From contig CATNEN010000038.1 of NCBI GenBank assembly GCA_950097015.1, forward strand, positions 3,100,001 through 3,164,000: a DNA stretch of 64,000 bases, in the 5' to 3' direction. Each line of letters opens with the position of its first letter. Positions within the stretch are counted from its first letter, which is position 1. The notes under the pieces are model-generated. The model worked only from the letters and a program-made list of their open reading frames with translations. It was not told where the DNA came from and searched no databases. This DNA comes from Macrostomum hystrix (Eukaryota > Animalia > Platyhelminthes). Made by a program: the position numbers and the translations under genes. Below are positions 1 to 64,000 of this stretch, piece by piece.

Positions 1-616
1 TCAACCAGCAGCCGATAATTCTCCTTGTCCGTTTCAGCTCTGGGAATTGAAAAAATGGCGTGCAGAATCGCAAGCTTCACAGATTGCTATAACTAGTGCC
101 ATGACAAACAACAATAATGAGCACAAACCTATTGAGTCTATTCTCCAGAACAGCCAGTCGATTGTCGTCAGCTGTCTGCGATGCTGGCACAGTCAAGTGG
201 CTGCAGGCAATGTCCAGCCTGCACTCGCTGGCCTTGCAGCTGACATACTCCAGAGAGCTGGGCGTCCCGCTCGAATGGCTGGATGTCGGCAACAAGGCCG
301 GCTGCTGATTGGCTGATGCGGCTGCGGCGGCGGCAGCGGCAATTCGAACTTGATTTTCTAGCAGATCGTTTTGACTTTTTAATTTCGCGCCAAGTTGTTG
401 GATTTTAGCGACTGGAGCACGAATTTGGGCTACCAGGATGTTGCTGCTGGTGTCCGCGGCGGCAAGGTCCTCGCTGTCATTAACTGATGCCGGCTCGATT
501 GAAGACTGCGCTGACACAACGACAAAGTCGTCCAACGAGTCTGTACGACAGTAGGGGCAGGGCAGCTGCTGCTGCTGCTGCCCTGCACCAGAGGCATCAT
601 GACCCTGCACGGACAT
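1..616 (-). CDS. 5' part of an uncharacterised coiled-coil protein gene (continues beyond the left edge); CPYC motif and LIR-like DDFVVV
   Basis: Exon 130-616 (ATG at 616; acceptor ttacctAG at 620-621), GT-AG intron 40-129, then exon <1-39 continuing in frame (..ENRLNR/AETDKENYRLLV). No family recognised. Confidence 0.55.
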
Positions 617-671
617 GTCCTAGGTAAGCAACTGGAAAAGCGGAGAAAATTGCCTAAAGCTTGCGGATCTG

Positions 672-1535
672 ACAGATTTGGGGAAATGAGCCAGACTCTG
701 AACCTGAGGATCCGGGAGATTTGGGGAAATGAGCCAGACTCTGAACCTGAGGATCTGGGAGATTTGGGGAAATGAGCCAGACTCTGAACCTGAGGATCTG
801 GGAGATTTGGGGAAATGAGCCAGACTCTGAACCTGAGGATCTGGGAGATTTGGGGATATGAGCCAGACTCTGAACCTGAGGATCTGGGAGATTTGGGGAA
901 ATGAGCCAGACTCTGAACCTGAGGATCTGGGAGATTTGGGGATATGAGCCAGACTCTGAACCTGAGGATCCGGGAGATTTGGGGATATGAGCCAGACTCT
1001 GAACCTGAGGATCCGGGAGATTTGGGGATATGAGCCAGACTCTGAACCTGAGGATCTGGGAGATTTGGGGATATGAGCCAGACTCTGAACCTGAGGATCT
1101 GGGAGATTTGGGGAAATGAGCCAGACTCTGAACCTGAGGATCTGGGAGATTTGGGGATATGAGCCAGACTCTGAACCTGAGGATCCGGGAGATTTGGGGA
1201 TATGAGCCAGACTCTGAACCTGAGGATCCGGGAGATTTGGGGATATGAGCCAGACTCTGAACCTGAGGATCTGGGAGATTTGGGGAAATGAGCCAGACTC
1301 TGAACCTGAGGATCTGGGAGATTTGGGGATATGAGCCAGACTCTGAACCTGAGGATCTGGGAGATTTGGGGATATGAGCCAGACTCTGAACCTGAGGATC
1401 TGGGAGATTTGGGGATATGAGCCAGACTCTGAACCTGAGGATCCGGGAGATTTGGGGATATGAGCCAGACTCTGAACCTGAGGATCTGGGAGATTTGGGG
1501 AAATGAGCCAGACTCTGGACCTGAGGATCTGGGAG
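672..1535. repeat. 43-bp minisatellite, ~20 copies, in the spacer between AAMP and the next gene
   Basis: Unit GAGATTTGGGGA(A/T)ATGAGCCAGACTCTGAACCTGAGGATC(T/C)GG. Confidence 0.95.
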
Positions 1536-1773
1536 AAAATTCAAAATATTGTTAAAATTCACAAGTCACAAGTCACAATTTGTCCAAAAATACAAACCTC
1601 GCATGTTAATCAGGTTAACAATAAAAGTGCTCAGACCAGCTCCAGACTCACAGTTAGAGGACTTTTATAAGCGACCGAAATGGAAGAGAGCATGCAATAA
1701 ACGATCGCAGCGCCTATACAAATGCCAACAATTAAAGGATTTCTGTAACTCTTCAAGAATTGCTTCAAGCCGA

Positions 1774-4295
1774 TCAGTCGATGCGGTAGAGTTTAACTGT
1801 TCGGTCGCATTTATCTGCGCAAGTCACTAACAGAGAGCACGCGGGCAAATAGCACGCATCCAGGAGGCCGTCCCGATGTCCCAGCAGCTCCTGCAGCGGC
1901 TGTCCCGACAGGCCGTCCCAGAGGCGCGCTCGGCCATTCACATCGGCAGTGGCGAACCTTAGCCTAGCCGACGAACCCGAAGATGAAGCCGTCGGCAGCC
2001 AGAGGACTCGGACAACACCGGCGCCGACTTCGCAGCGAAGCCTCACCCGCATTGAACCGCCGCCGCCGCCAGCCTGCAGGTCGAAGACGAACGCGAAGCC
2101 TGTCAGACAGCCGGCAGCCAGCAGCGTCTCCTGCTGCGGACAGAACTGCACCGACTCCACCGACCAGTTGGCTGCGGCCTGCACTGCTGGAGCTGCCGAG
2201 GCACCCTCCGCCTGAACTGTGGTGGCAGCCTCCGCTGTGACCTGCAGTGAGGAGAGCGATTTGAATTGTTCAGACTGCCTGCTGATGTACACTGCCTGCT
2301 TGCCCCACTGATGTACACTGCCTGTCTGCCCCACTGATGTACACAGCCTGCCTGCTTGCCCCACTGATGTACACAGCCTGCCTGCCTGCCCCACTGATGT
2401 ACACAGCCTGCCTGCCTGCCCCACTGATGTACACTGCGACTGCCCTCAAGGGGTTGCTGCTGTTGGCCCTACCTGAGGCAGGCTGCACACAGCCAAGGGC
2501 ACCCGTGGCGCGGCGGACCTGAAGCAGACCACCTGGCCGGACTCGGTGCCGCAGGCAGCCAGGCCGGAGCCGGACGCAACGTCGATTGACAGGACCGGCG
2601 AGTCGCAGGTTAGGACGCCGCCGGAGGCGGGGGCCACGGCTTGGCCGGCGCGTAGGTCGAGAAGGCGGACTCGGCCGTCGTCGTGGGCTGCCAGTGCGTG
2701 GGCGGGATCGTTCGGCAGCACCAGGCCGCAGGTGGTCTCGCTGCCACCAGAGCCTCCAGAGATCACTTTGCACTGACCGGATGGGATCTGGCAAATTTGT
2801 CACGAAAAAATATATTTTCTGTTGGAGCAAAAACTGCTGAATGACGATTGGACACCTGAAACAGCTACCTGACATAGACACCTGACACAGCTACCTGACA
2901 AAGACACCTGACACAGCTACCTGACATAGACACCTGACACAGCTACCTGACATAGACACCTGACACAGCTACCTGACATAGACACCTGACACAGCTACCT
3001 GACATAGACACCTGACACAGCTACCTGACATAGACACCTGACACAGCTACCTGACATAGACACCTGACACAGCTACCTGACATAGACACCTGACACAGCT
3101 ACCTGACATAGACACCTGACACAGCTACCTGACATAGACACCTGACACAGCTACCTGACATAGACACCTGACACAGCTACCTGACATAGACACCTGACAC
3201 AGCTACCTGACATAGACACCTGACACAGCTACCTGACATAGACACCTGACACAGCTACCTGACATAGACACCTGACACAGCTACCTGACATAGACACCTG
3301 ACACAGCTACCTGACATAGACACCTGACACAGCTACCTGACATAGACACCTGACACAGCTACCTGACATAGACACCTGACACAGCTACCTGACATAGACA
3401 CCTGACACAGCTACCTGACATAGACACCTGACACAGCTACCTGACATATCTACCTCGCACAAGCAACTTTCTGAGCACAGCTTGTCCAAACCAGATCTCA
3501 CCTGCCACAGCCAGCAGCTGCCGTCGCCGGCTCCGATAAGAAGAGCGGACGCCACCATCGGGTGCCAGCAGCCCCAGCGCAGCTCGGTGGTCTCGCCGGA
3601 CCAAAACGGCTCCGATTGCGTGGAGGCCACGGTGGCAGCATCGATTGCGACCGCGTCAGCGAAAAGCTTGGCATCCCAGACGTTGACCCGACCAGACAGA
3701 TCGCCAGTGGCCAGCAGGGCGCCAGTCCTGGGGCGGTAGATGACATAATTAAGAATTTTAATGATCCTAGCTCTGATCTGAGGATCTGGGCAGTTGCCAG
3801 CTCTGATCTGAGGATCTGGGCAGTTGCTAGCTCTGCTGGGGATCTGTGGACATTGTGGATCTGGGAAGTTATGCAAGTTGAAACTCAAACTCACTTATTG
3901 AAGGCCACGAACACAACGGAGTCCTCGTGGCCGCCGCACACGCCAACAAGCCCAGCAGCCTGCGGGCCGGGCCCGACTCGCCAGACCAGCGCCCTGTCGT
4001 CCTCGCCACCGCTGGCCACCAGTTGGCCATCCGGCGAGGCGGCTACGCAGAAGACGCTGGAGGCGTGTCCGGCGAGGGTCGCCCAGGAGTCGTCTCTAGC
4101 CACTTCAAAGGGCTGGCGCGGCTCCTCTGCGCCCTCCTCCTCCTCGCTCATCATGTCGCCCTCGTCATCGCCGTGGATAACTTCGTCGCCATCATCGACA
4201 ATTTCCAAATCCTCGTAATTGAACTCTTCTCCAGCCTCCTCTTCATCATCATCGATTAACTTGTTCTCATTTAGATCTGGCTGATCAGCCTGCAT
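1774..4295 (-). CDS. AAMP: AAMP/SQT1-like WD40 protein (uL16 chaperone family), 4 exons, ~469 aa
   Basis: Exons 4295-3895, 3727-3502, 2787-2473, 2241-1774; all GT-AG and in frame (1410 nt). Acidic N-terminus, GHASSVFCV..ASGGEDD, GHEDSV, LATGDLSG, WLWQ/IPSGQCK, WD repeats. Confidence 0.85.
2273..2436. repeat. 30-bp minisatellite, ~5 copies, AAMP intron 3
   Basis: Unit GCCCCACTGATGTACACAGCCTGCCTGCCT. Confidence 0.9.
2853..3447. repeat. 26-bp homogeneous minisatellite, ~22 copies, AAMP intron 2
   Basis: Unit CACCTGACACAGCTACCTGACATAGA. Confidence 0.95.
3768..3870. repeat. ~30-bp short tandem repeat, ~3 copies, AAMP intron 1
   Basis: CTCTGATCTGAGGATCTGGGCAGTTGC(C/T)AG; resembles the 43-bp array unit. 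Confidence 0.75.
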
Positions 4296-4347
4296 TGCTA
4301 GCGCTGAAATATTGACAATAGTGCAATTTACATATAAATAAAGAGAA

Positions 4348-4555
4348 CCGGACTCACGACTTGAAGGTCGGGGGTTCGAACCGTTCGATTCCTGACTCTA
4401 CTGGAACAATTCTTGTCTTCAAGCAAGTATTCTTGTCTCCATGGACTGAATGTATCCGATGTACACTCAGGTGTGCGTGTGTGCTCAGGAGTTAGCGTAA
4501 CAGACAGTTTTGGATCCTCGCTGGCTGCAGGTCGACTGTCACCGAATGCCAGCAT
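4348..4555 (+). mobile_element. Chimeric/truncated tRNA-derived SINE (family-1 head, family-2 tail)
   Basis: GGACTCACGACTTGAAGGTC..GGTTCGA..TTCC and CCATGGACTGAA match the copies at 20.5 and 26.5 kb; GTGTGCGTGTGTGCTCAGGAG..CCTCGCTGGCTGC..GTCACC matches the 3' end of the copies at 31.3 and 59.2 kb. Confidence 0.7.
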
Positions 4556-4921
4556 TTTTTTAATACTGCTACTCCACCTCTCTAATTATACACAAAATAT
4601 ACCGCATTTACTACTGCAGAAGTAGGAGTAAGGAAAATAGAGACAATGGAAAGACAAAAAGCCAATTTTTTTCAATGACAGGTCAACTCGCAGCGAGTTA
4701 ATATATTATCCTCATGTTGGGATGAGGATATCCCAAACATTTCGATAGCCTCAATTAGTTGATAACAAGTTTGACATTGTGAGTCAGGTCGGACTTCTTT
4801 ATCGTTCATTCTTTATTCATGCCAGAGAAAAGGGGTAGAACTGCACTCGGCCTGGTAAAAAGATTCAACTGCTAAAAAAGATGCCAACCAAACAGAAATG
4901 CACAGCGAAACAAAATAGTTT

Positions 4922-7900
4922 CTAATTTTCCTGCTTCTCTTCCTTGATAGTCTCGCCTTCATTCTCGCCCTCGCCTTCAACACTCTCGCCGTCGCCGTCG
5001 CCTTCGTCGTCATCGGCATTGCGTGCAGTTTTGCCGCGGATCTCAACCAGATCCTCCACGCCGCACAGGCGGGTGAGGTGCAGCCGCTCGTGCTTGTTCA
5101 TGTAGGCCCTCAGTGTGGTTCGACCTCGCCAGCCAGCCAGGCACAGGTCCACATCCGGCAGGTCGCTGGAGTCGCCGTCGCCTCGCCGATAATCGATCAC
5201 AACCGGGCCAACAGTGAGCGCCCGCCAGGCCGCCCTAGTCGCCTCGCTGAATCGGTCTGAGAACGGCAGCTCGTGCTCTAGAAGCACCATGAGGTCGGAG
5301 CGGGGCACCCGGATTCGCCGCCTACTGATGTGCGGCTCCAGCAGGCTGAGGCCCTCCTGCAGCGGTCGGTAGCCCTGGTACTCGGCATCGTCGCAGATGG
5401 AGAAGATTTTAATGCCCATGTTGACCGTCTTGAGCTCCGGGTTGCTCTGCACCAGGCGTCTGGCCTGGTCGTTGACCAAGTACAGGTGCCGCTTCTTGGA
5501 GGTCTCACAGCGGTACAGCACATTGCCGCTGGGAAATCTGGTGTCGTCGATGCCGAAGGTGTCGGCGATGCCGCACCACACCGGGTGCTCCGGGCCCATG
5601 AACAGGAACGGGTCCTCGTGAAAGCGGCGCCGCTTGGACTTGGGCGACTGGGGCCGCGGCGATGAGTCGCCTTCTTGGGCGCCTAGACGAGGAATGGGAT
5701 TTCCAGGATGGGGAAGATGGTGAATGGGATTTCCAGGATGGGGAAGATGGTGAATGGGATTTCCAGGATGGGGAAGATGGTGAGTGGGATTTCCAGGATG
5801 GGGAAGATGGTGAATGGGATTTCCAGGATGGGGAAGATGGTGAATGGGATTTCCAGGATGGGGAAGATGGAGAGTGGGATTTCCAGGATGGGAAATATGG
5901 TGAATGGGATTTCCATGATGGGGAAGATGGTGAATGGGATTTCCAGGATGGGGAAGATGGTGAATGGGATTTCCATGATGGGGAAGATGGTGAATGGGAT
6001 TTCCAGGATGGGGAAGATGGTGAATGGGATTTCCATGATGGGGAATATGGTGAATGCGATTTCTAGGACGGGGAAGATGGTGAATGGGTTTTCCACGATG
6101 GGGAATGTGGTGAATGGGATTTCCAGGATGGGAAAGATGATGAATGGGATTTTCATAATGGAAAGATAGTTAATCGGATTTTAAGAAGGATAAGATGGTG
6201 GAATGGAATTTCTAGAATGGTGAAAAGGTATATAAAGGTAAATGGGATTTCCAGGATGAGGAAATGGTGAATGTGTCAGGCTTCAATGCTAATACTAAGA
6301 GCACACGGCTAATGAAAGCTGTGAGTTCTGTTCCTACCGTTAGCAGCGGCATTGTCGTCAGGCTTGACCTCATCGACTTTAGCTTCGACATTGTCGACTT
6401 CGGCGGCTGGATCGACCGGCGTGGAGTCGACGTACTTTGCCGGATTCATCCAGGGCAGGTGGCGCCGCTTCTCCAGGGCCGCAACAAAGAATCCGCCAGT
6501 GTCCTGCAGATGCGGCAGCACCCGCATGCAGAGGCCCAGGGGCAGGCTGGCGTAGCCTTCGGCGAAGAACGACGGCCTGAGGTAGGCGGTGCTGCGACCC
6601 GACGGCACGTCCGAGTACTTGTCGAACAGGGTGCCGTCGGCGCCCATCACCTTCCAGGTGGACAGGCCGGACAGGGATTTGAAGCCTGGCAGCAGGGGTC
6701 GAACATCTACCTATATGGGATTGGGATTTGGAATGTGTCAGGCAGAGTTAAGGAACTGAGATTGGGAGGTCGGCCAACGGGAAAAAAGAAAATTTAGAGA
6801 GTTCGATTCTCGAATCTACCAACTGAATCTGGCGAATCTACCAACTGAATCTCGCGAATCTACCAACTGAATCTCGCGAATCTACCAACTGAATCTCGCG
6901 AATCTACAACCTGAATCTCGCGAATCTACCAACTGAATCTCGCGAATCTACAACCTGAATCTCGCGAATCTACAACCTGAATCTCGCGAATCTACCAACT
7001 GAATCTCGCGAATCTACAAACTGAATCTCGCGAATCTACCAACTGAATCTCGCGAATCTACAACCTGAATCTCGCGAATCTACAACCTGAATCTCGCGAA
7101 TCTACCAAATGAATCTCGCGAATCTACCAAATGAATCTCGCGAATCTACCAACTGAATCTCGCGAATCTACAAACTGAATCTCGCGAATCTACCAACTGA
7201 ATCTCGCGAATCTACAACCTGAATCTCGCGAATCTACAACCTGAATCTCGCGAATCTACCAAATGAATCTCGCGAATCTACCAAATGAATCTCGCGAATC
7301 TACCAACTGAATCTCGCGAATCTACAAACTGAATCTCGCGAATCTACCAACTGAATCTCAAGAATCTACCAAATGAATCTCGCGAATCTACCAACTGAAT
7401 CTCGCGAATCTACAAACTGAATCTCGCGAATCTACAAACTGAATCTCGCGAATCTACAACCTGAATCTCGCGAATCTACAACCTGAATCTCGCGAATCTA
7501 CCAACTGAATCTCGCGAATCTACAAACTGAATCTCGCGAATCTACCAACTGAATCTCACGAATCTACAACCTGAATCTCGCGAATCTACAACCTGAATCT
7601 CGCGAATCTACCAAATGAATCTCGCGAATCTACCAAATGAATCTCGCGAATCTACCAACTGAATCTCGCGAATCTACAAACTGAATCTCGCGAATCTACC
7701 AACTGAATCTCGCGAATCTACAACCTGAATCTCGCGAATCTACAACCTGAATCTCGCGAATCTACCAAATGAATCTCGCGAATCTACCAAATGAATCTCG
7801 CGAATCTACCAACTGAATCTCGCGAATCTACAAACTGAATCTCGCGAATCTACCAACTGAATCTCAAGAATCTACCAAATGAATCTCGCGAATCTACCAA

Positions 7901-10900
7901 CTGAATCTCGCGAATCTACAAACTGAATCTCGCGAATCTACAAACTGAATCTCGCGAATCTACCAACTGAATCTCGCGAATCTACAACCTGAATCTCGCG
8001 AATCTACAACCTGAATCTCGCGAATCTACCAAATGAATCTCGCGAATCTACCAAATGAATCTCGCGAATCTACCAACTGAATCTCGCGAATCTACAAACT
8101 GAATCTCGCGAATCTACCAACTGAATCTCGCGAATCTACAACCTGAATCTCGCGAATCTACAACCTGAATCTCGCGAATCTACCAAATGAATCTCGCGAA
8201 TCTACCAAATGAATCTCGCGAATCTACCAACTGAATCTCGCGAATCTACAAACTGAATCTCGCGAATCTACCAACTGAATCTCAAGAATCTACCAAATGA
8301 ATCTCGCGAATCTACCAACTGAATCTCGCGAATCTACAAACTGAATCTCGCGAATCTACAAACTGAATCTCGCGAATCTACAACCTGAATCTCGCGAATC
8401 TACAACCTGAATCTCGCGAATCTACCAACTGAATCTCGCGAATCTACCAACTGAATCTCGCGAATCTACAAACTGAATCTCGCGAATCTACAACCTGAAT
8501 CTCGCGAATCTACAACCTGAATCTCGCGAATCTACCAAATGAATCTCGCGAATCTACCAAATGAATCTCGCGAATCTACCAACTGAATCTCGCGAATCTA
8601 CAAACTGAATCTCGCGAATCTACCAACTGAATCTCGCGAATCTACAACCTGAATCTCGCGAATCTACAACCTGAATCTCGCGAATCTACCAAATGAATCT
8701 CGCGAATCTACCAAATGAATCTCGCGAATCTACCAACTGAATCTCGCGAATCTACAAACTGAATCTCGCGAATCTACCAACTGAATCTCAAGAATCTACC
8801 AAATGAATCTCGCGAATCTACCAACTGAATCTCGCGAATCTACAAACTGAATCTCGCGAATCTACAAACTGAATCTCGCGAATCTACCAACTGAATCTCG
8901 CGAATCTACCAACTGAATCTCGCGAATCTACCAACTGAATCTCAAGAATCTACCAACTGAATCTCAAGAATCTACCAACTGAATCTCAAGAATCTACCAA
9001 CTGAATCTCAAGAATCTACCAACTGAATCTCGCGAATGTACCAACTGAATCTCGCGAATCTACAACCTGAATCTCGCGAATCTACCAACTGAATCTCGCG
9101 AATCTACAACCTGAATCTCGCGAATCTACAACCTGAATCTCGCGAATCTACCAACTGAATCTCGCGAATCTACAAACTGAATCTCGCGAATCTACCAACT
9201 GAATCTCGCGAATCTACAACCTGAATCTCGCGAATCTACAACCTGAATCTCGCGAATCTACCAAATGAATCTCGCGAATCTACCAAATGAATCTCGCGAA
9301 TCTACCAACTGAATCTCGCGAATCTACAAACTGAATCTCGCGAATCTACCAACTGAATCTCGCGAATCTACAACCTGAATCTCGCGAATCTACAACCTGA
9401 ATCTCGCGAATCTACCAAATGAATCTCGCGAATCTACCAAATGAATCTCGCGAATCTACCAACTGAATCTCGCGAATCTACAAACTGAATCTCGCGAATC
9501 TACCAACTGAATCTCGCGAATCTACCAAATGAATCTCGCGAATCTACCAACTGAATCTCGCGAATCTACAAACTGAATCTCGCGAATCTACAAACTGAAT
9601 CTCGCGAATCTACAACCTGAATCTCGCGAATCTACAACCTGAATCTCGCGAATCTACCAACTGAATCTCGCGAATCTACAAACTGAATCTCGCGAATCTA
9701 CCAACTGAATCTCACGAATCTACAACCTGAATCTCGCGAATCTACAACCTGAATCTCGCGAATCTACCAAATGAATCTCGCGAATCTACCAAATGAATCT
9801 CGCGAATCTACCAACTGAATCTCGCGAATCTACAAACTGAATCTCGCGAATCTACCAACTGAATCTCGCGAATCTACAACCTGAATCTCGCGAATCTACA
9901 ACCTGAATCTCGCGAATCTACCAAATGAATCTCGCGAATCTACCAAATGAATCTCGCGAATCTACCAACTGAATCTCGCGAATCTACCAAATGAATCTCG
10001 CGAATCTACCAACTGAATCTCGCGAATCTACAAACTGAATCTCGCGAATCTACAAACTGAATCTCGCGAATCTACCAACTGAATCTCGCGAATCTACAAC
10101 CTGAATCTCGCGAATCTACAACCTGAATCTCGCGAATCTACCAAATGAATCTCGCGAATCTACCAAATGAATCTCGCGAATCTACCAACTGAATCTCGCG
10201 AATCTACAAACTGAATCTCGCGAATCTACCAACTGAATCTCGCGAATCTACAACCTGAATCTCGCGAATCTACAACCTGAATCTCGCGAATCTACCAAAT
10301 GAATCTCGCGAATCTACCAAATGAATCTCGCGAATCTACCAACTGAATCTCGCGAATCTACAAACTGAATCTCGCGAATCTACCAACTGAATCTCAAGAA
10401 TCTACCAAATGAATCTCGCGAATCTACCAACTGAATCTCGCGAATCTACAAACTGAATCTCGCGAATCTACAAACTGAATCTCGCGAATCTACAACCTGA
10501 ATCTCGCGAATCTACCAAATGAATCTCGCGAATCTACCAACTGAATCTCGCGAATCTACCAACTGAATCTCGCGAATCTACAAACTGAATCTCGCGAATC
10601 TACAACCTGAATCTCGCGAATCTACAACCTGAATCTCGCGAATCTACCAAATGAATCTCGCGAATCTACCAAATGAATCTCGCGAATCTACCAACTGAAT
10701 CTCGCGAATCTACAAACTGAATCTCGCGAATCTACCAACTGAATCTCGCGAATCTACAACCTGAATCTCGCGAATCTACAACCTGAATCTCGCGAATCTA
10801 CCAAATGAATCTCGCGAATCTACCAAATGAATCTCGCGAATCTACCAACTGAATCTCGCGAATCTACAAACTGAATCTCGCGAATCTACCAACTGAATCT

Positions 10901-13900
10901 CAAGAATCTACCAAATGAATCTCGCGAATCTACCAACTGAATCTCGCGAATCTACAAACTGAATCTCGCGAATCTACCAACTGAATCTCGCGAATCTACA
11001 ACCTGAATCTCGCGAATCTACAACCTGAATCTCGCGAATCTACCAAATGAATCTCGCGAATCTACCAAATGAATCTCGCGAATCTACCAACTGAATCTCG
11101 CGAATCTACAAACTGAATCTCGCGAATCTACCAACTGAATCTCAAGAATCTACCAAATGAATCTCGCGAATCTACCAACTGAATCTCGCGAATCTACAAA
11201 CTGAATCTCGCGAATCTACAAACTGAATCTCGCGAATCTACCAACTGAATCTCGCGAATCTACCAACTGAATCTCGCGAATCTACCAACTGAATCTCAAG
11301 AATCTACCAACTGAATCTCAAGAATCTACCAACTGAATCTCAAGAATCTACCAACTGAATCTCAAGAATCTACCAACTGAATCTCGCGAATGTACCAACT
11401 GAATCTCGCGAATCTACAACCTGAATCTCGCGAATCTACCAACTGAATCTCGCGAATCTACAACCTGAATCTCGCGAATCTACAACCTGAATCTCGCGAA
11501 TCTACCAACTGAATCTCGCGAATCTACAAACTGAATCTCGCGAATCTACCAACTGAATCTCGCGAATCTACAACCTGAATCTCGCGAATCTACAACCTGA
11601 ATCTCGCGAATCTACCAAATGAATCTCGCGAATCTACCAAATGAATCTCGCGAATCTACCAACTGAATCTCGCGAATCTACAAACTGAATCTCGCGAATC
11701 TACCAACTGAATCTCGCGAATCTACAACCTGAATCTCGCGAATCTACAACCTGAATCTCGCGAATCTACCAAATGAATCTCGCGAATCTACCAAATGAAT
11801 CTCGCGAATCTACCAACTGAATCTCGCGAATCTACAAACTGAATCTCGCGAATCTACCAACTGAATCTCGCGAATCTACCAAATGAATCTCGCGAATCTA
11901 CCAACTGAATCTCGCGAATCTACAAACTGAATCTCGCGAATCTACAAACTGAATCTCGCGAATCTACAACCTGAATCTCGCGAATCTACAACCTGAATCT
12001 CGCGAATCTACCAACTGAATCTCGCGAATCTACAAACTGAATCTCGCGAATCTACCAACTGAATCTCACGAATCTACAACCTGAATCTCGCGAATCTACA
12101 ACCTGAATCTCGCGAATCTACCAAATGAATCTCGCGAATCTACCAAATGAATCTCGCGAATCTACCAACTGAATCTCGCGAATCTACAAACTGAATCTCG
12201 CGAATCTACCAACTGAATCTCGCGAATCTACAACCTGAATCTCGCGAATCTACAACCTGAATCTCGCGAATCTACCAAATGAATCTCGCGAATCTACCAA
12301 ATGAATCTCGCGAATCTACCAACTGAATCTCGCGAATCTACAAACTGAATCTCGCGAATCTACAAACTGAATCTCGCGAATCTACCAACTGAATCTCGCG
12401 AATCTACAACCTGAATCTCGCGAATCTACAACCTGAATCTCGCGAATCTACCAAATGAATCTCGCGAATCTACCAAATGAATCTCGCGAATCTACCAACT
12501 GAATCTCGCGAATCTACAAACTGAATCTCGCGAATCTACCAACTGAATCTCGCGAATCTACAACCTGAATCTCGCGAATCTACAACCTGAATCTCGCGAA
12601 TCTACCAAATGAATCTCGCGAATCTACCAAATGAATCTCGCGAATCTACCAACTGAATCTCGCGAATCTACAAACTGAATCTCGCGAATCTACCAACTGA
12701 ATCTCAAGAATCTACCAAATGAATCTCGCGAATCTACCAACTGAATCTCGCGAATCTACAAACTGAATCTCGCGAATCTACAAACTGAATCTCGCGAATC
12801 TACAACCTGAATCTCGCGAATCTACCAAATGAATCTCGCGAATCTACCAACTGAATCTCGCGAATCTACCAACTGAATCTCGCGAATCTACAAACTGAAT
12901 CTCGCGAATCTACAACCTGAATCTCGCGAATCTACAACCTGAATCTCGCGAATCTACCAAATGAATCTCGCGAATCTACCAAATGAATCTCGCGAATCTA
13001 CCAACTGAATCTCGCGAATCTACAAACTGAATCTCGCGAATCTACCAACTGAATCTCGCGAATCTACAACCTGAATCTCGCGAATCTACAACCTGAATCT
13101 CGCGAATCTACCAAATGAATCTCGCGAATCTACCAAATGAATCTCGCGAATCTACCAACTGAATCTCGCGAATCTACAAACTGAATCTCGCGAATCTACC
13201 AACTGAATCTCAAGAATCTACCAAATGAATCTCGCGAATCTACCAACTGAATCTCGCGAATCTACAAACTGAATCTCGCGAATCTACAAACTGAATCTCG
13301 CGAATCTACCAACTGAATCTCGCGAATCTACCAACTGAATCTCGCGAATCTACCAACTGAATCTCAAGAATCTACCAACTGAATCTCAAGAATCTACCAA
13401 CTGAATCTCAAGAATCTACCAACTGAATCTCAAGAATCTACCAACTGAATCTCAAGAATCTACCAACTGAATCTCACGAATCTATCCATCACTGGAATCC
13501 GTCGAATCGACCACCTGGCCATGCTAATCTGTTAAGAGCAACATTTGTTTAACCAAACTTAGAAAGGCTTGAAAATCGCACCAGTTCGACGGAGCCCTCA
13601 GCCTCCAGAAGCAATTTGCCAACAACCGCCTCATTCTCCACCGGATTCAAGCTGCATGTTGAGTACACAATCCGGCCGCCAACGGTGAGGAGTTCGAGTC
13701 CCCGTTTGAGAATCTTGGCCTGAGTGAGGTGCAGGTTGTTGGCGTGGCCAGGTTTCCAACGCCGCCAGACGCCGGGGTTCTTCCTGGCGGTCCCGTCGCC
13801 GGAGCAGGGCACGTCGGCGAGGACGCGATCGAACAGCAACGGCGGACCGTCTGGTTCCAGACGGAGGCGGGGGAACACGCTGGAGTCGTGAGCGCACACA

Positions 13901-16216
13901 ACAAAGCAGGGACTCTGCAGGCGCTTCACCTGGTGCACCATCAGGTAGGCCCGGCGCTGGTCGACATCGTTGGCAACAATTAGACCTGCCAGATGAGTTC
14001 AAAGAGTGCTTCATCAGTGATCAACTAACGCCGTCATAACACCCTAGATACTAAGCCTACATAAGTCATCATAAGCCTACATAAAAATCTAAAACTAAAC
14101 ACCCCAGTCTACATAACACCCAACAGTCTGCATAACACCCAACAGTCTGCATAACACCCAACAGTCTGCATAACACCCAACAGTCTGCATAACACCCAAC
14201 AGTCTGCATAACACCCAACAGTCTGCATAACACCCTACAGTCTGCATAACACCCAACAGTCTGCATAACACCCAACAGTCTACATAACACCCCAGTCTAC
14301 ATAACACCCAACAGTCTGCATAACACCCAACAGTCTGCATAACACCCAACAGTCTGCATAACACCCAACAGTCTGCATAACACCCAACAGTCTGCATAAC
14401 ACCCAACAGTCTGCATAACACCCAACAGTCTGCATAACACCCTACAGTCTGCATAACGCCCACCTAGCCACCTAGACATTCAGCAGAAACGCAGATTGTT
14501 TGAATCAGTCCTCACCGTCTGGCAGATCAGAACCTCCGCTGCCGCCACCTTCTCGATGCAGCAGCTCCAGCATTTGGCCAGTCTTTGAGCCCGGAGCGGC
14601 GCACATGTCCAAGACTCTGTGACAAGGCTGAACATCCAGCACCAATGGCGGCACCATGGAGACGGCCTCCTGCCGACTGATGTGACCAGTTTCAGTCTCT
14701 GTCACCAGGAAGCTGTGCAACGATTGCAGTTCGTTGATTTTGCGAATTGCCAGCCGGTTGGTGTGCAGCTGATAGGCCATGCCATCTGAGTTGTGCAGGG
14801 CGGGAATCCAGCACCGGTTAGATGGCTTGCAATGCAATAAGAGAGGGCCCTGAAGGATTGGGGGACAGTGGACCCTGTAGGATTGGGGGAGAGTGGACCC
14901 TGAAGGATTGGGGACAGTGGACCCTGAAGGATTGGGGACAGTGGCCCCTGAAGGATTGGGGACAGTGGACCCTGAAGGATTGGGGACAGTGGCCCCTGAA
15001 GGATTGGGGACAGTGGACCCTGTAGGATTGGGGGAGAGTGGACCCTGAAGGATTGGGGACAGTGGACCCTGAAGGATTGGGGACAGTGGCCCCTGAAGGA
15101 TTGGGGACAATGGACCCTGTAGGATTGGGGGAGAGTGGACCCTGAAGGATTGGGGACAGTGGCCCCTGAAGGATTGGGGACAGTGGACCCTGAAGGATTG
15201 GGGACAGTGGCCCCTGAAGGATTGGGGACAGTGGACCCTGTAGGATTGGGGGAGAGTGGACCCTGAAGGATTGGGGACAGTGGCCCCTGAAGGATTGGGG
15301 ACAGTGGACCCTGTAGGATTGGGGGAGAGTGGACCCTGAAGGATTGGGGACAGTGGCCCCTGAAGGATTGGGGACAGTGGCCCCTGAAGGATTGGGGACA
15401 GTGGCCCCTGAAGGATTGGGGACAGTGGCCCCTGAAGGATTGGGGGAGAGTGGACCCTGAAGGATTGGGGGAGAGTGGACCCTGAAGGATTGGGGGAGAG
15501 TGGACCCTGAAGGATTGGGGGAGAGTGGACCCTGAAGGATTGGGGGAGAGTGGACCCTGAAGGATTGGGGGAGAGTGGACCCTGAAGGATTGGGGGACAG
15601 TGCAGACCCTGAAGGATTGGGGACAGTGGCCCCTGAAGGATTGGGGGAGAGTGGACCCTGAAGGATTGGGGGAGAGTGGACCCTGAAGGATTGGGGGACA
15701 GTGCAGACCCTGAAGGATTGGGGACAGTGGCCCCTGAAGGATTGGGGAAGAGTGGACCCTGAAGGATTGGGGGAGAGTGGACCCTGAAGGATTGGGGGAG
15801 AGTGGACCCTGAAGGATTGGGGGAGAGTGGACCCTGAAGGATTGGGGGAGAGTGGACCCTGAAGGATTAGGGGAGAGTGGACCCTGAAGGACTCGGGGGA
15901 GGGTGGCCCCTGAAAGCAGCAGCGACTTACTTGGATACCAAATCAGTGGTTCAGGCGGCTTAATATCAGTAAGGCGAAGCAGGCCCTCCAAATAGCGGGT
16001 GCGCAACAGGTTGAGCAGGCTAAGACTGTGCTCACGAAAGCCGGTGATGCGGAAAGTGACCGGGAGGCCCTCGCGCATGGCGGTCATGAAGATGGGCCAC
16101 TCGGCCTCGGGCAGCATGGCCTGGGCGGCGTAGTACTTGTCGAACAGGGCGTTGGATTCGCGCGAATTGTCGTAAAGATCCTTGGCCTCGGCTATGTTGC
16201 GCTTCCTGCGACCCAT
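4922..16216 (-). CDS. NSUN2: tRNA (cytosine-C5)-methyltransferase NSUN2/Trm4, 5 exons, ~697 aa
   Basis: Exons 16216-15931, 14785-14516, 13985-13582, 6710-6338, 5682-4922 (2094 nt, in frame). Motifs RQEAVSMVPP, VLDMCAAPGSKT, IVANDVD, DRVLADVPCSGDG, VYSTCSLNPVENE, RVLPHLQDTGGFFVA, EDPF. Confidence 0.95.
5692..6270. repeat. 30-bp minisatellite, NSUN2 intron 4, degenerating toward 6270
   Basis: Unit GAATGGGATTTCCAGGATGGGGAAGATGGT. Confidence 0.95.
6811..13485. repeat. 22-bp satellite, ~300 copies (6.7 kb), with higher-order structure, filling NSUN2 intron 3
   Basis: Unit GAATCTCGCGAATCTACCAACT with variants ACAACCT/ACAAACT/ACCAAAT and CAA for CGC. Confidence 0.98.
14101..14458. repeat. 19-bp minisatellite, ~19 copies, NSUN2 intron 2
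   Basis: Unit CAGTCTGCATAACACCCAA. Confidence 0.95.
14845..15914. repeat. 25/26-bp G-rich minisatellite, ~40 copies, NSUN2 intron 1
   Basis: Unit GGATTGGGG(G)A(C/G)AGTGG(A/C)CCCTGAA. Confidence 0.95.
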
Positions 16217-16367
16217 TGCTCAGGGCGTGCGCTCAAATTGCTCAAGGGAATGAGATTTATTGCTGAGGAATACGAATTTATCCGCAGGCTGAAGTTAGAT
16301 TATTTTTATCTTAAATTCTGGCAGTTCAGATAACGACACAATTGCAGGTAAGAAAAGGACAGAGTGG

Positions 16368-17079
16368 ATGGTGAGATAATTACAGACTGGCAGGTGAGAT
16401 AAGCACAGACTGGCAGGTGAGATAAGGACAGACTGGCAGGTGAGATAAGGACAGACTGGCAGGTGAGATAAGCACAGACTGGCAGGTGAGATAATTACAG
16501 ACTAGCAGGTGAGATAATTACAGACTGGCAGGTGAGATAAGCACAGACTGGCAGGTGAGATAAGGACAGACTGGCAGGTGAGATAAGGACAGACTGGCAG
16601 GTCAGATAATTACAGACTGGCAGGTGAGATAAGCACAGACTGGCAGGTGAGATAAGGACAGACTGGCAGGTGAGATAAGGACAGACTGGCAGGTGAGATA
16701 AGCACAGACTGGCAGGTGAGATAAGCACAGACTGGCAGGTGAGATAATTACAGACTAGCAGGTGAGATAATTACAGACTGGCAGGTGAGATAAGCACAGA
16801 CTGGCAGGTGAGATAAGGACAGACTGGCAGGTGAGATAAGGACAGACTGGCAGGTCAGATAATTACAGACTGGCAGGTGAGATAAGCACAGACTGGCAGG
16901 TGAGATAAGGACAGACTGGCAGGTGAGATAAGGACAGACTGGCAGGTGAGATAAGCACAGACTGGCAGGTGAGATAATTACAGACTAGCAGGTGAGATAA
17001 TTACAGACTGGCAGGTGAGATAAGCACAGACTGGCAGGTGAGATAAGGACAGACTGGCAGGTGAGATAAGGACAGACTG
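16368..17079. repeat. 23-bp minisatellite, ~31 copies, TREX-NSUN2 spacer
   Basis: Unit GGTGAGATAA(GC/GG/TT)ACAGACTGGCA. Confidence 0.95.
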
Positions 17080-17434
17080 GTGGGTGTGCAAAATCAACAA
17101 AGTACTACATCTAGCATCACAATAAGTCCCTTAAGATGCATTACATACTTTCTGTGTATTTTACAGTCTTAAATATCAATATTCATACAAATCATCAGCT
17201 CAAATCTCTGGACTTTAAGGCTATTGCACAGAGAAAAGTACACGGGTCCTTAAAACACGTCTTGAAAATTCTAAAAAATAACTTGAAATGCCTTTCTAAA
17301 ACAAGCGGAGAAAAAATGCGTAGCTTTTAAATCAAATCCAAAAAACAACAGATCTACATTGAACTACTGCAAGTCAGTAGTATAGAGTATATAGTATACA
17401 CTATCCTATAACCTGCGTAGGTTGAACATGACTG

Positions 17435-17896
17435 TTAGTCAGCGGCTGCGGCAGACTCGGCTGCCGAAATCTTTGCCGGCGACACTGTCTCGAAGGGCAC
17501 AGCGGCGGCCTCGAGCAGCTCCTGACAGTCGGGCAGGCGCAGCAGCAGCAGCCGGAGCAGCGCTTCGCAATCGCCGAGGCCGCTGTGACTGGCCTGCGGT
17601 TTGGCGCCGTTGAATGCCCGGCTGTACAGCTGCTCCAGGCTAAAGTTGGCCTGCCGCTGCTTTTGCGGCTTCGGGATCGACCTGCAAGCATTGCAGGGTG
17701 TCTGTGTGACAGACAGCCAGACACCCAGGACAGACAGACAAACAGACAGACACCCAGGACAGACAGACAGACAGACACCCAGGACAGACAGACAAACAGA
17801 CAGACACCCAGGACAGACAGACAGACAGACACCCAGGACAGACAGACAGAAAACAGAACAGACAGACACCCAGGGCAGACAGACATACAGACAGTT

Positions 17897-17985
<89 letters not shown>

Positions 17986-18469
17986 ACAGACACTCCTACC
18001 CCGCAGCCAGCCGGGTCTCCAGCTCCCTCAGCACAGGCAGTGTGTCAGCGCACATGACGCCGTCCAGGCAGCAGGCGGAGCAGTCGCCAGCGGCAGCGGC
18101 CAGCGTGAGCTCAGCTTTGAGCAGCGGGAAGTCGAATCTGGCCCCGTTGTGCGCCACCATCAGCACTGGACTGTCCAGTCGCCGGACGAAGCGATCCAAC
18201 AGGTCGACGGCGGTGGAGTCGAAGGCTGACTGGCCGCGAAGGCAGGCTCCGTGCAGGCCGGTGACGTTGGCAGCCGAAGCAGTGACCTCGCAGCCGGGAT
18301 TGAACAGCAGGCAGAGCCGGTTCAGCGCTCTTGGCAGGCAGTCGGTGCCGCGACGTCGTTGAAGATCGGCTCGATCGGCAGTCAGGAGCGCCAGTTCGGT
18401 GACGCGAGGCCTGTACAGGCCCGTGGTTTCCAGATCCAGCACCGCTAGGGTGCGCCAGGCCTGCCGCTG
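17435..18469 (-). CDS. TREX1/TREX2-family DEDDh 3'-5' exonuclease, paralog 2; no genomic ATG before the catalytic motif
   Basis: Exons 18469-18000 and 17681-17435 (717 nt). ExoI DLETTGL..VTELAL, Exo[27 protein letters not shown], ExoIII HSGLGD. No C-terminal TM segment. Confidence 0.88.
17708..17990. repeat. Compound (GACA)n/(GGCA)n microsatellite in the TREX paralog 2 intron
   Basis: GACA runs with CACCCAG interruptions, then a GGCA run. Confidence 0.95.
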
Positions 18470-18495
18470 CTGCAGCCGAGATGAAAATTGCAGGT
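18470..18495 (-). promoter_or_regulatory. Unpaired 3' splice acceptor (candidate SL trans-splice site) of TREX paralog 2
   Basis: Minus strand: cacctgcaattttcatctcggctgcAG|CAG CGG CAG GCC TGG, phase 0 with the ORF; no upstream ATG exon recognised. Confidence 0.55.
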
Positions 18496-18524
18496 GGATA
18501 CTCAAGTAAAATAGGGATCAATTT

Positions 18525-19135
18525 GGTGGGATTCTAATTGGGAACATCGAGGTAGAATTTGAATTGTTACGGTTTGATTTCAAGGTAGAATCGGATTCTA
18601 ACAATGGGGTTTCACTGTATAATGGGATTCTAATTCTAATTCCATTGTTGGTAGAATGGGATTCCAACAATGGGATTTCAAGGTAGATTGGAACTCTAAC
18701 AATGGGATTTCGAGGTAGAATGGGATTCTAACAATGGGATTTCAAGGTAGAATGGGATTCTAACAATGAGAATTCAAGGTAGAATGGGATTCTAACAATG
18801 GAGAATTATAAGGTAGAATGGGATTCTAACAATGGAGAATTATAAGGTAGAATGGGATTCTAACAATGGAGAATTATAAGGTAGAATGGGATTCTAACAA
18901 TGGAGAATTGTAAGGTAGAATGGGATTCTAACAATGGGATTTCAAGGTAGAATGGGATTCTAACAATGGGAATTCAAGGTAGAATGGGATTCTAACAATG
19001 GGAATTCAAGGTAGAATGGGATTCTAACAATGGGAATTCAAGGTAGAATGGGATTCTAACAATGGGATTTCAAAGGAGAATGGGATTCTAAACGTGGGAT
19101 TCCACCGTAGGACTGGGATTTTAACGGTGGGATTA
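18525..19135. repeat. ~30-32-bp minisatellite upstream of TREX paralog 2
   Basis: Unit AGGTAGAATGGGATTCTAACAATGGGA(T/A)TTCA and variants. Confidence 0.9.
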
Positions 19136-19694
19136 CAAGTTGCTATAGTAATTTTTTCAATTGAATAAAATCGTTTCTCTGGTAACAAAATAATTTTTTG
19201 TAAGTCGAAGTCAATAAAAAATCTAGATGTATTTAAATAAAATCACTAAAATGAGAACAAAAAGCTAAGATCTATGCGACAAAGGTATACAAAATGAGTG
19301 CAAATGCTAGTAGTAGTACTTGTACTAGTAGGTAAAAGTTTTAACAAAACATCTGAATTCTTGATGTTTCATAAATATGCAAGTTCAATAACATACTATA
19401 ATCTTTATCAAATAATATGAATCTATGTAAAGTATAGTAGCAGCCATAACAATACGGCTAATGAAGGTGAAAAACAGTTTTTTTCACAAATCAACAAATC
19501 ATAACGATTTGCTCTCAAATTATCTCTGTTCATAATCCGATAAAAAATTTTACATCCATAAAAAGAAAATTAATATGTACGCCAGTAGTGGCTTGTTTTA
19601 AGCAGATCAACGATAATGAGTTTCAATAGCGAACTGCCTGCACTGGTGTTACTAGACATCTTCCTCATTACTGTAGCCTACCCCCTAATTAGCC

Positions 19695-20135
19695 TAGCTC
19701 GCCTCCCTAATCAGTACAGCCCACCTCACTCCTCCCTAATCAGTTCAGCCCACCTCACTCCTCCCTAATCAGTTCAGCCCACCTCACTCCTCCCTAATCA
19801 GTTCAGCCCACCTCACTCCTCCCTAATCATTTCAGCCCACCTCACTCCTCCCTAATCAGTTCAGCCCACCTCACTCCTCCCTAATCAGTTCAGCCCACCT
19901 CACTCCTCCCTAATCATTTCAGCCCACCCCACTCCTCCCTAATCGGTACAGTTCAACTCACTCCTCCCTAATCAGTTCAGCCCACCTCACTCCTCCCTAA
20001 TCAGTTCAGCCCACCTCACTCCTCCCTAATCAGTTCAGCCCACCTCACTCCTCCCTAATCGGTACAGTTCAACTCACTCCTCCCTAATCAGTTCAGCCCA
20101 CCTCACTCCTCCCTAATCAGTTCAGCCCACCTCAC
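19695..20135. repeat. 29-bp minisatellite, ~15 copies, starting just after the TREX paralog 1 stop codon (3' UTR)
   Basis: Unit TCAGTTCAGCCCACCTCACTCCTCCCTAA. Confidence 0.93.
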
Positions 20136-20147
20136 TGATACAAGGTT

Positions 20148-21584
20148 TCACAGCTTGTAGGGAAAGTCCGCCAGCTGCTGCCGGGGCTTGGCCTTGTACT
20201 TTGGCGGCACAGAGTCGAATGGCACAGACTTGTCGCGCAGCCACTCCAAGCAGGGCCCCAGACGGCGCATCAGCACACGGAGGAGGCTGGCGCAGTCCTC
20301 CGCTGCCGAATGCGCGTCAACAGGCCGCCAGCCAAGATGGCGATAGTGCAGCTCGGAGAGGCCGCAACGACTGCCCGGAGGTTCAAGACTGCGAAACATC
20401 GGCAGGGTGTCGCAGCACAGCGGGTTGGATTCCAGTCTGCGGACCGAATTGGCCTTAATATATTATTCCTAACATGATGCATTCATAACTACCTACTTCT
20501 GTCTTCATCTCATACTGTCCACTATAATAACAATATAGTACACCTGCCTATATTGGGACAGATGTGCAGCCGACAGCACAGCCGTAGCTATTGGAGACTG
20601 CGTACGGCTGTTCAGTCCATGGACTGGGGGCGACGCCACACACACCCTCAATTACCCCAGGTGCCCATTAAACAGCTGGGTGAACTTAACTAATGCAAAG
20701 TTCAGTGTCGCGCTAAAGGATACAAATTGTTACAGTGGAGTCGGGAATCGAACCCCAGACCTTCAAGTCGTGAGTCCAATGCTCTAAACCACTAGGCTGC
20801 AACCCCCACTATCTTCATCTCATACTGTCTACTATCATTTGCTAATCCTCGCTCCGCTGTTCTCATACTTTCTGCTCACTTCTCACCTGACACCGACAGC
20901 ATCAAGTTCACTTCTCACCTGACACCGACAGCATCAAGTTCACTTCTCACCTGACACCGACAGCATCAAGTTCACTTCTCACCTGACACCGACAGCATCA
21001 AGTTCACTTCTCAAAAGAGGAAAATCGAACGGCAGGCCATTGTGCGCCATGAGCACAACGGGCGGCTCCAGGCGTCTCAGGAAGGTGTCAATCAGAACAG
21101 CAGCGTCCCTATCAAACTCTTTCTGACGCTCAAGCGAGACATTGTCCAGTCGTGTCAGAGCCTCAGCCCCAGGATGAATGGGCTGCATGGGGTGGAACAC
21201 CAAGCATAGACTGTTGGCGACTCGCGGCAGCTTAGCCGACGGTGCGTCAACCGCATCAGCACGGGCATCTGGACCATCCGGCTGAGCCGCGGCCTCCAAC
21301 AAGTTGAAGGTGTGCACTGCCAGCATGGCCAACTCCGTGATGCGCTGCCTGCCTTCCAAGCCGGTGGTCTCCAGGTCCAGCATCACCAGCGTGCCGGAAA
21401 CCAACGCCGAATTACCGCTGGTCTCCGTGGCTACGTCACTGCCGAAAGTGACATCGGCAGAAGATGTTGCATCACTGACCGACGCCGCATCACCGCCTAA
21501 TGTATCCTGACCGCATGCTATGACATCATATAATCGAGTACATTCAACAGCTGAGGCGTCGTCGGCGGCGGCAGTGTCGGCGGC
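20148..21584 (-). CDS. TREX1/TREX2-family DEDDh 3'-5' exonuclease, paralog 1; ORF open from the acceptor at 21585
   Basis: Exons 21584-20983 and 20436-20148 (891 nt). ExoI DLETTGL..ITELAM, ExoII MAHNGLPFDFPLL, CCDTL, ExoIII AHSAAED. The first in-frame ATG is only 2 codons before the catalytic Asp. Confidence 0.88.
20526..20807 (-). mobile_element. tRNA-derived SINE family 1, full length, with ~24-bp target-site duplication
   Basis: Head GGGGGTTGCAGCCTAGTGG (A box)..GGTTCGATTCC (B box); flanked by TCTTCATCTCATACTGTC(C/T)ACTAT at 20502-20525 and 20812-20835; homolog at 26.5 kb. Confidence 0.85.
20877..21012. repeat. 32-bp tandem repeat (4 copies) made of the exon end plus 5' splice site of TREX paralog 1
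   Basis: Sense unit TGAGAAGTGAACTTGATGCTGTCGGTGTCAG|G; the first copy is coding (RSELDAVGV). Confidence 0.92.
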
Positions 21585-21610
21585 CTGAAAGGGAATTAAA
21601 ATTTTAATTG
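21585..21610 (-). promoter_or_regulatory. Unpaired 3' splice acceptor (candidate SL trans-splice site) of TREX paralog 1
   Basis: Minus strand: aaaattttaattccctttcAG|GCC GCC GAC; strong pyrimidine tract, phase 0 with the ORF. Confidence 0.65.
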
Positions 21611-21694
21611 TGACGGAAATTTATACATAACAGAAGCAAGAAAACTGTTGTTGGATCAAGACCAATACAACTTCTCAAAGACGAGTGCTAACTG

Positions 21695-22270
21695 GACCCA
21701 ATGCTACTAGACAAAGACCCAATGCTGCTAGACAAAGACCCAATGCTACTAGACAAAGACCCAATGCTACTAGACAAAGACCCAATGCTACTAGACAAAG
21801 ACCCAATGCTACTATACAAAGACCCAATGCTACTAGACAAAGATCCAATGCTACTAGACAAAGATCCAATGCTACTAGACAAAGATCCAATGCTACTAGA
21901 CAAAGACCCAATGCTACTAGACAAAGACCCAATGCTACTATACAAAGACCCAATGCTACTAGACAAAGACCCAATGCTACTAGACAAAGACCCAATGCTA
22001 CTATACAAAGACCCAATGCTACTAGACAAAGATCCAATGCTACTAGACAAAGATCCAATGCTACTAGACAAAGACCTAATGCTACTAGACAAAGACCCAA
22101 TGCTACTAGACAAAGACCCAATGCTACTAGACAAAGACCCAATGCTACTATACAAAGACCCAATGCTACTAGACAAAGATCCAATGCTACTAGACAAAGA
22201 TCCAATGCTACTAGACAAAGACCTAATGCTACTAGACAAAGACCCAATACTACATTGCTACTAGACAAAA
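21695..22270. repeat. 21-bp minisatellite, ~27 copies, upstream of TREX paralog 1
   Basis: Unit CAATGCTACTAGACAAAGACC. Confidence 0.95.
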
Positions 22271-22660
22271 AGCAAATGCGAATTCGCAAAGACCACGTTT
22301 AGGTAATAAAACTAAAACTTCAAATATGTATTCTAAGAACTTAAAGTTATGTATGATTCTCATTTTCTGAACAAAACATGCTACGAGTAGAAATCTGAAC
22401 AAGGACTTATTAGTATAAAAAATCTGAAAATTGGCAGACTGAGTGTGAATATAATTCAAGAAAAAATTACAATCAATGTCGAACTCTGACAGTCGCACAT
22501 TTTAAGAGCACCAAATTTATAAAAAACTTCACACAAAAATACTAAATTACAATGCCGATATGAATTCATGTATTCAAAAAGGTACTGCACAAAAAATGGT
22601 AAAAATAAGCAAAAATGGAATGTTGAGACTGGCCTACTGTCTTCATCAGTTTAACTAAGA

Positions 22661-22912
22661 GCTGTCCCTCAGTGCACCTGTCCCTCAGTGCACCTGTCCC
22701 TCAGACAACCTGTCCCTCAGACCACCTGTCCCTCAGACCACCTGTCCCTCAGACAACCTGTCCCTCAGACAACCTGTCCCTCAGACAACCTGTCCCTCAG
22801 ACCACCTGTCCCTCAGACCACCTGTCCCTCAGACAACCTGTCCCTCAGACCACCTGTCCCTCAGACCACCTGTCCCTCAGACCACCTGTCCCTCAGACCA
22901 CCTGTCCCTCAG
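22661..22912. repeat. 16-bp minisatellite, ~15 copies, beginning at the stop codon of the RING-WD40 gene
   Basis: Unit ACCTGTCCCTCAGAC(C/A). Confidence 0.93.
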
Positions 22913-22914
22913 CC

Positions 22915-25900
22915 TCAAGCAGCCCGGAAGCGGAAGACTTTCATCCAGCCATCGCCAGAGCCGGTGAAAAGCAAGTCCTGCATGATAGAAATGGACGACA
23001 CGCTGTCACAGTGCCGCTCCGTCTGCTGACGCAGCACCGCGCTAAGAACCACCCCGGTGCTGTGCCCGGCTCTGATGGCAGCATCTGCGCTGCTGACGCT
23101 GTTCTGCCGCGAGTTCAATAGGCGCCAAACCTGCAGTGCGCCATTCTGACAGCCGGCGATGGCAAACGCGCCGTCGCTTATTGAGCTGAGGCAGGACAGG
23201 GCGGTGCCGCCAGCCAGGCAGACCTGGCAGGAGGGGTTTGATTGACAGCTGAGCAATGATTGGCTGGTTGGGTTTGATTGACAGCTGAGCAATGATTGGC
23301 CGGTTGGGTTTGATTGACAGCTGATCAATGATTGGCCGGTTGGGTTTGATTGACAGCTGAGCAATGATTGGCTGGTTGGGTTTGATTGACAGCTGAGCAA
23401 TGATTGGCTGGTTGGGTTTGATTGACAGCTGAGCAATGATTGGCTGGTTGGGTTTGATTGACAGCTGAGCAATGATTGGCCGGTTGGGTTTGATTGACAG
23501 CTGAGCAATGATTGGCTGGTTGGGTTTGATTGACAGCTGATCAATGATTGGCTGGTTGGGTTTGATTGACAGCTGATCAATGATTGGCTGGTTGGGTTTG
23601 ATTGACAGCTGAGCAATGATTGGCTGGTTGGGTTTGATTGACAGCTGAGCAATGATTGGCTGGTTGGGTTTGATTGACAGCTGAGCAATGATTGGCTGGT
23701 TGGGTTTGATTGACAGCTGAGCAATGATTGGCTGGTTGGGTTTGATTGACAGCTGAGCAATGATTGGCTAGTTTGGTTGTTTTACAGTTGAGCAATGAGG
23801 AACAGCGGATCTTTGACTGAATGAACAGTGATAAAAGCTGGAATTAGAGCGGGCGGATTAGCACAGAGCACTTTGTCAACTGACTGGAGGCTAACCTGAA
23901 ATCTTCCCGTGTTGGCGCAGAACAGCCAAAGCGACTGGGCCGGCACGCCAGTACCCAGCAGGATCCGGTCTTCCGTCACTGTGATGCAGGTGATGTCAGT
24001 CAGCAATTCGTGGCCATATCGCTGATAGCCGCCTGGCTCGTCCAGCTGCAGCGGCGGCTGCTGGTTGCCCTGGGGCTGGAAGGAGGCCCGCAGGTCGGCC
24101 AGCACGATGAAGCGGTGCAACTCGGCCTGGCATGCGCAAAGCAGGGCGCCGCGCCACGCATCGAAGGTCAGGACGCGAACCGACTGACCGGAAGGCACGC
24201 TGAAGGTCTGGAGGTGTTGCAGATTGCTGCACTTCCACACCTGAATGATGGACACAAAATGGCTTGGTCTCTTCAATAAGCTATGACCAGATTCTAAGGA
24301 GTAGCTATGACCAGATTCTAACGAGTAGCGATGACCAGATTCTAAGGAGTAGCTATGACCAGATTCTAACGAGTAGCGATGACCAGATTCTAAGGAGTAG
24401 CCAGGACCAGATTCTAAGGAGTAGCCATGACCAGATTCTAACGAGTAGCCATGACCAGATTCTAAGGAGTAGCCATGACCAGATTCTAAGGAGTAGCCAT
24501 GACCAGATTCTAAGGGCTAACCATGACCAGATTCTAAGGGCTAACCATGACCAGATTCTAAGGGCTAACCATGACCAGATTCTAAGGGCTAACCATGACC
24601 AGATTCTAAGGGCTAACCATGACCAGATTCTAGGGGCTAACCATGACCAGATTCTAAGGAGTAGCCATGACCAGATTCTAAGGAGTAGCCATGACCAGAT
24701 TCTAAGGAGTAGCCATGACCAGATAACCGATAGAAGCTATGACCAGATTCTAAGGAGTAGCCATGACCAGATAACCGATAGAAGCTATGACCAGATTCTA
24801 AGGAGTAGCTATGACCAGATAACCGATAGAAGCTATGACCAGATTCTAAGGAGTAGCCATGACCAGATAACCGATAGAAGCTATGGGGTCAGCGGTATGG
24901 GAAGAATCGCCTCTAACTGACAGATGTCGCCCCACCCCAGGAATATGAAATGCCCAAACCTTTAGCTCGCCGCGGCTGCCGCTAAACAGGAGGCCGTTGG
25001 GACTGGCCGCGATAGCCGTAATGCACTCCGCGTGCGCGGCTGGCACAGTCTTGACTCTGTTGATGCCGCGAGCAAATCTGGCCAGCTGGACCAGACTGCC
25101 GTTTCTGCAGCCGACGAACACGTACTTGTCATCGTCTGGCCCGGGCTTCTTGCAGGCGCAGACAAAACTGTCAGCGTAGAGAGCGTCGCTAAGACGTTCA
25201 ACAGCGCGAGCGTTGCCGACGTGACCGGAGCACAGCTGCTGAATGTTCCAGGCCACGATTGCGCCTGTGGAGTCCAACGACACCAGCTGGAGTTGGTCGG
25301 CGATCAGCAGCAGCGACACCACGGTGTTGGAGTGCCAGTTGATGTTGGCGATGCAGGTCAGGTAAGAGGGCGCGATGGACTGGACAGTCTGCAAGAAGGT
25401 GGGAGCTAATTTGAAATCTGATCATAATTAACCTAGAAATCAGGTCACAGCTTCCCCTAAAATCTGGTTACAGCTCGTCCTAGAATCTGGTCATACCTTG
25501 TCCTAGAATCTGCTCATAGCTTGTCCTAGAATGTGGTCATACAATGTCCTAGAATGTGGTCATACCATGCCGTAGAATCTGGTCATAGCTTGTCTTAGAA
25601 TTTGGTCATAGCTTCCCCCTAGAATCTGGTCACAGCTCCCCCCTAGAATCTGGTCAAAGCTTCCCCATAAAATCTGATCATAGCTCCCCCTTAGAATCTG
25701 GTCATAGCTTCCCCCTACAATATGGTCAAATCTTCCCCCTAGAATCTGGTCAGAGCTACCCCTTAGAATTTGGTCATAGGTTGTCTCAGAATCTGGTCAT
25801 AGCTTGTCTCAGAATCTGGTCATAGCTTGTCTCAGAATCTGGTCATAGCTTGTCTCAGAATCTGGTCATAGCTTGTCTCAGAATCTGGTCATAGCTTGTC

Positions 25901-28598
25901 TCAGAATCTGGTCACAGCTGTCCTTGAAAATAGGTCTGAGGTGGAGTTTCCAGCAGCGGGAAGGTGCCAAGAGCCTTACATGCGACAAGCCGTTGACTCG
26001 CGCAGAAGCAGCGGGCAACGATGGTGAGCGGCCGAGACCGCCCGCGCCGATTCCTTTGCCAGCGATGCCGACGTCACCAACGCCGAAATCGAAGACGTCC
26101 CTTTGGCCGTTGCGCAAGCGAACGCTCTGATTGGCAGCTGCTGCGACAGCTGACGACCTGGCGCTGGTCGCAGCATTGACTACTGAGCTGGCCGCAGTCA
26201 GCAATGGCGTCGAAGAGGCAGCAGAAGCTGGGGCTGCCAAAGAAGCGGCTGCGGAAGATTCCACAGATGCCGGGCCGAATGTGGCATCGATTCGGTTCAG
26301 GCGCTCGGTAACTCGACTCTCAACTGAGCGCAGCTGATCATCGAGACCAGCCAGAATTGACAGGGTTTTCGACTGACGCTCCGACAGCAGGCCGAGGATT
26401 TCTCTCGGAGGCAGCTCTGGAAATACAGGCGCGGCATGTTCAATGGAGAGAAGCAATGAGGCTTGAACGTGTGAGATTTAATAACAAGTGTGTGTAATAA
26501 TGGAACAGGTGTCCACTGAGGCATTTGTACGGCTTGTAAGGGGGCTGTAGCCTTGTGGCTTTGTCGGACTAACGACTTGAAGGTCGGTGGTTCGATTCCC
26601 GACATCGATTACACAATTTGTGTCCTTTAGCTCTGACACTAAAATTTGCATTAGCTGGGGTGATTAAGGTTGGGTGTAGCACCACCCCATTCCATGGACT
26701 GAACAGCTGTACGCTGCCTTGTGTACAGCTTGTGCACAGATAGAACAGGTGTACACCAAAGCTTGTGTACAGATAATACAGGTGTACACCAAAGCTTGTG
26801 TACAGATAATACAGGTGTACACCACCAAAGCTTGTGTACAGATAATACAGGTGTACACCAAAGCTTGTGTACAGATAATACAGGTGTACACCAAAGCTTG
26901 TGTACAGATAATACAGGTGTATACCAAAGCTTGTGTACAGATAATACAGGTGTACACCAAAGCTTGTGCACAGATATAACAGGTGTACACCAAAGCTTGT
27001 GCACAGATATAACAGGTGTACACCAAAGCTTGTGCACAGATATAACAGGTTACACCAAAGCTTGTGCACAGATAGAACAGGTGTACACTACACTCCCAAC
27101 ATTGTAGGTAGAGCTTCACTAATTAGATTCACTAAGTTGATTCTAACCGGTAGAGCGGTACTAACCCAGCAGGCGGAAGATGCACTCCTTGGCGTGGCGC
27201 TGAGCGTCGCGCTGACGCGAGCCCTGGCAGTTCACCGTGTCGTAAGGGCAGGGCGCTGGCCTGAAATCGCAGGCTGCCATGTGCGAGTCGATCTCATCTG
27301 AAATACCAGTGATTGTGAATGTTTGTGTAGTAAAATAACTATCTAAAATAAAAGTTTACTTTTCTACTAAAAAAATAGGACCGCATCATTGTGTTCACTA
27401 TTTAAACTGGACCGCATCATTGTGTTCAACATTAAAACTGGACCACATCATGGCGTACTACCAGTAGGATAGTAAGCGAATAAAGCTTTAAAAAATCAAA
27501 ACCGCCACGCACCCAACGAAATGACGGCATCGCAGCCATTCGGGTCGGCGACGAGTTCAAGACCCGCTGGCATGAACTGGCGCTGAGACTGCAGACTAGG
27601 CGTCAATTGGAAATGATAGATGCAGTGCACACGGAGCTCCTGGACCTCCTCGCTGATGTTGCTGTTGATTGCATAAGCACCCATATCTATCAGATAAGCA
27701 CTCATATCTATCAGATAAGCACCCATACCTATCAGATAAGCACCCATATCTATCAGATAAGCACTCATATCTATCAGATAAGCACTCATACATATCAGAT
27801 AAGCACTCATATCTATCAGATAAGCACCCATATCTATCAGATAAGCACCAATACCTATCAGATAAGCACTCATACCTATCAGATAAGCACCCATACCTAT
27901 CAGATAAGCACCCATACCTATCAGATAAGCACTCATATCTATCAGATAAGCACCCATATCTATCAGATAAGCACCCATATCTATCAGATAAGCACCCATA
28001 TCTATCAGATAAGCACCAATACCTATCAGATAAGCACCCATATCTATCAGATAAGCACTCATACCTATCAGATAAGCACCCATATCTATCAGATAAGCAC
28101 CCATACCTATCAGATAAGCACTCATACCTATCAGATAAGCACTCATACCTATCAGATAAGCACCCATATCTATCAGATAAGCACTCATACCTATCAGATA
28201 AGCACTCATATCTATCAGATAAGCACCAATACCTATCAGATAAGCACCCATATCTATCAGATAAGCACCAATACCTATCAGATAAGCACCCATATCTATC
28301 AGATAAGCACCTATATCTATCAGATAAGCACCCATATCTATTGAGCATTATGTGCTCAGTGCTCAATTTGTCAATCAAAAACTAACCTATTAGGCACAGA
28401 GGACTCCTGAGCCAGAGCCCGGCCGCATTGCAGGCAGCCGTTTCGCTGCTGGGCGGCGGTGTCAGACGGCGCCCGACTGTAGCAACCGCTGCACAGTGTG
28501 TGGCCGCACTGATTCACTCGCGGCTGATGGTAGACACCGCGGCAGACGCGACAGACAAGATGGGCCGGCGGCGGCTGGGCAAATAGCCCCGGATTCAT
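22915..28598 (-). CDS. RING finger / TRAF-type Zn finger / coiled-coil / WD40 protein (TRAF7-like E3 ligase architecture), 7 coding exons
   Basis: Exons 28598-28387, 27661-27513, 27297-27166, 26416-25980, 25388-24960, 24240-23896, 23223-22915, in frame. RING CRVC..CGHTLCSGC..CLQC; EEVQELRVHC; HMAACDFRPAPCPY; C-terminal WD repeats (LFTGSGDGWMKVF). Probable 5' UTR exon near 29830-29940. Confidence 0.78.
23234..23775. repeat. 36-bp minisatellite, ~15 copies, last intron of the RING-WD40 gene
   Basis: Unit GATTGGCTGGTTGGGTTTGATTGACAGCTGAGCAAT. Confidence 0.95.
24279..24885. repeat. 24-bp minisatellite, ~25 copies, intronic; inverted partner of 25432-25920
   Basis: Unit AGC(T/C)ATGACCAGATTCTAAGGAGT. 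Confidence 0.95.
25432..25920. repeat. 23-25-bp minisatellite, ~20 copies, intronic; reverse complement of the 24279-24885 family
   Basis: Unit AGAATCTGGTCATAGCTTGTCTC and degenerate variants. Confidence 0.9.
26539..26760 (+). mobile_element. tRNA-derived SINE family 1 (diverged copy) whose 3' end runs into a tandem array
   Basis: GGGGGCTGTAGCCTTGTGG..ACGACTTGAAGGTC..GGTTCGATTCCCGAC..CCATGGACTGAACAGC, colinear with the 20526-20807 copy. Confidence 0.8.
26720..27088. repeat. 33-bp minisatellite, ~11 copies, contiguous with the SINE tail
   Basis: Unit AAAGCTTGTGTACAGATAATACAGGTGTACACC. Confidence 0.93.
27672..28340. repeat. 21-bp minisatellite, ~32 copies, intronic
   Basis: Unit GCACCCATATCTATCAGATAA. 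Confidence 0.95.
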
Positions 28599-28779
28599 CT
28601 TGCACGGCAGCAGGACAGCGGGCTGTTCTGATTGGCCAGCAATCAGCAGCCTGATGGCCTGGACACAGTCTAGAAAACAAACAACAAACACATCATTAGA
28701 GAGGAGAGGAGAAAGGGCAGGACTGGTAGAAGAGGAGGGCAGGACAGGCAAAACTGGAGGAAGAGGACACTTTAAACAT

Positions 28780-29710
28780 GAGGGAGAGGACAGGTAGAAC
28801 AGGAGGGAGAGGAGATGACAGGTAGAACGGGAGGGAGAGGAGATGACAGGTAGAACAGGAGGGAGAGGAGATGACAGGTAGAACGCGAAGGAGAGAACAG
28901 ATAAAAAGAAGAGAGAGGAGAGGAGAGGTAGAACAAGGTGCAAAGGACAGGTAGAACAGGATGCAGAGGACAGGTAGAACAGGATGCAGAGGACAGGTAG
29001 AACAGGATACAGAGAACAGGTAGAACAGGATGCAGAGAACAGGTAGAACAGGATGCAGAGAACAGGTAGAACAGGATGAAGAGGACAGGTAGAACGGGAT
29101 GCAGAGGACAGGTAGAACAGGATGGAGAGGACAGGTAGAACAGGATGGAGAGGACAGTAAGAACGGAAGTGGACAGGTAGAACGGGATGCAGAGGACAGG
29201 TAGAACAGGATGGAGAGGACAGGTAGAACAGGATGCAGAGGACAGGTAGAACAGGATGCAGAGGACAGGAAGAACAGGATGCAGAGGACAGGTAGAACAG
29301 GATGCAGGGGACAGGTAGAACAGGATGGAGAGGACAGTAAGAACGGAAGTGGACAGGTAGAACGGGATGCAGAGGACAGGTAGAACAGGATGGAGAGGAC
29401 AGGTAGAACAGGATGCAGAGGACAGGTAGAACAGGATGCAGAGGACAGGAAGAACAGGATGCAGAGGACAGGTAGAACAGGATGCAGGGGACAGGTAGAA
29501 CAGGATGCAGAGGACAGGTAGAACGGGATGCAGAGGACAGGTAGAACAGGATGGAGAGGACAGGTAGAACAGGATGCAGAGAACAGGTAGAACGGGATGC
29601 AGAGGACAGGTAGAACAGGATGGAGAGGACAGGTAGAACAGGATGCAGAGGACAGGTAGAACAGGATGGAGAGGATATGAAGAATGGGACGGTGAAAAGA
29701 TGACAGGTAG
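28780..29710. repeat. ~23-bp purine-rich minisatellite, ~40 copies, 5' intron of the RING-WD40 gene
   Basis: Unit GAGGACAGGTAGAACAGGATGCA. Confidence 0.93.
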
Positions 29711-30041
29711 AGCGGGATTATAAATTCTTCAGAAGTCGAATAGGTAAATAAGGAAAGCTGAATGCTGTTTACTATTTTTAGATTGCTGATGGATATATTC
29801 GAACTGATCAAATGTATACATGTGTGCGTACTTGCTTCTGCTCTCCACAAGTGTCAGAAGTTCACAATAATTTTGAGTAGCAATTTTATCAGTAAATAAA
29901 CGGCAGTAGCAGCCAGAGGGGTAAGACCGGGTGATTCTTAATAGAATAAATGAAGGAGAAAAAAGCTTCAAATCGGCACAAACATTGAACTGCATATCAT
30001 CACTATGCTACTCTTTGATTTCGGAATAGTAGTAGTATTTT

Positions 30042-30437
30042 CATCAACTGGGGGATCATTGTCAACTGGGGATCATTGTCAACTGGGTGATCATCATCAA
30101 CTGGGGGATCATTGTCAACTGGGGGATCATGGTCAACTGGGGGATCATTGTCAACTGGGGATCATTGTCAACTGAGGGATCATTGTCAACTGGGGGATCA
30201 TTATCAACTGGGTGATCATCATCAACTGGGGGACCATTTTCAACTGGGGGATCATCATCAACTGGGGGACCATTTTCAACTGGGGGATCATTGTCAACTG
30301 GGGGATCATTGTCAACTGGGGGATCATTGTCAACTGGGTGATCATTGTCAACTGGGGGATCATTGTCAACTGGGGGATCATTGTCAACTGGGGGATCATT
30401 GTCAACTGGGGGATCATTGTCAACTGGGGGATCATTG
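30042..30437. repeat. 18-bp minisatellite, ~22 copies, CARHSP1 / RING-WD40 spacer
   Basis: Unit TCAACTGGGGGATCATTG. Confidence 0.95.
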
Positions 30438-31072
30438 TAGCTATAAAAAGCTGTAAATTCAGCTGCTAAAAAGTATATACTAGACGAATTAAAAATATTT
30501 CTGCTCCACGAAGGGGGGCAAAACTTGCTAGTTTTTTACTAAATGCTTGAAAATAGTGCAGCTTTAAACACCAAAAATCACCGTTTGTGCCGATAATGTC
30601 AAATTAACTATATGTTTAGATAAAGTAATAAAATACGATTGAAAAATCATGGATAAACAGGTTTTTAGGCTTAAGATGACTCATATAAACATAAGCAAAC
30701 ACGCATAGTCAACACTAATGGACAGTTCTAGATCAATTATTGCCAACACTGGCCCTATTATTTAAAACAGATTCGAAAATATTCACATTCTGTCTTGTGC
30801 ACACATAACTACAATAAGCACTATTATAACCCATCTTAGGATCGGAATGACACATTTAATTGAATAACAACTAATTAATTAAGCTTCATTAGCAACAATA
30901 TATTTGTTAACTATTATTGATAATTTATTACGACATTGGAGAAAAGCCAGCAACACACTGATGAGCAGCCACAGAATCAGTGACAAATATATAAGAATTA
31001 GTTCAGTTTGATGACTGCACACATTGCAGTAGACGGGTCTCACTGTCTATCCGATGCAGCCGCAATGCCAGT

Positions 31073-31884
31073 TTAGCTATCCTCAGGCTCAGACCATTTG
31101 TGATGCTTCACATTGGGCGCCAGGTGAACAATGCGCACGTGGACCGCTTGGAATTTCTCATTCTTAGGCGGCACAAGAATCTTTTTGTACTCAACTTCGT
31201 CGCCGGGCATTGGCACGAATTCTTCTTCGATATCGGAGATGTGTACAAACAGGGGACTCTTGTGGTCGCCGTCGGATGGGACAATAAAGCCGTGACCCTG
31301 TGTTTGACAATTGCGCAATGGTAGATATTGGTGAAACTAGACCCGCAGCCAGCGAGGAGGCAATTCTGCCCGTTTCGCTGACTCCTGAGCACACACGCAC
31401 ACAGATACTGTACGCAGGCACACGCTCACACAGGTGTGTACATCTGCCCTGACTTTCTCATCGTCAGGCAGTGTACACTTGACTGTGCCTTTGAGTTTGG
31501 CCCTCAAGGGCGTAAATTACACGACAAGCCCCCAAGCCTTCTCTCCGCGGCTGCGCCCCAAATTAATGTGGCCTCGCCGCGGAATCGAACTTAGGCACTG
31601 TGGTGCGAGAGGCAAACGTGTTAACCGGTCTGCCACCGACCCCGTGTTGCACTTAACTATTTCCAAGAGTTAAATAAAACACAGGAACCCACCTTATTGC
31701 GACAGAATTCTTTAACAATTCCGCGATGGGTGGGTCCCATGCGGGCGCGCTCACTCTGCGACAGAGTGCGACTGCGCCTGGTGACAATCGGGCTTGGCAA
31801 AGAGAACTGCCTTTCAGCGGCTCCGGGACTGCCAGCAGTTGCATGCTGTGGCGTCTGCTGCTGCTTTTCCTGAGTGTCAGACAT
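31073..31884 (-). CDS. CARHSP1: Calcium-regulated heat-stable protein 1 / CSDC2-like cold-shock-domain protein, 2 exons, 138 aa
   Basis: Exons 31884-31693 and 31297-31073; LPSPIVTRRSRT.S, FCRNK/GHGFI, FVHISDIE.EFVP..GDEV.YK...PPKNEK.QAV.V. Confidence 0.92.
31325..31642 (-). mobile_element. tRNA-derived SINE family 2 in the CARHSP1 intron
   Basis: Head GGGGTCGGTGGCAGACCGG (A box)..AGTTCGATTCC (B box); ~310 bp colinear with 59230-59545. Confidence 0.85.
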
Positions 31885-32310
31885 TCTTGACAAAAGCGTG
31901 AAGATAATTAGTTAGCTAGGCCAAGCTGCAAATGTAAGGACAATACTTACTCAATACAGCAATGGAATTGGTTCAATTGAATACAGTATATTAAATTATA
32001 TAATTGAAAACAAAACTATTGTGAAATGCTAATGTAAATCTATAGATTTATCAATGAAAGTGATAGATACTAGAAAATATGAATAGTCTGTAACTTTTTG
32101 GCAGTTAAAGCAGAAAACCACTTTGCGTTTTTTAATTAAAGCCTAGAAAATGTTTTTATCTAAGGGGGCTCCGGATCATTTCCCAACACAAATAATTTAG
32201 ATTACAATTTCAATTTAAATCCTATTATATACAAATTCAAGTTCTAACTATTGTGATTTAAAAGCTTCATTGATACAGAAATTCTGATATTCAATAAGAA
32301 GTAGCTAAAT

Positions 32311-32693
32311 TGTAGTAGGGATGCTTTTATTATTTCTTTAAAGTCAAATTCGTGCCTATGCTTTTTGTTTGAATGCGCAAAATATTTTTATATGTAATAT
32401 ATTTTAAATATTTTGTCAAATTCGTTTACTTTAACAAACATTTTCTTATGTGTATATAAACGAGTGTAATTCAGTTGAGACAAATCAACGTGCCAGTGTG
32501 GCGAAAAGCAAATAAGCTATTACTGAAGAAGAAAAGTGTTGAGTTGGTTATTTGAGGCTGTGACCCTCTGATCCACAGAAAACGCCCAGCAAAGACTGGA
32601 GAATAGTAAGCCAGTGCCTTAGAAGGTTAAACCGCTCGTGCCGAGTGATACGCTACCATTAGAGGGAAAAGTAGAGAGACGAGCCCTGTCACA
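32311..32693 (+). repeat. 5' LTR
   Basis: TGTAGTAGGG...CCCTGTCACA, repeated at 38461. Confidence 0.97.
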
Positions 32694-32753
32694 ACTTTGG
32701 TGGCAGCGGAAAGGATCAGAGAAACAGCGAAATAACCCCATTGAGGAGTAACA

Positions 32754-33662
32754 ATGGATCAAGCTCAAGCACAAAATTTGATGGCTGTACTCGCGGAAGA
32801 GCTGAGAAATCGGTTGGAGATTGCTCCAACACGCCATGTGAAGATCCAAAAGTTCACACCTAATCAAGATATTCGGGTGTGGCTCACCGCATTTGATCAA
32901 AGATGCGAGACAGAAGGAATTGATGTGGACCATCGAAAGCAGGAATTGCTTGCCAACTTGGACTTGTCCACAGCATTTGCCTCTGTACAGAGAATGAACC
33001 TCCCAGAAAACCTTGACTACGAAGAATTCAAGGAGCGGATAGCAGAAAGATTCGGACGAACTGGAAGCCCAGCAGAATTCAGAGAAGAGTTTCGAGGAAG
33101 AATGCAAGGCAAGAATGAATCGGTAGAAGCCTATTCAGATAGTCTGATTGAACTGGCTGCCAGAGCCTTCCCAAACATGACAATGGAGCAACGAGAAGAT
33201 GAGCTGGTTGAGCAATACATCAAGGGAGCCAAGATATCCGCTGACATGAGGGAGAAACTAATCTTTGCTCAGCCTGCCAATCTACAGGAACTAAAGAGAA
33301 TGCTTAGAAGGTTGGAAGCCGCCTGGAGCATGACACACAAAGGTGCCGGAGTAAGGATTACCAGAAATGGTGAAGAGGAAGAGGAGTCTCTAAGGGCAAC
33401 AATTGTGAAGCAGAAGGAAGAAATTGAAAGACAGCAGAAACTCTTGCAGGAGCTCACCAGCAAAATGGCTGAGAAACAGTACGTACCAAGGAAGCCATAT
33501 GTACCTAAGTTCCTGCAACAGCAGAATACGCAGTACAATGGGCCGCAATTCTTGAACCAGAACCGAACCTGCTTCAACTGCGGAAAACTCGGCCATATTG
33601 CCAGATTCTGTCCTATGAGGATGGGCAACGGTCAGCAGAACTTCCAGAACCAGGGAAACTAA
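32754..33662 (+). CDS. gag: Gag with CCHC zinc knuckle
   Basis: 302-aa ORF; CFNCGKLGHIARFC; ends in the slippery heptamer G GGA AAC followed by TAA. Confidence 0.92.
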   Translation: MDQAQAQNLMAVLAEELRNRLEIAPTRHVKIQKFTPNQDIRVWLTAFDQRCETEGIDVDHRKQELLANLDLSTAFASVQRMNLPENLDYEEFKERIAERFGRTGSPAEFREEFRGRMQGKNESVEAYSDSLIELAARAFPNMTMEQREDELVEQYIKGAKISADMREKLIFAQPANLQELKRMLRRLEAAWSMTHKGAGVRITRNGEEEEESLRATIVKQKEEIERQQKLLQELTSKMAEKQYVPRKPYVPKFLQQQNTQYNGPQFLNQNRTCFNCGKLGHIARFCPMRMGNGQQNFQNQGN

Positions 33663-36600
33663 AATACGAGGGACGTAAGTCGAGGCCCCGTTCCTCCGGA
33701 AAATCCTTTAACAAATTCCAGGCCTCAGAGTTTGTAAATAGTGCGTATAAAATTGATAACCAACGTTTTGCTTACAAGAAAAATAATTATTATTTCAACA
33801 AGTTTAATCAGCCGCGAGAAATGAGACAGCACCATGCGTATGCACCCAGCACTGCAAAAATGCAAGCACATGCAAAAGCACCAGTTACACCATGAGAAAC
33901 AAGTCAGAAAGCCGCTAGCAAAGAAATTAAAAGTGAGTCACCCATTGAGACGATCAGAATCCCAGAGCCGGTCAAGAAAGGTCAGGAAGCAATTGTGAAT
34001 GGAAAGATACGAAAGCGAGATATTATGTTTTTGATAGACACAGGAGCCGGAAACAACTTCTTAAGTAGGAGTTCATGGAAGAGAGTGGTTTGTGACGACG
34101 AGATAGAACCATGCAATTTGAGAGTCACCACGTTTGACGGATCAGTTGTGTCACTTAGAGGTGAAGCAATGCTTAAAGTGAAGTTCGGAGAAATTGAGAT
34201 TGAGACAAGATTTCTTCTGTGTGACCACGACTGTGACGACATCCTTGGAATGGACTTTCTCACAGACTACTGTGATGGTATCAATTTCAGTAAAGGAGTC
34301 TTGGTACTGAAAGATGGGATCTGCATCCCAATTCAGTTCACAAGACTACCTGTTCGAATTCGACGAGTCTATTGCCAGAATCAGATCACGATACCAGCGA
34401 ATAGTGCTTTGAAAGTGCCAATCCGATTGGGAGAAAATGCCGAAGCTAATTACGGTACTCCCATGGTGATTGAGACTAATGACGGCTATATTGCAGCCAA
34501 AGGTTATGATCTGGAGCTAGTACCAGCATTAGTAACCTTGAACGAAGGAGTTGGAGTCATAGAACTAGTCAATAAACAGAACAGAGAAGTCAAAGTGAAA
34601 GGAGCAGCTCTTATTGGCCATTAACAGCGAAGAACTTGAATTATTTTGTTAATTCAATCAATTCGAGTCAAAATACCGGACAAGTCAATGCTGTAAAGAG
34701 AGAGGAAGCCTCAAAGGACATTGATGAATGGATCAAGGAGGTTAACATCGGAGAGATGAATTCGGAACAAAAGGAACAAGTTATACAATTGCTGAAAGAG
34801 AACAGAGCAGCGTTCTCTCAGACCGAGCAAGATATGGGTCTGACACATTTGGTGACGCATGAAATTGCTCTTAAAGATACTACGCCAGTCAGAATACCGA
34901 CTCGCAGAATTCCGCCTCATTTGCAAAAACAGGTGGATGATTTGCTTGATGACATGCTGGCCAAAAACCTGATTAGGCCATGTTATAGCACCTATTCGAC
35001 ACCCTTGGTCCTAGTACCAAAGAAGGATGGTACAATAAGGATCGTGAGTGACTTTCGAGTACTGAATTCTCGTGTGGAGTACTATCCGTATCCGTTACCT
35101 AATATTCAGGAGACATTCTCTCACCTTACTGGAAGTCAGTATTTCAGCAGTTTAGACCTTAACTCTGGATACTGGCAAGTCCCAATTAAAGAAGAACACA
35201 AACATATGACTGCATTCTCGACATTAACTAGGGGCCAGTTTGAGTACCAAGTAATGGCTCAAGGCTTGTCAAATGCACCTGGAACCTTCCAGAGGTTGAT
35301 GAACCTTGTGTTGATCGGCATTCAACACAAGTTCGCGATGTCGTACATCGACGATATCGTTACTTACTCGAAGGAATTCGATGAACATCTGTGTCACCTA
35401 CGAGAAGTGTTCCGGAGATTATCCGAAGCTGGACTGAAATTGAGACCAAGAAAATGTAATCTGTTTCAAGAAGAACTGAAATATCTAGGCCACATAGTAG
35501 GCCGAAATGGAATTCGAACAGATCCGGCCAAAATCGAAGCCATCCGATCATGGCCTACTCCGCAAGACGTCAAGGAATTAAGAAGTTTCTTGGGCCTATG
35601 CAACTACTATTGTAGATTCGTTAAGGACTATGCCGAAGCAGCGCATCCGCTGTTTCAGTTAACCAAAAAGGGTATAACGAACTTTAAGGAGAAATGGAAC
35701 TCGAAACATGACGAGGCGTTTGCACTTCTAAAGCAGAAAATGATGTCCACCGATGTGTTGGCTTATCCCGAATTCTCAGAATATGAAAATGTCAAAATGG
35801 TGTTAGACACTGATGCATCCGAAGGAAGGATAGGAGCCTGTCTGGGACAAATCCAGGCAGATGGAGTAGAAAGACCAATCGCCTATTTCAGCAGGGCAAT
35901 GACGGAATCTGAAAAACGATATCCGATAACACGAAAGGAATTGCTCGCCTTGGTGGATGGTATGAAACACTTCCGATTCTATTTGATCGGGAAGAAGTTC
36001 TTGGCACGTACCGACCACAAAGCGATCCTGTGGCTACTACGTCAAACAGAAGCCCAGGGTATTTTAGGAAGGTGGATCGAACGGTTGAGTGAGTTTCAGT
36101 ACGAGATCCAGCATAGAAGCGGAGCTAAGCATAGCAATGCAGACAGCTTGTCTAGAAGACCATCGGAAATTAAAGAGGCTTCTGAAGCAAAGATTAACCA
36201 AAGTCAAATCACTGGACGAGCCATGATGAGTCAGAGCTGTCAGACAGACAGTGGCATCGATACAGATGATGATGATGCGAATGAAATTTTCGTGGACGCA
36301 AGAGACTATTTCGAAGATGAGGAATTGGAAGAGACAACGGCATGCCGAAAATTATTAACAGATTTCCTGTCAGTACCACTGACGAAGGAACAGCTGGTTA
36401 TTGCACAGAGAGAGGATCAGGACGTTAAAATCCTGATTGAGTGGAAGGAACAAGGAATACTGAGGCCAGAATTACCCACAGGGGCTAGCCACGAGCTGAA
36501 AAAGATGATCAAATCATACGAGCAGATGAAGATTGAGGATGGAATGTTAACCATCGTGACTGACGGTACCCGGAAAGTAGTACTTCCGAGTGGAATAGAA

Positions 36601-38259
36601 AAAGAGGTCCTCCGAGAATTGCATGACAGTCCTTTAGCAGGACATCTTGGACGAGATAAAACCGTACAAAAGGTACGAGAGCGATTCTGGAAACCTGGCC
36701 TAGTTACTACTGTAGAGAATTATGTGGCCGAGTGCATCCCATGCCTCGAGAGTAAAGCAGGCAATAAGGTGAAGGCACCGGTGCAAACATTTCCTGTGTG
36801 CGAGGCATTCCATCGCCTACACATTGATCTGATTGGGCCGATTTCTAAAGAAAGCCGACGAGGACACAAGTACGTGCTAACAGTCATCGACAGCACTACT
36901 AAGTTCCCGTTTGCATTTCCAATCAGGAATCAAAAGTCGGACACAGTTATTAAACTCCTACAAGAAAGAATTTTTAGTGAGTATGGTCAGTGTCGTTGGA
37001 TCCACACTGACAACGGGAAAACTTTTGTGAGCCGTCAGTTCCAGGCGTTTTGTACATTGTATGGTATCAAGCATACCTGCACGACGCCATATCATGCGCA
37101 AAGCAACGGCCTTGTAGAAAGATTTAACCGTCAGATAAAGTCCATCATCACCTGTCTAGTTGAGAAAGACCACTCCGACTGGGACCTGTTGATCCCAGCA
37201 GCTTTAGTGGCTGTTCGAACGAGTGTAAATCAGACAACGGGATTCACTCCACATTATCTATTGTTCGGACGTGAGGCGGAGTTGCCAATAGACAGTGTTG
37301 TCAAAAGGCCCAGATTGTACTACGACTATCCTAGCTATGTAGCTGATCATGCTAAAAGAATTGAGGAGATGCAGAAGGTGGTTCAGAAGAAATTAGAAAA
37401 GGTGCGAGACCGTCGGGAGCAGGCTGCTGAGACAGTGATCACCAAGGCCGTGCCAATCGGCGGTCTCGTATTGATAAACAATCCACAGTTGCATGGTGAC
37501 GAGAGTCATAAATTTCACCGAAAGAAGAGAGCCTCTTACAGAGTGTTAGCTAAGCTTTCGGATACAGTTTTCCGAGTTCAAAAAGAGGAGGATGGAAAAC
37601 TAATCGGTGCCATGCTGCTGGTACACCGGAATAATCTGACTCCTGTACCGAACTCGGTCAAAGCTACGGATATGACCATAAGTTCTGACGTAGAGAAGAG
37701 AGAACAAACAGATAAGGGAAGGCAGGAGACTGCTCAGAAGACCAAAAAGAGAAGGGAAGCGCAACCTAGGATGGTAAAAAGGCCAATCCAGGAAATCGAG
37801 CAAGAAGAAAGCTCTGACTCAGAGGAGGAAATAATCCAATGGAGAGCCCGCAAAGGGACAGACATAAGTGGAAGTGAGGTTGAGGAAACTGATGGAGGCC
37901 CAGACACGGAATCTGGAAGTTCGGCAGAAGAACTTATGGAAGACTCTGAAACGGAAACGGAAGAAGAGTTAGAAGAGTCGGAAGAAGATAGTGAAGAAGA
38001 ACCTGAAGCGGAGCCATCAGGCCATAATGCTGTAGAGGAACCAGCCCGTGAGGAGGAAGCTGAGGACCGAGCGGATGCAGCCAGCGAAGTGGCGGCACCA
38101 CTTCAGTGGCGAGAGGTGCGGTACAACCTGCGGCCAAGAAAATGCCCAGTCATCAATGAGCCAGTAGGTCCGACACCTGTCACGAATCACCGGGAGGCAC
38201 CGCGTAAGCCTAACAAGTATGGCTTTGTGCCAAGGAAGCGGTACTCCCACTACCAGTGA
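33659..38259 (+). pseudogene. pol: Pol polyprotein (protease, RT, RNase H, integrase, acidic tail) in the -1 frame, interrupted by one stop and one frameshift
   Basis: PR FLIDTGA..ILGMDFL; RT LDLNSGYWQV, YIDD; RH TDAS; IN HHCC and D,D-35-E. In-frame TGA at 33893-33895; frame change at ~34622 (PR in one frame, RT-IN ORF 34636-38259 in another). Confidence 0.88.
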
Positions 38260-38460
38260 TGGCAGCAGCAGCAGCGGCGGCAGTGACAGCGGCGGCAGCA
38301 GCAGCGGCGGCAGCAGCAGCGGCGAAGAAGCAGAGGCAACGGGACTGAGGACGGTGACCTGATGCTACATAAAGTAAAATTGACTCATGCGGCTTAAATA
38401 ACATTATTACTAAAAATATCACTCATGCTTTATTCAATTTTTATTTTAGGGAAGGCAAGT

Positions 38461-38844
38461 TGTAGTAGGGATGCTTTTATTATTTCTTTAAAGTCAAATT
38501 CGTGCCTATGCTTTTTGTTTGAATGCGCAAAATATTTTTTATATGTAATATATTTTAAATATTTTGTCAAATTCGTTTACTTTAACAAACATTTTCTTAT
38601 GTGTATATAAACGAGTGTAATTCAGTTGAGACAAATCAACGTGCCAGTGTGGCGAAAAGCAAATAAGCTATTACTGAAGAAGAAAAGTGTTGAGTTGGTT
38701 ATTTGAGGCTGTGACCCTCTGATCCACAGAAAACGCCCAGCAAAGACTGGAGAATAGTAAGCCAGTGCCTTAGAAGGTTAAACCGCTCGTGCCGAGTGAT
38801 ACGCTACCATTAGAGGGAAAAGTAGAGAGACGAGCCCTGTCACA
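38461..38844 (+). repeat. 3' LTR
   Basis: Near-identical to the 5' LTR. Confidence 0.97.
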
Positions 38845-38999
38845 AAATCATTAATTATTACATTGATCTAGTTTCAATTCGGTATGCTTCTCCAATAAAT
38901 TTAACTATACTACATCTTTAAGAAAAGTTTTAGGTTTAGTCAAGTCATTTGTTATATACACTGTGGCAGGCTGGCAGCCAGGCCTGCATGTAGTGGTTT

Positions 39000-39129
39000 T
39001 CTGGTGCATTCTCACTCAAACCCCTAACTGACTAGTCTAGGATAGTTACACCACCCATTAGCTTGCTAAGCCAGGGGGTTGTTGAATCACACCACTCTTG
39101 TACACTTCACCACACTGAGCCTCTGTATT
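39000..39129. repeat. ~130-bp dispersed direct repeat, copy 1
   Basis: TCTGGTGCATTCTCACTCAAACCCC...CTGAGCCTCTGTATT recurs at 41195-41324 with few differences. Confidence 0.9.
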
Positions 39130-39826
39130 GAAGACCTTTATAAAATTTAATGTGATTTATCATTCCCTTGCCTTATTTTTTGTGACACTTAACTTGAAAT
39201 ATTACTACAACTATTTACACTATAAATACACAAGACAGCAGAAGAGCAAAAAATTGAGAGAGGAAAGGATGTGAAAAAGAAAGAAAGTAAGAGGAAAGGG
39301 AAAACCAAAGGACAATAAGCATTGAAAAAGGACACAATGGGTAAAGACAGTGGGATGAAGACAGAATATAATGAAACAAAGAGGATAGACAAGAAAGAAA
39401 TCATAAACAAAGAGGAAAGCCTAAATTCTTTCTAGATTCTAGATTTAAGACTTAGCATAGCTTAGCTGCCTACGGAGCAGCTTAAGGAACTTAGGGAACT
39501 TACTTGGGTACATTTTATTATATTTGTGAGGTCAAGACTCAAGATGGCTCTCAGCAGGGCAAGAGTGGTCTTTATGAGGATTGTTGCTCCTACTTGTTGA
39601 AAGGGGAGAAATTAAGTCCTTGGGTGGTTAACTGGTTAAGCGGACAAATAATCAAACAGCTATTTGTCTGGTTAACCGGACAAAAAACAACTACCTAAAA
39701 TTAAAGGGTCAAAAATATACTTTAATTTACATAAATTTTAAAGTGGTTTTGCTAATAGGCCAAATTAAAATTTAACTCATTAATACTCAATTTAAATGGA
39801 TCAATTAAACCTAGACCATCTGAGTT

Positions 39827-40212
39827 GGTACCTGGACACTTTGTCATCTTACAACTTTGTCATCCAGATAATGATCTGTCCAATATCTCAGAGGGTGGAT
39901 GACAAAGAGACTTAAGACTTGTGGACACTTTGTCATCTATAAAACAAAAGCTTTCAAAGTTAGAACAGAACCACCCTCCCCGCCCCTCCTCACATTGTGT
40001 TGGCACCTATCTTTCAACTTCTATAATGAAATCAGTTTTGACACCTCTTTTTGACAATTTAGAGTTTGAAGTGTGTTCACACCTCTGCCCTACCACCCCA
40101 CCCTCACTTTATTGATGACAAACTTGATTGCTTAGGCCTATTATTTGTAGATGATGAACTGACCAAACTTTAAAGCATGCCAATTGGCTGGATGACAAAG
40201 GTTCTAGGATCC
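39827..40212. mobile_element. Possible MITE / non-autonomous DNA transposon
   Basis: Imperfect 22-bp inverted ends (17/22) containing CTTTGTCATC; the same motif recurs internally in both orientations. Confidence 0.35.
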
Positions 40213-41194
40213 TCTGAGTCAACCCTGTCAATGCTGCATTGCTAGATATCTACTTTTTGCTAGGCCTATTTGCTGGGAATCTGGGATATGTACTAAAGTA
40301 TTAGCATAGGGGCCTAGCCTAAAGAACTCCAAGAAAATTCGTTTTTCCTATAGGCCTAGGGCCTAGCCTCAGGGTAAAGGAGTACACAGAATTATTTAAA
40401 ACCTAAAAATATGTAGCAATTATAGGCCCCCTACTTACTTGAACGTATTATTTGTAAATAGGCCTAATAAGAAGTAAATTTATTAGTTGTAAATTATTTC
40501 TTATTTCAGAATTTAAAACTAAATAAAGCCTATAAAAAGCCTACATCTTTAATATAAAAAACTACTCGTGAGCTACGCATTGCGACTTGGGCTAGGGCCA
40601 AGCACCATCATGATTAATGACAATGACATGATCATTCAATTTAATGATTCATAGATAGAGTTAAGCCTATGACCCACTTTCGCGCCAACGACAAGGGGTT
40701 AAAACATTTAGTTAGAGGATCGAAGATGCAGATCATTATTTTTTTCCGAGTCACCGACACGAAGCTTCAACTTGAAAGTCAATAAGAACATAAGCCGTCA
40801 TAAGGATGTATATAGATAGTAAACTTAGGCTCAGAGTCTCAGAGAGGCTCAGATAGTAAACTCAGAGTCTTAGTGTGTCTTAGTCCGTTGGTCCATGCCA
40901 GTCTTCAGTTTCGAAGAAAGATTAAGAAAATTTCATTAATTTAAACAAATTTGTATAACAAATCTGGCCTTATGACTTCTTCAAGTGGTATAAAAATGAG
41001 CTTAAATAGTTAAGTTAAAAAAATAAAGAAAGGGAATACTTTAGATTATGCTTAAAATCGTTAAAAGCGCACCCCAGCCAGTTGTGCGGCCTTTAAGATC
41101 AGCGACGAGCATGTCGCAATAAAGGCTATCTATCGCTGGCAAAGGTGTACCACGATCTCTTCTTAATCTGGCTTGCTCCGGGGTAATGCTTTTC

Positions 41195-41324
41195 TCTGGT
41201 GCATTCTCACTCAAACCCCTAACTGACTAGTCTAGGATAGTTACACCACCCTTAGCTTGCTAAGCCATGGGGGTTGTTGAATCACACCCATCTTGTACAC
41301 TTCACCACACTGAGCCTCTGTATT
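41195..41324. repeat. ~130-bp dispersed direct repeat, copy 2
   Basis: See 39000-39129. Confidence 0.9.
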
Positions 41325-41409
41325 AGTGTTTTTCGAGCCACTTGCTGAGCCGCTGTTTGAAAAGCCGTTCTGGCACCATGGCAATGCATCTGGTTAGAGC
41401 AATATTCAG

Positions 41410-42300
41410 CCATTATAAGGTTGCCAGGGTCCTTGTCATTTTCAAAATCGGAAGATGACAGCCCGGCGCCAGCCGGCAGGAATGGGTTCGCCGTTCCAGG
41501 TGCTATTGAACAATTGGTCAGGAGGCGGTTCTCGGCAGAAGCGAGGAGCTCTGCGTCAGCCATCAGGTACTCATTAGGTGATCGGCCTGTCCAGGCCGAC
41601 TGCCCGCCCCGTTTTGAGACTTTAAAGGACGACCCGCAGCCGTCCAGGAAGGACAACCAGGAAGAAGTCGCTCTCATCAATTCACTGATAGTGGGAGAAC
41701 GGCGGCAGGCCCGGAGGTGGACTTTTGCCTGAGCGTGGACGGCGCAGTCGTTCTGTCCGACCTCTAGTCTGGATTCGCTGCACTTCTGGATTAGCCGTGG
41801 CTGTTGGTATGGTGAATTGCGGCGCTGGTGCAGGCCGGTGAGGCTTCACCGCGGATGTTCCTGGCGAGGCGGTACAAATCCAAGCTAACGCCGAGCTGCT
41901 CACAGGTCGCGGCCCAATATTCTTTGTGACGTCGGCGATAGTCATCGGGAGCGTGTTGCGGGAATGCTTGAATGTTGGTGACGTTGGCCGCCTCGGTGGT
42001 ACGTCTGGTCTCGCGGCATCGCAAGCAGCGTACCAGAAAGACTTTTGCTGCTGTTTGCCTGCGCCTATTGGAATGGAGGCGGCGGCCGCACAAACGATGT
42101 CCTGGCACAGCGTCTTGTCCTCCTCCTGGCACTGTAGTTGCTGCTGCTCACGCTGGGCAGGCACCCTAGATCGGCGCTATTTTCGACCATGCCTGCTGGC
42201 TGACGATGGCGTGCCGGACTCTGCAAACGGTGCGGCCAGCGTTAGCGCCCTGTGATGCTCTGATCTTTACCTTGATGCAGCTAGGGTACTTTGAGAGAGC
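41410..42300 (-). mobile_element. Degenerate non-LTR retrotransposon (LINE ORF2 linker / pre-RT region) with frameshifts
   Basis: Fragments in different frames resemble I/Jockey-group ORF2: IVCAAAASIPIG..KSFWYAACDAA; YRRRHKEYWAATCEQL..LYRLARNIRG; PFS; SPNEYL; DKDP. Recognised by eye only. Confidence 0.55.
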
Positions 42301-43594
42301 CAGCAGTTTTCCTGCACCTTTTGGATAAAAAGCAAGCAATTTGCGGCGAGGTACAGAACGAATTTGCAGGACTCGCCGGAAACTGAAAGCGAGTTATTAT
42401 TTAATGTTAAAAGAGCGTCGTAACAGCATCAAGAAAACTTGATACAGTAAGTTCATCCGAAAAGTGCAGCCTGCTCCTGCAGGCAGTTTCTTGTTGAATT
42501 ATATTTTTTTCATCCAACATCCAACAAGTACAGTCTAAAAGCAACGTTCGGTTGCTTAATAATTGGCTACTCAATTATTCACTGACTAAGGTTCGTAGTC
42601 TGTTAAGATCATGCTTTCATGGATGTTCTTGTCCATAGACATAACGGGTGTGCATTGTCCCATATGCGACAATTTGACAGTAAATTATAGCATGCCATTT
42701 GGTAGAAAGTACAGGCGTGCGATTTTGGTAAACGTAACACGAACTCTTGCCTGCAAAAAAGTGGACGTCAGCGCGCGGTAACAATCGCATTCAGTCAGGA
42801 CGAAAAAGTTTTTGAAATTATGAAGATCTGTAAAAAGCTAGACAATCAATCAACATGCATGTATTGATACTGCACAGTTCATGAATTGTACAGCTGCAGG
42901 TATCTGTGTAAAATAACTGCCTTAACGTCAACACCCTAAACAGTAGAAACATGATGAGAGGCGCCAGGGGCGCAAAAGGAAACTCGTATAGTTATAACAG
43001 TAGTGCATTGTTTCTATGGCAACTGAGTGACGTTAGTTAGACGTACCATGCGTGTAATTAGCAGTCGATGCCTCTTAGCCAATCGGACCAGCTCAAAAAG
43101 CAAGCTCAAACTGCATTCGTGTTCTTCTCTGCCATGCATGCAAGAGCGACTGAATCTGAAGGCAGTTTTATTCACAATTTATTAAGAAAATTCAGCCTAT
43201 AAAGTGCTTGTTCTACAGCCAGTTTTCGCAACAACAAAGTTCGATCAAATCATTGCCTTAATCAGCCACAAAGAACTGGGCCATAGCAGCCGAAAACAGA
43301 CAGCTAGGTCTGAAGCAATTTTATCAGTCAGAAGTTGCAAATCTGAAGCTTTGAATAAAGAAAATATTTTGCCAAAACGCTGAGCTCTCGCCAACTACCG
43401 CCACCAAGTAAATGTTATCGGACTATCATTTGCTGTGGCCCAGGTGAATGGGGTGATAAGGTGACATAAAAACCAAGACGTTTAAATTAAAAAAACTGCG
43501 CAAAACCTGGCTTTCAGTTTCAACTGGGATTATATATATATATTGCACAAAAACAAGGTTTAGCGTAAGCAAGCATTCAATAAATTAGCGGGCA

Positions 43595-46500
43595 ATGAAA
43601 CGGACTAATAAAACTCCCAGCTGGGGATACGACAATGACAACGGTAAGAAACCTTTACGTTAAATTATTTAATATGAATTTTTTATGTCAGGAATGATCT
43701 CTAGCTATGACGGGAATGATATCCAATTATGAATGAAATTATCTCTGGCTATGACGGAATGATATCCAATTATGAATGAAATTATCTCTGGCTATGACGG
43801 AAATGATCGATTTCTATGACAGAAATGATCTATAACTATGACGCGAATGATCTCTGGCTACGACATGAATAATCTCTGGCTACGACATGATGCGAATGAT
43901 CTCTGGCTATGATGTGAATAATCTCTGGCTATGACATGAATGATCTCTGGCTATGATGTGAATGATCTCTGGCTATGATGTGAATGATCTCTGGCTATGA
44001 CATGAATAATCTCTGGCTATGACATGAATGATCTCTGGCTATGATGTGAATGATCTCTGGCTATGATGTGAATGATCTCTGGCTATGATGTGAATGATCT
44101 CTGGCTATGATGTGAATGATCTCTGGCTATGATGTGAATAATCTCTGGCTATGACATGAATGATCTCTGGCTATGATGTGAATGATCTCTGGCTATGATG
44201 TGAATGATCTCTGGCTATGACATGAATAATCTCTGGCCATGACATGAATAATCTCTGGCTATGACATGAATAATCTCTGGCTATGACGTGAATAATCTCT
44301 GGTTATGACGTGAATAATCTCTGGCTATGACATGAATAATCTCTGGCTATGACATGAATAATCTCTGGCTATGACATGAATAATCTCTGGCTATGACGTG
44401 AATAATCTCTGGCTATGACGTGAATGATCTCTGGCTATGACGTGAATGATCTCTGGCTATGACGTGAATAATCTCTGGCTATGACATGAATGATCTCTGG
44501 TTATGATGTTAATAATCTCTGTCTATGACATTAATAATCTCTGGCTATGATGTGAATAATCTCTGGCTATGACATGAATAATCTCTGGCTATGACATGAA
44601 TGATCTCTGGTTATGAAGGGAATAATCTCTGGTTATGACATGAATAATCTCTGGCTATGACATGAATAATCTCTGGTTATGAAGGGAATAATCTCTGGCT
44701 ATGACATGAATAATCTCTGGCTATGACATGAATAATCTCTGGCTATGACATGAATAATCTCTGGCTATGACATGAATAATCTCTGGCTATGACGTGAATG
44801 ATCTCTGGCTATGACGTGAATGATCTCTGGCTATGACATGAATAATCTCTGGCTATGACGTGAATGATCTCTGGCTATGACGTGAATGATCTCTGGTTAT
44901 GATGTTAATAATCTCTGTCTATGACATTAATAATCTCTGGCTATGATGTGAATAATCTTTGGCTATGACATGAATAATCTCTGGCTATGACATGAATGAT
45001 CTCTGGCTATGACGTGAATGATCTCTGGCTATGACGTGAATGATCTCTGGCTATGACGTGAATGATCTCTGGCTTTGAAATCACACCGCAGGGCCGCACA
45101 CCTGGTCGCGCCTCTATCCAAAGGCGGCCGGAGCCTTCCAGTCGCCAGTCAACATTGAGTTCAGCCGGGCGGTGTACTCAGCCAGGCTAAACAATCCACC
45201 TCTGCTTTGTCGCTACCTGGAATTGCCTGACTGCAAGCTGAGCAACAGTGGGCACAGCTTCCAGGTGGCCAGCGGCAGCGGGGAGCTGGCCAGTAAATGC
45301 CGTTCATTTTCACCTGGTGTTTATTTGGCTTTGTGATCTAGGCAGCATCAGATCTACTGTGAGAGTCAGCATTAGATCTACTGTGGGAGTCAGCATTAGA
45401 TCTACTGTGGGAGTCAGTAAGATCTACTGTGGGAGTCAGCATTAGATCTACTGTGGGAGTCAGCATTAGATCTACTGTGGGAGTCAGCATTAGATCTACT
45501 GTGGGAGTCAGTAAGATCTACTGTGGGAGTCAGCATTAGATCTACTGTGGGAGTCAGCATTAGATCTACTGTGGGAGTCAGCATTAGATCTACTGTGGGA
45601 GTCAGCATTAGATCTACTGTGGGAGTCAGCATTAGATCTACTGTGGGAGTCAGCATTAGATCTACTGTGGGAGTCAGTAAGATCTACTGTGGGAGTCAGT
45701 TAAGATCTACTTTGGGAGTCAGTAAGATCTACTGTGGGAGTCAGTTAAGATCTACTTTGGGAGTCAGTAAGATCTACTGTGGGAGTCAGCATTAGATCTA
45801 CTGTGGGAGTCAGCATTAGATCTACTGTGGGAGTCAGCATTAGATCTACTGTGGGAGTCAGCATTAGATCTACTGTGGGAGTCAGCATTAGATCTACTGT
45901 GGGAGTCAGTAAGATCTACTGTGGGAGTCAGTTAAGATCTACTGTGGGAGTCAGTAAGATCTACCGTGGGAGTCAGTAAGATCTACTGTGGGAGTCAGTT
46001 AAGATCTACTTTGGGAGTCAGTAAGATCTACTGTGGGAGTCAGTAAGATCTACTGTGGGAGTCAGCATTAGATCTACTGTGGGAGTCAGTAAGATCTACT
46101 GTGGGAGTCAGCATTAGATCTACTGTGGGAGTCAGCATTAGATCTACTGTGGGAGTCAGCATTAGATCTACTGTGGGAGTCAGCATTAGATCTACTGTGG
46201 GAGTCAGCATTAGATCTACTGTGGGAGTCAGCATTAGATCTACTGTGGGAGTCAGTAAGATCTACTGTGGGAGTCAGCATTAGATCTACTGTGCATGGGA
46301 GTCAGCATTAGATCTACTGTGGGAGTCAGTAAGATCTACTGTGGGAGTCAGCATTAGATCTACTGTGGGAGTCAGTAAGATCTACTGTGGGAGTCAGCAT
46401 TAGATCTACTGTGGGAGTCAGCATTAGATCTACTGTGGGAGTCAGCATTAGATCTACTGTGGGAGTCAGCATTAGATCTACTGTGGGAGTCAGCATTAGA

Positions 46501-49500
46501 TCTACTGTGGGAGTCAGCATTAGATCTACTGTGGGAGTCAGCATTAGATCTACTGTGGGAGTCAGCATTAGATCTACTGTGGGAGTCAGTAAGATCTACT
46601 GTGGGAGTCAGTAAGATCTACTGTGGGAGTCAGCATTAGATCTACTGTGGGAGTCAGCATTAGATCTACTGTGGGAGTCAGCATTAGATCTACTGTGGGA
46701 GTCAGTATTAGATCTACTGTGGGAGTCAGCATTAGATCTACTGTGGGAGTCAGCATTAGATCTACTGTGGGAGTCAGTATTAGATCTACTGTGGGAGTCA
46801 GCATTAGATCTACTGTGGGAGTCAGTATTAGATCTACTGTGGGAGTCAGCATTAGATCTACTGTGGGAGTCAGCATTAGATCTACTGTGGGAGTCAGTAA
46901 GATCTACTGTGGAAGTTAGTAAGATCTACTGTGGGAGTCAGTAAGATCTACTGTGGGAGTCAGTAAGATCTACTGTGGGAGTCAGCATTAGATCTACTGT
47001 GGGAGTCAGCATTAGATCTACTGTGGGAGTCAGTATTAGATCTACTGTGGGAGTCAGCATTAGATCTACTGTGGGAGTCAGCATTAGATCTACTGTGGGA
47101 GTCAGTATTAGATCTACTGTGGGAGTCAGCATTAGATCTACTGTGGGAGTCAGTATTAGATCTACTGTGGGAGTCAGCATTAGATCTACTGTGGGAGTCA
47201 GCATTAGATCTACTGTGGGAGTCAGTAAGATCTACTGTGGAAGTTAGTAAGATCTACTGTGGGAGTCAGTAAGATCTACTGTGGGAGTCAGTAAGATCTA
47301 CTGTGGGAGTCAGCATTAGATCTACTGTGGGAGTCAGCATTAGATCTACTGTGGGAGTCAGCATTAGATCTACCGTGGGAGTTAACGAAAATGTTACACT
47401 GATTTATTACGCACTTTTCATACAGCTATTTTGCTGTTTGCTATTTGAACACAAGCAGGGATCTTTCACTAGCTCTGACTCACTGTAATTAGAGCCTCGT
47501 GCATTTATTGCACAGCCAGGTAGAGCGATAAAGAATGTAACAGGGCAGGCCGAATCTCCGGATCCCATGACCCTTCTAATTGGGACTAACGATCTGCTTT
47601 GCGCCTGGCCTGCAATCGCTTTCCATCCCACTGAATGTACTCTTAGCTTATGCTCAGCTTTGATTTTAGCTCGCTTTTTGAACTTTCACGACTGTCTGAG
47701 TCATTCTCTATTACTGGCATAGCGATCATGAACTCACTCATAAACTAATTCATGAACTCACTCATGAACTCACTCATGAACTCACCCACTTAAACTCAGT
47801 CATGAACTCACTTATGAACTTACACTTAAACTCAATCATGAACTCACTCATGAAATGGATCATTTCATGAACTTAATCATGAACTCACTCATGAACTCAC
47901 TCATGAACTCACTCACTTAAACTCAGTCATGAACTCACTCATGAACTTACTCATGAACTCACTCACTTAAACTCAGTCATGAACTCACTCATGAACTTAC
48001 ACTTAAACTCAGTCATGAACTCACTCATGAACTTACACTTAAACTCACTCATGAACTCACTCATGAACTCACTCACTTAAACTCAGTCATGAACTCACTC
48101 ATGAACTCACTCATGAACTCACTCACTTAAACTCAGTCATGAACTCACTCATGAACTTACTCATGAACTCACTCACTTAAACTCAGTCATGAACTCACTC
48201 ATGAACTTACACTTAAACTCACTCATGAACTCACTCATGAACTTACACTTAAACTCACTCATGAACTCACTCATGAACTTACACTTAAACTCACTCATGA
48301 ACTCACTCATGAACTCACTCACTTAAACTCAGTCATGAACTCACTCATGAACTCACTCATGAACTCACTCACTTAAACTCAGTCATGAACTCACTCATGA
48401 ACTTACACTTAAACTCACTCATGAACTCACTCATGAACTTACACTTAAACTCACTCATGAACTCACTCATGAACTTACACTTAAACTCACTCATGAACTC
48501 ACTCATGAACTCACTCATGAACTCACTCACTTAAACTCAGTCATGAAATCGCTCATGAACTTACACTTAAACTCACTCATGAACTCACTCATGAACTTAC
48601 ACTTAAACTCACTCATGAACTCACTCATGAACTCACTCACTTAAACTCAGTCATGAACTCACTCATGAACTCACACACTTAAACTCACTCATGAACTCAC
48701 TCATGAACTCACTCACTTAAACTCAGTCATGAACTCACTCATGAACTTACACTTAAACTCACTCATGAACTCACTCACTTAAACTCAATCATGAACTCAC
48801 TTATGAACTCACTCACTTAAACTCAGTCATGAACTCACTCATGAACTTACACTTAAACTCACTCATGAACTCACTCACTTAAACTCAATCATGAACTCAC
48901 TTATGAACTCACTCACTTAAACTCAGTCATGAACTCACTCATGAACTTACACTTAAACTCACTCATGAACTCACTCACTTAAACTCACTCATGAACTCAC
49001 TCATGAACTCACACACTTAAACTCAGTCATGAACTCACTCATGAACTAATCAGGAACTCACTCATGAACTGACTTGTGAAATCACTCCTGAACAAATTAA
49101 GCTTTTGAACTCAAGAGCTCATGAACCCAGGAATTAATAAACTCCATAAATAGGATATCAAGGAAGTCAATGCTCAGTCACTCAAACTACAATTTTTATC
49201 AGCTATCGAGGGCGGTCCCCTGATTGGTCGCTACCAGTTCGCGCAGTTCCACATGCACTGGGGCTCCGGAGACACCTGGGGCAGTGAGCACGCGCTCAAC
49301 GGCCACCTGTTCCCGGCTGAGCTGCATCTGGTGCACTGGAACGCCGGCAAGTTCTCAAACTTCCAGGAGGCGGCGGCTATCAAGGACGGCCTGGCCGTGC
49401 TGGGTGTCTTTGTTGACGTGAGCGCAGTCTTGGTTCTTATAAATCGTAGCTAATATACTTTCTAAACTCAGGATTTCAATTGAAAAATGCGAAAAAAAAC

Positions 49501-50682
49501 TGAACTGCAGATCGGGGCCGAGCATCCGGCCATGGCTCGAATCCTGCGACACTTCGACAAGATCCGGGCACCGGGCACCGAGGCGTCTCTGGCGGAGCCC
49601 GTGAACCTGACAGACTTTCTGCCGGCCAACCTGACCGAGTTTTTCTCTTACGAAGGCTCGCTAACCACGCCGCCGTGTTTTGAATCCGTGCGCTGGACTG
49701 TGTTCCGCCAGCCAATCACAATGAGCGCCGAGCAGGTGGGAAACTTCAGGGGGTAGGAGTGCCTAGCCAAGCATAGCCTCAGAAACCTGGGGATAATTTC
49801 AGAAACATGGGATCAGAAACCTGGGATAATATCAGAAGCATGGGATAATCTCAGAAACATGGGATAATCTCAGAAGCATGGGATAATCTCAGAAACATGG
49901 GATAATCTCAGAAACATGGGATAATCTCAGAAACATGGGATAATCTCAGAAACCTGGGATAATCTCAGAAACCTGGGATAATCTCAGAAACATTGGATAA
50001 TCTCAGAAGCATGGGATAATCTCAGAAACATGGGATAATCTCAGAAACATGGGATAATCTCAGAAGCATGGGATAATCTCAGAAGCATGGGATAATCTCA
50101 GAAACATTGGATAATCTCAGAAACCTGGGATAATTTCAGAAGCATAGGATAATCTCAGAAACATTGGATAATCTCAGAAGCATGGGATAATCTCAGAAAC
50201 ATGGGATAATCTCAGAAGCATGGGATAATCTCAGAAACCTGGGATAATCTCAGAAACCTGGGATAATCTCAGAAACATTGGATAATCTCAGAAGCATGGG
50301 ATAATCTCAGAAACATGGGATAATCTCAGAAGCATGGGATAATCTCAGAAGCATGGGATAATCTCAGAAACATGGGATATTCTCGGAAAAGTGGCTAGAT
50401 GGATAATATAATTTCAGAAACAGCGTGAAATACAACCAGTAAAATTTGTAGCACGTCGCTCATCAAAAGATGGGTAGATCCAATTAAAATTTGTACCGCT
50501 ACAATTGTTTTTATATGCAGTTTGCGCAGCTGCGCAGCCTGACCTGCGGCCACGCCACCGGCCCAGCTGACCAAGGCCGGCAGTTAGTTGACAACTATCG
50601 CCACCTGATCCCGTTGGGTCATCGGCGCCTCGTGACTTCCTGCGCGCCGGAGACTCTCCAGAAATCTACAAGGGCCAGTTGA
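43595..50682 (+). CDS. Alpha-carbonic anhydrase (cytosolic type), 5 exons, 283 aa
   Basis: Exons 43595-43643, 45092-45292, 49203-49417, 49511-49735, 50521-50682 (852 nt). WGY..NG/PHTW, QSPVNI, NSGHSF, QFHMHWG..GSEH..ELHLVHWN (three Zn His), GLAVLG, YEGSLTTPPC.ESV.W, DNYR. Confidence 0.95.
43690..45075. repeat. 21-bp minisatellite, ~65 copies, CA intron 1
   Basis: Unit ATCTCTGGCTATGA(C/T)(A/G)TGAAT. Confidence 0.95.
45347..47382. repeat. 24/22-bp minisatellite, ~85 copies, CA intron 2 (5' array)
   Basis: Unit AGATCTACTGTGGGAGTCAG(CATT/TA). Confidence 0.96.
47726..49080. repeat. 12-bp-based compound minisatellite, CA intron 2 (3' array)
   Basis: CATGAACTCACT with CACTTAAACTCAGT variants. Confidence 0.95.
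49780..50385. repeat. 19-bp minisatellite, ~31 copies, CA intron 4
   Basis: Unit ATGGGATAATCTCAGAA(A/G)C. Confidence 0.95.
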
Positions 50683-51784
50683 GCCAGACTTTATAAAAAT
50701 CAAACGACTGGCTGACTCTTTATGTTTTTGTATTCGTGATAAATTTTTAGATATCTTAAATGCTTCTTCGATTGCCAATCGTATTATCGATTTATTTTCA
50801 ATTTTTATCATTCATATTATTATGATCAATTACTGCTATCCTAAAATACATTTAATTTCAATAAATTAACTGAACGAGCTAATTTGCATCTAGAACTTTT
50901 TCATTATAAAAGACGATAGTAAACTGTGCGTCAGTCATACTCTCGTAACATGCGGATGCTATCGTCAAATTGTTTGTGAAAAAATATGAATTATTGTTTG
51001 CTTGATCTCCAGCCAACAGTTAAAAGTAATATAAATACACCTCGATGTTAAGTGACATGATAACTATATTTACTGTTGCGCGTCAAAAGTGGTAAAAAAC
51101 CCACTTAGTGTCCTGTTGTTCCCGTTGTTTCTCAGTACATCCTGCTTAGCTGCGGGTATGCAGCATTTGGTAAAGCAGAATTTATAGTTGCGGTCGAACC
51201 CAAGGACCACTGCATGAGTAGAATACTCCGTGGATGCTTTGGGTGGGTGCTTGCATGGAGCGGCTTGAAAGTCCAAGGACGAAATAGTTATAGCTAGCCT
51301 TCGAAGCGTCGGGTGTTTTGTACACAACATGTTATTTTCACATGCGTAAAGTGCCTTATGTTCAGTTGTAAGTCACAACAGTGTAGTTCGCGTGTCTCTC
51401 GACAGCCAAGATTTATATCAGGCAAGCCGTTGCTACTAGTTTACTTAAACAAAAGCTTTTCTGTATAAGCAATGCACTCAAGTTCATATTAAAATTAAAA
51501 TTGTACTAAAATATTGCTAAAAACATGCTTATTTACGATTTTACGTATCTAGTTTTTAAATAATTAATAACCAAAATAGTTTTAAAAGTTGATTTCTTTG
51601 AATTTTTAGCTTGCCGTAACGTCACGTGGGACAGTTATGTATATTAATAACAACTGTGAATAACCTGCGTTTAATAATCTCGATTTCAATCGAAATACAC
51701 GCTCAATAAATTCACCCACTGTGTGTTTTTTAACTACGAGAACTGATATCGTAGAACTAAGATTAAAAACTCTTTAGAACAATT

Positions 51785-54700
51785 ATGGATGAAAAGTTTG
51801 CTCTGGGATGGGACTTCTCGACACAGCAGGTTAGTATTTCTGATTTACTTTCAGATGAATATGTATAGTATTGCCCATTGGTTACATAGACATTGTGATT
51901 AAGCAATAATTTTAGACCAGTGTCCAGAGCATTAAATTTAAGCCTAGTAACATAAGTAAGATAAGGACAACAGACTGTACAGACAGGGTGAGACAGGTGT
52001 TGGTAGGGCCTGTGCCTAACCCTAATCCTTTACTGATATAATTTTAATGGTCTACTAGCACTTGTAGCTAGCTATTTAAATTTATGTAAATACAAATTAG
52101 GCTATGATTGTAAGACTGTTTTAAAAAAGACTTGTAAATCCATAACATGTTTTACTTGATTATGAATTGGTGTGTGGTCGTTAAAATTATGGGGTCATTT
52201 TATTGTTCTGCTGTAATTTTGGCTATGGCTATGGCAAATTATGGCTATGACACTTTTCAAGCCATATTTTTATTACGGATTACGGTTACGGACATATTTT
52301 GAGCTTAAGGTTTATGGTTACGGATTACGGAGATTTTTCTAGACTTGCTGTAATTGGTAGCCGTAGCAAAAATTATTTCTTTTTTAACTGCTTTATGTTA
52401 TAAAAGAAAAATTTTATATCAACTTCAACCAGTTTTAATTTTGTTTTACTAGTTATTATTTTTTTTTACATTTGTTAAGTTTCTAAATATCTACAAAACT
52501 TTTTGAAAACAAAAAATGACTTTTTTCACAAATTTTCTCATTAGGCATACAGCATAGCATAGCATAGCGATAGCATGATAGCAGCGAGACAGAGAGAGCC
52601 AGTCAAAGCCTGCAAGAGACTAAGAATCTGGCATTCTTATTTCTTAGCCATATGAAGCATTTAGCTCCTTAGCATAAAAATAGGATATTAGATTTAGATT
52701 ATTAGGATAAGGATTAAAGAATAAGGAAATACTAAATATTAAATAAATACGAATACTAATAGGATATAAATATGAATATAATTGATTGTAGTTTAGTTTG
52801 TTTGCTTTGTTGTAGTTTAAGTTTAAGTTATGGTTAGTTATTGTTTGTTTAGTTAGACACAAAATATTTTATTTTTATTTATTTTTTATTTTAAAGACAG
52901 GACAATACAGAACAGCACAGCAGGCTAGTACTAGTTATCCTTTTATCCCTTTTATCTGTCCTTTTCTGTCTGCCCCACTTTTCATGCAAAAATATCAATT
53001 TTTGTTATACATTACGGCTATGGTTACGGCAAATTACGGTTACAGACTTTTTTAGCCCGTAATGACAGAAAAAAATTAGGCTATGGAAGTTGCTTCTTTC
53101 TTACGGCTACGGTTACAGTTACGGTAGTCAAAACTGGTGGCAGTGGAACACTAGGTCATTTCCTCTGCTCTGCCCTCTGTGCATTATTACACTAGCCTAG
53201 GCCCCTAGTGTGATCATAATATTCAATGTGGTAAATATAGAAAAGTAACTTGTGCATTTTTGTAAAATTTAGGTTTTAAAATTTATGATTACATATTCAA
53301 GTCAATGTGGATATTTTTATCAATTGACATTTGATTTTACTGTTTATAGTGAAAAGTGTTTTCATCTTCTGGCAGACACACTAACAAAAGATGAAATGAT
53401 AGCGCAACTCTCACAATCTCACAATTTTTTGTATTCTTTTTTTGCTTCTACAGTTTATATGATAAATTAGCTAGGCAAGGGCAAAGAAAGACAGTTGCAA
53501 TAAAATTGTGAGCTTTAACAAAATATAGGCATTTGTTTGGTTATAGGTTTTAATACTTAAAACATAATGCTATAGAGAAATTTAAACAATGAGACCATGT
53601 TTGTTTATAAGTTGTCTATAAACAGGTGAACCTGTTGCCTGCAATATCTACCATATATATATCATCCATATTTCAACTATTTGAAGTATCAATGTCAGAA
53701 AATCATACAGTAATTTCATGTGTCAAGTTTAAAATGTTTGAGCTGTACCATAACCCTCCTAGCTTAATACTATGAAAAATATATTATTTTTTCCTTTTAG
53801 TTAAAATGTTGATAGAATATACATAATTACATAAAAATGACATAAAAAATAAATTGATTAATTTTTAATTTTAGGTTAAGGCAATAGGCATTGGTTTAAC
53901 TTCTGGGAAGATTCTATTTGAAGAATATATCAAATTTGATGAGGTACTTCCGCAATACAAGTAAGTTGGTAAATATCTAATCATTTGTTGGTTAATGTCA
54001 ATGTTTGCATGCAGTTTCATGTTAGTGTGTATTACAATCCTCACAGAACCAAAGGCGGGGTGCATATTCATTCCGACGGTGTGACCATCACTTCGCCGAC
54101 CCTGATGTGGGTTGAAGCTCTGGACAGAATGCTGGCCCAACTGAAACAGTCGGTTGATTTTAGCCGAGCTGCCGTCATCTGTGGCAGCGGCCAGCAGCAC
54201 GGTAGCGTCTACTGGCGTCTGGGAGCTCGCGACATCCTTCGCCAATTACAGCCGGATCTGCCCATGACTGACCAGCTGGCAGGATGCTTCAGCCTGAGCA
54301 ATTCGCCAGTGTGGATGGATTCCAGCACCGGGGAGCAGTGCGCCGCCCTTGAAGCCTTCGCTGGCGGTCCTGAGGTTGGAATTGGGCTTGGCATTTGAGA
54401 AAGCTATTTCTGAATTCTGCTCTTGGCATCTGACATGCAGTCTTTGTCTTGGGATTCGAGATTATGGATTTGGAAATCCATGTTAGGGATTTAAGATTGG
54501 GCTTGAGGCTATGAAGGTCTCAAATTATTAGGAGTAGGATTAGAGTCTTCAGTAGGATTAGAGTTTTGAGTAGGATTAGAGTTTTGAGTAGGATTAGAGT
54601 CTTGAGTAGGATTAGAGTCTTGAGTAGGATTAGAGTCTTGAGTAGGATTAGAGTCTTGGGTAGGATTTGAAAAAAAGTAGACATTTATATTATTTCAGAT

Positions 54701-57700
54701 TGAAAATCCCCGATCCCCAGGCCCTGGTGGCTCTGACTGGAGCTCGCGCCTTCCATCGCTACACGGCTGCCCAGCTGATCAAGCAGCGCCAGTTAGGCAC
54801 CCTGGCCGGCACCGAGCGGGTCTCACTCGTCAGCAGCTTCGCGGCCTCGCTATTTCTGGGCGACTACGCAAGCATCGACGAAGCTGACGGCTCCGGCATG
54901 AACCTGATGTCCCTCGCTGAGCGGCGCTGGGTTCCTACTCTGTGCGAATTTGTAGCTCCTGGCCTGGAGGTAAGACTGCCCTGCCTTCTCTCTGCCTGCA
55001 TTCTGCCTGCCTGTCTGTCTGAATGTCTGTCTGTCTGAATGTCTGTCTGAATGTCTGTCTGTCTGTCTGAATGTCTGTCTGAATGAATGTCTGTCTGTCT
55101 GAATGAATGTCTGTCTGAATGAATGTCTGTCTGTCTGAATGTTTGTCTGTCTGAATGTCTGTCTGAATGAATGTCTGTCTGTCTGAATGTCTGTCTGAAT
55201 GTCTGTCTGTCTGTCTGAATGTCTGTCTGAATGTCTGTCTGTCTGTCTGTCTGAATGTCTGTCTGAATGAATGTCTGTCTGTCTGAATGAATGTCTGTCT
55301 GTCTGAATGTTTGTCTGTCTGAATGTCTGTCTGTCTGAATGTCTGTCTGTCTGAATGTCTGTCTGAATGTCTGTCTGTCTGAATGAATGTCTGTCTGTCT
55401 GAATGTCTGTCTGAATGTCTGTCTGTCTGTCTGAATGTCTGTCTGAATGAATGTCTGTCTGTCTGAATGAATGTCTGTCTGTCTGAATGTCTGTCTGTCT
55501 GTCTGAATGTCTGTCTGAATGAATGTCTGTCTGTCTGAATGTTTGTCTGTCTGAATGTCTGTCTGAATGAATGTCTGTCTGTCTGAATGTCTGTCTGAAT
55601 GTCTGTCTGTCTGTCTGAATGTCTGTCTGAATGTCTGTCTGTCTGTCTGAATGTCTGTCTGAATGAATGTCTGTCTGAATGAATGTCTGTCTGTCTGAAT
55701 GTTTGTCTGTCTGAATGTCTGTCTGTCTGTCTGTCTGTCTGAATGTCTGTCTGAATGTCTGTCTGTCTGTCTGTCTGTCTGAATGTCTGTCTGAATGTCT
55801 GCCGTGTCTGTCTGTCCGCCCATGTCAACCTGTCCCATATTCCGATATTCACCCCCAGGGGCTGCTCGGCCCATTGGTGCCCGGCCGCACCCTGCTAGGC
55901 CGGGTGTCGCCCTACCTGTCCGCTAGATGGGGCTTCTCGCCCGACTGTCGCGTGGCGGCATTCACGGGCGACAATCCGGCCACACTGGCCGGCCTGCGTC
56001 TTCGGCCCGGCAGCCTGGCCGTCACCCTGGGCAGCTCCAGCTGCGCCCTGCTGCGAGCCGCCGGCCGCCACCTGCCCGACGGAACCGCCCTGCCCAGCCT
56101 GGGCTGCGTGGTGATGGCCTGCGCTGTGGACACAGAATCCTGCATGCCTATCGTTGTGTAATTAGCGCAGATTCTTAAGACTTCTTTAATTGAGAATTCC
56201 AGCGTAGTTGTTTGAATTTGTGCATCTAATTTTTGTGTTTGAGACCCGTAGACCGTATTTACATCAGCTAAATAATCATGTTTATTCTTGAAGTACTCAA
56301 GTAATCGAGTCCCGTACCAGAAGAATCATGTGCCGTACAAGAATAAGGTGCTGTACCAGAAGAATCAGGTGCCGTACAAGAATAAGGTGCCGTACCAGAA
56401 GAATCAGGTGCCGTACAAGAATAAGGTGCCGTACCAGAAGAATCAGGTCCCGTACCCGCAGAGTCCCGTACTCAAGGTATCGCATGTCAAGCCATAACTA
56501 CTCTACCATTCACTGTCAGTTTAAAAAACGGCGCGCTGACTCGCGAAGCTGTTCGCGATCTATACGCGAAGGGCTCCTGGACAGAATTCGATCGGCTGTT
56601 AGACGCCCGACCCCCAGGCAACGCCGGTCTGGTCGGCCTGTACTTTGACGCGCCGGAAATTGTGCCGGAAGGCGCCCTGGGTCGCTATCGATTTGATGCC
56701 AACGGCGAGCCGCTGGCGGACGGCGTCGACTTTCCCGAAGGTCCGGCTGCTGAGGTGCGCGCCTGCCTGGAGAGCCACGCGATGGCTCTGAGACTGTTCG
56801 CCGAGAGCCTCGGCTTCCGGCCTGGCCAGCCCGGCGGAGAAGTGCTGGCCACTGGGGGCGCCTCCGCTAATCCCAGAGTGGCTCAGGTAAAGTTTCATTG
56901 TGCATTTGGAATTGCGATTTTGATTGGGTGGGAATTCCTATTTGGTTAGGACTCTGTTGTATTTGATGGCGAATTTTAATGTCTTCGGTTAGAATTGCTT
57001 TTGTCGTGCTATGTAGAACATTCTTATTTGATTCTGCGTGCATAATTGCTGATCTTGCACGCTCAAGCGTGCTGAATTGATTTTTTGTCTATGGCCAAGT
57101 CTCCTTTAGGTCTAAAGCATCATAGGTACAGGATCGAAATTTATTTTTAGACTACAAGCTAAACAACGAGTAGAAATCTACTAAATATCATTGCAGTTTT
57201 TTGCTTGCCATCAGACGCTACTTAGTACAAATTCAATGACGTTGGTGTCGCCAGTGGCTCGAATCTTCGAATTCTTCCGATTTTTCGGAATAGCTCGCAC
57301 ACAGCGCATCGTGCCCGACGTCGGATCATTGATAGCATCAACTGGGTCACTTGGCTTAGTGGTAGAATCAATTAATAATGAGATTCATGAACTCGTGCGT
57401 CTATGGCAAAAATCTTTAAATTCTATGGCCAAGCGTTTGACTTCAGGCGAGAAAGTAAGCCAAAGACTGCTCAATTCGTCATGCTATATGGAACAATGAG
57501 CCAGGGGAGAATGCATGATTAGAGTTTTTCTTGCGGAAAGAATAAAAGCATAAACTGAACATTTTACAGAGCTCCATTCAAATGAAGCATTTTTAAGTCA
57601 GAAATTGAAAGCTTCAAAATTTCAAAAGGTCAACTCTTGAAACCAGATTTCGCTGCAAACACAATCCAAACAATCGATTGCTGCGCAGATCCCAGCCAGC

Positions 57701-58554
57701 GTACCTGTCTGCAGTGATTGCTTGAGCAACAGCTTGAGTAGCATACCAACTACTTTCGTTTGAGTAGCATCCTACAGGTGGAGCTTGCTCAACCTCAACC
57801 ATGCCGGCTTCCGCCAAACGGTTCTTGAGATTTGACTTCAACGCAGAGTTAGCAAACTTGGTCGGGTTTAGAAACGGTGAATACGAGGGTAGGATTCGTG
57901 TCGTAATTCTGTCTATGGGGATCTCGGCATTACACTAAAAATTTAGGCCGAAAAGGTGCGAAAAGGTGACGTTACTTTGCCAATCCCCGGGCTTATCGAG
58001 TCGGCTGGCTGGTTGCACCAACCCCACTTCAACTAGACAGACGCGGAGGCTTTGTAGGTGCAACTGTACTGATGAAAATCTGCCTTTAGTAAATTTTCCA
58101 AGAAACGAAGTGTCCCCGTCCTTCTTCTATTTGTCCTTGATCCATACTTCCACATGGTACGACAAAAGCAATAGATAATATATACTGATATGCTTGTCAT
58201 CTTGAATTGACTTAGATAAAAATTCGCAGGGCAGGATTCGGTATTCGAAATCCCAAGTGACAATTTTTTTATCTCCAGGTACTCGCTGATGCGTTCGCCA
58301 CTCCGGTCATTGTCCGTCGAGGCCTTGGCAACTCAGCTGCCCTGGGCGCGGCCCTGCTCGGCGCAAGCGCGGTTGCTAACGACGCAGGAGTCAAGTCCGA
58401 TTTCCTTGCCTCACTGCCGCCAGCTGCTGGCGACTGCGCCGACGAGCGATTCCAGCCGAGACCGGAAGCTGCGGCTGCGTACGACCTGTTGCGACGGCGG
58501 CTTCCTGACCTGCTGGCGAAGGCTGCCGAACTGCAAGCGGCTAGGCGGGGATAA
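51785..58554 (+). CDS. XYLB: Xylulose kinase (FGGY family), 7 exons
   Basis: Exons 51785-51829, 53875-53960, 54047-54374, 54721-54969, 55859-56157, 56520-56886, 58279-58554, in frame. LGWDFSTQQ/VK, MWVEALD, GSGQQHGSVYW, PVWMDSST, ERVSLVSSFAASLFLG, DGSGMNL, FTGDNP, KNGALTRE, ATGGAS.N, NSAALGAA. Confidence 0.95.
52190..53155. mobile_element. Possible non-autonomous DNA-transposon remnant in XYLB intron 1
   Basis: Two clusters of TTACGG/CTATGG motifs (52220-52330, 53010-53125) flank an AT-rich core; termini not resolved. Confidence 0.3.
54533..54666. repeat. 18-bp minisatellite, ~7 copies, XYLB intron 3
   Basis: Unit AGTAGGATTAGAGT(C/T)TTG. Confidence 0.9.
55005..55815. repeat. Compound (TCTG)n/(AATG) microsatellite, XYLB intron 4
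   Basis: TCTG runs interspersed with AATG. Confidence 0.95.
56308..56470. repeat. 21/18-bp alternating repeat, XYLB intron 5
   Basis: GTGCCGTACCAGAAGAATCAG / GTGCCGTACAAGAATAAG. Confidence 0.88.
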
Positions 58555-59229
58555 GAGGTGGTTTGTGTACTTTAGCAATCATGTGTCTGGGATCTTATAA
58601 ATGATCGAGATACTTCTTTTTGTGTGATTTACACCGGCGCTTAAACTTTTTAATGCTGTCTATTGGGTACATTTTTCTAAATTTCCGCCATAAGTGATGA
58701 GAATGAAGAGATCTATTTGATTAAGTCTTTAATTGTGCTCATTACACGCTTTTAACTTTTATTTTGAAAAATGTGTTTCTTGCTATTTTACTTGTGTTCT
58801 TATTAAGTAAATGAGGCTATGAATTTGATAAAATTCCAACAATTTAATTCCATTAATTTTTTGGCCTATCTATTGTAGCGTGCAGTGATACAATTAAATT
58901 TTTTATATTTTTAGTGCGTCTCACATTTGCAATCAAAATTTGCTATCATAAATTATTATAGTGGTTAATTTGCTTCATTAAAAATGGATTAAAAAGTTTC
59001 TAATTGTTTGCTGTGACGAATAAACAATTCAATTAGCGCCCGTTTTAAAGTAATTAGCTATCTTGTTATTATCTTATCGTTTTTTACCACCATTTTTTAT
59101 TTTAGTTTTTATTTGGTTTCTACTAGCATCTTTATTCGGGTAATTAAATTGGTTTACTGTTAGGTTTAACTAACGTTAAATAATAATATTAATAATTGCA
59201 GGAGGGCTGCAGGCGATGGCACATTATTT

Positions 59230-59545
59230 GGTGACACTAGACCCGCAGCCAGCGAGGAGGCAATTCTGCCCATTTCGCTGACTCCTGAGCACACACGCAC
59301 ACAGATACCATACTCTGGCACATGCTCACACAGGTGTGTACATCTGGCCTGACTTTCTCATCGTCAGGCAGTGTACACTCTCACTGTGCCTTGGAGATTG
59401 GCCCTCAAGGGCGTAAATTGCACGACAAGCCCCCAAGCCTTCTTTCAGAGGCTGTGCCCCAAATTAATGTGGCCTCGCCGCGGAATCGAGCTCAGGGACC
59501 TTGGTGCGAGAGGCAAACGCGAAAACCGCTCTGCCACTCACCCCC
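59230..59545 (-). mobile_element. tRNA-derived SINE family 2, second copy
   Basis: Colinear with 31325-31642. Confidence 0.85.
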
Positions 59546-59551
59546 TTCGCC

Positions 59552-59885
59552 TAGGTTTACTCTCAGGTCCACTTGGGTTTACTCTCAGTTCCACTTGGGT
59601 TTACTCACAGGTCCACTTGGGTTTACTCTCAGGTCCACTTGGGTTTACTCTCAGGTCCACTTGGGTTTACAATCAGTTTAATCTGGGTTTACTATTAGGT
59701 TCGACTGGGTTTAGTGTCTGGTACACCTGGGTTTAGTGTCTGGTACACCTGGGTTTAGTGTTGGTACGCCTGGTTTTAGGGTATGGTACACCTGGGTTTA
59801 GTGTCTGGTACACCTGAGTTTATTGTCAGGTACACCAGGGTTTAGTGTTGGTACGCCTATGTTTACTATTAGTTTCACCTGGGTT
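59552..59885. repeat. 22-bp minisatellite (two sub-variants) upstream of METTL16
   Basis: CCACTTGGGTTTACTCTCAGGT grading into ACACCTGGGTTTAGTGTCTGGT. Confidence 0.88.
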
Positions 59886-59955
59886 TTTAGCTGACTGGCT
59901 TTAGCATTTACGCTGTTAACCAGTGCACAGCTGGCCTTGCAGCAGCCGCTGTGTC

Positions 59956-62129
59956 ATGTCCATGAACCGCTACATGCACCCGCGGAATCGCTACCGCCGG
60001 GAGAAGCCCGACTTTGCCCAGCTGGCTCGCGATAACCCTGACTTCGCGGCCGCCTCCCAGTTAGACGATCGCGGCCGAGTTGTTGTGAACTTCAAACTGC
60101 CGCACCAGCTGGCCGCCCTAACACGGGCCCTGCTGCAGCGAGACTTTCAACTGAGCATTGAGATGCCGATGGATCGGCTGATCCCGACCTTGCCACTGCG
60201 GTTAAACTATCTGCACTGGCTGGAGGACATTCTGGGCGTTGCTGATGGTATGAGAGTGCGAGAGTGCAGGCTAATTCAGGGTGTGCTAATTGATGGGTAA
60301 AGGCTCAGGAAGTGGGTACATTAAGGCTTAGGGATGTTTGTACAGAGGGTTAGGGATGTATGTACATTCAGGTTTAGGAGTGTATGTACGATGAGCGTTA
60401 GGGATGTATGTAAATTGAGGTTAAGGGTGTGTGTGTGTAGTTTGGAATGCGGCTAGTTGTGTATTTCTGCCTTCATCCGCAGACTCTAGCAGCGCCCGTC
60501 GCGGCATCGACATCGGCACGGGCAGCTGTTGCATTTATCCTCTCCTAGCTGCGCGATGCCATCCCAACTGGAGCTTCCTGGCCACGGAGGTGGACAAGAG
60601 AAATGCCGCCTACGCTGAAGAAAATGTCAGACGCAACGGGCTTCAGGATCGGGTCACCGTGGCACTAGTGCCACCCGATGCGGGACCGTTGGAATTCCCA
60701 ATGAGTCGAGAGCCAACCGACCAACTGTTCGACTTCTGCATGTGCAATCCGCCATTCTTTGCCGACGCTGCGGAGGCTCAAGGACTGCTCAATTCTAGGT
60801 AGGATTGGCTTTTGGGGCTCGTGGTGTGCTCAAATCCTGGTTAGATATTGTGTTTAGGGTCACGTGGTGTGCTCAAATTCAGTACAGATTGTGTTTGGAG
60901 CTCAATGCTCAAGCTAGTTCCCGACCCTCCTACCGTCGCTCAGATCGGTTGACAGAGACCCGCCAATGTCGGCCAGTACAGCCGCCAGCGTCGAGAGCTT
61001 CTCCTCTGGCGGCGAGGTGATGTTTGTCACCCGCATCGCTCAGGAGTCCAGCCGACACCGCAGCCGATGTCGCATCTTCACCTCGATGCTGGGCAGGAAG
61101 CCGTCGTTGAAGCCGCTGAAGCGCCTTCTGGAACGTCTCGGCGTGACGAGCTACGGCACCTACGAGTTCTGCCAGGGTCGCGTGATGCGCTGGGGCATCG
61201 GCTGGACCTACCAGCCGGGCGTCAATTTTCCAATGTCCGAGTTCAAGCGTCGCAAGCTGCAGTCTCGGCCGCCGCTGACACTGCAGCTGCCGCAGAGATC
61301 AACTGGCGAGTCCGGGCAGCCTGATCCGGAATACAATCTGGAAATTGTTTACAGGTGGTGCAAGAGAACGCTCAAACGGCGCCTGCACATCGACTGCTGG
61401 GACCAGCTGGTTAAGCAGGGCGCCACTGGTCGCCGGATGCGAATCTCGGCCAAGGAGGTCACGTGGACGCGACAGCGGCAGCAGCGGCGTCATCCCTCTG
61501 CGGGTGCAGCCATCAGCGGCACCGCAAACACCAGTCAGAAAAGCGTCGATTTCGTCGCCGTCGGTGATCAAAGTTGCGGAGACGCAGTGAATAGTCCAGG
61601 TCATGAGGGCGAGGTCGCAGAAAAGGACGTCATTAATAGTCAAGATGAATTCACCGAATGTCAAGATGACGTCACTAAAGGTCAAGATGACGTCACTAAA
61701 GTTAAAGATGACGTCACTAAAGGTCAAAGAGCTACCGCTAAAAATCGCAAGCGAGACCAGCAGACTTCAGTTGTCAGCAGCGCTTTGTCACCGCCAGAGA
61801 AGCGGGCCCGACTTCAGCGTCGCAGTCGGAGTCCTCGCAAACAGGCGCCGGCGTCATCGACAGTGTCTAAGCAGAAGGAACCGCCTGCTGTGCTTGTTGC
61901 AAACTTGTCGCTTGACTACAACAATAGCGGCGTGCTGGAGCTGGAGCTCGGCTGGTTGGACGGCTCAGGACGGGAGGCCATGCACCAGCTGCTGCTGTGT
62001 CTGCGGAACCTGTACGCGGCCAATGAGGACGCCTCGTCGTCGTCTTCTGACGATGGCGACGATGATAAAGAAGCTCATACTAAGACAGAAAAAGCAAGTG
62101 ACAAGCTGGATGATTACGGAGCTGTCTAG
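59956..62129 (+). CDS. METTL16: RNA N6-adenosine methyltransferase METTL16 (U6 snRNA m6A), 3 exons
   Basis: Exons 59956-60247, 60483-60798, 60944-62129, in frame. MHPRNRY..KPDF..LA, RLIPTLPLRLNYLHWLED, GIDIGTGSCCIYPLL, FDFCMCNPPFF, GGEV.FV, FTSMLGRK, EFCQGR.MRW. Confidence 0.95.
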
Positions 62130-62952
62130 AAAAACTTTTGAATGTATTTCACGTATTTGTCACCTTGATAAAATAAAGGTCACTATTTTTACTACTTAAA
62201 GTAGAACGATATGTCTGCACTTTTGCTCCTTAAAATTTAAAAAGAGAAAAAAAAATTATTGCCTTATAGTCGTGCAATCGTTTTTATAATCGATTGTTTT
62301 CGTTTTGGCATTATAGCAAACAATCTGACACCTCCCTATAGACCTAAACAAAGTTCCTAAACTCATAGTTGCGTAAAGCTTTCTGGACCGCGCCACACCC
62401 ACCTCATTTTGACTCCCTGATTTAGTAAGTACATATTGAGTAGAACATAATAGGGACATGGTAGTGGCACAGCCTGCGTACGGTATCTGAGTGCGAGTGG
62501 GCGAAATAGCCTCCTCGCTAGCTACGGGTCTAGTTATCAAATGAGTTATCCAATTATACGAGTATAACAATTATTGTTATAGTAAAACAGAATAGTATTA
62601 TTAAAGTTTCCATCTGGTCTGCAAATTTTTTTTTCTAAAACTATCAACACAAAAACCTGATTCAGAGCTTTCCATTGCTCACTGCCAGCAATGTGGTGCT
62701 GCTACATGCAACTTTTGGCATCGGTTTATTTGACGCCTGATGTCAAATGGGTGTACAAATGGCAATCAAGCCGGACGCAGAATACATTGCAGATTTCAAA
62801 GACTAAAGACTAATATCAGTCCTAAAGTACTAAATTAACAAAAGGGAGAATTAATCGTGGTCAGAGCATATTGTGAACGTTAATATGGAGTGCACAATTC
62901 GTAACAATGAACTGGTTGGCAAGGAAATTCGGAGACTATTGGAGTCGCGTGA

Positions 62953-63753
62953 TTAGCCGCAGCTGCTGTGCGCCAGCATGGCGGCCTCGATGCGACAGAC
63001 CACCCGGTGCAGGTACCAGCCGAAGCCCACCTGCCACAGGCGGCATGGACTCAGTAGGAACACCGTCAGGTCGTAGGTGGCCAGCAGATAGTTGACTGAC
63101 AGCCACAGCTGCCACAGCAGCAGCGGGTAGATCCACATACGGCAATCTGTCAGGCGGGATAATCGACTAAAGCTAGCCGACGCTGGTTGCTTAGCAACCG
63201 GCCGGCCCAGCCGGTAGCAGAGCAGGGCCAACAGGGGCAAGTGGAAGGCGCACAGCTGAATGAATTCGCTGACGTAGATCAGACTCTCGGGCAGCCAGGT
63301 GCCACCGATGTACAGCCCACTGAGGAACATCACCCCGAAAGTGTCGTCAACAAAGTAGCCAAACATTAACGGACCTGTTGGGGGAAGAATACAACCCGGA
63401 ATCAATATTAGAATCCCATTGTAAATTAGTCAGAGCACTCAGACTCGAAATCCTCACTAAGCAGTCTGATCCTAAAATCCTCAACAAGCAGTCTGATCCC
63501 CAACTTCTCACCAAGCATTCTGATCCCCAACTTCTCACCAAGCAGTCTGATCCCAAAATCATGACCTAATCAACATAATCTAAACTTGTATCTTATCTAC
63601 AAGCTATATTTACTAGAAATGGGGTCTCACCGCATCCCATGTAGAGGAAGTACACTATCCAAGGATAGAACAGGCCGTCGCTGAGCACAAAGCGGTACAG
63701 CCCGCGGGTGATTTCCGGCTGAATCCAGTTGCACACCGACTGCACTAAGGAGT
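62953..63753 (-). CDS. TMEM62: 3' exons of a TMEM62-like multi-pass membrane protein (gene continues beyond the right edge)
   Basis: Exons 63753-63631 and 63374-62953; Y...GPLMFGYFVDDTFG..F..GLYIGG.WLP resembles the TMEM62 C-terminal region; hydrophobic helices. Confidence 0.65.
63450..63565. repeat. 30-bp repeat, ~4 copies, last TMEM62 intron
   Basis: AAGCAGTCTGATCCCCAACTTCTCACC-type units. Confidence 0.8.
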
Positions 63754-64000
63754 CTGTGGGGCGAGCAGAAGTACTTGCACTGTTAGCACTTTAGCTACTG
63801 AAAAACTGGAAACAATGAATAATTACAAACATCAGTCCTAGAGTACTCAAAATATTTGCCCTAAAATATACGGAAAAAAATTGCACTAAAATATACCGAA
63901 AATACCAGCCACAAGTAACAGAAATATCTGGCATTAATTACCGAAAATATCAACTCTAATTTACCGAAGATATAAACTCTAAATTATCGAAGACATAAAC

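Follow-up and report, generated by a model that had tools for sequence, protein, structure and literature searches.

How can two exonuclease genes be translated when neither has a usable start codon in the genome? The question arises in a 64,000-nt window of the flatworm Macrostomum hystrix (the whole stretch of DNA analysed, to which all positions refer), where two genes of two exons each, paralog 1 (21584-20148) and paralog 2 (18469-17435), lie in tandem on the minus strand. An earlier note, made from the sequence alone, had proposed that expression of both DNases depends on spliced leader (SL) trans-splicing. Our analysis supports this by spliced contigs, SL RNA genes and the lack of a genomic ATG, and we infer that translation begins at the SL AUG.

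By searching PDB chains exon by exon with phmmer, on which the identification is based, we found that the first exons match TREX1 (E 2e-22 for paralog 2 and 3e-19 for paralog 1) and that the second exons match the C-terminal part of TREX1/2 containing the ExoIII His/Asp (E 4e-3 and 1e-4). A further exon 2 match, at E 7e-7, is 9l8a, whose deposited name is "exodeoxyribonuclease III", and Pfam RNase_T, likewise searched exon by exon, scored under its gathering threshold. DLE and HNGxxFDF are invariant in our alignment (A1), and HSGLGD of paralog 2 and HSAAED of paralog 1 align to the TREX motif HSAEGD. Judged by sequence, both genes encode TREX1/TREX2-like DEDDh exonucleases with ExoI D/E, ExoII D and ExoIII H/D intact, as the earlier note had stated for the catalytic motifs of both paralogs. 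Genome-wide, these two are the only TREX loci of M. hystrix.

The AG of the predicted paralog 1 trans-splice acceptor, ccctttcAG, lies at 21585..21586 (minus strand, as are all features below), and RNA contigs of runs X3 and X4 follow the genome as far as 21585. Exon 1 (20983..21584), with which X4 contig record 23 is colinear across 20983-21585, carries an acidic low-complexity extension of 67 codons followed by ExoI (DLE) and ExoII (AHNG..FDFPLL). It is separated by a GT..AG intron (20437..20982; joint 20436/20983 in X3 and X4, CT..AC on the plus strand) from the coding part of exon 2 (20148..20436), which holds ExoIII (AHSAAED) and ends in a stop codon at 20148-20150. The 3'UTR reaches at least 20080, with contigs covering 20080-20436. 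The intron contains a perfect 32-nt tandem repeat with the sequence of the exon end and the donor, and a high-copy element also lies inside it. A tRNA-like stretch of the intron gave no tRNA in an ARAGORN search. An X2 joint 20436/20887 was rejected as alternative splicing of paralog 1, because its 30-letter side falls within four identical 32-nt repeats and its placement is ambiguous.

The acceptor AG used by paralog 2, ggctgcAG, lies at 18470..18471, and the alignment of the X2, X3 and X4 contigs reaches 18470. Exon 1 (18000..18469) enters the TREX core six codons past the acceptor and holds ExoI (DLE) and ExoII (AHNG..FDFPLL); the contigs match the genome over 18001-18470 with zero differing letters. 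The GT..AG intron (17682..17999), across which contig records jump from 17682 to 18001, consists nearly entirely of a (GACA)n microsatellite. The coding part of exon 2 (17435..17681) contains ExoIII (SHSGLGD) and closes with the stop codon at 17435-17437, and the 3'UTR goes on below 17400, with contigs extending 110-273 letters past that position. One X3 joint, 17561/21555, was set aside as spurious, its 23-letter side lying in a GC-rich tract of CAG/GCC type. The spacer between the two genes (18472..20147) is largely minisatellite (18576-19139 and 19702-20136, 999 of 1,677 nt). A piece of it at 19524-19730 (160-210 nt) was found in RNA contigs, which break in the minisatellites.

Inspection of the reading frames bore out what the earlier note had read from them. 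In paralog 2, the minus strand reads ctgcAG/cAG/cggcAG/gcc, so that exon starts are possible at 18469, 18466 and 18460, each in phase 0, the second and third AGs lying 3 and 9 nt downstream of the acceptor. The first 309 nt of exon 1 contain no ATG in any frame; the first one, at 18160, encodes the Met of LMVAHNG in ExoII, and none precedes ExoI. Followed upstream of the acceptor, the frame runs through 16 ATG-free codons to a stop at 18520. In paralog 1, the exon start at 21584 is in phase 0 with 67 stop-free codons that precede the first in-frame ATG (21383), and this Met68 stands two residues ahead of the Asp of ExoI in MLDLETTG. Before Met68 come seven ATGs in other frames, which open ORFs of 2-19 codons, and upstream of the acceptor the frame continues for 12 ATG-free codons to a stop at 21623. 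The extension has no stop in frame 0 and three and six in the other two frames. A complete catalytic protein is thus impossible from either gene without a leader. Since shuffled sequences have an open frame of 67 codons in 7.9% of cases and an ATG-free stretch of 309 nt in 6.9%, the sequence features by themselves are no more than suggestive, and the main weight falls on the RNA contigs.

The contigs of runs X2, X3 and X4 come from a k=31 assembly; the run records do not give them as RNA, and it is the removed introns that point to a cDNA origin. For paralog 2, contigs of all three runs cover 17400-17682 and 18001-18470 and continue with 21, 21 and 24 non-genomic letters. For paralog 1, contigs of X3 and X4 cover 20118-20436 and 20983-21585, followed by 20 such letters each. 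All five end within 30 letters of the acceptor, contig ends being no guide to true 5' ends; on the other (3') side they run 110-273 letters beyond. Such a break is to be expected when k=31 contigs run into a leader that thousands of mRNAs have in common. The alignments also include the G of the AG (18470 and 21585), as the terminal G of a leader ending in ATG predicts. We infer that these 20-24 letters come from the SL. Spliced contigs of the three runs leave the genome exactly at the two joints predicted by the earlier note, 18469 and 21584, and its failure to find an upstream ATG exon is matched in the X2-X4 contigs, where neither an upstream cis-spliced exon nor a paralog 1-paralog 2 fusion was seen. 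Protein searches returned no transcript-derived Macrostomum proteins in which an SL-derived Met could be seen.

As to the leader itself, the final 20 letters of the SL occur 31 times as exact copies in the M. hystrix genome, and the SL RNA gene copies read ...TTGCATG/GTAAG, so that the leader ends in ATG directly before the GT donor, in line with the claim that flatworm leaders end in AUG. These copies form three hairpins and carry an Sm-like AUAUUUUUAG site (z -3.6). The leader is identical to the published 35-nt SL of M. lignano (PMC8629364), whose terminal ATG is its sole ATG, and its 3' end is ...AATTTATTGCATG. Both TREX acceptors match [T/C]TNCAG, the trans-acceptor motif of M. lignano (PMC8629364). 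The context of the SL AUG is weak, with U at -3, and leaky scanning is therefore possible. Initiation at the AUG of a flatworm SL is established (Cheng, Cohen, Ndegwa & Davis 2006, J Biol Chem 281:733; cited in PMC9851317 and PMC12582326).

The orthologues of M. lignano (BOX15_Mlig015697g1, BOX15_Mlig001461g1 and A0A1I8FK..) are 74-76% identical to the M. hystrix proteins. None of the three models begins with Met, their first residues lying at about equal positions, and two of them are annotated as partial. The two paralog 1 orthologues, both partial, begin AA..., like the AADT... of M. hystrix, and the paralog 2 orthologue begins QQRQAWRT. The sequence of the 67-codon extension is not conserved between the species, the M. 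lignano orthologues having a longer N-terminal tail with an AAQEAP-repeat tract. In both M. lignano copies the frame stays open over 110-130 codons. SGTLV, just before Met68 of paralog 1, is kept in M. lignano and corresponds in the alignment to TLIF, the first beta-strand of TREX1.

Together, these data make it very probable that both TREX genes take their start codon from the trans-spliced leader, whose last three letters are AUG. Both genes are transcribed and undergo one cis-splicing step, and the Macrostomum SL would be joined to them directly before 21584 and 18469. In the predicted mRNAs, ...AATTTATTGCATG would stand straight before CAGCGGCAG and GCCGCCGAC, the leader being joined to CAGCGGCAGGCC at 18469 and to GCCGCCGACACT at 21584. 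The leader AUG would precede every other AUG in either mature mRNA and, being in phase 0 with the exonuclease frame, would serve as initiator, with ribosomes starting there. The predicted products are M-AADTAAADD... for paralog 1, with a 67-residue acidic tail ahead of the TREX core, and M+QRQAWRT..., with a short N-terminus, for paralog 2; the N-termini proposed by the earlier note, MAADTAAA.. and MQRQAWRT.., are those that follow from the contig joints.

The 20-24 loose letters might instead represent a tiny genome-encoded ATG exon cis-spliced to 18469, to 21584 or to both. We regard this as very unlikely. All five contigs, which stem from three runs and represent both genes, break off after 20-24 loose letters, and yet at their other end they run on for 110-273. 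Were the letters a unique exon plus its 5'UTR, at least some contigs should reach further. Moreover, both acceptors match the trans-acceptor motif, and the three M. lignano models likewise lack a start. The start might also differ for paralog 1 alone, which could be trans-spliced and yet begin its protein at Met68, the 67 codons being a 5'UTR that is open by chance. Such a frame occurs in about 8% of shuffles, the extension is of low complexity and unalignable with the AAQEAP-repeat extension of M. lignano, and the weak context of the SL AUG would favour a later start. Against this, the SL AUG comes first and seven out-of-frame AUGs intervene before Met68, frame 0 lacks the three and six stops of the other frames, and both copies in M. 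lignano likewise have 110-130 open codons in this frame. A start at Met68 would also cut the conserved SGTLV, and we consider it highly improbable.

The start codons missing from both genes, their tandem arrangement and the minisatellites around them could also be read as signs of decaying or non-coding duplicates (pseudogenes), or of parts of one fused paralog 1-paralog 2 transcript. Yet the frames are open and the catalytic residues intact in what are the sole two TREX loci of the genome, and both genes are expressed, correctly spliced and 74-76% identical to their M. lignano counterparts. As to a fusion, contigs are colinear through the paralog 1 stop into its 3'UTR, and at the end of paralog 2 exon 1 they pass into loose letters, with no listed joint to paralog 1. 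Intact frames, splicing, conservation and contig ends led us to reject both possibilities, which have a minimal probability. Initiation at the leader AUG in both genes is our preferred explanation.

A broader proposal is that the whole Macrostomum TREX complement, in M. hystrix and M. lignano, has lost its genomic start codons, leaving these DNases strictly gated by SL trans-splicing and possibly co-expressed from an operon. We hold this stronger form to be unlikely. If it were true, SL gating could be a conserved safety or regulatory lock against active nuclease being made from precursors or from transcripts that escaped trans-splicing. For annotation, gene callers that require a genomic ATG would shorten such genes or call them partial, as in M. 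lignano, and the N-termini given above would be the correct predicted ones. Since the mechanism has been known in flatworms since 2006, the TREX genes raise no new question; they are a well-supported new case, which adds to the leader-AUG-dependent flatworm proteins an example that is conserved in two species and takes in a whole small enzyme family.

The case can be set beside three known systems. Ustyantsev & Berezikov 2021 (PMC8629364) described Macrostomum operons of SL trans-spliced genes with a spacing threshold of 1 kb. As in these, the TREX genes share one strand and the downstream gene is very probably trans-spliced, and their spacing of 1,677 nt, once the 999 nt of tandem repeats are subtracted, is 678 nt and so below the threshold; on the other hand, only the isolated expressed piece at 19524-19730 was seen between them. 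Compared with mammalian TREX1/TREX2 (PDB 7tqp, 2ioc, 1y97), which exon 1 hits with E values of 1e-19 to 1e-22, the M. hystrix genes have in common ExoI DxE, ExoII HNG..D, ExoIII Hx4D and a core of about equal length, and the short predicted N-terminus of paralog 2 resembles that of TREX2. They differ in having no C-terminal membrane tail of the TREX1 type, in the 67-residue acidic N-terminal tail of paralog 1, in the single intron of each gene and in a start codon predicted to be provided in trans. Finally, with the flatworm slORFs, as these are presented in PMC9851317 and attributed to Cheng et al. 2006, the TREX genes share a leader ending in AUG, an acceptor in phase 0 with a start-less ORF and an SL AUG predicted to be the first AUG of the mRNA. 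Unlike the Schistosoma case, the present one comes from a free-living macrostomid, concerns the two members of a single enzyme family and recurs in a second species.

By searching the proteins of the two tandem minus-strand genes exon by exon, without joining the two exons of each protein, we found that exon 1 of paralog 1 and exon 1 of paralog 2 match solved TREX1/TREX2 structures (E 3e-19 and 2e-22, respectively, in a sequence search), and that exon 2 of both genes matches the TREX1/2 C-terminal part. The Pfam RNase_T scores in these exon-by-exon searches were slightly below the gathering score. The catalytic residues are complete, with DLE in ExoI, AHNG..FDFPLL in ExoII and HSGLGD or HSAAED in ExoIII. 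When all of the assembly (220,453,370 bases, 42 contigs) was searched in six frames, these two were the only TREX loci recovered. From the sequence and contig alignments, paralog 1 comprises exon 1 (21584-20983), a GT..AG intron (20982-20437) and exon 2 (from 20436, stop codon 20150-20148), all on the minus strand. Paralog 2, on the same strand, comprises exon 1 (18469-18000) and exon 2 (from 17681, stop codon 17437-17435), separated by an intron (17999-17682) that is nearly all a (GACA)n array according to the sequence and the tandem repeat coordinates.

The earlier note had held that neither gene has a usable genomic start codon, and its sequence observations on both genes were all borne out. 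The minus strand of paralog 2 reads ctgcAG|cAG|cggcAG|gcc at the acceptors, with starts at 18469, 18466 and 18460 possible, each in phase 0. The first 309 nt of its exon 1 are free of ATG in every frame, and the first ATG, at 18160, encodes the Met of LMVAHNG in ExoII. In paralog 1, the acceptor ccctttcAG (21586-21585) is followed in phase 0 by 67 codons free of stops; the earliest ATG in this frame, at 21383, lies two residues ahead of the ExoI Asp and is preceded by seven out-of-frame ATGs with ORFs of 2-19 codons. Walking upstream in frame, we reached stops at 18520 (paralog 2) and 21623 (paralog 1) and met no ATG on the way. Since shuffled sequences contained a 67-codon open frame in 7.9% of cases and a 309-nt ATG-free stretch in 6.9%, these features on their own are only suggestive.

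Then, we examined assembled contigs of three sequencing runs (X2, X3 and X4) from one study, organism B, which are not recorded as RNA. The contigs of all three runs lack both introns, the paralog 1 joint reading CT..AC on the plus strand, and thus derive from spliced RNA. For paralog 2, single contigs span 17400-17682 and then 18001-18470 with zero differing letters; past 18470 they carry 21 (X2), 21 (X3) and 24 (X4) non-genomic letters, known by number only, and end. For paralog 1, an X4 contig has 20 such letters, then runs from 21585 to 20983 and from 20436 to 20118, and an X3 contig likewise has 20 ahead of 21585. The alignment extends to the G of the acceptor AG in all five contigs, as expected if ...ATG came directly before the exon.

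By searching for the last 20 letters of the Macrostomum lignano spliced leader (SL), published as 35 nt (PMC8629364), we found 31 exact copies in the M. hystrix genome. SL RNA gene copies read ...CGGTCTCTTACTGCGAAGACTCAATTTATTGCATG|GTAAG and have three predicted hairpins and a single-stranded AUAUUUUUAG Sm-like site (z -3.6). Because they end in ATG before GTAAG, the same genome encodes the AUG-ending SL on which the earlier prediction depended; a remark in PMC10468722 holds this final ATG to be probably a start codon. SL RNA genes on contigs C15, C17 and C42 form tandem arrays that repeat every ~11.6 kb (for example C15:9730, 21375, 33020). At loci L002, L005 and L003/L004/L006, the last three being one repeat family, the SL is followed by unrelated sequence with no GT donor, and these copies look, by their sequence, like retroposed trans-spliced RNAs. 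They share 10 extra upstream letters (GCCGTAAAGA) with the SL RNA gene at L007, each at about position 1500 of its locus; therefore the leader exon may be longer than published, ~45 nt against 35 nt.

We consider it by far the most likely reading that both pre-mRNAs are trans-spliced at these acceptors and that the in-frame terminal AUG of the SL starts translation. Each pre-mRNA would be joined to the SL at 21586-21585 (paralog 1) or before 18469 (paralog 2). The terminal AUG would then be the first AUG of the mature mRNA and in frame with the exonuclease ORF, so that translation would start there and the predicted proteins would begin M-AADTAAADD... (paralog 1) and M-QRQAWRT... (paralog 2).

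It is unlikely that a very short genome-encoded exon carrying an ATG is cis-spliced to the acceptors instead. All five contigs end at most 30 letters beyond the acceptor, while the same contigs run 110-273 letters past the 3' side; such ends are expected of a k=31 assembly meeting a leader common to thousands of mRNAs and not of a unique upstream exon. Translation of paralog 1 from the internal Met68 is rather improbable too: SGTLV, just ahead of this Met, is conserved in M. lignano and aligns to the first strand of TREX1 (TLIF), and therefore a Met68 start would cut into the fold. A pseudogene or a fusion transcript is very improbable. The contigs are colinear through the paralog 1 stop codon, and among the joints listed for X2-X4 none connects either gene with an exon further upstream or with the other paralog, the two outcomes that the earlier note had named as speaking against trans-splicing.

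The distance from the paralog 1 stop to the paralog 2 acceptor is 1,677 nt, of which 999 nt are two minisatellites; the repeat-adjusted distance of 678 nt is below the 1-kb operon threshold used in M. lignano (PMC8629364), and a polycistronic precursor over both TREX genes is possible. X2, X3 and X4 all have contigs, at a depth similar to that of the exons, with 160-210 nt of the spacer at 19524-19730; this piece could belong to such a precursor or to a long 3'UTR, or be a small transcript of its own. The minus-strand upstream neighbour (22915-24276) ends in a WD40-like exon (Pfam E 6e-5, under cutoff). Its stop codon, at 22915, and the acceptor of paralog 1 are 1.33 kb apart, ~0.8 kb of which is minisatellite; a three-gene operon including this neighbour is conceivable.

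The 6.8 kb from 17003 to 23798 contain nine tandem-repeat arrays, with periods of 4-36 and as many as 27 copies, which occupy introns and spacers up to the splice sites. A perfect 32-nt repeat (20876-21013, 4.3 copies) reproduces the final 24 nt of exon 1 of paralog 1 plus the GT donor and yields four identical donor sites, the first of which is used by the long X4 contig. An X2 joint at 20887 was rejected as a real splice, as its placement is ambiguous among the identical copies. Within the paralog 1 intron, 20445-20879 is a high-copy element, probably a SINE-like repeat, with a contig depth of 700-2000 versus ~10 on exons and A>C at 20757 in many contigs originating elsewhere; ARAGORN called no tRNA in its tRNA-like stretch (~20725-20800).

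The closest proteins are those of M. lignano (74-76% identity). Its two paralog 1 orthologues, BOX15_Mlig015697g1 and Mlig001461g1, are partial according to their annotation, lack a Met and start with AA..., resembling the AADT... of paralog 1 here, and its paralog 2 orthologue starts with QQRQAWRT. The sequence of the paralog 1 N-terminal tail is not conserved, M. lignano having AAQEAP repeats, and the frame stays open in each of the three copies (one in M. hystrix, two in M. lignano). Both acceptors match [T/C]TNCAG, the M. lignano trans-acceptor motif (PMC8629364). Initiation at a flatworm SL AUG is already established: PMC9851317 credits Cheng et al. 2006 with an in-frame SL AUG in 28% of trans-spliced Schistosoma mansoni transcripts and with >40 cDNAs that require it, and PMC12582326 cites the same work for the terminal ATG of the SL. 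The mechanism is known, and its use by these two genes is well supported; what is special here is that both TREX genes of the genome probably rely on the leader and that the M. lignano models likewise lack a genomic start.
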